Assembly (NCBI GenBank): GCA_965197475.1
Contig: CBDANF010000003.1
Span: 2,976,001 to 3,040,000 of the forward strand
Direction of reading: 5' to 3'
DNA length: 64,000 nucleotides
DNA from: Candidatus Poribacteria bacterium
Lineage (GTDB): Bacteria > Poribacteria > WGA-4E > WGA-3G
Below the pieces are notes generated by a model, which did no database searches, was not told the DNA's origin, and was given only the letters and a program-made list of their open reading frames with translations. Both the position numbers and the translations under genes were made by a program. Positions 1 to 64,000 of this stretch are shown here, one piece after another. Every line of letters starts with the position of its first letter. Position 1 is the first letter of the stretch.

Positions 1-1
1 T

Positions 2-826
2 TCCGATCTCCGTATCTATGTAAGGGATAACGAGGCACTGAGACCCTATTTCTAATTCAGTTATACCTCTATGTTTATCTGAATTTGCAACGGGTAAAGA
101 CAATATGTTTTCTACACCTGTCAAGTTTGCAATCGGTAAAGCAGAAGGCGCAGTTAGCAGTTGATAAGGTTCTCCACTTGCTGTAATCTTTCCATCAGAA
201 AGTAAAAAAGCCTCATCAGCGAGTGCCATCGCTTCTGATATAGCATGAGTTACGTAAAGTATAGGTATCTCATAAGCGTTCTTAATGTGATGCAGATACG
301 GAATAATTCGACTTTTCAATCCACCGTCAAGCGAAGCAAGTGGTTCATCCATGAGAAGTAGGCGGGGCTCCATAGCAAGCGCACGTGCAATTGCAACCCG
401 TTGACGCTGTCCGCCAGAGAGTTGTTTTGGATATCGTTCAAGCAGCTCCGATATTTCGAGAATGTCAAGCACTCGGGAAATGCTTTTCAGATTTTTGCGC
501 ATGTTTCGTGGCTGCCCGTAACGGATGTTCTGGGCAACGGTGAGATGCGGAAAAAGATATCCCTCTTGAAACACATAGCCGAAACGACGTTTTTCTGGCG
601 GCACATTAACTCTTGGATCAGAGGTGTAAAGTGCTTCATCTCTGAATACAATCTCACCATCGTCAGGACACAGCGTTCCGCTGATGCAGTTGAGGAGCGT
701 ACTTTTTCCACTGCCAGACGCACCTAAAAAAGCGGTAACCTTCTTTTCAAGCGTGCAATTGAGTTCTAACGTAAAACTACCGAGGCGTTTACGAAAGTTG
801 AGTGAGATTTTGGTGTTATCTGTCAT
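2..826 (-). CDS. modC: Molybdate ABC transporter ATP-binding subunit (runs off the window's left edge)
   Basis: Translated by hand from ATG at 826 (MTDNTKISLNFRKRLGSFTLEL...). Has Walker A GASGSGKS, signature LSGGQRQRVAIARAL and LLMDEP. Lies downstream of modA/modB. Confidence 0.9.
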   Translation of the reverse strand, partial: MTDNTKISLNFRKRLGSFTLELNCTLEKKVTAFLGASGSGKSTLLNCISGTLCPDDGEIVFRDEALYTSDPRVNVPPEKRRFGYVFQEGYLFPHLTVAQNIRYGQPRNMRKNLKSISRVLDILEISELLERYPKQLSGGQRQRVAIARALAMEPRLLLMDEPLASLDGGLKSRIIPYLHHIKNAYEIPILYVTHAISEAMALADEAFLLSDGKITASGEPYQLLTAPSALPIANLTGVENILSLPVANSDKHRGITELEIGSQCLVIPYIDTEIG

Positions 827-909
827 AGCGTTTTTGAACATTCCATTATGTCGTTTGCCACTCCAATACAAACCGATAAGTTTTCTGAATTAAAGTTGCT
901 TTAAACGTT

Positions 910-1233
910 TTATTCAAATCCGCCGCCATCAAAGCCATCGCCGCCATCAAAACCGCCACCGTCGAATCCGCCATCATTTCCACCATCAAATCCTCCGGAA
1001 TCTGTATCAGCAGACAAGTCACCTTGGTCGTCATTATCTAACATTTCACCTAAGACAATACCAGTTAAAAGCATATCTTCTACATCATCACCAGTATCAA
1101 GACTATCAGCATGATCATCACGCTGCCGTTTTCGCCTTTGTGATCGATCGTTTTTTGAACGCCGAGCCAAATTCCAGATGAGCAGCAGTAATATGCCACC
1201 ACCAATTAAAATTAATAGTATTTCCAGAGTCAT
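910..1233 (-). CDS. Small membrane-anchored protein with acidic Gly-rich (GGFDGG)n tail
   Basis: N-terminal hydrophobic helix, basic patch, then a DGGFDGG-type low-complexity tail; GGAG RBS upstream. Confidence 0.7.
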   Translation of the reverse strand: MTLEILLILIGGGILLLLIWNLARRSKNDRSQRRKRQRDDHADSLDTGDDVEDMLLTGIVLGEMLDNDDQGDLSADTDSGGFDGGNDGGFDGGGFDGGDGFDGGGFE

Positions 1234-1326
1234 AATTTATTCTCCGTTATGTGTATAAAAATATAGACATTTTTCGCCTTAACTACTGAAGTTTATATCG
1301 GGAAAATTCAAGGCGATGATCGAGAA

Positions 1327-1998
1327 CTAATCATACCTTAGGGTGAAACGTTCTGTTAACCAAATCGCAACAAATGCAAGCACAGTTGAAATAAACACCA
1401 ACCGATAGACCGTTGCGTCTGCTCCTTGTTGTACAGCACTAAAGATTGACAAAGCCATCGTCTGCGTTTTACCGGGGATATTTCCGGCTACCATGATGGT
1501 AGCCCCAAACTCACCGAGGCTTTTCGAAAAACCGAGAATTGTTCCCCCAATAATTCCACGATATGCGAGCGGAAATGTAATCGTCCAGAAGACCTTAAAT
1601 GGTGATGCACCAAGTGTTCGGGCAGCATTTTCAAGTTCAGATGGCACAGATGCCATTCCAGTTATGATACCCCGTACCAATAAAGGAAACGAGATAATCG
1701 AAACGGCAATTACAACAGCGAAAGGTGAAAAAACGAGCTCTAAATTGAAGACGTTAAATAAAAATCCTCCAATGAGTCCGTTTTTACTAAAGAGAATAAG
1801 GAGCAAATACCCACTCACCACAGGCGGTAGCACCAATGGTAACATGACGAACGTATTGAGGATACTTTTACCAGGAAATTTCCGTTTTGCAAGTAGCCAA
1901 CCCACCAACAGTCCTGGCGGAAACATTACGATCAGACTCAACAACGCAACTTTTATAGATAGAATAAGGGCGGTGATTTCGGCGGGTGTTATCCTCAT
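1327..1998 (-). CDS. modB: Molybdate ABC transporter permease
   Basis: LPLVLPPVVSGY, EAA-like loop ELENAARTLGAS, and SLGEFGATIMVAGNIPGKTQT. Confidence 0.95.
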   Translation of the reverse strand: MRITPAEITALILSIKVALLSLIVMFPPGLLVGWLLAKRKFPGKSILNTFVMLPLVLPPVVSGYLLLILFSKNGLIGGFLFNVFNLELVFSPFAVVIAVSIISFPLLVRGIITGMASVPSELENAARTLGASPFKVFWTITFPLAYRGIIGGTILGFSKSLGEFGATIMVAGNIPGKTQTMALSIFSAVQQGADATVYRLVFISTVLAFVAIWLTERFTLRYD

Positions 1999-2813
1999 TG
2001 TAATGTGTCAGGCGCACTCTGTTGTGCCGAAGTAGATGATAGGCAGGTAAATCCGTGCTTTTCAAATATCTCGGTAGCACGGTGTTTTTTCAGATACGCG
2101 ATAAACTGTTGTGCTAAATGTTTCTGATCGCTGTCCTTTAGAACAACAGCAGGATAGACTATAGATGTATGCACATCAGCCGGAAATCGGTAAAGAACTT
2201 TGACCTCATTACTAACTGTGGTATCAGTTTCATATACAACCGCCAGGTCTACATTTCCTGTGGAAACATAGGCGAGCGTCGCACGTACGTCAGTTCCAAA
2301 GATTAACTTTGGTTGTAACTTATTCCACAAGTCAAAATGAATTAAAGCCTCTTTCACATACGTGCCAGCAGGTACAATTTCCGGCTGTCCAATTGCAATT
2401 CTCGAAACAGCAGCATCGCAAAGCTTATCAACAGTTTCCACGGATAAAGCTGAGTTTTTATGAGAAACAAGGACTAACCGATTCGCTAAAATATCGGATC
2501 TACTTCTATCTTCAAGTAAGCCGAGGGTTTCAAGGGCATCAACCTGTATTGGACTCGCAGAAATGAAGATATCTGCTGATGCACCTTTTTCAATTTGACG
2601 TTGTAGGATTAAAGAAGCAGCGAAATTGTAATAGACCCTAACATTGTTTTTTGCCGAAAACTGCTCCCCGATTTCAGTGAGAGCATTTGTTAAACTCATC
2701 GCAGCAAATACGTCTAATTCGCTACGTTTCTGTTTATCTGTTGCGCATCCCAAAAACCCAACGCCAATAAGTAGAATAACGAGTAGATTACAGACTATCC
2801 CAATCCAACGCAT
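1995..2813 (-). CDS. modA: Molybdate ABC transporter substrate-binding lipoprotein
   Basis: VFAAMSL, ADIFISA and VPAGTY motifs; lipobox-like GFLGC. Start taken at MRWIG (2813). Confidence 0.9.
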   Translation of the reverse strand: MRWIGIVCNLLVILLIGVGFLGCATDKQKRSELDVFAAMSLTNALTEIGEQFSAKNNVRVYYNFAASLILQRQIEKGASADIFISASPIQVDALETLGLLEDRSRSDILANRLVLVSHKNSALSVETVDKLCDAAVSRIAIGQPEIVPAGTYVKEALIHFDLWNKLQPKLIFGTDVRATLAYVSTGNVDLAVVYETDTTVSNEVKVLYRFPADVHTSIVYPAVVLKDSDQKHLAQQFIAYLKKHRATEIFEKHGFTCLSSTSAQQSAPDTLQ

Positions 2814-2982
2814 GAATTTCCAACTCAAAGCAGATTTCATTCCAAAGAGTATAGCAGATATAGTAGGGTGTGTAAAGTTTTTGTACAAATATGAATTGAA
2901 GAGATGTTACGAGGTATGCCGAAAAATAGTATCCTTTCCTAAAACTACCATTTATTAGAGAGGATACCAATGTTTAATATAT

Positions 2983-3990
2983 TATGAACTCATAGCGAGT
3001 AAGAGCTAAGCATCGTTGAAAGTTCTCCGAAAGTTTATCATTGAATATGCTAAATTACGAAAACCTAAACGGGTTTCTTTGAGTTTATCATAACTAAGGG
3101 CGAGTTTCCGATAAGTCCCTTGCCAACCCAAGGTTCGCTCCACTTTATATCGGTCTTTGTCCATTTCTTTGTTAAACCACCGGAACGGACGGGCAATTAC
3201 AATAGGTTCTTTGGCATTCCGCCGGTTCGGATAGATCACCGGGAGCAGCCCGTGTTGTTTGATAATCTTATGATTCTTTTTGGAATCAAAACCGGAGTCC
3301 AGTGTTAGAGCAGAAGCATTGAGGTCCATTCCAATACGATTAGCAAAGGCGATAAGATCGGTGAGTGTTTCGGGCAAAATCTTTGTATGATGTTGGTTGA
3401 CAGGTTTGATGGTTATCGGGCTGATGATGAACCCCTGATTGTCAGTGATGGTCAACTCTTTTTCACCTTTTTGATGTTTGTGGCCTGAATAACCGATGTT
3501 GTCACTCCTTTTTTCACGACGGTATTTGACCCATCTCCATGAGTTGAGAGGTGTCAAGTTAGTCGGTGTCAAACAGGTGTATCACTGATGCCTCAAAAAG
3601 TTTCTGATACGAGCCATCTTTTGACCACTGATTATGCCATTTATAGATATTAGACCAATGGAGTTCAGGATGCCGGGTTCGGAGTTGATCCCATTGAATA
3701 CCCGTATGTAAAACATAGAGGATATAGTTGAATATCTTGTCCAAGGAGAGTTTCGGTTTCGGGCTTTTGACTCGTTTCGCTAAATGTGGTAAGATATAAC
3801 GATTGAAATCTTTACGGGAAACCTGTTTGGGAATACAGTTGTATTTTGGTGATTTTTGAGCCTCGTTTGCCATAATAACACCTTTCATAAAGTAAAGCGG
3901 TATCTGAAGTGGAAAGAATGGGACATAAATTATACCCTTTTCTTTCCCTATTTTACCACATCCTTATGTTTTACTCAATATGACTTCATA
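2983..3990 (-). mobile_element. Degenerate IS5-family insertion sequence (about 1 kb)
   Basis: Imperfect 20-bp inverted repeats: tatgaactcatagcgagtaa (2983-3002) and ttactcaatatgacttcata (3971-3990), 17/20 match. The outer TA may be the target duplication. Encloses a broken DDE transposase. Confidence 0.75.
3006..3873 (-). pseudogene. IS5-family transposase, disrupted
   Basis: N-part has ILYVLHTGIQW and WHNQWSKDG; C-part has LTLDSGFDS and RYKVERTLGW. Interrupted by in-frame TAA at 3559-3561, a 1-nt shift before HGDGSNT, and an AAAAAAGG slippery site near 3508-3515. Confidence 0.8.
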
Positions 3991-4081
3991 CGAAAATATT
4001 GGTTTGATGTCAAGAAAAATGGAAGTTAGATATCTGGGTAAACTACAAACCTTGCCCTAATATGTTCATTCCCTAAAGGTT

Positions 4082-4660
4082 TTACTCAGTGAATGTGACG
4101 CGCTCGTATATTTCCTGCAAAGGCAATTCGCACTGAATTGCGGTAAGCGGAAGTTGCTGCTCAAGTTCTTGAAAAAAGGTATAAGTCCATTCATCCTGTT
4201 TGCGGAGGTAGCGTTCACCCTGTCCTGGGAAACAAGGATGTATTCTTTCAAGGATTGGAGCTGTAGATAATGTGATAATTTTTCACCTCTGTCATACGTT
4301 TCGGTTGTGGGAGAGAGCACCTCTACGATGACAATTGGGTTGAGAAGCGTGTCAAACTCATCATCTTCAAAGCGGGGTTCCTCACAGACAACAATATCAG
4401 GATAAAAGTAGCACTTTGCCGAGGGAATACTGACACGCATTTCGTTCATTAGGACTTCACACTTGCTACTTTTCAGTTTGCCGTGGAGTTCAGCAGCAAT
4501 ATTACCTGTAATAAGATTGTGTGCACGGTTAGAGCCGCCCATTCCAATTACTTTACCATTGAGATATTCACTTCTGACTGTGTTAGCGTCAGGGATTGCT
4601 TTACGTTCTAAAGTGATATTCTTCTGGTGTGAGGTATGTTTGTGCTGCCCTTGTTGCCAT
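4082..4660 (-). pseudogene. Uma2 (DUF820) family putative endonuclease, two frameshifts
   Basis: MATRAAQTYLTPEEY from ATG 4660 shifts into TLERKA...YPDIVV...VEVLSPTTETYDRGEK, then shifts again into ERYLRKQDEW...LQEIYERVTFTE* (stop 4082-4084). Confidence 0.75.
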
Positions 4661-4690
4661 GATTTCCTCCGCATATTTACTGATAATTCT

Positions 4691-4718
4691 ATTATAGCGG
4701 AACTACGCGGGATGTCAA
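4691..4718 (-). promoter_or_regulatory. Sigma70-type promoter for the Uma2 gene
   Basis: TTGACA-N16-TATAAT on the minus strand. Confidence 0.6.
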
Positions 4719-4736
4719 GATTTTATGTGGAGTTCG

Positions 4737-5863
4737 CTAATCTCTAAAGAGATTCAGGTATTTCTCAAGGACAAAGAGACGATTTCGGGAATGTCCTGTG
4801 ATTTCCTTTAGTATGTCAAGTTCTGTCAAGGATTTTAGTAGGCGATTAGCACTTGAGAAATCCATATCTAATCTATTTCCAACCGATCTCACGTTAGCAA
4901 TTGGTTTAGCGTACATAAGGTGAAGTAGTTTGTGTGCATTTTTTGCCCGAGAACCTAAAGTTAGTATTTTTGCTTCATATTCTTCCCTGAGTGCAATAAT
5001 CGCCTTGAATGTTTCAAGTCCATGCTGAGCAGTTTCAGCGATTCCATTTAGGAAAAATATAATCCATTGCTCTAAATCATTTGATGAGCGAACCGTAGTG
5101 AGCGATTCATAGTATGAATCTCTATTTTTCTCAAAAAAGGTGGACATGTAGAGTACCGGTTTCCTCAGTATATTTGCACTAATGAGTTGCAAGATAATTA
5201 ACAACCTTCCGCATCTGCCGTTTCCATCAAGGAAAGGGTGAATGGTTTCAAACTGATAATGTGTTATAGCGATTTTAATCAGTTCTGGTATATGTAAGGA
5301 TTTATTGTGCATAAATTTTTCTAGATCACTTAAGAGATCCGGTAGTTTTGCAGCAGAAGGTGGTACAAAAATTGCGTCAGCGAGCGATGAACCACCAATC
5401 CGATTCTGACCTTTACGAATTTCCCCGGGCCCCCTATTTTTTCCACGAACACCAGAGAGTAGTATTTTATGAGTTTCCTTGAGAAGTCGCATTGAAAGTG
5501 GGATTTTTGGAAGTTCAGCTATCGCAAAATTCATGGCTCCAACATAGTTTTGGACTTCTTCCCAATCATCCCGTCTTTCCGGATCAATTTCTTCTTGAGG
5601 TAAAACAACTTCATCAAGTTCAGTTTTGGTGCCTTCAATTCTAGTAGAGTCTCTTGCTTCTTTTAGAACATTCATTTTGATGAAAAAATCGACATCCGGT
5701 ACAAAATCTGCATAGGCGTTGAGTTCCCTAAAAGTCTCCCCGCATGTTCTAAAAGAACATCTATCTGAGGGTTTTCCCAAGCAATATAACGGTTTACTGA
5801 GAAAGGTGTAAAACTTTTATATCCTCCTTGCTGCTTATATGTGCCCGCTATAAAGTTTTTCAT
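4737..5863 (-). pseudogene. Fic family protein with one frameshift (possibly a sequencing error)
   Basis: Canonical [12 protein letters not shown] motif. The N-terminus MKNFIAGTY...AGRLLG joins ELNAYADF if one G is added to the run at 5726-5728. Confidence 0.8.
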
Positions 5864-5984
5864 ACTATGTTTTATCCTATTTTTGACAATACAGAATTCC
5901 ATATTATCATTTTTTTGTATTTTTGACAATATAAAATTCTAAATTGTCAATCAGTGCAAATATACCGATTTTGAAAGCACGTTT

Positions 5985-6974
5985 TTACGACGAAGAGAGA
6001 TTTATGGTGTTGCGGACTTCGGTGATAATAGCATCCGGTTTAATACTCTCACCTTGTCCCTCAAAGTTGAGAAGAATGCGGTGACGGAGGGCAGGAAGAA
6101 GGACAGCGTCGATATCCGCGTAAGCAACGTTATAACGTTCATCAAGAAGTGCCTTGATTTTTGCGGTGAGGGTTATCGCTTGGATGCTACGGATACCCGC
6201 ACCAAGATGCACATAACGTTTGACAATCTCAGGTGCATCCGGCGAATCTGGATGCGTAGCACGAACAAGTCGGATGATGTGTCGTTCCACATGTTCTGCG
6301 ATGATAACCTGCGGGACAAGCTGCCGCATCTGGTTAAGTGTTTCGGCATCCGTGACTTTGTCAATTGTGATATTTGCGCCAGATGTAGTGCGCCGCAAAA
6401 TCTGGACTATCTCATCCTCATCAGGGAATTCTATGAGAAGTTTGAATAAAAACCTATCAAGTTGTGCCTCTGGAAGCGGGTATGTACCCTCCATCTCAAG
6501 CGGGTTTTGCGTGGCGAGAACACAAAAAGGCTCTTCTAATTTATGACTTGTCCGCCCAACCGTAACAGTGTGGTCCTGCATTGCTTCAAGAAGTGCTGAT
6601 TGGGTGCGCGGTGTCGCCCGATTAATCTCATCAGCGAGGATAAGTTGTGCGAAAATCGGACCTTGCTGAAATTCAAACTGCTTTCTGCCCTGTTCATCTT
6701 CAATGAGAAAGGTTGTACCGGTGATATCAGACGGCATCATATCCGGTGTGAAATGGATCGGTTTGAAAGTAAGGTTAAGTGCTTCGCTGAGTGTCCGGAT
6801 AAGTTGAGTTTTGCCTAAACCGGGTATACCTTCAAGCAGCGCGTGTCCATTCGCAAGTAGACAAAGAAGAACGCCTTCAACGATCGCATCTTGGCCGACA
6901 ATACGTTTTTGGATTTCAGTCTTGACGCGATAGAATGTCTCACGAAATTCTTGGATTTGGGTTTCTATATTCAT
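5985..6974 (-). CDS. moxR: MoxR family AAA+ ATPase
   Basis: LEGIPGLGKT, FTPDMMPSDITG, ILADEINRATPRTQSALLEAM and TYPLPEAQLDRF. Start taken at MNIETQ. Confidence 0.92.
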   Translation of the reverse strand: MNIETQIQEFRETFYRVKTEIQKRIVGQDAIVEGVLLCLLANGHALLEGIPGLGKTQLIRTLSEALNLTFKPIHFTPDMMPSDITGTTFLIEDEQGRKQFEFQQGPIFAQLILADEINRATPRTQSALLEAMQDHTVTVGRTSHKLEEPFCVLATQNPLEMEGTYPLPEAQLDRFLFKLLIEFPDEDEIVQILRRTTSGANITIDKVTDAETLNQMRQLVPQVIIAEHVERHIIRLVRATHPDSPDAPEIVKRYVHLGAGIRSIQAITLTAKIKALLDERYNVAYADIDAVLLPALRHRILLNFEGQGESIKPDAIITEVRNTINLSSS

Positions 6975-7026
6975 ATTTTTGGGTTCATATTTTGGCACGC
7001 CTACTGTTAATGTCTGCTCACAAAAT

Positions 7027-8076
7027 TTACCAGTTATCTCTTGTGACATAGAGAGAACGATTTTCCATTGGAAGCGAGACACGATTGCCACCCAACCGAT
7101 GCGATTCAATCATGCCCATCAACGTCTCTTGACTACGCCGTGCAAGATGAACAGGTCCTTTTGTTACACGGTCTTCGTCAAGTGCTTCGGCGATGTCCGT
7201 TATGCCCATAACAGTACCAGTAGCACGGGAAACTTCTGGAAATGGTACGGCCTCATAAAAAGCACCATCTTTTTTACGAAATTGAACTTCTCTGCTGTTA
7301 TTTTGGACTCGGATTTTGCCACCTGTGCCGCACACCTCAAATTCGGGTCCTGTACCAGCAGTATTATACCCGTGCACCCCGTTGGAAAAACGGATATACC
7401 CACAAGTAATTGCTGGATCAGCGTTCAAGCGATTTCCATCCCAATCTGAGTCCTTGCACGAAACTGTACCTTGAACAAAGTTAACCTCTGGATCACCTGC
7501 AAGAAAAAGGAGCATGTCGGCGGCGTGCGTTAATCCCCAAAGCGCGGAGCTTGCACCGCATTGTGCAATGGTACACTGAATGTCGCCGATTTCGCCCGCA
7601 TCAACGAGTTCGCGCACTTTGCGATAAATAGGCATGAAGCGGCGTTGCGTACCGTAGTTGAATTTGACACCGTGCTTTTCAACAATATCCACCATGATGT
7701 CTGCTTCTTCCATAGAACAGCAAAGCGGTTTTTCACAGTAGATACCCTTGACACTGTTTTCTGCTGCGAAAACAGTAATATCTGCGTGTGGTCCTGGGCG
7801 CGTGGCGATACAGACGATGTCAGGTTTCTCTTTTTCAATCATCTGTTGGTAGTCTGTATAGGCGCGCTCGGCTCCGTAACGTTGTCGGATAGCTTCGGCT
7901 TTTTCAGCGAAGACATCGGAGACAGCGACGAGGTCTGTTCTGTCACAAGCAACAGCGGCTGCAGCGTGAGAGAAGGGTTGCCAGATGAAACTATCGGGAC
8001 GGTCTGCGACTTCATCGTCAATAGTTGCGCCCATCCGTCCGCATCCGATGAGACAAGTTTTATATGTGTGTGGCAT
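7027..8076 (-). CDS. Gfo/Idh/MocA family oxidoreductase
   Basis: Rossmann motif IGCGRMG, YCEKP motif and C-terminal dimerisation domain. Confidence 0.9.
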   Translation of the reverse strand: MPHTYKTCLIGCGRMGATIDDEVADRPDSFIWQPFSHAAAAVACDRTDLVAVSDVFAEKAEAIRQRYGAERAYTDYQQMIEKEKPDIVCIATRPGPHADITVFAAENSVKGIYCEKPLCCSMEEADIMVDIVEKHGVKFNYGTQRRFMPIYRKVRELVDAGEIGDIQCTIAQCGASSALWGLTHAADMLLFLAGDPEVNFVQGTVSCKDSDWDGNRLNADPAITCGYIRFSNGVHGYNTAGTGPEFEVCGTGGKIRVQNNSREVQFRKKDGAFYEAVPFPEVSRATGTVMGITDIAEALDEDRVTKGPVHLARRSQETLMGMIESHRLGGNRVSLPMENRSLYVTRDNW

Positions 8077-8424
8077 ATTTTTCTCCTACAACATAAATCC
8101 CAGTGATCAACATAAAAGCGTTATAATAAAATCAATACCTTCGCCAAAAAATACTTGAATAAATAGGGCTGTTGTCCAAAAGTTATAACAACTAAACATA
8201 ACTTAGAAAGGACAATCCCCATACCCTAAAATTATAGCACTGTTTACTGTTTTTATTCCACATTTATCCGCAACGACGACCTGTCAATTATGCCGAGTTG
8301 CATTCGCACTGCTTGCGATGACAGGGCGGGTAACAATGTTAAATATATCTCGCTGGACTTCACAAGGAGGTAGCTACCGCACCGGACAACGCTTTTTCAA
8401 CACTGTTATTCCCTGGGCAGCGAT

Positions 8425-8877
8425 TTGCTGGATGTTTTTTCGCACGCAGAGGTTTTTGGTGAGCAGAAATATGTGGTATACTGCGGTCCGATCGGATCCG
8501 GACAGATCGTTAAGGGAGTAAATCAATTAGCAATGGGACTCGGTGCTGCTGCTTACATGGAAGCCATGGCGTTTGGCGTATATGCTGATGTGGATCCGAT
8601 AGCAATTCGTAACGCTGTTGGCATGGGTGATGGTTGGCGTGGAGAGTTTGACAGAATCGCAAAACGTATTATAGATGACTCAGGAAAAAAGCTCGTTGTT
8701 AAATATCCTGAATTACTCTATTTTCTTGCTGAAGCAGAAGCATCGGGATTTGAGATTCCACTTACAGAAGCACTTTATGAATTTTGTAAAAAGGGAAGTT
8801 ATACGATGTATGACAACATGAACCGACCATCGCGTTCTTTTTGGCATGAATTGACCAAAGACTCTAATCAGGAATAG
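8425..8877 (+). pseudogene. C-terminal fragment of a 3-hydroxyisobutyrate/6-phosphogluconate dehydrogenase-like protein
   Basis: YCGPIGSGQIVKGVNQL...EAMAFG matches the C-terminal helical domain; no N-terminal Rossmann domain is visible upstream. Confidence 0.6.
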
Positions 8878-8918
8878 CATTTCCACATTTAATTCAAATA
8901 TTCAATCTCTAATTTCTG

Positions 8919-10007
8919 CTACGGTGTTACTGATTTCGCACAACGGAAACCAGTAAGATGGCTTGTGCGTGCTGGATCATTTCCACGTCGGTAAGTTATC
9001 CATACACGTGGTTGACCACTCTCGACCCATGAACCACCCCGTAATGCACGAGAAGATTTAATGTTCTTAAAATTATCTATAACCTCCTTAATACTATCGT
9101 CACCAGCAATCGGATTACTGTCCGGTGGATCTTCATAAAAATCTTTATCATACGCATCAAGACACCATTCCAATACGTTTCCAACCATATCATATAGACC
9201 ATACCCGTTAGTGGGATAATCCCCAACAGGCGTTGTACTACCGGTAACGCCAACATTCAAGGTGTAGTTCGCCTTGTTATCGTCAATTGAATTTCCCCAC
9301 GGATATTTTTGACCTTCTACACCACCACGTGCAGCTTTTTCCCATTCTGCCTCAGTCGGTAAACGCTTTTCTACCCATTCAGCATACGCAGCAGCTGCAT
9401 ACCAACTCACATAAATAACAGGATGGTCAGCTTTTTCGCTTGGATAAGTATTTCCAGACCAATTGACGAGATAATTTCCATCATGAAATTTGCTGTCAAT
9501 ATGCTCTTTTTGCCACTCAGGGTTGGCATCAACGAATTTTTTATATTGTATATTCGTTACCTCATATTTGTCGATATAGAACGCGTCAAGGTAGACCGGA
9601 TGTCCAGCTTGTTCAACATTTCCTGCTTGTCCGCTGATACTGCCTAACTGAAATTTTCCTTCAGGAATTAGTACCATGCCTTCAGGGGTTACGACATGGT
9701 CTTCTACAGTGAAAGTGAGTCTACGGCTCCCACCTTCCCAAGTGACTTCTACATCAAGCTTCCCTAATGTGAAGGGACCCGTAATAGTTACAATCTTATC
9801 AGATGTAGTTGATTTTCCTGGCGAAACAGTAAGATTTTGTGGAGTGCGATTAAAACTTACAGTAATAGTTGCGTCAGTGGATATAGTACTTCCATCGGAC
9901 GGATCCACAGATTGGATTTCTACCGAGTCATCTTCTCCACAGCCAATTATAGAGAAGGTAAAAATATATGCAAGAATTATTGCTAAAAAATATGATTTCT
10001 TTTTCAA
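8919..10007 (-). CDS. Lipoprotein with Ig-like region and FGE-sulfatase (SUMF1/EgtB/PvdO) domain
   Basis: Lipobox IIGC, RLPTEAEWEKAARGG, NGYGLYDMVGNVLEWC, RGGSW and GFRCA. Confidence 0.9.
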   Translation of the reverse strand: MKKKSYFLAIILAYIFTFSIIGCGEDDSVEIQSVDPSDGSTISTDATITVSFNRTPQNLTVSPGKSTTSDKIVTITGPFTLGKLDVEVTWEGGSRRLTFTVEDHVVTPEGMVLIPEGKFQLGSISGQAGNVEQAGHPVYLDAFYIDKYEVTNIQYKKFVDANPEWQKEHIDSKFHDGNYLVNWSGNTYPSEKADHPVIYVSWYAAAAYAEWVEKRLPTEAEWEKAARGGVEGQKYPWGNSIDDNKANYTLNVGVTGSTTPVGDYPTNGYGLYDMVGNVLEWCLDAYDKDFYEDPPDSNPIAGDDSIKEVIDNFKNIKSSRALRGGSWVESGQPRVWITYRRGNDPARTSHLTGFRCAKSVTP

Positions 10008-10175
10008 AATATTCTCCTTTCAAATATCAAAAGTAGAGCAATCGGACTTACAAAGCCCTCCTATAAGAAAAGGCGAATGTAGATAGCATTAGTCTGTATT
10101 AAACGCAATGAGTAGTTTTGGACTTGCAACAAGCCCCTGAATTTTTAATTTTTAACACCCTTTGCACCTTTTTCC

Positions 10176-10205
10176 TTGACAAACCCCTCTCAAATAACGT
10201 ATCCT
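10176..10205 (+). promoter_or_regulatory. Sigma70-like promoter
   Basis: TTGACA (10176-10181), N18, TATCCT (10200-10205), directly upstream of the structured element. Confidence 0.5.
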
Positions 10206-10212
10206 ATTAAAA

Positions 10213-10292
10213 TCATTCGTTGTCAGGGCTGTTAGTGCAACATACCTTATGTTGCACCCTGACACCACTTCTAACAGAGTGTAAACGAATGA
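10213..10292 (+). ncRNA. Candidate structured RNA (multi-stem, possible pseudoknot), family unknown
   Basis: Perfect complementary pairs: tcattcgtt/aacgaatga, gtcaggg/ccctgac, tgcaacata/tatgttgca and cact/agtg. Bulge ctgttag is also complementary to loop ctaacag. Confidence 0.5.
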
Positions 10293-10399
10293 CCGGATGA
10301 TACCCCGTTTAACGTATCAATTTTATATGCTTGAGCAGTGCATAACGCATTGCATGATACGCTATGCACCATTTTATCTCAAGCAAAGTGAGGTGCATT

Positions 10400-10531
10400 A
10401 TGGCTTTTAAAAAGCCTGTCATGCGGTATCGCAGTGCCATTACTGGTAGATACGTACGACCATGGGTAGCAAAACGCTATCCCAAAACGACGGTTAAAGA
10501 AACCGACAAACCTCGCAAGCGGTGTAAATAA
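10400..10531 (+). CDS. Small basic protein, 43 aa (MAFKKPVMRYRSAITGRYVRPWVAKRYPKTTVKETDKPRKRCK)
   Basis: Below the ORF-track cutoff. GAGGTG RBS just upstream of ATG 10400; followed by hairpins. Confidence 0.65.
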   Translation: MAFKKPVMRYRSAITGRYVRPWVAKRYPKTTVKETDKPRKRCK

Positions 10532-10544
10532 TCCGCTTGCATAC

Positions 10545-10571
10545 ATGTTAGGGGTCTTTGATCCCTAACAT
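10545..10571 (+). terminator. Hairpin after the small ORF
   Basis: atgttaggg / ccctaacat inverted repeat with no long U tract. Confidence 0.35.
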
Positions 10572-10601
10572 ACACATATTACCTCACTAAGGGAGCTTAA
10601 A

Positions 10602-11027
10602 ATGCACAGAAAAATTGGACCTGGTGGCGTTATCCTTAATCCTACAAACACACCTCCAGCATTGTCACGTCCAGATGAATTTAAAACCAACTGGAAACAA
10701 TTGTCGTTTTCATTCAAAGGTAGAATAAACCGAAAAGACTATTGGATATATTTCTTAGGTACTGGTTTATTATACATAACTTTTGGGGCATTTTTGATAT
10801 ATACAGTAGGTGAAATTGCGTATTACGCTTTTATGATACCAATTGGTTTCGTGAAATTCTTCTGGTGTGATAACGCTGTTACAGTGAAACGATTCCATGA
10901 TTTTGGTAGATCTGCTTGGTATCTTATCCCACTTTACATACCTCTGATTGGTATAGTCCTTTGGTTTATGTTTGCTTTCAGTAAAGGTGATCCCGAACCA
11001 AACAAGTATGGCGAACCGCCCAAATAA
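10602..11027 (+). CDS. DUF805 family membrane protein
   Basis: FSFKGRINRKDYW, VKRFHDFGRSAW and GDPEPNKYGEPP are DUF805 hallmarks. Confidence 0.88.
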   Translation: MHRKIGPGGVILNPTNTPPALSRPDEFKTNWKQLSFSFKGRINRKDYWIYFLGTGLLYITFGAFLIYTVGEIAYYAFMIPIGFVKFFWCDNAVTVKRFHDFGRSAWYLIPLYIPLIGIVLWFMFAFSKGDPEPNKYGEPPK

Positions 11028-11080
11028 CCCAACAACGAGGGGACCCTGTCCCCTCTAACCACAAAGGAGATTAAACCCAT

Positions 11081-11404
11081 GTGGGTAATACTGAAGAACC
11101 CCGTAAAGGACCCGAATTTGATCTTTTAGCAGTTCATCTTGAATCTTTTAACGCAATTGCTATATTCAACTTTGACAAAAAATACCATCTTGCCATGATT
11201 AAACATTTCGACGGTCATTTTTCGAATCACTCATATATGCATTGCGTTTTTGATGTATTTGACACGTACAAACAGGCTCAGGACTTCTTTCAAGAGATGG
11301 TAGAATCCCTAAAGACTGGCGAATCAGTATTTGATCTGCGTCCCCGCGCGGATTTGAACTCAGAGAAAAAGGAGAAAAAGGAGAAAAAGGGTGGTTATCT
11401 ATAG
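11081..11404 (+). CDS. Hypothetical protein
   Basis: AAGGAG RBS upstream, 107-aa ORF convergent with the transposase; start uncertain. Confidence 0.45.
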   Translation: MGNTEEPRKGPEFDLLAVHLESFNAIAIFNFDKKYHLAMIKHFDGHFSNHSYMHCVFDVFDTYKQAQDFFQEMVESLKTGESVFDLRPRADLNSEKKEKKEKKGGYL

Positions 11405-11407
11405 CAT

Positions 11408-12289
11408 TCATCTCATACTTTCATTGACAAACTTGACAAACAAGCTGTCAACGCTCCTATAGTTATACTTATAGCACGCTTCCGCCACATACAGCGGTGT
11501 GTATCCTGTCTGATAATGGTGATGCTGTCCATACCAAGCCCGTTTGAGTAGTGACCAGAACCCTTCAATCGTGTTTGTATGTGTATCACCATCAGCAAAC
11601 TGCACCTTGTGGTTGATAACAGCGTGCTTCATTTCTTTCCCAATAGCGTTGTAAGCCTGATATTCATCGGTTATTAGTTCCGAGTTTTTTAGGTTTACAG
11701 CACTCCGAATAAACTCAAGGATAGTGCGTCCTGTGAGGTTGTGTGCCACCTGTGCGACAACCCTACCCCCACGTTGCACTGCTCCTATTATAGCAGTTTT
11801 CTCCGTTCCTCTGCCACGTTTATGTGGTTCATCATCTTCACGTTTGTTCTTTTTACGAGATTTACCGCCAATATAGGTCTCATCTGCTTCAATGATACCT
11901 TGTAGTAAAGCCCCGCCTTTCTTTGCCATTTCAGCACGAATACGTGCCATCATAAACCATGCTGTCTTTTGATTCAAGTCTAAATCGCGCGCCAGTTGAT
12001 GACTTGACAAACTTTTCTTCGCATTCGTTATCAACGAAATAGCTAAAAACCACTTCTGTAACACTATCTTTGTCCCGTGAAACACCGACCTGCACGTCAC
12101 CTTGAAACTCACTTGGCACTCGTGGCAGTTCCACCGACCGATACGACCGATCTTTGTCTCCTCACGCCTGCCCACATGACCGCTTTCACAATGCGGACAC
12201 ACAGGTTTACCTCGCCACCGAATCTTCTCTAAATGCGAAATACAACTCTCTTGATCGGGGAAACGCTCCATCACCTTCAATAAATCCAT
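11408..12289 (-). mobile_element. IS1595-family transposase
   Basis: Zn ribbon CPHC...CHEC, DDE-type motifs IIEADETYIGG, LITDEY and HTNTIEGFWSLLKR. Start MDLLK with GGAG RBS. Element ends not resolved. Confidence 0.92.
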
Positions 12290-12458
12290 CAGATAACTCC
12301 TTGAAATAGGAGTTGCTTTTTCTGACGGATTTCTGATATAATACCAGATAAGATTAGAACCTTCAGAAAGCAACTCTGCTTTTTGGGTTAATTGGGAGGC
12401 TACAACCTCCCTTTTTCTTATCTATATTATACCATATAAACCCAGTCTACACAAGGCT

Positions 12459-13271
12459 TTATAGCGATTTTTTAAAATTTTTCTCAAGTCCAAAACTACT
12501 CATTGCGGTATTAAATACCTGTTGCATTTCTACCTTTAACGTCTCAAACAATTCGCCTTTCAGACTGATTAGTTCCCTATCAGTGATGCTTCTAGGACGC
12601 GGTAACGGCACATCAACTTCCGCTTTTATTGATGCGGGTCTGGCAGTTAAGACATATATCTTATCAGCAAGCAGAAGTGCTTCCTCAATATCGTGGGTTA
12701 TCAACAGGACAGTCTGACCGCCTTTGTCCCAAATATCTAAAAGAATAGATTGCATCACAGTGCGGGTCATTGCATCCAATGCACCAAAAGGTTCATCCAA
12801 AAGCAGAATCTCTTTTCGGAAAAGGAGCGTCCTGACCAAAGCAACGCGTTGTCGCATCCCACCCGAAAGCTGCATCGGGTAACTATTTGAAAACCCCTGC
12901 AAACCGAGCTGCTCCAATAGTTTTTGTGCTTCCGTTTTTGCTGAACCAAACGATTCCTTCTGTATTTCTGGGCCGATGAGTACGTTCTTTAAGACTGTTC
13001 GCCAAGGGAGAAGGAGGTCCTTCTGTTGCATATACCCGAACGCGCCTGTATTACCTTGGATACGTTTCCCGTTGAGATAAATTTCCCCGGATTGCGGTGC
13101 GAGAAGTCCTGAGATAATATTGAACAACGTACTCTTACCGCATCCAGAGGGACCAAGCAATGCCACAAACTGCCCAGTATTCACTGAAAAGTTTAACTCG
13201 TTCAGTACTGACAGTTGTTTGTTGCTTTGAACGAATGCGTGTGTTAAATTCAGAACTTCAAGTTTTGTCAT
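12459..13271 (-). CDS. NitT/TauT-type ABC transporter ATP-binding protein
   Basis: GPSGCGKS, LSGGMRQRVAL, LLLDEPFGALDAMTR and ITHDIEEA. Confidence 0.9.
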   Translation of the reverse strand: MTKLEVLNLTHAFVQSNKQLSVLNELNFSVNTGQFVALLGPSGCGKSTLFNIISGLLAPQSGEIYLNGKRIQGNTGAFGYMQQKDLLLPWRTVLKNVLIGPEIQKESFGSAKTEAQKLLEQLGLQGFSNSYPMQLSGGMRQRVALVRTLLFRKEILLLDEPFGALDAMTRTVMQSILLDIWDKGGQTVLLITHDIEEALLLADKIYVLTARPASIKAEVDVPLPRPRSITDRELISLKGELFETLKVEMQQVFNTAMSSFGLEKNFKKSL

Positions 13272-13330
13272 AATACTATGGTATCTGTTCTGCGCGGTCA
13301 CAAACCATCGCCTACGGTTTGAAAAAATAC

Positions 13331-14206
13331 CTAACCACGCGCAGCACGTTGCCGAAAAAAACGGATTAACGGTATAACATAAGACTCGTCTGTTTGGATA
13401 TCAATAAAATCAACCTGATTTACCCTAAAAGTATGTTGACGTTCTGCAGCATTTTTTTCATTAAGTTCTGCATATAACTGTCGTGCTTGTGTTGATCGCG
13501 TATCTACAACGATTCGCTCTCCAGTCTCCGCATCTTGTAACTCTATTATACCTACGTTTGGCATCTCCATTTCCCTTCGGTCCTGTAGGGATATTGCAAT
13601 CAGTGAATGCCGCTTGCTGGTCATACGCAGCTGCTTTTGATATTCCGTTCCCATAAAATCTGATATTAGGAACACAACACTATGCGGTTTGAGAACCCGA
13701 TCTGCAAATGTCAAAGCATCCGCAATATTAGTCCCCGTTTTTTGGGGTTGAAAACGGAGAATATCACGAACGACCCGCAGCACATGTCTTTTACCTTTGC
13801 GAGGTGCAACATAGTGTTCAACTGAATCGGTAAAGCAAATGAGTCCTACTTTGTCATTGTTTTTGATGGCAGAAAAAGCAAGCAGTGCGGCAATTTCTGC
13901 CGCTACCTCTGCTTTTGTCTCAGGAATACTTCCGAAGGTTGTTGAGGCACTCATATCCACGATCAACATCATTACGAGTTCGCGCTCCTCAACATACTTC
14001 TTGACATAAGCATGTCCCATGCGTGCAGTAACATTCCAATCGATCGTCCGGATTTCATCGCCAGGCTGATATTCTCGCACCTCATCAAATGTGATTCCCT
14101 GTCCCTTGAAAACACTTTCATACTCCCCTGCAAAGATAGTATTCACCAACCGATTGGAGAATATATCAATACGCCGAATCTTTTTGAGAATTTCTTTTTC
14201 ATCCAT
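13331..14206 (-). CDS. DUF58 domain protein (MoxR-associated)
   Basis: EVREYQPGDEIRTIDWNVTAR, VDMSAS and LISDF. Confidence 0.92.
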   Translation of the reverse strand: MDEKEILKKIRRIDIFSNRLVNTIFAGEYESVFKGQGITFDEVREYQPGDEIRTIDWNVTARMGHAYVKKYVEERELVMMLIVDMSASTTFGSIPETKAEVAAEIAALLAFSAIKNNDKVGLICFTDSVEHYVAPRKGKRHVLRVVRDILRFQPQKTGTNIADALTFADRVLKPHSVVFLISDFMGTEYQKQLRMTSKRHSLIAISLQDRREMEMPNVGIIELQDAETGERIVVDTRSTQARQLYAELNEKNAAERQHTFRVNQVDFIDIQTDESYVIPLIRFFRQRAARG

Positions 14207-14311
14207 ACCGTTTTCCCATAGGACAGATTTTCGTTGCTTAATTTTCAACGTCCCATTATATTATCAGAAAAGCAGCGAGAAATCAACATCTTTATCAGAG
14301 TGAGGACACCT

Positions 14312-15142
14312 ATGCAGCATGTTTTAGACGGAACCAAAATTGAAATCCACAGTGAAATCCAAACAGGGAACATCCGTCATGTCGTTTTCGATTTTGATGG
14401 GACTATCTCTCTGATTCGAGACGGATGGCAAAACGTGATGATCCCGATGATGGTTGAATTCCTTCAAACCGAAACCGAGACAACTGAAACACGCGAGGAG
14501 CTGGAATCAATCGTCGTCGAATTTGTGGATAGATTGACAGGCAAACAGACTATCTATCAGATGATCCAGTTAAGTGAAGAGATCGAAAAGCGGGGAGGGA
14601 AACCGAAGGATCCGATTGCGTACAAGGATGCGTATAACCAACATCTACTTCCGATTGTTGAACAACGAATTGCGGACCTTGCGGCAGGAACGTTATCTGC
14701 TGAAACGCTACGCGTTCCAATGGCACTTGAATTTCTCCAAAGTCTGCATGAATTGGGTGTAAAGTGCTATCTCGCGAGTGGAACAGATGTTGAATTCGTC
14801 AAGAATGAAGCGGAACTTCTCGGTGTTGCAGCCTATTTTAATGGTGGCATTTTCGGTGCATTGCGGGAATATAAGAAGTTTTCCAAAGCCATGGTCATCC
14901 AGAAAATTCTCACAGATTTCAAACTGAGTGGCAGTGAACTTCTTATCGTTGGCGATGGGTATGTGGAGATCGAAAATGCTAAAGCAGTAGGTGCGATTGC
15001 TGTGGGTGTTGCGTCCGTTGAGGACAATATCTATAATATGAACGCTGATAAACGGGAACGACTTATTCGTGCTGGGGCAGACATCATTATTCCGGATTTC
15101 CGAGAGGGTGGACAACTTCTTAAATATCTATTTAACCAATAA
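14312..15142 (+). CDS. HAD family hydrolase
   Basis: VFDFDGT motif I, LASGT and VGDGYVEI; GAGGA RBS before ATG 14312. Confidence 0.88.
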   Translation: MQHVLDGTKIEIHSEIQTGNIRHVVFDFDGTISLIRDGWQNVMIPMMVEFLQTETETTETREELESIVVEFVDRLTGKQTIYQMIQLSEEIEKRGGKPKDPIAYKDAYNQHLLPIVEQRIADLAAGTLSAETLRVPMALEFLQSLHELGVKCYLASGTDVEFVKNEAELLGVAAYFNGGIFGALREYKKFSKAMVIQKILTDFKLSGSELLIVGDGYVEIENAKAVGAIAVGVASVEDNIYNMNADKRERLIRAGADIIIPDFREGGQLLKYLFNQ

Positions 15143-15514
15143 GATTGCATCCGGTTTACCATTTTTGACACAGTGCACATGTTCACAACGAGGACAAGCA
15201 TTCAACAGACCTTACTTTACAATGTTTTATATGTCAAGTATATTGTAAAACATTAAGACAATATATCTCTTGATTCTTTTTTGTAAAGTGTTATCATATA
15301 TAAAAGTTTGTAGCAAGCTGTGCAATTCAGTGGGTTACCGTGCAGACTGCTCAAATCATTTGTTATGTAAAACCCTTGCGTACCCTTCCCCGCTTTCGCG
15401 ACCATTTGTAATTCGGGGGTTAATCCCTGCGTCGATTGTATTTTATTTCGGAGAGCTCGCGATTCTTGGCGAGTTTCTGCGGGAAAATGGGAGAAGAATG
15501 AGAGGATTCAGACA

Positions 15515-16315
15515 GTGAAGCGAATAAGCGCGTTCATAACAAGATATATATATGCCGCATTTTCTTGTCTGTATCTGTTTATGGTCGGATTCCTTTTCGA
15601 GAAAAACCGTCTTTTTATTGAGCGGATTTGTGCCCAGTTCGGCTACGTCAAGAAAACCCCTATCCTCATTGTCCCAACGATTGAATTGGCAAAGGTCGTC
15701 TCAGAAGATATCCCGATTCAGGTCCGTGAGCCCGTCGCCATTGATGGCAACATCTCGCTCGCCGAGATCACTGTTATGTCCAAATTAGTGAAAAGGCATA
15801 ACCCGAATAGACTCTTTGAGATCGGCACGTTTGACGGACGCACAACACTGAATTTGGCCGCAAATGCTTCAGCGGAAGCCGAAGTCTACACCCTTGACCT
15901 ACCCAAGGATAAACTATCTGTGACAGACTTGCCATTAGAAACTGGAGAAGAAAAATATGTTGATCAGGAGGTTTCGGGGCTAAGATTTTTGGGAACCGAT
16001 TGTGAGCAGAAGATCACCCAATTGTACGGCGATTCGGCGACCTTTGATTTTTCTCCATTTTTCAACACAGTGGATTTCATATTCATAGATGGTTCCCATT
16101 CCTATGAATATGTATTGAATGATTCAAAACGGGCACTCGAATTATTGCGGGACGGACAGGGTGTGATTTTATGGCACGATTACGGTAAACCGTGGTGGTC
16201 GGGACTGACTACCGCATTAAATGAGATGTATTCAGCGAGGAAGGAATTCAAAAACATCCAACATATTCAGGAAACTTCTTTGGTGTACTTGGTGATTGAC
16301 GATAGCCGCGTTTAG
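15515..16315 (+). CDS. Class I SAM-dependent methyltransferase (Methyltransf_24-like)
   Basis: FEIGTFDGRTT, GDS, FIDGSHSYEYV and ILWHDY. Confidence 0.85.
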   Translation: MKRISAFITRYIYAAFSCLYLFMVGFLFEKNRLFIERICAQFGYVKKTPILIVPTIELAKVVSEDIPIQVREPVAIDGNISLAEITVMSKLVKRHNPNRLFEIGTFDGRTTLNLAANASAEAEVYTLDLPKDKLSVTDLPLETGEEKYVDQEVSGLRFLGTDCEQKITQLYGDSATFDFSPFFNTVDFIFIDGSHSYEYVLNDSKRALELLRDGQGVILWHDYGKPWWSGLTTALNEMYSARKEFKNIQHIQETSLVYLVIDDSRV

Positions 16316-16594
16316 TAATATGTAGACATTCCTTAGTTGGTGTCCATTCTAAAATTATAGTCTATTTCTATTTTTCAAGAGAACTTGACAGCCAATGGTA
16401 TTCTTTTAGACTGTTCCTAACTAAATTTTGGAGGAACAGTGTCTTTTACCAAATTAACTTGATGAGTATTTTTCTGATAAAGTTTAGCATTGCAAGGCAC
16501 AGAGACCTCGCGCTACAAATCGGGTTAATTTGGTATAAGTCCTACCATAATTAGAACGCACAAAACCGGGCACACCGTCTCAAGATTCAAAGAC

Positions 16595-17341
16595 TTACTG
16601 TTGCTTAAGTTCTCCCCACAAAACTGCAGCCTTACCTTTAGCACGTACATTTAGGGTGCCATGTGCAGGAACAGTGGGACCAGAAATTACAAAGTTATCT
16701 AATACAAATGTTCCAATGTGTCCTGCCCCCCGTCCCACATACGCAATTATCCCGATACAATCAATAGTGGTGAGGTCCGGAACTTTTAATTCATTTATTA
16801 GATCACCTTTTGACAAAAATTTGAAGTGTCCATTGTTAAATGAAATTTCAATTTCTTCAAGTGGCAATTTCGGTTCATCAAATTCATTAGCGATTTGTAA
16901 TATTTCAAAATTACGTGGTGTTTGAATTTGGCCATCTATAAAAGGCCTGTCAAGAAATTTAAACGTTTTACCCATTACACCGCCTCTTGCACCATATTGC
17001 CCCATTATAATCCCAATGTTGTCATTCCTTGTTGTCGCAAGTATTTTGACTTTGACATTAAGGTCTTTAGCCTTTATGGGAAATCCTATAAATTCAAGCG
17101 GAAAATATTCAAAGATTCCGGGGGTGGGAGGTGGATCTATCCAAACATCCAAACTCCCATTTTTTGTCTTTCAGAAGGTTTTTGGTGCCCAAATGCCTCC
17201 GGCGAAGTGGTCTTCAACTTTTTTCCATGAATCAAGATTATTATCGCTGAAATCCTCAACCCAAGTCTTTGCAGATACTACCTGTCCTGCGACAAATATC
17301 AACACATAGAGAATCAGAAAAAATGCGAAAAATCTGTTCAT
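16595..17341 (-). pseudogene. Secreted beta-sandwich protein with WGELK C-terminus, in-frame TGA
   Basis: Signal peptide MNRFFAFF...VSA-KTWVEDF from ATG 17341. In-frame TGA at 17171-17173 where the paralogs have Trp; the same frame continues to NVRAKGKAAVLWGELKQQ*. Confidence 0.75.
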
Positions 17342-17404
17342 TTAATACCTCCTATTATGATTATGACATACTATACCGAACATCGTGTAAAAAACTTGGT
17401 GGAT

Positions 17405-18106
17405 CTATTTCCGCTTAAGCTCTCCCCATAAAACCGCAGCCTTACCTTTGGGACGTACATTTAGGGTGCCGCGCGCGGGAACAGTGGGGCCAGAAATTAC
17501 AAAGTTATCTAATACAAAATGTGCAAGTGGAAAGGGCCCAGACGCAGGCTTAAATATATGGGCAGTTATCCCAAGACAATCAACTGTTGGAAGGTTGGGA
17601 TCATGAAAATCAAGGATGTGTTTACCATCAGACAACAGCTCAAAACGTCCATTATCAAAGTCAATTTCAATTTCCTTTAGGCTATCGAAATCAACATCTG
17701 GATCTTGGGCAGGAAATTCAATAGGACCATATATTGTTCTGTGTAGGAATTTATAGGTACGCCTATATATTCGCCCTTGTTCATCGTGTTGCCCAATAAG
17801 AATTCCAACAAATGCGTTGTGGACTTCAAGGATGTTCACTTTGACGCGGAACTGTTCCGCGTTGATGGGAAACCCCGTGAATTTGAAATCATGATGTTGA
17901 ATTGCTGCCCAGTGCATGGGTTGTATCCAGACATCTAAAAGTCCATCCTTTGCTATCCAAGTATTTCTGTTCTCATCATCCACCTTTGCCCATGAATCAA
18001 GGGGTCCTGTATTGAAATTCTCAACCCAGGTTTTTGCCTCCGTAACCTTTATGGTAGTGAATAGTAGCATCCCAAAAATTAGCGATAGTGTGTAAAACCG
18101 ATTCAT
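17405..18106 (-). CDS. Secreted protein, paralog of its neighbours, WGELK C-terminus
   Basis: Signal peptide, KTWVENF...LDSW, LDNFVISGP and NVRPKGKAAVLWGELKRK. Confidence 0.8.
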   Translation of the reverse strand: MNRFYTLSLIFGMLLFTTIKVTEAKTWVENFNTGPLDSWAKVDDENRNTWIAKDGLLDVWIQPMHWAAIQHHDFKFTGFPINAEQFRVKVNILEVHNAFVGILIGQHDEQGRIYRRTYKFLHRTIYGPIEFPAQDPDVDFDSLKEIEIDFDNGRFELLSDGKHILDFHDPNLPTVDCLGITAHIFKPASGPFPLAHFVLDNFVISGPTVPARGTLNVRPKGKAAVLWGELKRK

Positions 18107-18168
18107 GAGTTACCTCTCCTTATTTTTTACTGAGCAATGCCGCATCGTCCTGTTAGAGCTTGAGGAAT

Positions 18169-19857
18169 TTACTGCCGCTTCAACTCTCCCCATAAAACTG
18201 CAGCCTTGTCTTTAGGATGTACACTTAGACTGTTTGTCTTAGGAATTGAGGGACCTGAAATCACAAAATTATCAATGATTGCTTCAGCCTCAGCCTGACA
18301 ATTCTTCGGAAACACAGCGATGCCAATGAAGTCAATTCTTTGTAAAGTTGGATCTTTGAATTCAACGATGTATTCACCTTCAGAGAAAAGATAGAAATGC
18401 CCCTGATCAAATACGACATCTATTTCGTCTAAGTTGAGTACAATTTTTGGTACTCTTTCAACCACTATTCCTAATGGGTTAAAACCCTCAGGACTACCGA
18501 GTTTATGGCTTGCAAATTGATAAGCACTCAGGAAGGGACTAAAGAATTCATTCTCAGGTTGTTTGCCGATGAAAATAGCAACATTCGCGTTTTTTGCTGA
18601 AAGAATTGTCAGTTTGACACGGAGTTGGGAGGCATTGATGGGGAAACCCGTGAATTCAAGTGTGTAATTGGTTTCGCGTGCCAATTCGTTCTCGGGATTG
18701 AATCGTTCGTTACAAAAAGGTTGTGTCTGCCCAACAAGATGTCTGTTTGTTGCTTGCCAAGTGACTCTTTCACGTTGATGTTCACGTTTTGTCCAGAAAT
18801 TAAGGTGTCCAGCGTTGAAATCGTCAGTCCATCTTTTGGCATGCGGCGGCGTTAAAGTTTTTGGGAGTTGCGGCGGCTCTACCTTTTCTGGCGTTATTTC
18901 CCAGAGACGGACGGTTCCATCACCACCTGCACTTGCGAGCAGGTGGCCATCAGGACTGAACACAACGTCATGAACAGCTGATGTGCCAACTCTAAAATCT
19001 CCTTCGTGTCCTGTGAGAGTATTCAGAAGCAGTGCTCTATCTACATCCCAGAGGTCTATTATCCTGTCGTCCCTTCCAACTGCAAGGAGGTGTCCATCTG
19101 GACTGAAAGCAACAGATAGAAAAATTCTACCTAAGTCTCTTGGAAAAGATTGTGACAGTTCACCTATATTGGCATTCCATAAGTCTGTTCCTCCCCAACC
19201 GACACTCGCCACTGTGTGCCCTTCAGGACTAAATGCAACATCAAAAACATCTTCAACAGCGGGCTCAAGCGTGTGTAGGTGTTCTCCTGTATCAGGATTC
19301 CACACTTTGACGTTGGCATCTCCAGCACCGCCATTCGCTATGATACTACCATCAGGACTGAAAGCAACACCGTCGACATGTTTTGTTTCTAATATTCGTA
19401 GAAGTTCTCCTGTATGGGGGTTCCAAAGATGTATCTTACCTTCCCTGCTCCCGCTTGCAAGTACATCTCTGTCAGGACTAAAAGCAACGCTGGTGATATT
19501 ACCTTGGTGTCCTTTGAGGGTTCTTAGAAGTTCACCAGTATTCGGATTCCACAAATTAACAACTTCGTCTTTTCCTCCGCCACTTGCAAGAATACTACCA
19601 TCAGGACTAAAAGCAAGACCCCCTCCTCGACTTGTTTTTATGGTTCTCAAGAGTTCCCGTGTCTGAGGGTTCCAAAGACGGATAGTCTCGTCAGCACTCA
19701 TACTTGCAAGCATGCCCCCATTTGGACTGAAAGCAACGCTATAAACCGAATCGGTGTGTCCTTTAAGCACAGTGTGTGGGATATCCGCGGCAAAAGTATT
19801 CGGTAAGACGACAACAGAAATTAAAATGAGGGTTGTAATAAAATGTTTGGCTTTCAT
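18169..19857 (-). CDS. Secreted WD40-repeat protein fused to the same beta-sandwich domain, WGELK C-terminus
   Basis: Signal peptide, about 7 GH...AFSPDG...W repeats, then RWTDDFN...IDNFVISGP and SVHPKDKAAVLWGELKRQ. Confidence 0.88.
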   Translation of the reverse strand: MKAKHFITTLILISVVVLPNTFAADIPHTVLKGHTDSVYSVAFSPNGGMLASMSADETIRLWNPQTRELLRTIKTSRGGGLAFSPDGSILASGGGKDEVVNLWNPNTGELLRTLKGHQGNITSVAFSPDRDVLASGSREGKIHLWNPHTGELLRILETKHVDGVAFSPDGSIIANGGAGDANVKVWNPDTGEHLHTLEPAVEDVFDVAFSPEGHTVASVGWGGTDLWNANIGELSQSFPRDLGRIFLSVAFSPDGHLLAVGRDDRIIDLWDVDRALLLNTLTGHEGDFRVGTSAVHDVVFSPDGHLLASAGGDGTVRLWEITPEKVEPPQLPKTLTPPHAKRWTDDFNAGHLNFWTKREHQRERVTWQATNRHLVGQTQPFCNERFNPENELARETNYTLEFTGFPINASQLRVKLTILSAKNANVAIFIGKQPENEFFSPFLSAYQFASHKLGSPEGFNPLGIVVERVPKIVLNLDEIDVVFDQGHFYLFSEGEYIVEFKDPTLQRIDFIGIAVFPKNCQAEAEAIIDNFVISGPSIPKTNSLSVHPKDKAAVLWGELKRQ

Positions 19858-19889
19858 AAACAGGGTCTCTAAATGTTCGTTGTTTCAGT

Positions 19890-19943
19890 TAACAATTTCA
19901 GAACACCTAACAATTTCAGAACACCTAACAATTTCAGAACACC
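19890..19943. repeat. Perfect tandem repeat, 3 x 18 bp (taacaatttcagaacacc)
   Basis: Units at 19890-19907, 19908-19925 and 19926-19943. Confidence 0.95.
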
Positions 19944-19964
19944 ACTATTCAATCTTAGGAAGGA

Positions 19965-20038
19965 TGGGCGGTACAGGACTTGAACCTGTGACCTCTTGCA
20001 TGTCAAGCAAACGCTCTAGCCACCTGAGCTAACCGCCC
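19965..20038 (-). tRNA. tRNA-Val(GAC)
   Basis: GGGCGGTTAGCTCAG...TT GAC AT...GGTTCAAGTCC...CCGCCCA; CCA not encoded. Confidence 0.95.
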
Positions 20039-20053
20039 ATATATAGAAGGGTA

Positions 20054-20128
20054 TGGAGGTGGCGGTCGGAATCGAACCGACGAATAAGAGTTTTGCAGAC
20101 TCGTGCCTTACCACTTGGCTACGCCACC
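20054..20128 (-). tRNA. tRNA-Cys(GCA)
   Basis: GGTGGCGTAGCCAAGTGGTAAGGC...CT GCA AA...GGTTCGATTCC...CCA. Confidence 0.95.
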
Positions 20129-20132
20129 GAAA

Positions 20133-20207
20133 TGGAGCGGGAGACGAGATTTGAACTCGCGACCTCCACCTTGGCAAGGTGGAGCTCTACCACTGAGCTA
20201 CTCCCGC
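20133..20207 (-). tRNA. tRNA-Gly(GCC)
   Basis: GCGGGAGTAGCTCAGTGGTAGAGC...TT GCC AA...GTTCAAATC...CCA. Confidence 0.95.
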
Positions 20208-20260
20208 ATATCTTTTAGGATTTCCGTTAAGGAATTAACGCACATCTTAAAAGCATATTT

Positions 20261-20289
20261 ATTTTAACACATTATTATAAAAATGTCAA
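20261..20289 (-). promoter_or_regulatory. Sigma70 promoter of the tRNA operon
   Basis: TTGACA-N17-TAAAAT with an extended -10 TG on the minus strand. Confidence 0.7.
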
Positions 20290-20315
20290 ATTAATTTCAA
20301 TAACTTCGCCAAAAA

Positions 20316-23195
20316 TTATTGCTGCATTTTTAAATCTGCCCATCTCGTGGTAAGTTTGCCGCTCGCTGATACATAACCTTTCAACCGAACTGTGGTTAAC
20401 TGCTGTCGAACCCCCGCATAAGAAACATCTTCTATCCGGTAATAATAGACGACATTCGGTTTAGCAGTAGTATCTTTCCATGTGTAGGTGTTCCGTTCAC
20501 CTGTTGTGCCTGCACCTTGAATTAGTTTGGCGTTAACGACCATGAATTTCCCATTCTTTGTTTCACTACGCAAGATGTTGAAGCCTGCATTGTTCAGCTC
20601 GGATTCAGTTGTCCATTTAAGAATAACACCTGCTTCAGTACGCTCTGCTCGGAATCTGGAAAGCTGCACAGGCAACGCACCACCACTTTCAATACCGGGT
20701 GCTCCGATGTCGTGAAGGTATCCATAATAAGTAGAAGTATTAGTGGATAGTTTTGTGTAAACAGCAGAAACCCACCCTGTCTCTGTAGTTCCAGGAAGCG
20801 GTGTCCCGTTGTTATGCCTGCGTATCATTGAGGTACGCACGCCCTCTTTCGTCACGCTTGTTGGCAAACGCCAGGCAGGCTTATCGTTGGTGCTTATCTT
20901 ACCATCAAGGTTTCCTACCTCGTCAATTACTTCCCTTGCACTATTACTCAATTTCAGGTAGAACCCTTCTTCACTTAGCACGTTGCTCTGGTGGAGATTG
21001 GGGTGTAGTATGCTAAGGTTGTAAATCTGTTCTTTTGACAAATTATCTGAGGATCGTCCCTGTTTTGAGACTATCAGGAGTGTTTCTTGTGGCTTAATAG
21101 ACTTCTCTTTAAAATTTCTAAAAGTGATAAAATCTTTAAAAGTGATCGTCACATTCAGATTCTTATTAAAATTTATTGTGCCGCGATTTTGAATCTCTAG
21201 GGTCCATCCTTCTATATTTACAGCCTGTGTATGTGAGTGATTGTAAAGTTCTATCCACTGTGGCAGCTTTCCGTCATTTGAGGCAACCATAATTTCACTT
21301 ATGGTGATTTTTTTTGTATCACCAACAGATTCTTGTGAAAGGAAAGATGTAACGTCCCATAGATTGACTGTCCCATCAAATGTTCCCGAAGCAAAGGTCT
21401 TTTCGTCGGGTGAAAACGCTACAGACCAGACATCTGAGGTATGCGGAAGTTCAACTATTGTTTTTCTTGTGGTAACGTTGCGCAGCGTGACAATTCCATC
21501 ACGTGATCCCGAAGCAAAAATTGTGCCATCAGGTGAGAATGCGACAGAAGTTACACCAAATATATGGTGGTAGGTAACTATATTGCGTTTTGCGGTAACG
21601 TCCCACAGTTTTACGTTGCCACGACCATTTCCTCGTCCTGAAGCGAGAATTGTCCCATCAGGTGAGAATGCCACAGAATAGATCCATGCTGTAACACTGT
21701 CCTCCTTAAAGGAAGCAATGTTGTTTCGCGTTGCCACATCCCACAACTTGGTTGAACCATCATAAGCTCCTGAAGCAAGCATCGTTCCATCGGGTGAGAA
21801 TGCCAATGAAAGTACTCCCTTCGTATGTTTATGTTCCTCAAAAGTGCCAATATTGTTTCGTGTTGCCACATCCCACAACTTGATTGAACCATCATAAGCC
21901 CCTGAGGCGAGAATTGTCCCATCCCGTGAGAACGCCAACGAAAGTACTTCCCCTGTATGTCCTTCAAGCGTGCCAATATCGTTTCGTGTTGCCACATCCC
22001 ACAGCTTAACATCGTTGCCTAATCCATAGGCTAACATGTTGCCATCGGAGGAGAATACTGCATTCCTTCCATTAATATTTACAATATTACGCTTCGTTGC
22101 TACATCCCATAGTTTTACGGGAGCCCCTCCTGATACGAGTTTCGTTCCATCAGGCGAAAACATCAAAGAATTCACAATGTTCGTGTGTTCTTCAAAAGCA
22201 TGGATATGATAAGAAGAACTTTCTGCAAGTGCAAATACTATTCCACTCGTATCCCCATTTATATCAATAGCCTTTGCAATCATGTAATGTGAAACAGCAC
22301 TGGAAAGACTAATGAAGCCATGACTCGAAGTAGCACCATCATATTCAAACTCGACGATAGCTTGTTTTTTGCCTGCTAATCCACGACAAGCGTATAGTGC
22401 AGCATAAGCATTTAAACGCACTTGCTGCAGCCCTTCTGTGTCACTAACTTTGAGTTGAATCTTGACGCTCTTTGAACCTGCTGGAAATGTAGGTGGTGAA
22501 ATCAGTTCTATAGTGGGAGCTACCCCTCTTTCAATTGGAACATTGGGATTAAAATAAGGATGCACTTCCAGATATTCAGCAGCGCATGCAGATAACTGAT
22601 TCTGTCCTGGACCGTAAGACAAGATATACTTGCCATCTCTAAAATCGTGTCCCAATCCAAAGGCATGTGCCAGCTCATGTGCTACCAGGCCAAAGTCAAA
22701 TATGGCAGGAACCGTCAAATTACCCCAATTTTTTCCCCCACCTCCAGTTCCACCTACACCCGAATCAACTCTATTCCTACTGTTGTCCCAAACAAGAAAA
22801 TAAACATTGTACGCAGATCTATCAAACTTCTGATCAACTTCCTGCCAATGCCGATGATTAGTAAGATAATAATTATCAGAGTGCAAGCCATCCACACGAT
22901 GTACCTTCGGTTCGCCTTTGTCATCGGTTTCAATGCGAAAGGTTTTCCTGCCGTAGCCGTGTACTTCCATCTGATCAGCAAAGAAGGTTTGAAGGGTGCG
23001 GATCATATCTTTCATCTTCTGAACTACTTCGGGACGATATGGCCGGTCATTAGGCAGAAAGTAGATCATTCGAACTGTGCGGGGTTCACCAACGTTCAAA
23101 TTCTGTCCGTAACTAATCCCTTCCATGCCCAAGACTATCAAGACGATAGCTAACGTTAAAACAAATAATTGATTGCTTGAAGTATATGTTTTCAT
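20316..23195 (-). CDS. Secreted multidomain protein: zinc metallopeptidase, WD40 propeller, lamin-tail-like domain, LPVxL domain and WxxLK C-terminus
   Basis: GGAGG RBS before MKTYT. HELAHAFGLGHD (HExxHxxGxxH), WD40 repeats, ITISEIM...QWIELYN, LPVQLSRF...WTTESELNNAGF, ending VSASGKLTTRWADLKMQQ. Confidence 0.85.
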   Translation of the reverse strand: MKTYTSSNQLFVLTLAIVLIVLGMEGISYGQNLNVGEPRTVRMIYFLPNDRPYRPEVVQKMKDMIRTLQTFFADQMEVHGYGRKTFRIETDDKGEPKVHRVDGLHSDNYYLTNHRHWQEVDQKFDRSAYNVYFLVWDNSRNRVDSGVGGTGGGGKNWGNLTVPAIFDFGLVAHELAHAFGLGHDFRDGKYILSYGPGQNQLSACAAEYLEVHPYFNPNVPIERGVAPTIELISPPTFPAGSKSVKIQLKVSDTEGLQQVRLNAYAALYACRGLAGKKQAIVEFEYDGATSSHGFISLSSAVSHYMIAKAIDINGDTSGIVFALAESSSYHIHAFEEHTNIVNSLMFSPDGTKLVSGGAPVKLWDVATKRNIVNINGRNAVFSSDGNMLAYGLGNDVKLWDVATRNDIGTLEGHTGEVLSLAFSRDGTILASGAYDGSIKLWDVATRNNIGTFEEHKHTKGVLSLAFSPDGTMLASGAYDGSTKLWDVATRNNIASFKEDSVTAWIYSVAFSPDGTILASGRGNGRGNVKLWDVTAKRNIVTYHHIFGVTSVAFSPDGTIFASGSRDGIVTLRNVTTRKTIVELPHTSDVWSVAFSPDEKTFASGTFDGTVNLWDVTSFLSQESVGDTKKITISEIMVASNDGKLPQWIELYNHSHTQAVNIEGWTLEIQNRGTINFNKNLNVTITFKDFITFRNFKEKSIKPQETLLIVSKQGRSSDNLSKEQIYNLSILHPNLHQSNVLSEEGFYLKLSNSAREVIDEVGNLDGKISTNDKPAWRLPTSVTKEGVRTSMIRRHNNGTPLPGTTETGWVSAVYTKLSTNTSTYYGYLHDIGAPGIESGGALPVQLSRFRAERTEAGVILKWTTESELNNAGFNILRSETKNGKFMVVNAKLIQGAGTTGERNTYTWKDTTAKPNVVYYYRIEDVSYAGVRQQLTTVRLKGYVSASGKLTTRWADLKMQQ

Positions 23196-23511
23196 ATAAT
23201 CCTCCTGTTCGTTTGATTTCATCAATTTCATTATAAACTGTTTTTGAAAACCTAAATTGCTACCTAAACACACATCCTGATTCAATTGCAAAAAACCATA
23301 TTTAACACTATGTTTGTATTATATAATTTATTAATATATGTCTTTATATGAATATAATACTTAAATTAAACTTGTATGTCAAATTAAATCTTTGTGTGAT
23401 TTTAAAATGAAGGATAATTGGAAGGATGTTCAAGCAAAACAGGATCTGAACACCTATAATCTTTGGGTGGCAATTTGGGTTATGAAAGAGAGGATTTGTT
23501 AGCAAACTCCA

Positions 23512-25398
23512 CTACTGTTCTTTTTTCATCTCAATCAGATGTGCACCTTCTAATCCTGCACGTACATCCTCATCGTAACTCGTCACAACCACCTGATGCT
23601 CCTCAGCAAGTTGATGGATAAAATCTACCATCAATGCTTTTCGTTCGCCATCTAAATGAAGCGTTGGATCATCAAACACAAAGAAACCGGGATTACCTAA
23701 AACTTTGGCGAGTGCCACCTTGAAGCAGAGATACAGGAACATTTTTTCGCTACCACTCAGCAACATCAAACTCCGATCTACACCGTCTATATTAATTGAA
23801 GGAAGCAGATGCTGCCGTTGCAGGTCAATACGCGTGCGTCCAAAAAGTTCCATCTTCCCAAGCCAGCGATGCAGTTCTTCCTCCGCGGGCTTAAGGATTT
23901 GGCGTTGAAGTGTATCAATGGTTTTTTCTACCCCCGCACAAGCAAGTTCCAAACTCAGCGTTGTCTTTTCAACCTGTTCTGCTTCAGCATTCACCTTCTG
24001 AAGTCGCTCAAGTCTATCTAATTGCACTGCTTCTTCCTGCTTGAGTTTTTCAAGTTTTTTTCTTTGACTGTCTATTTGTGCTTTCAACTGACCTTTATCC
24101 AAATTGGCAGGAACAGATTTTTCAGATTGGGAATCGTTGTTGATTGATGCATCCGTTGTCTCCGCCTCGTCTAACGTACCTTTCTCACTTAGCCGCATTG
24201 TGAGTGTGCCAAGCTCTGTCTCTATTTTGCCGATAGCCTGTTCAAGTTGTTCTAACCGAGATACGCGTGACTGTAAGGTCTGGAGTCGTTGTTCAAGTTC
24301 CTGTCGACTCTCTAAATTTTCGGTTTTTTCGGTAAGCGTTTTTTTGTGGGATTCTAATTCAGCTGAGAGATGCGATTTTTCGATCTCCTTTTCCCCAACA
24401 ATTTTCTGAACGATTTCCTGTTCAATCTTCTGGTGGCAGGTGGGGCAATGTCCTTCGTCACTCTCAATTAGCGTGCTAAGGGTACTACATACGTTCATCA
24501 ACGCAGTAATTTGAGAGTCAAGGCTGCCGATTTTTTTGATTAGCTCCTCGCGTTCCACTTCTAATCCTGCAGCATCCTTAATAGCGGTCTCAATAGTCGT
24601 TATCATGTCCCGTAGATGTGAGATATTGTTGAATCCACTCAAGGTTTCTGTCCGCTCTTGCGTGAGAATATTTAACTGTGTTTGTGCCTGTTTCCTGCTC
24701 TGCTTCCACTCAGCGATTAATTCTGCATCCCCTGTTTCCGTGCTATATGCCGCTTCTAATTCTTTCAATTTCGCTTCTATCTTTTCAATCTCTGTTTTGT
24801 GTGCATTCTGTGCATTGAACCGTAGGCTATTCTGATGTGCCTGAATCCTGTTACGTTCACGTTTAGCGAGGCGGCGTGCGTCAATAAACCGTTCCCGAAC
24901 CTCTATCAATTTGTCAATGCCAAGCAGAGCGTATAAGATATCGCGTCGAGTTGCAGGTTGACGGGAAAGAAATTCAAAAATCTCACCTTCACGAAGGAAC
25001 GTTGTCAAGGCAAGCCGGTCGTGCATTATCCCAAATCGCTCTTTCAAAGCAGCCTCAACTACCGTTATACGCTTATCATCAAAAACAATATACCACTCAC
25101 CATTTTTTTCATGTCTGAGTTGGAAACGTTTACCTGTCCCACGGAAAAGCATGTATCGTTCGTCATTTTCTACGAATTGAAGTCCCGCTGTCCCACTATA
25201 CGATTTTGCACTTTTTATCGCTGCAGCATCAACCCGTGGCACTATCGGTTTACCAGTTAAGGTGAAAAAGATAGCGTTGACAAGCGTGCTTTTTCCGCTG
25301 AAGTTGGGACCGAAAATGAGATTGATACCGTCAGACAGTTCAAAATCTTGTTGTTGAAAACAACCGAATGTCTTTAGACGGATACGCTCTAATCGCAT
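23512..25398 (-). CDS. SbcC/Rad50-like SMC ATPase
   Basis: Walker A GPNFSGKS, coiled coil with CPTC zinc hook, signature LSGSEK and Walker B FVFDDP. Confidence 0.88.
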   Translation of the reverse strand: MRLERIRLKTFGCFQQQDFELSDGINLIFGPNFSGKSTLVNAIFFTLTGKPIVPRVDAAAIKSAKSYSGTAGLQFVENDERYMLFRGTGKRFQLRHEKNGEWYIVFDDKRITVVEAALKERFGIMHDRLALTTFLREGEIFEFLSRQPATRRDILYALLGIDKLIEVRERFIDARRLAKRERNRIQAHQNSLRFNAQNAHKTEIEKIEAKLKELEAAYSTETGDAELIAEWKQSRKQAQTQLNILTQERTETLSGFNNISHLRDMITTIETAIKDAAGLEVEREELIKKIGSLDSQITALMNVCSTLSTLIESDEGHCPTCHQKIEQEIVQKIVGEKEIEKSHLSAELESHKKTLTEKTENLESRQELEQRLQTLQSRVSRLEQLEQAIGKIETELGTLTMRLSEKGTLDEAETTDASINNDSQSEKSVPANLDKGQLKAQIDSQRKKLEKLKQEEAVQLDRLERLQKVNAEAEQVEKTTLSLELACAGVEKTIDTLQRQILKPAEEELHRWLGKMELFGRTRIDLQRQHLLPSINIDGVDRSLMLLSGSEKMFLYLCFKVALAKVLGNPGFFVFDDPTLHLDGERKALMVDFIHQLAEEHQVVVTSYDEDVRAGLEGAHLIEMKKEQ

Positions 25399-25399
25399 A

Positions 25400-25606
25400 T
25401 TAATCGTCTCTTTTTTCTTGGATCATGTCGTAAAGCATTTGGGCTCTGACTTTTTCGCGTCCATTTGTCAAAGTAAATTCAAAGGCATTCACAATCGCTT
25501 CAAGTTCAACAGGACCAAGGGTGATATATTTCGGGTCGTGCTGGATAAGTGCCTCTATTTCATTTTTATAAATTTCCCGTGTTTCATTTTCGAGAACTGT
25601 GTCCAT
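25400..25606 (-). CDS. Hypothetical protein (68 aa)
   Basis: GAGG RBS; packed 1 nt from the SMC gene start. Confidence 0.6.
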   Translation of the reverse strand: MDTVLENETREIYKNEIEALIQHDPKYITLGPVELEAIVNAFEFTLTNGREKVRAQMLYDMIQEKRDD

Positions 25607-25654
25607 AGTGTTATACCTCTATAAAGATTATCTCACCATACCTGCTGCTATAGA

Positions 25655-26848
25655 TCAGATTTTTGATTTAATCTTCATCAACCGTTCACCCGCTTCCACC
25701 AGAATATCATCCGCCATGCTAAACATAAATCGGAACTTTGTTTTGCCGAGGTGTGGGCGACTGTAGAAACTGGAACCCGGCACACCGCCTACACCGATTT
25801 CTTTTACTAACCAATGGGCAAACGCTGTATCATCAGAAAACCCAAAATCGGTGATGTCTGTCATAATGTAATAAGCAGCCTCTGGTGGATGACAGCGAAA
25901 TCCTGCTTCTCTGAGTGTATTAACGAGTCGTTTGCGATTTAAGTCATATTTCGCGACCAATTCTTGATAATAACTCGGTGGCAAGTTGAGTGCAGCGACA
26001 CCCGCACGCTGCAACGGATGCGGCGCACCGACTGTCAAGAAATCGTGCATTTTGCGGATTGCATCTGTTAAAACCTCAGATGCTATCACATATCCTAAAC
26101 GCCATCCTGTCATCGAATACGTTTTACTCAACCCTGACACAGTAATAGTCCGATCCTGCATTTGCGGCAGAGATCCGATGCTAATATGTGGTTTGTCGTC
26201 ATAAATCATGTGCTCATATATCTCATCAGTTACAGCGATGCAATCATACACACAGCATAGGTCCGCTATCTCATGAAGTTCGTCAAGCGTAAAAACTTTT
26301 CCGATCGGATTGTTGGGAGTGTTTAAGATAATCGCTTTTGTGTTGACTGAAAACGCCTTTTGAAGTTCGGTAATGTCGTAAGTAAACCGCATCACACCAT
26401 CTGTTGCAAGTGTCTCCCGAAGTGCAACATACATCGGCTTCGCACCAGAGATAATTGTATCCGGACCATAGTTTTCATAAAAGGGTTCAAAAATGATAAC
26501 CTCATCACCAGGGTTGATAATTGCAAGCAGTGCTGACAGCATGCCTTCAGTTGAACCACAAGTGACGGTAACGTTTTTGGCAGCATCGGTTGGAATGTCA
26601 TTGAACGTCGTCATTTTGCGTGCGATTGCTTCGCGAAACTCCGGTGCTCCCCACGTAATGCTATACTGGTTATACCCTTCTTGAATTGCCTCAATTGCTG
26701 CAGCTTTGACTACATCTGGCGGTTGATATGCAGGGGTGCCTTGCGACAGGTTAATCGCATTGTGACGCAAACAGAGCTGCGTCATACCTCGGATAACCGA
26801 TTCAGTGAAGCGGATTGATTTGTTTGAGAGTTTGGGTTGAAGGGAAAT
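25655..26848 (-). CDS. Class I/II PLP-dependent aminotransferase
   Basis: AINLSQG, NTPNNPIG, TDEIYEH and SGLSKTYSMTGWRLGY. The frame stays open upstream of ATG 26785 (FTESVIRGMT) to a possible ATT start at 26848. Confidence 0.88.
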   Translation of the reverse strand: MSLQPKLSNKSIRFTESVIRGMTQLCLRHNAINLSQGTPAYQPPDVVKAAAIEAIQEGYNQYSITWGAPEFREAIARKMTTFNDIPTDAAKNVTVTCGSTEGMLSALLAIINPGDEVIIFEPFYENYGPDTIISGAKPMYVALRETLATDGVMRFTYDITELQKAFSVNTKAIILNTPNNPIGKVFTLDELHEIADLCCVYDCIAVTDEIYEHMIYDDKPHISIGSLPQMQDRTITVSGLSKTYSMTGWRLGYVIASEVLTDAIRKMHDFLTVGAPHPLQRAGVAALNLPPSYYQELVAKYDLNRKRLVNTLREAGFRCHPPEAAYYIMTDITDFGFSDDTAFAHWLVKEIGVGGVPGSSFYSRPHLGKTKFRFMFSMADDILVEAGERLMKIKSKI

Positions 26849-26860
26849 TTTGAATATCCT

Positions 26861-27784
26861 TTATCTACTTTTTGTTCCGAAATACAACTGTGGGCTATTT
26901 TCTTCATAATCATCAGATTCATCGGTATTTTTGATCGCTTTGGTTGCTGGTAGTTCAAAGTTTGTGACAAGTGCTTCCAACATAGGTTTTCTATTTGATT
27001 CATTGGCACCGACATGATAAAAATGTTCTCGCGTAATGATATTAAATTCTAACCACAAGGTCGGAATAGCTGGATTTTCTCTGTGTTCGTTGCTATGCCA
27101 AGTCGAGAGTATAAATCGTGCTTTGGATGTTTTCAGACCCTCATAGAGCGATTTTTCGTTCTCTCTGTTCCAACTATTAAAATAATCTGTATGTCGTCCG
27201 GCATAAGGTGGATCACAATAAATGAAATCCGCTCCGGTTGCACGAGATAAAGTGATGCGAAAATCCTGATGTAAAAAAGTCCAGTCGCTGATGCTGGCAA
27301 GTTTACAGACCCAATCAACCTGATTCACAATTTTGGTAATATAAGCTTTAGAAAAACGTTCCGGTTTGTGTCCGAACGGCACATTAAACTCGCCCTTTCT
27401 ATTAAAACGAATGAGTCCATTAAAGCAGGCACGGTTCAAAAACAGGAAATCATGCGGGGATTTTTCCGCATTAAACCGTTCACGAACTTCATAATAGTAA
27501 TCTGCACCATGCTTTGCTAACTTGCTCCCTTCTGATTCAAGGAATTCACGCGTAACAATCGGAGTGATAGTCCCGTTGTTTATTCCCTGATAGAAGGCGA
27601 TGAGATGTGGGTTCGTATCAGAGAAAAGTGCCCTACGCGGTTTAAGGTTAAACCCAACAACACCAGAACCCATAAACGGCTCAATCCAAAGACCTTTGCC
27701 ATCCCATCGGAGTGTTTCTGCAATCCATGTGACCAACTTGCTTTTGATACCCTGACATTTTATAGGCGGAATAAGTACCTTCAT
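26861..27784 (-). CDS. Dam-family DNA adenine methyltransferase (M.EcoRV-like)
   Basis: PPIKCQGIKSKL, WIEPFMGSG, FNVPFGHKP and YCDPPY. Confidence 0.92.
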   Translation of the reverse strand: MKVLIPPIKCQGIKSKLVTWIAETLRWDGKGLWIEPFMGSGVVGFNLKPRRALFSDTNPHLIAFYQGINNGTITPIVTREFLESEGSKLAKHGADYYYEVRERFNAEKSPHDFLFLNRACFNGLIRFNRKGEFNVPFGHKPERFSKAYITKIVNQVDWVCKLASISDWTFLHQDFRITLSRATGADFIYCDPPYAGRHTDYFNSWNRENEKSLYEGLKTSKARFILSTWHSNEHRENPAIPTLWLEFNIITREHFYHVGANESNRKPMLEALVTNFELPATKAIKNTDESDDYEENSPQLYFGTKSR

Positions 27785-28626
27785 TTCGAGTTTCCCTTCC
27801 TTCGTCTTGTTCTCGGGTTAATAAGACTTGTGTCTCCACCTCTGTAGATTACAAAATCATGCAAATTTGTAATCTTTTTCGTTTTGCCTGTATCGTCCTG
27901 CACGGTAATCTTTCCGTAATTCATCCAATAGTCATCAAACCACTTTTCACCTAACATGTTGAACATACCTTTGCCTGATACAATGTCAGCGATTTTATCA
28001 ATGCTACCTATGTTTGCAGTATTGCCGCTGCCGCTTCTGTCACTCGCTATTTTCCATTTTTCAGCCACAAAAAACTGAAAATCTCTAATAACAGAAGGAA
28101 TTGAATCTAAGTGTTCAAGCATGTATGACTTTGTTTCATCAATTGACGTTGCACTTGCACGTGTATAGATAATACCCAAACAGAAATGTCCTGCGTATTC
28201 ATTGTAGGGAAACTGAATGTTTTTACGGTTGTTCCTGTCTACAAAGTAAATTCCATGTGAACCAAGCGTGAATCCATTACAGAATTCTGGGTTTTCAGGA
28301 TTTCTGTACGTTGTTTTAAAATCAAGGGCAAACTTATATTCTTCAGTTTGATGAACCAAAGAAATATCGGGGTAATAATTCTGTTTTTCTGCAGGGATAA
28401 GCGTGTAACCATTTTCTTCTGCAAATGTTAACAATCGAGGGTATAGATGGATCTCTAACAGCTTAGATACGATTTTCGTATCCGATGAAATCGTATAAAT
28501 CTTCCGAAAGACATCAATAAAACCCTTGATTGTCCATTGACCGTCAGCGGTACTAACGTATGAATTGAGTGTTTCAACGAATCCATTCAGTCTTGTCGCG
28601 AATACGCTCTTTACTGCTTCTTGCAT
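27781..28626 (-). CDS. Type II restriction endonuclease, EcoRV-like
   Basis: SSDTKIVSK, QNYYPD...ALDFKTTY, FTLGS, KNIQFPY and GSGNTANIGS resemble EcoRV; overlaps the MTase start. Confidence 0.88.
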   Translation of the reverse strand: MQEAVKSVFATRLNGFVETLNSYVSTADGQWTIKGFIDVFRKIYTISSDTKIVSKLLEIHLYPRLLTFAEENGYTLIPAEKQNYYPDISLVHQTEEYKFALDFKTTYRNPENPEFCNGFTLGSHGIYFVDRNNRKNIQFPYNEYAGHFCLGIIYTRASATSIDETKSYMLEHLDSIPSVIRDFQFFVAEKWKIASDRSGSGNTANIGSIDKIADIVSGKGMFNMLGEKWFDDYWMNYGKITVQDDTGKTKKITNLHDFVIYRGGDTSLINPRTRRRKGNSK

Positions 28627-28768
28627 ACAATATAACCACGAAAATTAATGACTTTAAGTTGATCATGCAATACAATCGATAAGAAAGTGTAGCACTGGGC
28701 ATCTTAATTCTTTAGATATTTTACAAAATTGTTCAACCTTTTGTTAATTTTGAATGTCCCATCAACGC

Positions 28769-29320
28769 CTACACATCGGTTCTATAACTTAAAATAATAC
28801 CGTCATCCAGCGGAATATCAACAGAGTGTAACAACGGCGTATTAAAAACGAATTCCACATAATCCTGCATCTCATCACGCATCGTCACGGTATCGTCAGC
28901 AACAATTAAACCGCCAGCACGTATCATCGGCAGAACTAAATTCAGATAACGCAGATATTCGTCTTTTTGCGCATCAAGGAACACAAAATCAAAGATCGCA
29001 TCACACTTTGGATTTCGTCAAGTGCGTTTCCAACCCGTATATCAACTATTCTACTTAATCCGGCTTCTATAAGATGTGCTTGCGCTTCTTCTGCGCGCTT
29101 TGGATTGGACTCCAACGTGATGAGTCTGCCATCAATCTCTTCCAGTGCCGCAGCAAGCCAAATTGTAGAATATCCGTTGCTGGTTCCGACTTCAAGGACG
29201 TTTTGTGCGTGAATAGATCGGATAAGAATAGAGAGAAATTGCCCATTTTCTGGGGCGATATTCGTATACTGTTTTGCCGTTTTTTTCAAGTCGTTTTAAA
29301 ATATGTTCGTAATGTTCCAT
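28769..29320 (-). pseudogene. O-methyltransferase (Methyltransf_3-like), two homopolymer frameshifts
   Basis: Three pieces: MEHYEHILKRLE, KTAKQY...VLEVGTSNGYSTIWLA...DEI, and KCDAIFDFVFLDAQKDEY. Shifts at T7 (29280-29286) and GG (29010-29011). Confidence 0.75.
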
Positions 29321-29395
29321 TTCAGATTAGACTTCGTTCATAATATTGATAATGTAGGAATAATATCATAGAATGTATCACCTGTCAAGAGTGTT

Positions 29396-30235
29396 TTATC
29401 GTTGGAATAGCTGCCAACTTCTACCGGGAAGGTCAGCGCGAAACACCTCAACATTTCCGCGATCTGCCATCGTTACGTAGCACGTGCATCCATCAGAACC
29501 TCCAATTGCAATATTTGAGCAGAGTTTACCTGTTAATTCTACTTCCAATATCACCTCACCTTCCGGTGAGAGTTTCGCCACTGTGCCTTTGCCGTGTCGG
29601 GTAACATAGAGATTGCCTTCAATATCACAGCGCATTCCATCCATATTGAAATCCGGAAACTGAATTAATAACCGCTTGTTACTAATATCCCCTTCAGGCG
29701 ATAGATCATAAGCCCAGATGTTGCGCTGCACCGATTCGTTGACATAAAGCACCTTCTCATTGGGGCTCACCTCAATACCGTTTGTAGTACCCATGTCCGC
29801 TTCCAATAACGTAACCTGTCCATCTGTATCTACTCGCCAAAGCTGCCCAGTTGACTCGCCCCAATTCGGATCACTCGCGTAGAATATATCATTAGCACCA
29901 ATAGCAAGGTCATTCGGTTGATTCATTGTCGGTTCGTGTGCATGCACACTAATTTCGCGCGTTTGCATGTCCACTTTTAAAACATTATGGTTCGTATAGT
30001 CTGCGATGAACATGAAACCGTCGCTGTTGAAACGGATGCCGTTGCCGATGCTACCGGTTGGTAGTTCGACAAAAACGCTTGCTTCACCTTCGGGTGTTAC
30101 CTTGCCGATGGTATGTTGCCGTTCAAAGTTTACGGCGTATAAGTTGCCATCTGCATTGCAGGCGGGTCCTTCGATTCCAGACGTAAATCCGTTGACGGGT
30201 GTAAATTCTTGACTGACAAAAAGTTCTTCGTTCAT
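29396..30235 (-). CDS. SMP-30/gluconolactonase family protein
   Basis: EGP, PND, TNGIEVSP and MDGMRCD motifs. Confidence 0.9.
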   Translation of the reverse strand: MNEELFVSQEFTPVNGFTSGIEGPACNADGNLYAVNFERQHTIGKVTPEGEASVFVELPTGSIGNGIRFNSDGFMFIADYTNHNVLKVDMQTREISVHAHEPTMNQPNDLAIGANDIFYASDPNWGESTGQLWRVDTDGQVTLLEADMGTTNGIEVSPNEKVLYVNESVQRNIWAYDLSPEGDISNKRLLIQFPDFNMDGMRCDIEGNLYVTRHGKGTVAKLSPEGEVILEVELTGKLCSNIAIGGSDGCTCYVTMADRGNVEVFRADLPGRSWQLFQR

Positions 30236-30453
30236 TTTGTGCTCCTGGATTTTCGGTTTAATTTGTATTGGTTATATATCTATATTTTAGCACAACCGTA
30301 AATATAATTGCAGTTTTTACCGAAGATAGCCAGAGTTATTTAGTTTTCGATTTGTGTGTTTTATCACAAACGTTAATATTACTATATGCACATTTTGTGT
30401 GTATTTTCAAGTTGGATGTATATATTTAGCTTCACGACCTAACTCGTGATATT

Positions 30454-30823
30454 GTAGGTCGGGTAAAGCGAAGCGAAACCCATAGCCATTAATTTAGTGT
30501 GTGTTTTATGACAAAAAGGTGTTGATTTGTGAAGACAGCAGCACCAGCGGTGCGGAATGTGTATAGAAAACGGTGTCCAACACACTCTTGAACCCCAGCG
30601 GGGTGACAGGTGTCTGACAACACGTGCACATGGACACCTTTCGCCCCGCTGGGGCTTGAGTTTGGTGGGGGTCGCGTGTCTTATACACCTTTTGCCCCGC
30701 TGGGGCTTGAATATCCAAAATATAGGTTTATTTCCTTAAATTGACACTTATGGGTAAAGCGAAGCGAAACCCGACACCGATAGTTTTTGACATATCGGGT
30801 TTCGTAAACTCTAGCCGACCTAC
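30454..30823. repeat. Nested REP/MITE-like repeat cluster
   Basis: Outer gtaggtcgg (30454) / ccgacctac (30823) pair. 21-bp direct repeat gggtaaagcgaagcgaaaccc at 30461-30481 and 30752-30772. Inner palindromes ccccagcgggg and two gccccgctggggc. Confidence 0.75.
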
Positions 30824-31085
30824 GATACTTGCAGTTAAACTCATCAACTGAAAATTCTTAAAACTAAATGACCCTGGAAGATAGCAAGGTTTTCTCAGAT
30901 CAATTGACTCCAAATTGTTCTGATTGATCACAACGTAGGCGTTTCCACAACAAAGACTTACGAAATAAAACGGGTGGATTCGGATTATTTTGCAGAAACA
31001 GAATAAAAACTGCTCCAGTTGAAAACAACCAGAGCAGTTTGTTTTAAGAAAAAGCTTAGATTGTTGATAAAATTTTGGTGACACA

Positions 31086-32267
31086 TCAAATCACTTCCAT
31101 CCAAACCCCCGGTACGAACCCCGGATACTTCCCTTCACTGAATGCTGGATAATAAACATCTTCGCCACTGAAATCGTGGACTGTCTCACCTCCGTCAGGA
31201 TTTGGGATATGTACTCTGCAAGTATACTCACTTTCTCGGAACAACTGCTGCGGTGTGGGTGCAGTTTTTTCAACGCGATATGCTGTCAAGGCATCCTTAT
31301 TTACTGAAACCCCCAGTCCCGGTGAGTCTGGGACCTGTATCGTTCCATTTACTACAGCGAGTCGGCTTTCAAGTAAATCCGATTCCCACAACTCATGGCA
31401 AGTAATTGCGGGCAATTCAGCTTGTGATAGCACAGCACCGAGATGCACACAGTATGCCGTTGTAATACCAGTGCCGACCATCTGAAGCCAGAAGGGTTGC
31501 CCAAACGAAGCGCAAAGTGCATTAGTCCGAAGTAGTGAGTTTACACCTCCGCCAACAACAAATCCACCACAACAACGCGCATGTAAACAGGATTCGTTGT
31601 AATGTTCAACGATACGTTTTTCAACAGCCTCCTGTAACCTTCCCGCGCCTTCTATATCTGTTCCGAGGTAGAATGGACTCTCATAGATAGCGACATTCGG
31701 ATGCTGATCTAACCGCTGCAAAACAAGGATAGCGTTATCCGCTGTTCGCAGGAAGCCGTTGAAGTCAATATCAAGCCGATAGTCTGCAGGTACAGCATCG
31801 CCGACTGCATCAACTTGTGCAAAAATGTCTCGCCACGGTCTTGCTTTGAGCTTTGCTGAAGTGTAACCTCTTTTGACCGATTCCTGCACTTCAGCAACCC
31901 AATCCTCAGGCGGCATGTCGATATCCCACCAAGAAATAGGACACCTTTCACGAACCTTAGGACTAATCAGCTCAGACACAGATACCCCGACCGTTTTGCC
32001 GACAGCATCATAAAGTGACATCTGAATACCGAATCCGACACCATCATCGTTCATGCATGCGAACGGATTTTGCCCTACCATTCGCTCAATATTACCTGTT
32101 TCATCATATAAATTTTCGCCATATCCTATAACACCATTGCTAAGTTCAACGCGGTAAATGTAAACTCGTTCGCCGTGTGTTGATGCTCGGTGCATGTGTT
32201 GACTAACACGATCACAGTAGAACGGAACACTCAACGGGATTGTTTCAAGATGTTTGATACTAAGCAT
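31086..32267 (-). CDS. Mandelate racemase/muconate lactonizing (enolase superfamily) enzyme
   Basis: GYGE, KLKARP, LDIDFN, YESP and VPDSPGLGV. Confidence 0.85.
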   Translation of the reverse strand: MLSIKHLETIPLSVPFYCDRVSQHMHRASTHGERVYIYRVELSNGVIGYGENLYDETGNIERMVGQNPFACMNDDGVGFGIQMSLYDAVGKTVGVSVSELISPKVRERCPISWWDIDMPPEDWVAEVQESVKRGYTSAKLKARPWRDIFAQVDAVGDAVPADYRLDIDFNGFLRTADNAILVLQRLDQHPNVAIYESPFYLGTDIEGAGRLQEAVEKRIVEHYNESCLHARCCGGFVVGGGVNSLLRTNALCASFGQPFWLQMVGTGITTAYCVHLGAVLSQAELPAITCHELWESDLLESRLAVVNGTIQVPDSPGLGVSVNKDALTAYRVEKTAPTPQQLFRESEYTCRVHIPNPDGGETVHDFSGEDVYYPAFSEGKYPGFVPGVWMEVI

Positions 32268-32464
32268 GTTGTGCCTCCCTATCTTTGGATTGTTCCGAAT
32301 TGTAGCATATTCTCAAAAAATTATGAATTTTTATAATTATTTGAAGAAAACCGAAGAGAGTAACAACAAACAAGAAAGCTAATCAGCAGAGGCGGCTTCA
32401 ATTTGTAGTGATACAGTACAAACGAAATTGCTCCGAACTTTGTCAGTAATATGTTCTATATCAG

Positions 32465-32494
32465 TTGACACTCCTCCTGTTTTGTTGGTATAAT
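32465..32494 (+). promoter_or_regulatory. Sigma70 promoter for the phyH operon
   Basis: TTGACA-N18-TATAAT with an extended TG. Confidence 0.65.
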
Positions 32495-32559
32495 ATCAAT
32501 GATAATTCAAACATTGAAAACCACGACGTGTAATATTACTTGGAGGTTAGGAGTGGATT

Positions 32560-33423
32560 ATGTCAGAAATTAAACCCTTTACTGTCTCAAATGAGTTGTT
32601 AGATCAACCTGAGAAACTTCGCGAGCAAGCACAGCAAGATGGTTATCTGTATTTTCGTGGATTAATTGATGAAGAATCTATCTACAACTTACGTCGAGAT
32701 TTCTTGGAGATTTGCCATCGACACGGGTGGGCGAAAGGCGGAGAGACACTGATGGATGGAATCCGTACGGGTGGTCCTTTCATGGAAGGTGATGATGGAT
32801 ATTGGCCAGTTTTAGACGAATTCCAATCTCTTGAGTCATTCCACGCTTTTGCACATCATCCCGCTATTTTAGATATGTGTGACAAATTGTTCGGAGAAAA
32901 AACACTGGTGCATCCACGGAATATTGGAAGAATTATGTTCCCTGAAAACACGAAGTTTACAACACCCGCACACCAAGATTTTATCCATATTCGGGGCACT
33001 GAAGAGACATATACTGGTTGGATTCCGCTTGGGGAATGTCCGCAGCATTTAGGCGGGTTGTCTGTATTAGCTGGGTCGCATCGGTTTGGAATTTTTCCAG
33101 TGAAGCCAGCGTTAGGTGCGGGTGGACTCGGTATTGACACGAATCCATTAGAAGCTGACGGATTGCATTGGGTTGGTGGAGATTTTGAAATCGGTGATGC
33201 AATGTTCTTTCACAGTCATGCCGTTCACAAAGCACTTCCCAATCAGACACCTGATTGCATCCGACTATCAGTAGATTATCGCTATCAAGGTTGCTCCAAA
33301 CCTGTAACGGAAGGGTCACTTCTGCCACATTTCAATCGAATGAAGTGGGATGAGATTTATAGCGGCTGGGGATCTACAAAATATCAGTATTACTGGAACG
33401 CTTTTAATCTAAATCGGGTGTAG
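32560..33423 (+). CDS. Phytanoyl-CoA dioxygenase (PhyH) family protein
   Basis: DGYL, TPAHQD, WIPL, GSH, GDAMFFHSHAVH and RLSVD. Confidence 0.9.
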   Translation: MSEIKPFTVSNELLDQPEKLREQAQQDGYLYFRGLIDEESIYNLRRDFLEICHRHGWAKGGETLMDGIRTGGPFMEGDDGYWPVLDEFQSLESFHAFAHHPAILDMCDKLFGEKTLVHPRNIGRIMFPENTKFTTPAHQDFIHIRGTEETYTGWIPLGECPQHLGGLSVLAGSHRFGIFPVKPALGAGGLGIDTNPLEADGLHWVGGDFEIGDAMFFHSHAVHKALPNQTPDCIRLSVDYRYQGCSKPVTEGSLLPHFNRMKWDEIYSGWGSTKYQYYWNAFNLNRV

Positions 33424-33425
33424 TC

Positions 33426-34235
33426 TTGATGAAAAGCGGGTTAATATTCTTACTGTTGGCTACTTTCTGCATTACAACGAGTATGTTGTCACAAACCAAA
33501 AGAGCAACGGAACTCGCTGATATGGTATTGATTCCGGCAGGTGAATTTCAGATGGGAAGTGCAAACGGTGATCGTGACGAGAAACCTGTCCATACCGTTT
33601 ACGTTGATACTTTTTATATGGATACGCATGAGGTTACAGTTGGAGAATATAAGCAGTTCATCAATGCCACTGGACATCGCGCTTTGTCCGATTCGGTTTT
33701 TCGGTGTTCACCCACTGACCAGCACCCGGTTGTCGGTGTGAGTTGGCACGATTCGATGGCCTATGCGAAGTGGGTAGGAAAACGTTTACCGACTGAGGCA
33801 GAATGGGAAAAAGCAGCGAGAGGCGAATTAATTGGAAAGAAATACCCTTGGGGAAATTCTATTGATGCCAGCAAAGCAAATTATAACAAAGATACGAAAT
33901 CTGGCACGCATAGCGAGCAGACAACACCCGTAGGAAAGTATCCTGCAAACGCTTACGGTTTATATGATATGGTAGGCAATGTCTCTGAGTGGTGCCTTGA
34001 TGCGTATCAAAAGGATTTCTACGCTAAGTCTACTCGGCGCAACCCTATTGCTGGAGCAGAGGACATCAGTCAGATTGTTGATAACTTCAAAAATATAGAG
34101 ACACGGCGTGTTGTGCGTGGTGGTTCATGGAGTTTCAATGCAAAGAGTGTCCGCGTGGCAAACCGGCTCGGAGAGAAACCTTCGCTCTTGAGCAGTGATG
34201 TTGGGTTTAGATGCGTGCAAGTTATAAATCCTTAA
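33426..34235 (+). CDS. FGE-sulfatase (SUMF1) domain secreted protein
   Basis: Signal peptide, RLPTEAEWEKAARG, NAYGLYDMVGNVSEWC, RGGSW and VGFRC. Confidence 0.9.
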   Translation: MMKSGLIFLLLATFCITTSMLSQTKRATELADMVLIPAGEFQMGSANGDRDEKPVHTVYVDTFYMDTHEVTVGEYKQFINATGHRALSDSVFRCSPTDQHPVVGVSWHDSMAYAKWVGKRLPTEAEWEKAARGELIGKKYPWGNSIDASKANYNKDTKSGTHSEQTTPVGKYPANAYGLYDMVGNVSEWCLDAYQKDFYAKSTRRNPIAGAEDISQIVDNFKNIETRRVVRGGSWSFNAKSVRVANRLGEKPSLLSSDVGFRCVQVINP

Positions 34236-34330
34236 ACATAAAATAGAGTGTATTACTAATCGGGCTTACAAAGCCATTCCAAAAGAGCACTTCACGACAA
34301 TTGAATACCTCTGGGAAGGAATAGGAATCA

Positions 34331-35410
34331 TTGACTAAACTAAAATACTTGGCACTTATCGGATGCAGTTTTATCATCGTTTTGTCCGCATCCGCAGAAA
34401 ACTACACAGGTGATTTTCTGACGAACGGCATTGGCGCACGTGCTCTCGGACTTGGCGGCGCGTATGTCAGCATCGCAGACGATGCTACCGCTACGTACTG
34501 GAATCCCGCTGGAATAGCAGGCGTTTCGCACAATTATCAAGTTTGCATGATGCATGCCACGCGCCGCTCCGGTTTAGGGGCATTTAGTTACGTTAGTGGG
34601 ATAGGAAAAGTTTTACCACAACTCACTGTTGGTCTGTCCTGGATTCGGGCGGGTATTGACGATATTCCTATCTATTACGATGTGCCAGCGTTTGATCCCT
34701 CTATTAGTGCCGATCAACGCAAAAACAATCCAAAATACCGACCAAGGGAAGAAGACTTTACCCCCGCAGGTTATCTTAGTGATAATGAAAACGCTTTTGT
34801 CCTTTCACTTGCGACACGCGTTGCCATCAGTCAATCGTGGTGGGATAACTTCGGAAGAGATTCTGTTCCGCCAGAATTTCTGTTCGGTCTAAATGTGAAG
34901 GGGATCTTCCAGAACTTCAGCGGAGGCGATGATCTTGACGAGGTTACTTCTGTGTTCTCCAGTTACGGAAGCCGTGGATACGGTTTTGATGCGGGTATGC
35001 TAATCCGTCTCCCGGATATGAATGCTCTGTTCGGTCTGGAGAACGTAGGGGGATTTGCGTTCGGTGTCAATCTGCAAGACATATCTCAGACAAGCTTGAT
35101 CTGGAATACCGTGCCCTCTCTCAAAGAATCGATACCTGCAAATCTGAATTTAGGTTTAGCATACAACACCAAACTCCTTTTCCAGCGAGAATTAATTCTT
35201 GCTTTTCAATGGCAGGAGCGTTACGGTGGACAGACACATATCGGCATAGAATACAAAATAAATTCACCATTGGCATTACGAATCGGTTATCGCGATAGTC
35301 GATTGACAAGTGGTATCGGCATCCAACTCAAACAGTTCCGGCTTGATTACGCCCTTCTCGTTGGCGATCTCATAAACACACATTTTTTGAGCGTCTTGTG
35401 GGCTTTTTAA
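34331..35410 (+). CDS. PorV/PorQ (UPF0164)-like outer-membrane beta-barrel
   Basis: FLTNGIGARALGLGGAY...DATATYWNPAG N-terminal motif, amphipathic strands and C-terminal Phe. Confidence 0.8.
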   Translation: MTKLKYLALIGCSFIIVLSASAENYTGDFLTNGIGARALGLGGAYVSIADDATATYWNPAGIAGVSHNYQVCMMHATRRSGLGAFSYVSGIGKVLPQLTVGLSWIRAGIDDIPIYYDVPAFDPSISADQRKNNPKYRPREEDFTPAGYLSDNENAFVLSLATRVAISQSWWDNFGRDSVPPEFLFGLNVKGIFQNFSGGDDLDEVTSVFSSYGSRGYGFDAGMLIRLPDMNALFGLENVGGFAFGVNLQDISQTSLIWNTVPSLKESIPANLNLGLAYNTKLLFQRELILAFQWQERYGGQTHIGIEYKINSPLALRIGYRDSRLTSGIGIQLKQFRLDYALLVGDLINTHFLSVLWAF

Positions 35411-35456
35411 ATCCAAATTTCCATCTATAGTACGGTGTATCCACCTTGCCACCTTA

Positions 35457-36704
35457 TCAATCCTCTGAATTCGGTTTGGACAAATCCGGTTGATTGCGTA
35501 GGAAAATCAGAAGCGGTGCAACCAGCAGGGGAACCATCACTAACCCATCAAGCACAATAGGCAAGCCAAATTTATCACCCAAAGCACCAACAACCAAATT
35601 CAGTAGACCACCGACACCCCACGATGCCCCCATCATAAAACTTGATGCGATATTCTCATGCCCGCGCAGCATCATCTGTGCTAAGATAATATTAATTGTT
35701 ACTGAACTTGTGAGTACCATGTTACCTAAAAAGAGTAGCACGAGGAAAGTTACACCGCTGGTGTGAAGTGAGGCATAGAACAGTGGGGGTGCAACGACAA
35801 GTGACAAAAGCAGCAATACAAGTGTATTTACCCGACTTAGAAACCAACCGCTTCCCATGATACCCATCGAACCAGCGAAGATATAGAGTCCAATAACTAA
35901 TGAACGCTTCTGGTCAGAATATTTCAGGTCGTCAAGGTAAATAGAGAGAAAATTTTCTAATCCGGCAATTGTAACGGTTCGGAGCGATGCAATAACAAAT
36001 AGCGCGAGAAGTGGTAGAAGATAAGGATCAGCAACACGCCAAAAATCTTGACGTTCTGTTTTTCCTGCGTGTGATAGCACACGAGCAGACGCGGTTAGGT
36101 CAAGTTCATGCTCAAATTTCAGCACTATCGGCACCAGCAACGCTACAAGCAATCCAGGTATCATCTCCCATACCAAGTGTCCGTATCCCAAACGATATGG
36201 AATGTATAGAAGTGCAAGCGGTCCTAACGCGCGACCGATATTGCCACCCGTAAGAAAAATGGAAATCCCCATCCCTCTCGTTTCTGCGGCGAGCGCACCC
36301 GCATAAGTAGTCGCTTGTGGATGAAAAGCAGCAACACCTATTCCACCGACAGCTAATAACACAAATACGAGAGGCACTGAAGGTGCAATCCCTACCAAAC
36401 TTAAACCGATTGCTGTGAGAGCCACTCCAAACGTTATAAAATGTATTGTCCGCGCTTGATCCGAGAGCCACCCGAAGAGAATCTGTCCAAGAGAACTAAA
36501 GATGCTATACAGTGAAATTAGAATGCCCGCAAAACTATTTCGCGCACTTATTGAAGCAAACCTGTTCAATAGAAATGGCTGCAGATGTGGAAAAAGGGTT
36601 GCGTAAGAGTCAAGGACGGTATGTATGAAGGTGAGAAAGAAGAATTGTAGGAGATAAGGTTGTTTTTGCGTAGGTGAGTTATCTGGTTTTTGATTGTTTT
36701 CCAT
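35457..36704 (-). CDS. MFS transporter (Fsr-like)
   Basis: Multiple TM segments, FGWLSD, AAFHPQA and GGNIG. Confidence 0.88.
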   Translation of the reverse strand: MENNQKPDNSPTQKQPYLLQFFFLTFIHTVLDSYATLFPHLQPFLLNRFASISARNSFAGILISLYSIFSSLGQILFGWLSDQARTIHFITFGVALTAIGLSLVGIAPSVPLVFVLLAVGGIGVAAFHPQATTYAGALAAETRGMGISIFLTGGNIGRALGPLALLYIPYRLGYGHLVWEMIPGLLVALLVPIVLKFEHELDLTASARVLSHAGKTERQDFWRVADPYLLPLLALFVIASLRTVTIAGLENFLSIYLDDLKYSDQKRSLVIGLYIFAGSMGIMGSGWFLSRVNTLVLLLLSLVVAPPLFYASLHTSGVTFLVLLFLGNMVLTSSVTINIILAQMMLRGHENIASSFMMGASWGVGGLLNLVVGALGDKFGLPIVLDGLVMVPLLVAPLLIFLRNQPDLSKPNSED

Positions 36705-36755
36705 TAGGTAGAATCGACACCGTGTTTCATATTTTTAGCGATTATAGCACAATCC

Positions 36756-38477
36756 CTATTTAACATCTTTTGTTTTTTTCAATTTCCGTCTTGCCCGCCA
36801 ATACACAAACTGCCGATAATGATACCCTATATTTTTCGGAATCTTCTCAAACTCTGGTACGAATTGGCAAGTCCCGCCGAGGACGATCAGTTCAGTCTTT
36901 GCACGCGTCATTGCCACATAGAAAACGCGGCGTTCTTCTGCAAGGATGGTATCACGCCGAGGAAACCTCCGATCCAAAGTATTGTGGATAAGGATGACCT
37001 TTTCCCATTCTCGTCCCTTCGCTTTATGTATTGTCGTCACCTCAATCAGAAAAGATGGAGACGCACCCGATAATATCTCTTGAATCCTGTCAACTTCATA
37101 GTTTGTCCTGACAAGGATTGCGGTCTCAATAGGTTCGGATAATTGTTCCAACAGATGTTTTGTTATCGTCTCAAGTGTTGTCTCAATGTTTTTAATTTCG
37201 CATTTCATCGGATTATAAGCGCGTAGGTTTTTCCGAATTCGGGGAGTATTCCGTTCAATCAAGGCTCTGGCATGCTCCACAATTGTTGATGTGGAACGAT
37301 AATTACGCGTAATTTCATATTTTGCAACATCTGATCGGTCAGAGAATTTTAGCATAATATGAGAATCACCCCCGCGAAAACTATAAATCGCTTGGTCATC
37401 ATCTCCGACAGCGAACAAGTTTTCGGACAACTGGGAAATCAGTCGAAAGTCGGTTGGGGCAATATCTTGAAATTCATCAACAAGTAGATATGGGTATCTG
37501 TCTCGGTAGGTTTGGCGGACATCAGAATGGGTCTCAAACAGATTTGCGGCGTAGATAATCATATCCTCAAAATCGATAGCATTTGCTGCGGATTTGAGGC
37601 TTTCATATTTCTTTGCAAATTCACGTGCAACAGGATTTTGTAACGTATTTGGATCAAATAGTCCGATTTCTACCTGCCGTTTTGCTCGCATCACAATCTC
37701 TTTTATATCATTGAAACGTTCACGGAGATTGTCAAAATCGGGGTTTCTATGCAGATGATCAGTGTATTGAATGTCGAAATGCTGGCAAAACATTTCAAGC
37801 ATAAGTTGATTGCTATACTGTTCTCGCATCGGGTCTGCACGGTTGAATACACTTGCTCTGTTTCTATAAAACCTTATCCAGTATGCCTCGCGTAGATTCG
37901 CTTCTCTTCCTTCAACCTGTTCCAACACCTCAAAAGTGAACTGCGTTTCGTCTTCAGCTCGAATGGCTTGACGGAGTCGATCATTTGATGAGTGTTCAAA
38001 ATGTTCACGCCTCCGTCGTTCAGGATTAGTTGACTGTCCTATGTAACACTTACCTGTTATTTTGTTCTCGATTTTATAGATAGAGACTGTGGTTGTTGAC
38101 GATATCTGATCAATTTGTCTCTTTTCTTGGGCAATGATTTGATCGATTTCACCTGACCAAATTTCAGGGTAATGTTTAAATCCTGCACGTTTATAATTTT
38201 TGGTGATTATATCTTTGCCGAAAGCGTGGAGAGTGCGGATCACAGGCAACTCATTTTTTGACGGTAGTTTCCGCATAATCCGATTTTCCATCTCTTCGAC
38301 CGCTTTTTTATTAAACGCTATGGCGAGGATATTTGAGGCAGGGATATTGTGTGTCTGAATTAGGTTCAGAATGCGTGCGGTAACGACAGTGGTTTTGCCA
38401 CTGCCAGGTCCAGCAACAACGATGGCAGGACCTTTTACATGGTTGATGGCTTTCTGCTGATTTTTATCGAGATCCAT
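36756..38477 (-). CDS. UvrD/REP-like helicase with inserted GIY-YIG nuclease domain
   Basis: Helicase motifs AGPGSGKT, LVDEFQD, VGDDDQAIYSFRG, NYRS, TIHKAKGREW and EERRVFYVAMTRAK. Insert SIYKIEN...YIGQS...RRREH...E. Confidence 0.88.
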   Translation of the reverse strand: MDLDKNQQKAINHVKGPAIVVAGPGSGKTTVVTARILNLIQTHNIPASNILAIAFNKKAVEEMENRIMRKLPSKNELPVIRTLHAFGKDIITKNYKRAGFKHYPEIWSGEIDQIIAQEKRQIDQISSTTTVSIYKIENKITGKCYIGQSTNPERRRREHFEHSSNDRLRQAIRAEDETQFTFEVLEQVEGREANLREAYWIRFYRNRASVFNRADPMREQYSNQLMLEMFCQHFDIQYTDHLHRNPDFDNLRERFNDIKEIVMRAKRQVEIGLFDPNTLQNPVAREFAKKYESLKSAANAIDFEDMIIYAANLFETHSDVRQTYRDRYPYLLVDEFQDIAPTDFRLISQLSENLFAVGDDDQAIYSFRGGDSHIMLKFSDRSDVAKYEITRNYRSTSTIVEHARALIERNTPRIRKNLRAYNPMKCEIKNIETTLETITKHLLEQLSEPIETAILVRTNYEVDRIQEILSGASPSFLIEVTTIHKAKGREWEKVILIHNTLDRRFPRRDTILAEERRVFYVAMTRAKTELIVLGGTCQFVPEFEKIPKNIGYHYRQFVYWRARRKLKKTKDVK

Positions 38478-38573
38478 ATTTTGTGTTGCAGGTTAAGTGC
38501 AAAACCCCCGGTAGTACGGAGGCTTCAAATTGCGAATATTTTAGAGGTAAAAGTTCATATAACATCCTATATG

Positions 38574-38937
38574 TTATAATATTTGCAAAAGGACTCCGAT
38601 TTTTTCTAAAACCTCGTCAATAGTTTCATCCGGTATTTCACAAAGAAATTCTGCATTTCTTGCCTGCCAATCAAGACTCTTAATTTGATCTATTTGAATA
38701 ACACCACTCACCTGCAAGCCTTCAGGAATATTCACTGTAAAAGGAGTTTCTTTAACATTTCGAGTAATTAGACAAGAATAGCCAAACTTCTTTTTCATTG
38801 TTAAACTGCCATGGAGATATGACAACAGCCGGACAGCGTTTTGTAATCTCATTTCCAACTTGCGGATCAAAGTCAATCTGCACCACATCGCCGCAAGCGG
38901 GAACATATTGAAAGGTTCCCTGAACAGATTTTACCAT
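38574..38937 (-). pseudogene. mazF: MazF/PemK toxin, frameshifted
   Basis: GDVVQIDFDPQVGNEITKRCPAVVISP, frame change near 38770-38795, then SGVIQIDQIKSLDWQAR. Confidence 0.8.
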
Positions 38938-39230
38938 ATTTCATTGCCCGTCGGACCACCTGTGTCCCATTCACCATTTTCATCATCTTCAGTCTCTTGT
39001 GCAAGCATATCTGCCAAAGTATACTTAGGAGGGTTTAGAGGACAGCGAATTCTCTCAGGACGATGAGGCTTGGAAGGTCGAACTTTTAAATTTTCATCAT
39101 GCAAATCGTCATTTGACTCTTGTCCGATCAAATCTTCCAATGTATACTGAGGATTTTTCGCCCGATTACGCACCGGTTCCGGACGATGCGGCTTTTCATG
39201 TTTCACTTTTGAAACTTGTTTACCGTTCAT
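38931..39230 (-). CDS. MazE-like antitoxin with duplicated C-terminal module
   Basis: Two KPHRPE...P.YTL.D blocks and the MazE-like ending EWDTGGPTGNEIW; overlaps the mazF start. Start uncertain (39230 or 39305). Confidence 0.65.
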   Translation of the reverse strand: MNGKQVSKVKHEKPHRPEPVRNRAKNPQYTLEDLIGQESNDDLHDENLKVRPSKPHRPERIRCPLNPPKYTLADMLAQETEDDENGEWDTGGPTGNEIW

Positions 39231-39416
39231 GGTCTGAAGATAGTTCAAATATGCAAAGATTACAACACATTCTTGTGAAGACATATTTTCTAATGACATT
39301 ACCAATTCCTCCGTTATTTTAAATTATACCACATAATATGTGTCAGTATCAAACTTTTTCATCATCAGAAAATAACACTATAAATTGACCAAAATTGGGT
39401 ATGCTAATTTTAAATT

Positions 39417-39854
39417 TCACTTTGGGATGCGCCTGACCCACAGTAGCAATGCTACATTCATGCCTCCTACGAAACCAAAAACGTAAGATTGAATTCCTGC
39501 TAATTTTGCGGTCGATTCAATTAAGATTATTCCTGCAATTGGTAAGCCGAGGGCAATACAGGTAAAATATGTTAAGCTTTTCGCACCTTTTGCTTGCCAG
39601 AAGGTAATCTCGCGCTTCAAAACCTGTAGATAGGACTTTTCCCACAGTCGTGATGTCCACTTTCCCTGCATAAAACCGAGTACAATTCCGAAGGCATATC
39701 CAAAACTTGACCAATGCAAGTCAATCCGCGGATCGTTAGATATTGCTGCAATCCACAGCACCTCACCGAGCAATGTAACTACAATAAATGCCCAAAATAT
39801 AGGTGTTTTCATATAGAAAGGGAGTAACCGTCGCGATAATTTATTCCGCATCAA
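39417..39854 (-). CDS. Hypothetical membrane protein
   Basis: About 4 hydrophobic segments; overlaps the purQ stop. Confidence 0.65.
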   Translation of the reverse strand: MMRNKLSRRLLPFYMKTPIFWAFIVVTLLGEVLWIAAISNDPRIDLHWSSFGYAFGIVLGFMQGKWTSRLWEKSYLQVLKREITFWQAKGAKSLTYFTCIALGLPIAGIILIESTAKLAGIQSYVFGFVGGMNVALLLWVRRIPK

Positions 39855-40660
39855 AAGTTCGCTTTCGCATAATCAACAGCATTTTTGAAAATCGCGAGAC
39901 CATCACCTTCATCCGGAAGATCCTCTCGTGTCCAACGCGGATGGTTGTATTTAGTTAGGAACCTTTCAGGATGGGGCATCAAACCGAAAATTCTACCTGT
40001 AACATCACAGATTCCGGCAATATCCGCATCCGAACCGTTCGGGTTGTACGGGTACGCAGTTCTATCTGAAGATGGTTTTGAACTACTGCCATATCGGAAC
40101 ACAATCTGCTGGTTTGATTCTAATTCTTCCAAAACATCGGGTGGTGCAGTAAATCTGCCTTCCGCATGTGCTACTGGAAGATAGAGATGTGTTTTTATTC
40201 CTTTTGTGAATACACACGGACTCTGTTGTGTGTCCAATTCGATCCAACGGCATTCAAATTTTGCTGATGTGTTCATAGCCAAAGTAGCACGCTGCGTGAT
40301 CGCCGTGTTATCGTCTGAACTACCGTCATCTACTCCCGGCAGTAAACCTGTCCGAACAAGCACCTGAAACCCGTTGCATATCCCAATTATCGGTTTTTTA
40401 TCAGCGACAAACTGATTGAGAACCTTTCTCAGTTTATGTTTCATCTCTACCGCAAGCAGAATACCTGCGGCAATATCATCACCGTAAGAGAATCCACCTG
40501 GAATCGCAAGAATTTGATAATCGGATAAATTTACCTTATCAGCGATGAGGTGTTGAATGTGGACTAATGCGGTTTCCGCACCAGCGAGTTGAAAAGCCGC
40601 ATCTGTTTCAGCATCGCAGTTCGTTCCCGCTGTGCGTAAGATAAGTGCCTTAGGTTTCAC
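39851..40660 (-). CDS. purQ: Phosphoribosylformylglycinamidine synthase I (glutaminase)
   Basis: GTNCD, PGGFSYGD, GICNGFQ, AHAEG, NPNGS and MPHPER. Confidence 0.95.
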   Translation of the reverse strand: MKPKALILRTAGTNCDAETDAAFQLAGAETALVHIQHLIADKVNLSDYQILAIPGGFSYGDDIAAGILLAVEMKHKLRKVLNQFVADKKPIIGICNGFQVLVRTGLLPGVDDGSSDDNTAITQRATLAMNTSAKFECRWIELDTQQSPCVFTKGIKTHLYLPVAHAEGRFTAPPDVLEELESNQQIVFRYGSSSKPSSDRTAYPYNPNGSDADIAGICDVTGRIFGLMPHPERFLTKYNHPRWTREDLPDEGDGLAIFKNAVDYAKANF

Positions 40661-40702
40661 ACTTTTCTCCTTGATTAATAAAACACATGTCTTGCTTTAA
40701 AG

Positions 40703-43099
40703 TTACGAATGCAAAGGTGTTTGCCATGCGGATTTGAGGTTATCTATTGAAGTATCCACAATTCGCTTGCCTGTTAATCCATTGATGACAAATTCTGGTG
40801 TTTCTGTAACGGTGCCTAAACAACCAAGTGGCACTTCAGCCATGTGATTTTCAAAAGCATCTTGGAGTTGTTGTTCAATTTCAACAATAAAACGGCTATT
40901 TGATTCTGAAAATAACAGAAAATCGTCAAAAGGAATTTCTGCTCCGGTCGGGACGTTGTCAAGATTTAATGACATGCCGTAACCACCCGAAAATGCCATT
41001 TCCGCTGCTGCAACACCGATACCGCCTTCAGAACAATCATGACAGGAACGCACCAAACCACTATTGATCGCAGCACTGAGTGTTTCCATAGTCAACTTTC
41101 CCTCACTCGGACGCACAATAGGCGCGGTGTTACCGATAAAATCGTGGATATCAAAGTAGTGAGAACCGCCTAATTCAGCATAGGTATTTCCAACAACATA
41201 AATCAGATTACGAGGGGATTTCACATCCATAGTAACTGCTTTACGAATATCCGGCAGGACACAGATTGCTGAAATGAGCAACGTCGAAGGAATTGCACGT
41301 TGCTCACCGGTTGTTGTATCACGGTATTCATTGTAAAGGCTATCTTTCCCAGAGATGAACGGTGTCCCGTAAGCAGTTGCAATGTCATAACATGCCTTCG
41401 CCGCACGCACTAACGCACCAAGCCGATCCGGTTTATCAGGGTTTCCCCAACAGAAATTATCCAGCAAAGCCGTCTTTTCAAGTGTTCCGCCGACAGCGAC
41501 TATGTTTCGGAGTGCCTCATCAATTGCCGATGCCGCACTGAGATACGCATCAACATCGCTGTATTTTGGGTTAATACCGTTCGCAACAATGACTGCCTTC
41601 CGATTTCCTAAGACTGGTGTCGCAACGCACGCATCGCTCGGTCCGTCGTTTTTGACTCCAACGAGAGGTTTGACAACTATACCCCCTTGCACCTCGTGAT
41701 CATACTGACGGATAACAGATTCTTTGCTTGCTATATTTGGACTTGCAAGGAGTTTACAAAGGTCTTCTGTATAGGATTCGGTTTGTCTATCTCGCGACGG
41801 CATTTCAGGGTGTTGTGGCGGTTGCCAAACAGCTTTTTTGACATGTTGCGGCAAGCCTTTATGCAGAAATTCCATATCCAAATCCGCTACCACTGCACCT
41901 TCATAAAAAACCTGCAACCTGTGAGTATCTGTGAAACTGCCAAGGACGGTTGCCTCAACCATTTCTGCTTCACAAATTTCCATCAGTTCCTGCAGATTTT
42001 CAGGTGGCACAGCGATTACCATCCGTTCTTGTGCTTCCGACAACCAGATTTCCCACGGTTCCAATCCCTCGTATTTTAGAGGGACCCGTTCCAGATGAAC
42101 CTCTGCGCCTGTGTCTTCTCCCATTTCACCCACAGCAGATGAGAACCCACCTGCACCGCAGTCAGTTATAGAACGGTACAGGTTTCGATCGCGTGCCTGT
42201 AACAGTGCATCAACTATCTTCTTCTCCATAATGGGGTTGCCGATTTGAACAACACTGCCGAGGTTTTCTGAAGTATCGTCCAATTCTGCCGAGGAGAAGG
42301 TCGCACCGTGAATTCCATCGCGACCAGTGCGACCACCAAGCGCAACAACAAGATCACCGGGTTCAACAGATTTATCACATCTGTCTCTTGGTATCAAACC
42401 GACGTTTCCACAAAAGACGAGGGGGTTTGCAGTATAACGTGTGTCAAAAAGAATAGCACCGTTTGCGGTAGGAATTCCCATCCGGTTACCGTAGTCGCGA
42501 ACACCAGCAACGACACCCTTCAACACGCGTTTAGGGTGGAGTGTCCCCTTCGGCAACTTCTCATAAGGTGTATCCGGCATACCGAAACAGAAAACATCTG
42601 TATTCAGAATCGGTTTTGCCCCCAGTCCAGTGCCGAGTGAGTCTCGGATAACGCCACCAATACCGGTGCCTGCTCCGCCATAAGGTTCAATCGCTGATGG
42701 ATGATTGTGCGTTTCCACCTTAAATACAAGATTGAAATTTTCATCAAATTCAATAATGCCCGCATTGTCTGAAAAAACGGAGACACACCAAGGTTTGTCG
42801 ATCTCCTCAGTTGCGCGTTGAATATAGGTTGGAAACAAACCATCAATTCGCTCCGTTTCCTTGCCCTCTTCAGAGTAAAGAATCATGCTTTTAAAGGTTT
42901 TGTGAACGCAATGCTCCGACCACGTTTGCGCAATAGTCTCAAGCTCTACATCGGTTGGATTGCGTTGCAGTGCTGCAAAATGGGTCTGAATAGTCTGCAT
43001 CTCGTTTAGATTTAGGGACAACGTGCCTTCTTGACTGATACGCATCAATTCAGTATCATCTGCATTCAAAATTTTAAATTCATTAACCTTATTGGACAT
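40703..43099 (-). CDS. purL: Phosphoribosylformylglycinamidine synthase II
   Basis: QTWSEHC.HK, KVETHNHPS, GRDGIHGA, DCGAGG, SEAQERM and FSESNSRF. Confidence 0.95.
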   Translation of the reverse strand: MSNKVNEFKILNADDTELMRISQEGTLSLNLNEMQTIQTHFAALQRNPTDVELETIAQTWSEHCVHKTFKSMILYSEEGKETERIDGLFPTYIQRATEEIDKPWCVSVFSDNAGIIEFDENFNLVFKVETHNHPSAIEPYGGAGTGIGGVIRDSLGTGLGAKPILNTDVFCFGMPDTPYEKLPKGTLHPKRVLKGVVAGVRDYGNRMGIPTANGAILFDTRYTANPLVFCGNVGLIPRDRCDKSVEPGDLVVALGGRTGRDGIHGATFSSAELDDTSENLGSVVQIGNPIMEKKIVDALLQARDRNLYRSITDCGAGGFSSAVGEMGEDTGAEVHLERVPLKYEGLEPWEIWLSEAQERMVIAVPPENLQELMEICEAEMVEATVLGSFTDTHRLQVFYEGAVVADLDMEFLHKGLPQHVKKAVWQPPQHPEMPSRDRQTESYTEDLCKLLASPNIASKESVIRQYDHEVQGGIVVKPLVGVKNDGPSDACVATPVLGNRKAVIVANGINPKYSDVDAYLSAASAIDEALRNIVAVGGTLEKTALLDNFCWGNPDKPDRLGALVRAAKACYDIATAYGTPFISGKDSLYNEYRDTTTGEQRAIPSTLLISAICVLPDIRKAVTMDVKSPRNLIYVVGNTYAELGGSHYFDIHDFIGNTAPIVRPSEGKLTMETLSAAINSGLVRSCHDCSEGGIGVAAAEMAFSGGYGMSLNLDNVPTGAEIPFDDFLLFSESNSRFIVEIEQQLQDAFENHMAEVPLGCLGTVTETPEFVINGLTGKRIVDTSIDNLKSAWQTPLHS

Positions 43100-43249
43100 T
43101 ACTTTCTCCGTTATTTCCAAAGTTAAGCCACAGCCAAGCTGCAATGTTGGACACATCCAGAAGCGAAGCTAAAACGCAAGGATAGACCGGGACCTGCTAA
43201 AGAAAGATTTCGCTGCTTGATAAATCCACGTGTCGTTTTTGTCTCTGTT

Positions 43250-43609
43250 TTATTCTGAGTGTTCGTTATGGTTTTCATCTTCGGCGAGTGCATCAACTTC
43301 TGTCCGAAGTTCCTCAGGCGTTTGGGTAGTGGCGGCTTTCTCAAAGAGCATTTCAAGCCGGTTGCGGTCATCAAGTCTGCGAATCGTTTCAGCAAGTGGT
43401 TCTGACACATTGTGAAATCGGAGTTGTACGAGTTTGAGAATATATTCGCGTTTGGTTCGCGTTTCGCCTTGTTGTAAGTAATGTTCAGCCATGCTCTGCA
43501 TGAGTTGTTTCTCCTTCTCTGAGATGTCCAAAAACGGATGGTTTTCAGAAACTATTTGATCTAACACCGGCCGCTCATCAATCGGACGTCTGTGTTTTCT
43601 AATAACCAT
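43250..43609 (-). CDS. Small protein resembling the helical C-terminus of Rpn/DUF4351-type proteins
   Basis: SMAEHYLQQG...ILKLVQLRF...IRRLDDRNRLEMLFEKAATTQTPEE pattern. Confidence 0.5.
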   Translation of the reverse strand: MVIRKHRRPIDERPVLDQIVSENHPFLDISEKEKQLMQSMAEHYLQQGETRTKREYILKLVQLRFHNVSEPLAETIRRLDDRNRLEMLFEKAATTQTPEELRTEVDALAEDENHNEHSE

Positions 43610-43815
43610 TTCGCGCTTCGGTCCGGAAACTGTTCGACACGTGTTTTTAAAGCCTCGAGTAGATCGTTGATGTCTAACATAGTGATATTTTACTAATTTC
43701 CTCCCTTTCCGCGCTGGTGTTTCCTTTTTTATATTATACGGTTTCTCGCTTGTTTTCTCAAGTTTTTTGTGTTAGAGTTACCACTTTGTCCGGAATATAA
43801 ACACAACCAATAACC

Positions 43816-43973
43816 TTACGTTTCAGTTATCTCAGCAGGCAGATTATCAATAATCCGAGCAGATTCCACACTCACATAAACAATATGCTTAATTGCCGCA
43901 ACCAAATCGCGCGGACCGGCAAACCAACCGTTTGGGTCGTTGACGATGCCGCTGTCCTTATATGTTTTATATA
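43816..43973 (-). pseudogene. Orphan copy of the Type ISP enzyme C-terminal tail
   Basis: KDSGIVNDPNGWFAGPRDLVAAIKHIVYVSVESARIIDNLPAEITET versus KDSGIVNDPNGWFADPRDLVTAIARIIHISVQSTRIINNLPAEITTTET at 45007-45171. Confidence 0.85.
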
Positions 43974-44039
43974 GTCCCGAACAATTAACTATCTCAGAGC
44001 GATGTGCATCTTCTGGAATATCTGAATTTAAGTGTGCCA

Positions 44040-44999
44040 TCATATCTCGACCCGATAGGCCATTTGTTCTTTCAGATGCCATAAGAGTGCCCTCACACCG
44101 TCAACAGTGGTTTCGGCTTCCATTAGTTCGGGGAGATTGTTGACGGTGCACTCAGGGTCATCCATTGGTGCCGTGATATAATGCATAACTTGTATGGGTG
44201 TCCAATATGGGAAATCACCGTAAATCGTATGTTCTATTTCATCAGAAAACCAATCACTTTGTCGAATTTCTACCATTTCAGCGAGATTGCTCTGTATTCC
44301 GAAATCCATCAGCGAGATGACGTGTAATTGTTGATTGCCATTGCGCGTTTGGTCATATTGTGTTTGGTATTCGTATACTTGATCAAGGAGTTCTTTGGCT
44401 TTCTGGTTCCAAGGGTGATTGTTAAGTAATAAATGAATAGGTTTACAAGTATACGAAAGACCTTCTAACGTTTGTTTTTCATTCACGTGTGCCGGTGGAT
44501 GGGTCGGAAAAAGTGCTAATTGTTGGCTGTCTTTCTCGTACTGAACTGATTCTAACAATTTTTGCCAGTGTTCACACTGAGTCGCAATGTCTTCCAATAC
44601 TTTGTCTTTTTCGGTTTCTTCCATCTCATGCACGGCATAATAATTTCCCCAGTTACTGCAGAAATCCATGAAATCTTTCAATGTAAATTGTTGAATTTCA
44701 GATATTTCGTATCGTTTTTTCATCCAATCTAAGTATGAATCGGGTTTAGGAAGGAGCACGAGCAATTGATAGAGTTTATCCAGAAGGTTAATGTCTATAA
44801 GGTAAAAAGCATCATTTTTCTCTTCATTTTCAAGTTCGGAAAATAATTCTCTTATTGAGTTATTGCGCGATAATTTGTATGGGTGGAGTGTAAGGAGTGC
44901 CTCAAGGCGTTCTATTGGTTCGCGAAGCGCGTCAAGTTCTTTCCTAAACTCTTTTTTCCATTCTTCATGTGTCATATCTACTTCCTTCATTATCTGCAT
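44040..44999 (-). CDS. Hypothetical helical protein
   Basis: 319-aa ORF directly downstream of the Type ISP gene; no motif recognised. Confidence 0.65.
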   Translation of the reverse strand: MQIMKEVDMTHEEWKKEFRKELDALREPIERLEALLTLHPYKLSRNNSIRELFSELENEEKNDAFYLIDINLLDKLYQLLVLLPKPDSYLDWMKKRYEISEIQQFTLKDFMDFCSNWGNYYAVHEMEETEKDKVLEDIATQCEHWQKLLESVQYEKDSQQLALFPTHPPAHVNEKQTLEGLSYTCKPIHLLLNNHPWNQKAKELLDQVYEYQTQYDQTRNGNQQLHVISLMDFGIQSNLAEMVEIRQSDWFSDEIEHTIYGDFPYWTPIQVMHYITAPMDDPECTVNNLPELMEAETTVDGVRALLWHLKEQMAYRVEI

Positions 45000-45006
45000 T
45001 CCTATT

Positions 45007-48000
45007 TTAGGTTTCAGTTGTTGTAATTTCAGCCGGTAAGTTGTTAATGATGCGGGTGGATTGGACGCTGATGTGGATGATGCGGGCGATTGCCGTGACT
45101 AAATCGCGCGGATCAGCAAACCAACCGTTCGGGTCATTGACGATGCCGCTGTCCTTGTCTGTTTTTATATAATAGCGGTCAATGAACCACTCCAGCGGTG
45201 ATCTGCCGTTGACGATATAGCGGTAAGCGTCTTCTGGGATACCGGATAAGCGAACATTCGTATTGATGTCAAGCTGTCTTTTCATATCAGGCCCATAACG
45301 CATCGCTTTTTCAGTTAGTAGGAATAGGTTTGGGTCCGCATCTTCAAGGTCTGTTGGTGATGAGGACATATTCGGAAACTCAACTCTGAGCGGGTATTGT
45401 TCACACGTCTCGTAATTGAGGTGGAATTCTGCCAATTTATATCCTGCGTCAGCAAAGGCAGTGAAGTCTGGGGCATAAGGGATACGCGGTAACATTTTGG
45501 ACAGATCATTTGCGAACTGTTCTCGGTAGCTGGGGGCGTGCAGGATACCGTAAACATAATAGAAGATTTCATCTTTGGTAATTTTATCCGTTCTATAATG
45601 TTTTTGGAATGCCTTAAGTGCGGTATCTGATATATTGTCAATACGATCAGGTGTGTCGTCAACATCAAGAAGTGATTCTGATGCGTCTGGTGTATCCGAT
45701 GGTTTCGGATATTGGTAGCGTGGAAAACATCGCGTGGCTTCATTGAAACCGAGATCTGGCATGGTATCAACCATGAGAGTGGAAAAATCCTTTTTTGAAC
45801 CCTTCCCAGGGGTACAGATGACAAGATTTTCACTGGTACTCTCAGGGAACATCTGGTTCATCTGGTATGCGCGAGATATGAAAGTATGATCAGCGTAACA
45901 ATTAGTGGTAACAAATGGTCGGTACGCTACATTTCGTATGTAGTTGACATTGAATTCTGTTTCTATTCTCGTCATCCGATTTATAAGTTCATCAGACCAC
46001 TTTATATTTGATGATTGACGTTGTGCTGCTTCGTCTGCAGTAAGATCAGAATTATCACTCATATCAGAACGGGCTGCAAGATAATCTTGGGTCATCCTCA
46101 AAGCGATTTCTGCACAAGTATCCTTTGTAAAATTGTATATGTATGCGTCTCTGGTCGTTTCTAATCCTCTCACATATAATCTAAATATCGCATTATCCGC
46201 TTTACCTTTCTTTGTATCCTCCGAACCCATTGGATAGAAATTTGCAAACGCTTCATTGCGTTGGTCAATCCAGTCGTTGTGTTTATCGGGTGTGATGGTG
46301 TCCCAATCAGTAAATCCCGAGATTGACTCCACCTCGCGTAATTCCTCCAACTTCTTCTGGCGTGTGAGGTAGTCGCCGATGTCGCGGTATTGTATTTTGC
46401 AGCCTTCGTGTGTTGCGTTCGGATTTTTGACAAGAATTGAAATACCGACAGGTGCACGTGAACCACTACCAAAGATTTTACCCCCTTCTTGTCGTGAACG
46501 TTCTCCTTGTGTACGCTGATTTCCTCGTAAATGTAATATGTGAATCGAACTAAACTCCTCTACTAAGCACGCTCGAATACCTGCATCTGTGTTACTATCA
46601 ATCCATGATCCGTTCGTGACAAAGGCAATGATACCCTGTTCGCCAATTCTATCGGATGCCCACCGGATTGCCATTTTGTATGTATCGTAAAGACTCCTTT
46701 TATTCGTTGTTGTAGCATACACTAAATATGTCTCTTTGATACGTTCTTCAAGATCAATATATTCCACATTCGGATTGTCATCTGTAGATCTTCTCTGTCC
46801 GATTGACCATGGGGGATTGCCAACTATGACTTGGATTGGCAGTTTCTGTTGACGTTCGGCGCGTGTGCTGTTGTCTGGCAGCCACTCTTTCGGGAAAAGT
46901 GTAGGTTCGTCTTCTTTTTTGTTCAGATTGAAGGTGTCTGCCAAGACAATACCGTTGAAAGGTTCGTAGGTGCTATCTTCTCCGCGCCGTCCGCGGAATG
47001 TCTCCTCTATGTTGACGGTGGCGATGTAGTATGCCAGCAGGACGATCTCGTTTGCGTGGAGTTCTTCGCGATATTTGCGTTCAAGATCGACATCTTGGAT
47101 AATATCGGACTGCAGCAGGCGTGTGAGAAAAATGCCAGTGCCAGTGAACGGATCCAGCACATGCACACCCTCATCGGTTAAGCCTCGTCCAAACTCATCT
47201 TGCAACACCTCATTGGCACTGTGCAAGATAAAATCCACAACCTCAACTGGTGTGTAGACGATACCGAGTCGTTCAACTTCCTTTTTCAATGCGGTTACGA
47301 AAAACTTCTCGTAGAGTTCTAACAGCACACGTTGACGTGCTTCGCTATTGTCAAGTCCACGGGCGCGATTCTGGACGCTTTCGTAAAATCCTTCTAAATC
47401 GCGCGTTTCGTTCTCAAGTCCGAATTCGCCAAAATCGTTTTGGAGTTTGTTCAGTGCGTTTGCTACTGGGTTGCCGGACGCAAAATCGTAGTTCTCAAAG
47501 AGTGCTTCGAAAACGGGGCGGGTGATAATGTGCTGTGCCATCATATCAATAGCACTCTCACGGGTGATTGAGTCGTTGATCGTTTCTGTCAACTCGCTAT
47601 GGAAATCATCAAACCACTCTTGCAGCGCATTATTTTCAGGATCCTCTAATAGATTTTCAATCCGTCCAACGAGTCGCTTGAAAATATCTGCGACATCTTT
47701 TGCCCAACTTTCCCAGTATCTTCTGTCGCCGCATTTTTCTACAATCTTAGCGAAAATTGCATCGGCGGGAATACCGATCGGCAGCGTCAACTGCTCAGGG
47801 TCTAAAGTTCCTTCTCTATATTCACCATCGCCATTTTCCTCTTCAATGATAATAATTTCAGTTGGTTCGGTGTTAAGGTCAATTTTATTGATTTCGGCAT
47901 TCAGTCTGTCATCGTGTGAACGGAGTGCGCGGAGGACACCCCACACCGCGGCAAATCTTTCATTATCGTTGAGTGCTTCAACAGGGTCTACACCTGTCGG

Positions 48001-49830
48001 AATTGCGACCGGCAATATGATGTATCCATACGCTTTATTGGGTGCTTTTCGCATTACACGCCCGACTGCCTGAACAATGTCAACGTGTGAGTTTCTCGGT
48101 GTCATGAAAAGCACAGCATCAAGCGCGGGAACGTCAATACCTTCAGAGAGGCATCTCGCATTAGAGAGAATACGGCAAACGCCTTCAGAATCGCCTTTTA
48201 GCCATTCAATTAGCTTTTTTCGTTCAAGTGCGTTATTTTTACCATCAACGTGTGCGGTTTCGCATGTGAAATTTTGTGGACGTTGATCTTCTGGTACCTT
48301 TTCAATAGCAGTTTCTATGATGCCGTTCCAATGTTCAACAAGGTTTTCTGACGACTTGATGGTGTTTGTGAATGCGATGGCGCGGGTGAGCGGTGTGATA
48401 GAATCGTCGTTTGGTGATTTTCTTTCGGGGTTCTGTAGTGCGCGCCAACATCCCACTATCTTTGTCGCGTCGTTAATGTTAACCTCACTGCCGCCATTAC
48501 TGAGATAGTTGTGTAGCGTATCTTGCACACCTTGTTCGGACATGGCGAGCACTACAACCTTATAGTCGGAGAGTAGGTCTTGTTCTACTGCTTTGGAGAA
48601 GGGGAGTCGGTGAAATTCGGGACCGTATATGTTCGGATCGTCCATAGAATACACGTCAATATCGTGTTTTGCTGCTTTTGTTTTCGCACTTTCAGTATAA
48701 AGACGAGGTGTCGCAGTCATATAGAGGCGTTTTTTAGCACGGATACGATCATTATCATGGACAAGTACAAAAGGCGATGTATCATCATCAAGTCTATCAA
48801 CACCAGTGGTTCTGTGTCCTTCATCGCAAAAGATAATATCAAAAGCGGGGACACCAGTGTTCTGTGCTTCTTCCACTTTAGGCAGTGAATGATAGGTGCA
48901 GAAAACAACTCTCATATTACCTTCATCGCTTTTTTGTAGTGCTTCAGAGATAACGGTTTCATCAGTGGTAACAGGGAATTCCAATTCCATGAGGGTAGCG
49001 TCTTCGTTCGCTTTTCCTGCTTTTGTATCGGAGCATATACCGATGTAGCGATGTGAAATTTTCTGCTGTTCTGCCCATTCACGCATTGCCTGTGCAAAAA
49101 GTCCGATGGAAGGGACAAGATATAATACCCTGCCGCCGACACCAGCAATCTTTTCAGCGATTCGGAGTGCGGTGAAGGTTTTCCCTGTGCCGCATGCCAT
49201 AATCATTTTACCGCGGTCGGATTCTTGAAAACCTTTGGTAACATCGTCAAACGCTGCTTTCTGATGTTCCCGCAGACTGAACGTTTCCAGTTGATAGTTT
49301 AGTTGGTCTGGTTCTTGTAGGCTGAGGTCGGGCCACTGAACGGGTCGACTTGCGAGGTCTGCTGCACTGATCCGTTGGCATGGGGGTTCTAATCCATCAA
49401 TGGCTTTTAGTAGGTTTTTACTCCAGCTTTTCCCAGTATCAACAAAAATACGTGCTGTAAAGGGTTGACGATTAGATTGTGAAATGAACGTATCAATATC
49501 GGATTTTGATACCCGTTTGTCTTCTGCATAGCACTTGCACTGGATAGCACAAATACCATTATTACGTTCTATTGCGACAAGGTCAATGCCTAAATCAGTA
49601 CGAGTGAACCCTGGTTGGTTCGCCGCCCATTCTGCCCATAGATACACTTCCGAAAACCGCTTTTTATAGAAAGGGTCTTCAAGGAGATATGCTCTTACTA
49701 ATCGTTCGAATAGTCTGCCTTTTCCAAATTGTGTGTTGGCGTTTTGACAGATGTAATTAAGCGCGTCATAGAATCCGTTGTCTGACTCTTCGTTTCCGAT
49801 GAATAAGGACATCTGTCTTGCATCTGACAT
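45007..49830 (-). CDS. Type ISP restriction-modification enzyme (Mrr-like nuclease, SF2 helicase, N6-adenine MTase, TRD; LlaBIII/LlaGI-like)
   Basis: GIDLVA...AIQCK, MACGTGKT, CDEGHRT, QAVGRVMR, VLDPFTGTG, GNPPW and a C-terminal DSGIVNDPN. Confidence 0.93.
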   Translation of the reverse strand: MSDARQMSLFIGNEESDNGFYDALNYICQNANTQFGKGRLFERLVRAYLLEDPFYKKRFSEVYLWAEWAANQPGFTRTDLGIDLVAIERNNGICAIQCKCYAEDKRVSKSDIDTFISQSNRQPFTARIFVDTGKSWSKNLLKAIDGLEPPCQRISAADLASRPVQWPDLSLQEPDQLNYQLETFSLREHQKAAFDDVTKGFQESDRGKMIMACGTGKTFTALRIAEKIAGVGGRVLYLVPSIGLFAQAMREWAEQQKISHRYIGICSDTKAGKANEDATLMELEFPVTTDETVISEALQKSDEGNMRVVFCTYHSLPKVEEAQNTGVPAFDIIFCDEGHRTTGVDRLDDDTSPFVLVHDNDRIRAKKRLYMTATPRLYTESAKTKAAKHDIDVYSMDDPNIYGPEFHRLPFSKAVEQDLLSDYKVVVLAMSEQGVQDTLHNYLSNGGSEVNINDATKIVGCWRALQNPERKSPNDDSITPLTRAIAFTNTIKSSENLVEHWNGIIETAIEKVPEDQRPQNFTCETAHVDGKNNALERKKLIEWLKGDSEGVCRILSNARCLSEGIDVPALDAVLFMTPRNSHVDIVQAVGRVMRKAPNKAYGYIILPVAIPTGVDPVEALNDNERFAAVWGVLRALRSHDDRLNAEINKIDLNTEPTEIIIIEEENGDGEYREGTLDPEQLTLPIGIPADAIFAKIVEKCGDRRYWESWAKDVADIFKRLVGRIENLLEDPENNALQEWFDDFHSELTETINDSITRESAIDMMAQHIITRPVFEALFENYDFASGNPVANALNKLQNDFGEFGLENETRDLEGFYESVQNRARGLDNSEARQRVLLELYEKFFVTALKKEVERLGIVYTPVEVVDFILHSANEVLQDEFGRGLTDEGVHVLDPFTGTGIFLTRLLQSDIIQDVDLERKYREELHANEIVLLAYYIATVNIEETFRGRRGEDSTYEPFNGIVLADTFNLNKKEDEPTLFPKEWLPDNSTRAERQQKLPIQVIVGNPPWSIGQRRSTDDNPNVEYIDLEERIKETYLVYATTTNKRSLYDTYKMAIRWASDRIGEQGIIAFVTNGSWIDSNTDAGIRACLVEEFSSIHILHLRGNQRTQGERSRQEGGKIFGSGSRAPVGISILVKNPNATHEGCKIQYRDIGDYLTRQKKLEELREVESISGFTDWDTITPDKHNDWIDQRNEAFANFYPMGSEDTKKGKADNAIFRLYVRGLETTRDAYIYNFTKDTCAEIALRMTQDYLAARSDMSDNSDLTADEAAQRQSSNIKWSDELINRMTRIETEFNVNYIRNVAYRPFVTTNCYADHTFISRAYQMNQMFPESTSENLVICTPGKGSKKDFSTLMVDTMPDLGFNEATRCFPRYQYPKPSDTPDASESLLDVDDTPDRIDNISDTALKAFQKHYRTDKITKDEIFYYVYGILHAPSYREQFANDLSKMLPRIPYAPDFTAFADAGYKLAEFHLNYETCEQYPLRVEFPNMSSSPTDLEDADPNLFLLTEKAMRYGPDMKRQLDINTNVRLSGIPEDAYRYIVNGRSPLEWFIDRYYIKTDKDSGIVNDPNGWFADPRDLVTAIARIIHISVQSTRIINNLPAEITTTET

Positions 49831-49868
49831 ATAGGTTTCCTGTTTTCAAAAAATTGTGTTAACGATCT

Positions 49869-49982
49869 TCATTCCTTAAACGAAGCAGTAACCCGTGGAA
49901 TACTCTCCTCACAGGCAAACCGTTCGATGCTGGATGCACCAACAAACCCAACGGTATCTGTATTCTCATTGATATATGCAGC
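49869..49982 (-). repeat. 114-bp copy of the TIM-barrel gene 3' end (copy 2)
   Basis: 105/114 identical to 56549-56662 by manual comparison. Confidence 0.95.
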
Positions 49983-50007
49983 AACCATTTTAGGCGTTAT
50001 TTCTCCG

Positions 50008-59929: not shown

Positions 59930-60268
59930 ATGCGAAACACACAACCACGAGACCTACAATTCTACCGAACTCCAAATGGCAGGGAACCTTTTAACGAATG
60001 GTATAGATCGATTCGAGATCCTAACACAAAATATAGAATTCAAATAAGACTTGAGCGGCTTAAAGATGGAAATCGTGGGGATTGCAGGTCTGTCGGTGAA
60101 GGAGTTTTTGAACTACGACTCCACTATGGATCTGGCTATCGGATTTACTTTGGTGAAGTACATCACATGGTTATTCTTGTCCTATGTGGAGGTGACAAGT
60201 CATCACAGCAGAGAGACATTGAACGCGCAAAGACTTATTGGTCAGAATACAAGGAAACACAAACATGA
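59930..60268 (+). CDS. RelE/ParE-superfamily addiction module killer toxin
   Basis: PFNEW, GN.GD.RSVGEGVFELR, GYRIYF and LCGGDKSSQQRDI. Confidence 0.92.
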   Translation: MRNTQPRDLQFYRTPNGREPFNEWYRSIRDPNTKYRIQIRLERLKDGNRGDCRSVGEGVFELRLHYGSGYRIYFGEVHHMVILVLCGGDKSSQQRDIERAKTYWSEYKETQT

Positions 60269-60606
60269 GAAAACTTCGAACCTTTCATGAGTTTTTAATG
60301 GAAGAACTTGCAAACCGAGAACATGCAATTGGTTATCTTGATGTAGCATTGGAAGAATATCAGGAAGATGGCGATACCTCCTTCTTTCTGAAAGGGATTA
60401 GAAATGTTGTAGAAGCGCAGGGCGGTTTTCCCGAGTTTGCCAAGCGAACCCACATGTCACCGGATGCCTTGCAGAAGATTCTTTCAAGTGATAAAGCACC
60501 GCATATTGACACACTCGGAACTATACTCAATGTACTTGGATGCCGACTTACGATTGAGCCGATACAAGCTGAAAAGTCTTGTTCTGAAATTGAAACTGAA
60601 AATTAG
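60265..60606 (+). CDS. Addiction module antidote (HTH antitoxin)
   Basis: YLDVALEE, VEAQGG...AKRT..S...L.K.LS...P...TL..IL..LG; ATGA overlap with the toxin. Confidence 0.88.
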   Translation: MRKLRTFHEFLMEELANREHAIGYLDVALEEYQEDGDTSFFLKGIRNVVEAQGGFPEFAKRTHMSPDALQKILSSDKAPHIDTLGTILNVLGCRLTIEPIQAEKSCSEIETEN

Positions 60607-60621
60607 AAGAAGGAAACCACA

Positions 60622-61674
60622 ATGAGAATACTTTTAACAATTCTATGTGTTATTCTCTCCTTTGTTGCTGACGCAAGGGCTAAAATTGTGTTTGAATCTA
60701 GTCAAGGCGAAAAACGTGGCGGCATCTTTGTTATGGATGATGATGGTGATAATATTACGCAACTCACCGAGGAACCTATCTTGGATACGGAACCACGTTG
60801 GTCGCCAGATGGGAAACGGATTGTTTTTGAAAGGGTGATAACACCAGACAAGCAATGGGGCGATCTCTTTATTATGGATGCAGATGGTGCAAATTTGCAT
60901 CAACTCACTGACCATCATGGACTGAATGCTTCCCCATCGTTTTCACCTGACGGAAAACGTATTGTTTTTACGAGCGATCTCAACAATAAGTTGGGTGTCT
61001 ACGTAATGGATCTTGACAGTAAGGCTATCAAAAAAATTGCTGACTTCCTCGCGAACTACCCTGATTGGTCTCCGGATGGGCATCATATTGTCTTTTCAGA
61101 TCAGGGTGTCAATATTTGGATAATGAATGCCGATGGTGGAAACGCGCGCCTACTCCTTCCTCCAATTCCTGAAGGAAGACGGATCAGGAGACAGGGACCG
61201 CGATGGTCACCAAACGGCAAACAGATTCTCTACAAGGAGGGTGAGTTTGAACTGGTCCAAATAGGTCCAGGAAAATGGAAATCTGTCCCTTTAGCGTATC
61301 GGTATATGATCTGCGATCTAAAGGGAAATAACATAAAACAACTGAAAATACCGAAGAATTGGAAACACGGTTCAATTGCCTGGATGGATAACGGTAAAGC
61401 TGTACTTTTCAGTGCCGATGCGGATTTTGATCCAGATCAACCAATTGGCCATCCAGATCGCACTTATGATTTCTATAAATATCATATTGCAACAAATAAG
61501 ATTACACGAATCACCATGCATTCGGAGAAATATATGGGGGGAGATTGGGTTAGCGGTGATCTCTCTGTCTCTCCTCAAGGAAAATTGCTAAGGCAATGGG
61601 GTGAATTGAAGACATTTTCGCAACACTTGAATGGAAGTAAACGTAACACAAATACCCCTGAACCGATACGATGA
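60622..61674 (+). CDS. Secreted TolB-like (PD40) beta-propeller with WGELK motif near the C-terminus
   Basis: Signal peptide, repeated P.WSPDG..IVF and SVSPQGKLLRQWGELK at 61564-61611. Confidence 0.85.
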   Translation: MRILLTILCVILSFVADARAKIVFESSQGEKRGGIFVMDDDGDNITQLTEEPILDTEPRWSPDGKRIVFERVITPDKQWGDLFIMDADGANLHQLTDHHGLNASPSFSPDGKRIVFTSDLNNKLGVYVMDLDSKAIKKIADFLANYPDWSPDGHHIVFSDQGVNIWIMNADGGNARLLLPPIPEGRRIRRQGPRWSPNGKQILYKEGEFELVQIGPGKWKSVPLAYRYMICDLKGNNIKQLKIPKNWKHGSIAWMDNGKAVLFSADADFDPDQPIGHPDRTYDFYKYHIATNKITRITMHSEKYMGGDWVSGDLSVSPQGKLLRQWGELKTFSQHLNGSKRNTNTPEPIR

Positions 61675-61769
61675 AAATGATTCACCTACGCTACTTAGGA
61701 CAAGATGTCGCATACCTAAGATGACATTAAATAGATACTAAACATCCCAATATTAGCGAAGGAAAAACT

Positions 61770-62252
61770 ATGACACCACCACAACACTTAGACATCCGAG
61801 TCAACCCCACCATCACACCTGACGAACTGTACAACTTCTATGAACGGAACGACATCTGCGAAGTTGGGTTCGGCAAAGAAGTGGCAGCGCGGATATTGGA
61901 ATTTCCACACCTGATAGTAGCTGCATACGCAGAGACAGAACTCGTCGGACTTGCACGCGCTACCTTTGACGGGCTTTCCGCACACATCATGGAATTTTCC
62001 GTTGACATTTGTTATCAAGGAGATAATCTGAAATACAATAACGGATCACTGATGGAATCAGATAATAGCGGTGTAGGAAACCTATTAGGAGAATACCTCC
62101 TGCGTGAATTAGAGCAAATGGGGATAACCTTCATCACAGGCTACATCGTTGCTAATTGCGAAGAGTCTTTTTACCGTTCAATTGGTTTTGATGAAAACGA
62201 AGGACATCTTGTCTATTACATTGACAAACGTCCTTATGTAACCGAATCCTAA
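61770..62252 (+). CDS. GNAT-like acetyltransferase
   Basis: LVGLARA..DG...I.EFSVD..YQG and FYRSIGF. Confidence 0.65.
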   Translation: MTPPQHLDIRVNPTITPDELYNFYERNDICEVGFGKEVAARILEFPHLIVAAYAETELVGLARATFDGLSAHIMEFSVDICYQGDNLKYNNGSLMESDNSGVGNLLGEYLLRELEQMGITFITGYIVANCEESFYRSIGFDENEGHLVYYIDKRPYVTES

Positions 62253-62290
62253 CAAGACGTTGAAGTTAACGTTGGAAAGGAGGCATTGTA

Positions 62291-62491
62291 ATGACGAAAT
62301 ATGAATATAAGATTATAAGAATTAGCCAGAAAGGATGGGGATTTAAATCTAGAACCATTCCTGACCTTGAAAGCACTCTTAATCGTGAGGCAAAAGAAGG
62401 GTGGCGACTGTGCGAAATTATCCAACCAGCTGCATCTTTCGGAGAATCTACAGCCGTGATCGTGATTTTTGAAAGAGTGTTAGAGGAATAG
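62291..62491 (+). CDS. DUF4177 family small protein
   Basis: YEYK...LN....EGWRL...IFER pattern; GGAGG RBS. Confidence 0.8.
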   Translation: MTKYEYKIIRISQKGWGFKSRTIPDLESTLNREAKEGWRLCEIIQPAASFGESTAVIVIFERVLEE

Positions 62492-62595
62492 ATGATTCCA
62501 GAGAGTCTTTTAGGTTAGCAGAGGCGATCATTTCCTATCAACACTGTCAATTGAGTTTACCACATTACTCAATAAATACGAAGGAGACCAGAACG

Positions 62596-63762
62596 ATGAA
62601 CAATTTACCACATTTTCCCGTGACTGTTGTAGGGAGCATGCCCCGCTCACGATCCGTGTCACAGGCATTGCGAAACAGACAAAAGGGACGCGTTACAGAT
62701 ATGGACTTTAACACTATTGCTGATGAAGCAGTGATCGAAAGTCTCAAATTGCAAGAAGAAAACGGAGTCAATATCGTGAGTGACGGCGAACAACGTAGGG
62801 ACAACTTTTATTCCTTTATCACTGAGTGTATTGATGGCATCCGCTTGATGACACTTGCGGAAATGCTTGACTATGTTGAAGATAAAGCCGCATTTGAACA
62901 ACTGCTGAACGCGCTTGATGTCCCCGCTTTTGCCCTAAAAAATCCGGTCGTTGATGGAAAGTTAAAACGCACCTCGTCCCTTGTGTTAAACGACTATCTT
63001 TTTCTCAAACAGCATACTACAAAACCTATCAAAGTCACACTTCCTGGTCCGTATCTTTTGACTCGCTCAATGTGGGTTAAGAAGCTATCCTATGAATTTT
63101 ATCCCGATAAAGAATCCTTAGGAGACGATGTTGTAGCGGTGCTACGTCAGGAATTGCATGAATTACAGGAGGCAGGTTGCGAATTTGTGCAATTTGATGA
63201 ACCAGTACTGACCGAAGTTGCTTTTACAGGACCACATGAAACGCACACGTTTATGTGTGCAGCTCTGTCCGAAAAGAGCAGTCCAGAGGAAGAACTCAAT
63301 TTCGCTGTTGAACTAATGAATCGCGTCGTTGAAGGAATAGATGTAAATATGAAAACGGCACTTCATGTCTGCCGTGGCAACTGGAGTCAACAGGAAGATG
63401 TCCTACTTCGCGGTTCTTACGATTTACTGATTCCCTATTTTAGCCAAATGAACGTCAATCAGTTTGTATTGGAATATGCTACAGAACGGGCTGGTAGCAT
63501 TGATGTTCTCGGTGAACTACCTCCAGACAAAGAGATAGGTCTTGGTGTAGTTGATCCCCGCACCACCGAGGTGGAATCCGTTGACTTCGTATTAGCCAAG
63601 GTTCGCACACTTCTAAAACATAGAAAACCAGAACAGATTTATCTTAATCCGGACTGTGGTTTCGGCACCTTCGCCGATCGTCCTGTAAATACAACAGAAA
63701 TCGCAGCGCAAAAACTTCAAGTAATCCATGAAGCAGCAAAGATTTTACGTACTGATGTATAA
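62596..63762 (+). CDS. Cobalamin-independent methionine synthase II (MetE C-terminal-like) family protein
   Basis: TVVGSMPR, DGEQRR, VQFDEP, HVCRGN, LEYA and NPDCGF; AAGGAG RBS before ATG 62596. Confidence 0.9.
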   Translation: MNNLPHFPVTVVGSMPRSRSVSQALRNRQKGRVTDMDFNTIADEAVIESLKLQEENGVNIVSDGEQRRDNFYSFITECIDGIRLMTLAEMLDYVEDKAAFEQLLNALDVPAFALKNPVVDGKLKRTSSLVLNDYLFLKQHTTKPIKVTLPGPYLLTRSMWVKKLSYEFYPDKESLGDDVVAVLRQELHELQEAGCEFVQFDEPVLTEVAFTGPHETHTFMCAALSEKSSPEEELNFAVELMNRVVEGIDVNMKTALHVCRGNWSQQEDVLLRGSYDLLIPYFSQMNVNQFVLEYATERAGSIDVLGELPPDKEIGLGVVDPRTTEVESVDFVLAKVRTLLKHRKPEQIYLNPDCGFGTFADRPVNTTEIAAQKLQVIHEAAKILRTDV

Positions 63763-63928
63763 GGGTTTGTGCAAAATTTTTACTATCTTTTTTTACTGTG
63801 ACCTCTCTATAAGGTCAAAAGCGTTCACAGATTCCCCGCTTGTTTTTTCTATGCGTTTATGCTATAATTCGGTCAATTGAAGTAGGGGAGCTAATTCAAC
63901 ATATCCGCAAAGCGAAGGAGACGAAAAT

Positions 63929-64000
63929 TTGATAAATCTATTTGGAGCAGCCTATGATAGGATACAACTGCTTCGCCACTTGGGAAACATCTCACAAGTA
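63929..64000 (+). CDS. Start of a probable DUF4432/aldose-1-epimerase-like protein (truncated by window edge)
   Basis: AAGGAG RBS, TTG start, (M)INLFGAAYDRIQLLRHLGNISQV; only 24 codons visible. Confidence 0.4.
   Translation, partial: MINLFGAAYDRIQLLRHLGNISQV

Follow-up and report, generated by a model that had tools for sequence, protein, structure and literature searches.

The question raised by this locus is what an 80-nt element, in which nearly every base can pair, is doing directly after a promoter in the DNA of Candidatus Poribacteria. The window, by which we mean the whole 64,000-nt stretch that was analyzed, was originally predicted to hold here a structured RNA at the point where transcription is predicted to begin. 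All five pairings named in that prediction are present, each read directly from the sequence:

10176–10205, + strand: sigma-70-like promoter, TTGACA-N18-TATCCT (10 of 12 positions matching), directed into the element
10213–10221 with 10284–10292, + strand: helix P1, tcattcgtt with aacgaatga
10222–10228 with 10257–10263, + strand: helix P2, gtcaggg with ccctgac
10236–10244 with 10248–10256, + strand: helix P3, tgcaacata with tatgttgca
10266–10269 with 10278–10281, + strand: helix P4, cact with agtg
10229–10235 with 10271–10277, + strand: bulge-loop kissing pseudoknot, ctgttag being the exact reverse complement of ctaacag
10213–10292, + strand: the 80-nt core RNA fold, a three-way junction of P1–P4 together with the kissing pseudoknot

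When the pseudoknot is counted, 72 of the 80 bases are paired. RNAfold recovers P1–P4 independently, with a minimum free energy of −33.4 kcal/mol compared to −17.87 ± 2.96 kcal/mol for shuffled sequences (z = −5.25), and none of 200 shuffles folds as well as the core sequence. The reverse strand folds comparably (z = −4.97), so folding energy by itself cannot assign the strand. Covariance model R1 matches the locus at 10206–10328 with 124.6 bits.

P1 starts at 10213, the eighth base past the promoter-like site, which agrees with the 8-nt distance given by the original prediction. Within the window such sites occur at chance level (8 in 2.6 kb, compared to 6.6 ± 2.5 in shuffles), and the weight therefore rests on conservation of the promoter in homologues. 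A sigma-70 match of at least 9 of 12 positions lies at the same place in 38 of the 43 family rows, and in 29 of the 43 the distance from the end of the −10 hexamer to P1 is exactly 8 nt. This usual spacing leaves just 1–2 unpaired nucleotides ahead of the fold at the predicted transcription start. The analysis supports a structured RNA at that start, and the leader is probably transcribed from the adjoining promoter. Contigs from four sponge metatranscriptome runs (assembled contigs only, with small word shares of 0.06–0.19) cover relatives of the surrounding insertion sequence at 90% likeness, including parts of 10220–10405, while showing no starts, ends, strand or level and possibly reflecting DNA carry-over. 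One of these contigs extends upstream of the predicted transcription start.

The fold belongs to a large family. Eleven copies were found in the same genome by covariance model, and a broader covariance model gave about 515 matches in 94 of 151 genomes sampled from the Poribacteria phylum, counts that are lower bounds because model R2 misses 8 copies of types C and D in the genome that holds the window. A descriptor of the fold returned 28 instances in the 5.7-Mb genome, compared to 2 in the reversed genome and none in a block-shuffled one. Across 35 distinct sequences, 96.4% of 1152 alignment cells pair and 29 of the 33 pairs have changed on both sides, so that the homologues with compensatory changes on which the original prediction had staked its case do exist. 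Pairing falls to 34–43% in the same 35 sequences when the partners are slid as a control; as the family sequences are related, shuffle controls overstate significance. The bulge-loop pseudoknot, which stood outside the model used to build the alignment, is 97.6% paired and covaries at 6 of its 7 pairs, which answers the question of covariation at this contact. RNAalifold recovers the same helices unaided, with 23 of 26 pairs compensated. G-U cells outnumber A-C cells by 76 to 17, consistent with an RNA read from the promoter (+) strand. Four other IS1595 variants carry the same fold at their ends in unrelated sequence. The junction strands are short and variable (0–3 nt), the 7-nt bulge is used wholly by the pseudoknot, and no conserved unpaired nucleotides were seen in the family alignments. 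The RNA domain is thus genuine, conserved and pseudoknotted, as its covariation, strand, promoter-adjacent place and distribution show.

This RNA is apparently undescribed so far. Rfam 15 (4227 models) matched the window only at three tRNAs; at E ≤ 10 on 10000–10700, no match overlapped 10206–10328, and at E ≤ 1 on 20 member loci there was one match, unrelated and sub-threshold. These results accord with the earlier impression that the element is no known riboswitch or ribozyme. Rfam holds a motif called Poribacteria-1; no Rfam model, whatever its name, matched any family member tested. Literature searches on Poribacteria RNA motifs, Poribacteria transposases or insertion sequences and IS1595 non-coding RNA found no description, with subscription journals and supplements lying outside the search. 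An IUPAC pattern scan matched in Poribacteria only, at a reduced sensitivity, as without its first G the pattern catches only 15 of the 35 known members. A tRNA-like reading, with a 7-bp P1 as acceptor stem, was dropped, as no conserved CCA-like tail follows P1.

The setting of the window copy is a mobile element, as had been suspected. The fold sits 85 bp inside one end of a 2.4-kb IS1595-family insertion sequence (10103–12511), directly after the inward-facing promoter of that element, which is made up as follows:

10095–10102, no strand: left 8-bp target-site duplication, GTATTAAA, the same 8 bases lying outside both inverted repeats
10103–10127, + strand: left terminal inverted repeat, cgcaatgagtagttttggacttg, with its reverse complement at 12487–12511; homology to other copies begins here
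10602–11027, + strand: passenger gene for a DUF805 membrane protein (PF05656, E = 4.8e-22)
11037–11055, + strand: conserved spacer hairpin gaggggac/gtcccctc, within a 70-bp block at 11025–11096
11079–11404, + strand: passenger ORF of about 100 aa, frameshifted in the window copy; the ATG at 11079 gives MWVILKNPVKDPNLIF and then a stop, with the remainder in the next frame from 11081
11408–12373, − strand: transposase gene of the IS1595 family, running against the leader transcript (DDE_Tnp_IS1595, PF12762, 9.7e-37; Zn_ribbon_IS1595, PF12760, 4.1e-09; NF033547, 1.1e-55)
12487–12511, − strand: right terminal inverted repeat
12512–12519, no strand: right target-site duplication, GTATTAAA

Membership in the IS1595 family is indicated by the DDE_Tnp_IS1595 domain with its N-terminal zinc ribbon, the inverted repeats, the 8-bp duplication and the many related copies; the transposase scores 188.8 bits against NF033547 (cut-off 75), and the inverted-repeat motif has 74 matches in the genome. 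The 70-bp block is 91–93% identical across otherwise diverged variants of the insertion sequence, and in a multi-copy variant the passenger ORF of about 100 aa is in a single frame, reading MWVIFKPPSDPVDF... Both the IS1595 host element and a duplicated strand of P1, described below, had been missed by the original prediction.

Between the fold and the first passenger gene lie two further hairpin structures and a small gene:

10299–10318, + strand: small gatac/gtatc hairpin whose loop, (CC)CGTTTAAC, is conserved
10329–10384, + strand: second leader module, with outer stem gcttgag (10329–10335)/ctcaagc (10378–10384) around gtgcata (10338–10344)/tatgcac (10363–10369)
10400–10531, + strand: gene for a 43-aa basic protein, with ATG at 10400, stop at 10529–10531 and Shine-Dalgarno sequence GAGG at 10390–10393

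By eye, the small hairpin shows some compensatory variants (TAATC/GATTA and CAATA/TATTG). The further stem gtgcata/tatgcac seen earlier proves to be nested in an outer stem; the module as a whole is present in 13 family members, its outer stem covaries by eye (GAG/CTC, GGCA/TGCC and GCCA/TGGC) and it ends 5 nt upstream of the Shine-Dalgarno sequence. A duplicate of GATAC in this module was considered as a relay and dropped, as it is absent from L025, L019 and L010. The small ORF, already noted for its ribosome-binding site, encodes a conserved protein with 8 close homologues that share RYRSAITGRYV..YPKTTVKE and with relatives in 921 representative clusters at E ≤ 0.001; Pfam and NCBIfam searches with it gave no match. 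Its tie to the RNA is incidental, with other genes lying downstream of the fold in most family members.

What follows the fold elsewhere is mixed. The downstream genes encode AlbA_2/Schlafen, HSDR_N_2, FRG+TPR, DUF805 and TnpB proteins, defence-like genes being among them, while 6 of 10 tested have no Pfam family. Among 36 contexts examined, 23 have an ORF running in the same direction as the RNA and lack a convergent gene, several copies are followed by no ORF at all, and 7 have a convergent gene within 400 nt (IS1595 transposase in three, phage lysozyme in two, DUF2851 and phage terminase large subunit). An upstream IS1595 inverted repeat is absent in 25 of the 35 distinct sequences, and most distinct copies thus lie outside IS1595 ends. 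The convergent layout of the window is shared by short derivatives of the insertion sequence, and at L015 the transposase gene ends 30 nt past the RNA; at L057 the transposase and the RNA point the same way. The copy linked to tnpB lies 8 nt before the ATG, abutting the start codon without a Shine-Dalgarno sequence. The proposal of an RNA antitoxin is not supported by this survey, in which the same fold precedes unrelated genes or none. Types I and III of toxin-antitoxin RNA were set aside on the grounds that each locus has a single copy, that tandem arrays and antisense overlap with a toxin gene are absent, and that the downstream peptide is basic, hydrophilic and missing from most members.

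One feature of the leader bears on several of the explanations below:

10294–10301, + strand: X'2, cggatgat, duplicating the 3′ strand of P1 and able to pair with 10212–10219 as helix P1'

Such a duplicate follows P1 after 0–3 nt in 33 of 41 sequences and implies an alternative helix. X'2 changes along with the 5′ strand across independent sequence states, reading tcaagg in L073, acgagat in L025, gaattcgtg in type C, acaacgtg in type E, gtattgtg in L015:1750 and gacgg in L074:1958. P1' reaches 90.9% pairing in the main family, where one column pair alternates between CG (14) and UA (13). Only 8 of the 41 X'2 matches are individually significant (p ≤ 0.05), and the TnpB-type, C3:1899146 and L077/L078 variants have a weak X'2 or none. 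An H-type pseudoknot of X'2 with the loop CGTTT of the gatac/gtatc hairpin looked plausible by eye and was dropped, as its register varies among members.

The RNA most likely protects or controls transcripts of mobile and accessory genes. The reading that we favor, tentatively and at somewhat short of an even chance, is that of a portable promoter with a 5′-terminal pseudoknotted leader, which works in cis on the transcript that carries it, whatever the cargo, by shielding the 5′-end from decay. A strong sigma-70-type promoter would start the transcript, with the pseudoknotted domain as its extreme 5′-end. Promoter and fold move jointly in Candidatus Poribacteria as a portable cassette, placed at inward-facing IS1595 ends, before tnpB, before accessory or defence-like genes, and sometimes against a convergent gene. 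The first nucleotides would be locked in P1 of a compact three-way junction, held in turn by the 7-bp bulge-loop kiss, and the locked 5′-end may be hidden from 5′-end-dependent decay by RNase J, RNase E/G and pyrophosphohydrolase. Each cargo, mRNA or antisense RNA, would gain an identical protected, self-folding start.

We infer this stabilizing or insulating mechanism from a fold that lies next to the start, a heterogeneous cargo, the lack of a ligand-pocket signature, and the presence in the genome of RNase J (569 bits, cut-off 400) and RNase E/G. 5′-terminal stem-loops such as the ompA leader are known to stabilize mRNA only if they lie no more than a few nucleotides from the 5′-end. Several observations pull the other way. 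A plain hairpin suffices for 5′ protection, and the elaborate conserved pseudoknot with its recurrent X'2 suggests a more specific task, e.g., binding a partner or RNA polymerase, or acting as a switch; the TnpB-linked copy against its start codon resembles translational repression; and the constant promoter-P1 spacing could stem in part from shared descent of the cassette. A bolder version, which we hold to be unlikely though worth stating, would make the family a novel kind of functional 5′ “cap” RNA that mobile elements have spread. It would be either the first bacterial pseudoknot to resist 5′-end-dependent decay mechanically, as a counterpart of viral xrRNAs, or a new protein-free RNA that reprograms RNA polymerase like put RNA, with P1/P1' as a toggle in both cases. 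With it, insertion sequences, TnpB elements and phages of Poribacteria would impose the expression of their cargo, or would drive antisense RNA against the transposase or packaging genes that they carry themselves.

If the leader does not shield its transcript, it may instead modify RNA polymerase as nascent RNA, in the manner of HK022 put RNA or EAR: a processive antiterminator that needs no protein, binds the polymerase by which it was made and takes it past Rho-dependent and intrinsic terminators. We regard this as rather unlikely. The family RNA is promoter-proximal in all cases, measures about 80 nt with two arms, is borne by mobile elements and a phage, and is indifferent to the identity of the downstream gene; the 7 convergent contexts would yield long untranslated antisense RNA, a natural prey of Rho. 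Put RNAs, which lie just past PL, work alone and in cis (PMC9378689), and RNA antiterminators are employed by other mobile elements too (PMC11658703). On the other hand, sequence and Rfam comparisons gave no likeness to known elements, and the window has no + strand terminator-like site at 10300–12290. Put RNA is without a kissing pseudoknot or closing helix, and putR is active 270 nt from its start (PMC9378689); antitermination would thus leave the placement of P1 at the 5′ terminus unexplained.

A riboswitch-like or protein-responsive switch, sensing a ligand, ion, temperature or protein through the mutually exclusive helices P1 (X:X'1) and P1' (X:X'2), is the reading that X'2 invites, and we consider it doubtful. 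Its appeal lies in the recurrence and covariation of X'2 and in the CG/UA column of P1', along with a third copy of the strand in L073 that overlaps the Shine-Dalgarno region; three-way junctions with long-range loop contacts are, in general, typical of aptamers. On the other side, forcing P1 or P1' with ViennaRNA shifted the predicted accessibility of the ribosome-binding site by between −0.19 and +0.13, in no consistent direction, in 16 rows (4 of 20 rows with a misplaced start codon were left out), and P1 was more stable than P1' in 20 of 20 rows, by 0.7–6.3 kcal/mol. Conserved unpaired nucleotides that could form a pocket are absent, many X'2 matches are insignificant or, in the variants named above, weak or missing, and the association with one pathway expected of a riboswitch was not found among DUF805, AlbA_2, HSDR_N_2, FRG+TPR, TnpB, unknown proteins and copies with no ORF.

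It is improbable that the insertion sequence uses the RNA as a small RNA, in trans or as cis antisense, to silence the convergent transposase in the manner of IS10 RNA-OUT. The leader transcript does head toward the 3′-end of the transposase gene in the window, in the short derivatives and, at close range, in L015, and a like layout faces the phage terminase gene. Against this, most contexts are co-directional, most distinct sequences lack the upstream inverted repeat, the L057 transposase runs with the RNA, and in the window the fold is not followed by a terminator. Self-cleavage to trim the 5′ leader, by a ribozyme like twister, pistol, hammerhead or hatchet, is very improbable. A compact pseudoknotted fold in a mobile-element context would suit such an activity, and pistol also pairs a hairpin loop with an internal loop; no Rfam ribozyme matched even at E ≤ 10, the variable junctions hold no conserved unpaired core, and by inspection the helix order is unlike that of pistol, twister and HDV-like folds. 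A signal at the DNA level, whether a site for a transposase or recombinase or a structure of single-stranded DNA, and likewise a palindrome arisen by chance, might draw on the position just inside an insertion sequence end and the equal folding of both strands; such readings are scarcely credible in view of the G-U excess, the copies away from insertion sequence ends, the covarying pseudoknot with its promoter spacing and the descriptor controls.

Whichever mechanism holds, this is a large structured-RNA family absent from Rfam, with unusually clean evidence for a tertiary contact, and apparently a portable module of promoter and folded 5′-end common to insertion sequences, a TnpB element, a phage and defence-like genes of uncultured sponge symbionts. 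If 5′ protection or polymerase modification is correct, the family would reveal the means by which mobile DNA ensures expression in a phylum about which little is known, and synthetic biology could gain a compact insulator part that folds on its own. The duplicated closing strand poses a structural puzzle open to testing, and for annotation the family flags transcription starts and mobile-element ends in Poribacteria genomes.

Among known systems, the favored reading of a protective 5′ leader sits closest to the ompA-type 5′ stabilizer stem-loops, with which the Poribacteria RNA shares a helix a few nucleotides from the 5′-end (here at the predicted start), action in cis and independence of cargo. 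Those stabilizers are simple hairpins, whereas the Poribacteria RNA is a three-way junction with a covarying 7-bp kiss and a duplicated closing strand. Flaviviral xrRNAs are likewise compact, mechanically stable three-way junctions locked by pseudoknots and concerned with 5′-to-3′ decay; they are internal to the transcript, with the 5′ strand threaded through a ring, while the Poribacteria fold is the 5′-end itself. Purine and THF-I riboswitches also have a three-way junction closed by P1, arms tied at long range and an alternative partner for a P1 strand, but the Poribacteria RNA has no conserved junction nucleotides, consistent gene association or predicted effect on the ribosome-binding site. 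IS10 RNA-OUT, IS110 bridge RNA and the TnpB/IscB omega RNAs are structured RNAs from a non-coding end of an insertion sequence too. In the Poribacteria RNA, the bulge and loop pair with each other and not with element ends or a target, the host is a DDE element of the IS1595 type, and the sole TnpB-linked copy lies 5′ of tnpB and not at its 3′-end; a role as guide RNA (bridge or omega) was rejected on these grounds. HK022 put RNA is about 70 nt long and lies just past PL, its two stem-loops forming a V with a triplex; it has no closing P1 or bulge-loop kiss (PMC9378689), and the Poribacteria RNA has no sequence likeness to it and no terminators seen to bypass. What the Poribacteria RNA does share with put RNA and the antiterminators of other mobile elements is a length of about 70–80 nt, two arms, a place next to a promoter as a structured RNA, carriage by mobile elements, indifference to cargo and, in our case by inference, action in cis (PMC9378689; PMC11658703).

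The core fold at 10213-10292 is a three-way junction in which a bulge and a loop pair as a kissing pseudoknot, and a direct reading of positions 9900-10800 shows each element as the original prediction described it: P1 (10213-21 with 10284-92), P2 (10222-28 with 10257-63), P3 (10236-44 with 10248-56), P4 (10266-69 with 10278-81) and the P4 loop (10271-77), which pairs with the bulge of 7 nt at 10229-35. The promoter-like site TTGACA-N18-TATCCT is located at 10176-10205. Also present are the second stem and the 43-aa ORF (10400-10531) with its Shine-Dalgarno sequence, GAGG, at 10390-93. The observation is therefore confirmed, with 72 of the 80 core bases paired. In RNAfold, P1-P4 form both the minimum-energy and the centroid structure, at -33.4 kcal/mol compared to -17.87 +/- 2.96 kcal/mol for shuffled sequences (z -5.25, n=200), none of which folded as well. 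The reverse strand is about as stable (z -4.97).

The leader is a real, conserved RNA family. The genome contains ten more copies, which share 82% identity across part of the region. Aligned to the window, they keep all helices through compensatory changes, and among them the bulge and loop pair ctgttag/ctaacag becomes tttctat/atagaaa. A DNA search within the order added relatives. Two alignments were built: A2, of 10 sequences, and A3, of 35 distinct sequences aligned by the covariance model R1, which matches 11 copies in the genome itself, 42/151 genomes of the order and 40/151 genomes of a phylum sample. In A2, 97.3% of 339 cells are paired and 17/34 pairs have changed on both sides, a result reached by 0/500 shuffles; since the sequences are related and R1 itself fitted the nested helices in A3, such shuffle counts are not probabilities. 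In A3, 96.4% of 1152 cells are paired (34-43% when partners are slid by 1-3 columns) and 29/33 pairs have changed on both sides. The pseudoknot helix lies outside the R1 model, and the predicted bulge-loop pairing bears out there, with 97.6% of cells paired and 6/7 pairs covarying. RNAalifold returns the same nested helices, with 23/26 pairs compensated. The excess of G-U over A-C cells (76 vs. 17) fits an RNA read from the promoter strand. Among 185,579 species in a collection searched with an RNA-derived pattern, all 21 matching stretches are titled Candidatus Poribacteria; two metagenome contigs and one viral contig also match.

The family is apparently undescribed so far. Consistent with the claim that it is no known riboswitch or ribozyme, nothing in Rfam overlaps the fold even at E<=10, 20 loci of the family, searched at E<=1, returned a single weak, unrelated match, and literature searches found no published description. 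At gathering scores, the only Rfam matches in the whole window are three tRNAs, clustered at 19965-20207 on the minus strand.

The association with a mobile element, proposed from the sequence, is borne out, as the fold lies inside an IS1595-family element:

10103-12511: complete IS1595-family element, 2409 bp, with three passenger ORFs and an 8-bp target duplication
10103-10127, recurring inverted at 12487-12511: inverted repeats cgcaatgagtagttttggacttg, 23-25 bp
Both element ends: 8-bp target duplication GTATTAAA

Inside the repeats, promoter and RNA are followed in turn by the gene for the 43-aa protein, one for a DUF805 protein (PF05656, 4.8e-22), a conserved spacer, a ~100-aa ORF and, on the opposite strand, an IS1595-family transposase (PF12762, 9.7e-37; NF033547, 1.1e-55). 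Many diverged IS1595 variants occur in the genome (5.7 Mb, 3 contigs), where the repeat motif matches 74 times; in several of the variants, cargo is swapped between conserved end and spacer blocks. A 70-bp block at 11025-11096, comprising an 8-bp GC-rich hairpin (11037-11055; 11 genome matches to its regular expression) together with the Shine-Dalgarno sequence that serves the following ORF, is 91-93% identical across variants vs. only 74-83% for the transposases, and may mark where cargo modules are joined, as a site of processing or of recombination. The ~100-aa ORF (11079-11404) is frameshifted in the window copy, stopping 16 codons from the ATG at 11079, and is read through in a single frame in a multi-copy variant; relatives of its protein (motif HFDGxxSN), which has no Pfam family, directly follow the leader elsewhere (e.g., loci L068 and L103). 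Between the 43-aa and DUF805 genes are two hairpins with no T-run after them (10516-10539 and 10545-10571), the latter changing from atgttaggg/ccctaacat to the compensated atgtaggggg/ccccctacat in the multi-copy variant. At L015:205-235, a second IS1595-type inverted repeat begins 15 nt after a leader copy, which suggests that insertion at the leader was nested or in tandem.

In other IS1595 variants of this genome, the left end is built on the same plan from P1, P3 and pseudoknot sequences that are unrelated: promoter, P1, a GGTAGGG-like P2, 7-nt bulge, P3, and P4 with a bulge-complementary loop. A strict descriptor (exact 7-nt kiss plus four helices; 41,146 candidate kisses in the genome) finds 28 instances, 8 of them distinct, compared to 2 in the reversed and 0 in the block-shuffled genome; 25/28 are at IS1595 ends and 3/28 elsewhere. 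With filters off, R1 recognises these variants weakly (13-34 bits) and adds two more, L015:1750 and L074:1958. The broader model R2 finds 21 copies in the genome and matches 94/151 genomes of the phylum sample at E<=1e-4 (84/99 in family f1, 8/26 in f3, 1/10 in f2 and 0/15 in six others), with 150 matches listed and 365 unlisted; these counts are lower bounds, as R2 misses the 8 descriptor copies of the type C and type D variants.

There is good support for the family being a 5′ leader of mobile and accessory genes. A sigma-70-like promoter (>=9/12 match) lies upstream in 38/43 rows, and in 29 of the 43 rows P1 follows the end of the -10 hexamer by exactly 8 nt, so P1 is predicted to begin 1-2 nt from the transcript 5′ end. 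An IS1595 repeat is found within 160 nt upstream in only 10/35 distinct main-family sequences. The genes that follow are heterogeneous (the 43-aa protein with membrane proteins, DUF805, AlbA_2/Schlafen, HSDR_N_2, FRG+TPR), and a Pfam scan gave no family for 6/10 tested. In 23/36 contexts a co-directional ORF of at least 50 aa lies within 300 nt and a convergent gene is absent; in 7/36 a convergent gene (>=150 aa) ends within 400 nt, and 6/36 have neither. The convergent genes encode IS1595 transposase (three), phage lysozyme (two, PF00959), DUF2851 (one) and, on a viral contig, terminase large subunit (one; phrog_2, 9.6e-16). On the 68-kb viral contig of L102, a leader copy with promoter (4124-4245, minus strand) is aimed at the terminase large-subunit gene, into its 3′ end, and adjoins a GIY-YIG/NUMOD3 homing-endonuclease gene. 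Thirteen members, including the window, carry a second module with a covarying outer stem (10329-35/10378-84) that ends just before the Shine-Dalgarno sequence.

In one of the three instances away from IS1595 ends, 8 nt separate the fold from the ATG of TnpB, a protein of 401 aa (OrfB_IS605, 1.9e-22; Cas12f1-like TNB, 1.1e-17). Locus L103 (G000:C3:2858500-2866500) carries two copies:

3551-3673 and 6304-6426, minus strand: copies of a leader variant, 2.7 kb apart

One drives the TnpB gene, with the ATG 8 nt after P1 and without a Shine-Dalgarno sequence. The other is followed by the same 45 nt that open tnpB, and beyond them the sequence is unrelated. A hairpin with a 17-bp stem around CGCCTTTTAAGGCGG (3 genome matches to its core motif) stands ~60 nt upstream of each. 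In a diverged subfamily (L077, L078, L088:about 4440-4500), a short covarying hairpin centred on GCTTTAGC, in the forms cccactgctttagctgtggg, ccattgctttagcattgg and ccgttgctttagcacgg, lies ~40 nt upstream of the promoter and may be a terminator or element end.

The 43-aa ORF is a real gene. Eight close homologues keep RYRSAITGRYV...YPKTTVKE. A profile search found 921 representative clusters (E<=0.001), of which 55 reach 1e-10 or better; in many of the clusters the motif stands twice, in tandem. The basic 43-aa protein belongs to this widespread small-protein family. The protein has no Pfam or NCBIfam model; a Pfam scan of eight relatives gave no family for six, and weak matches outside the motif stretch for two (PF01899 MNHE, below cut-off; PF06056 Terminase_5). 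The peptide, which the original prediction placed downstream of the RNA, is one of many cargoes of the leader and not the defining partner.

Any function must explain a strict 5′-terminal position, carriage by mobile DNA, almost complete base pairing that leaves no conserved single-stranded core, and a leader indifferent to what comes after it, be it an mRNA, an antisense RNA or, 8 nt on, the start of a gene. We tentatively favour, at somewhat under even confidence, a portable promoter-leader cassette: leader and promoter would move as one unit carried by mobile DNA, and the fold would act in cis on the transcript it starts, most simply by burying the 5′ end. This fits most of the 5′-terminal position, near-total pairing, indifference to sequence downstream and mobile carriage; RNase J and RNase E/G are encoded in the genome. 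The first of two main rivals, in which the leader would modify RNA polymerase in the manner of put RNA, is rather unlikely.

The second main rival, a sensor toggling between P1 and an alternative helix, P1′, is a little more doubtful still. It draws on the P1 3′ strand, usually duplicated, with a second copy after the first that changes along with the P1 5′ strand in independent sequence states:

Second copies of the P1 3′ strand
Window: cggatgat
L073: tcaagg
L025: acgagat
Type C: gaattcgtg
Type E: acaacgtg
L015:1750: gtattgtg
L074:1958: gacgg

In 33/41 sequences, the stretch that best complements the P1 5′ strand begins 0-3 nt beyond P1, with a run of at least 6 in 31/41, individually significant in only 8; in A3 the second copy is 90.9% paired with the P1 5′ strand, one column pair being CG:14/UA:13. 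In the TnpB-type variant and two others, the copy is weak or missing. In forced folding, P1 is more stable than P1′ in 20/20 rows (by 0.7-6.3 kcal/mol), with no consistent effect on ribosome binding site accessibility. An antisense or small-RNA role, a ribozyme and a DNA-level site are lesser rivals. The polymerase-modifying alternative has its counterpart in the put RNAs (PMC9378689; see also PMC11658703).
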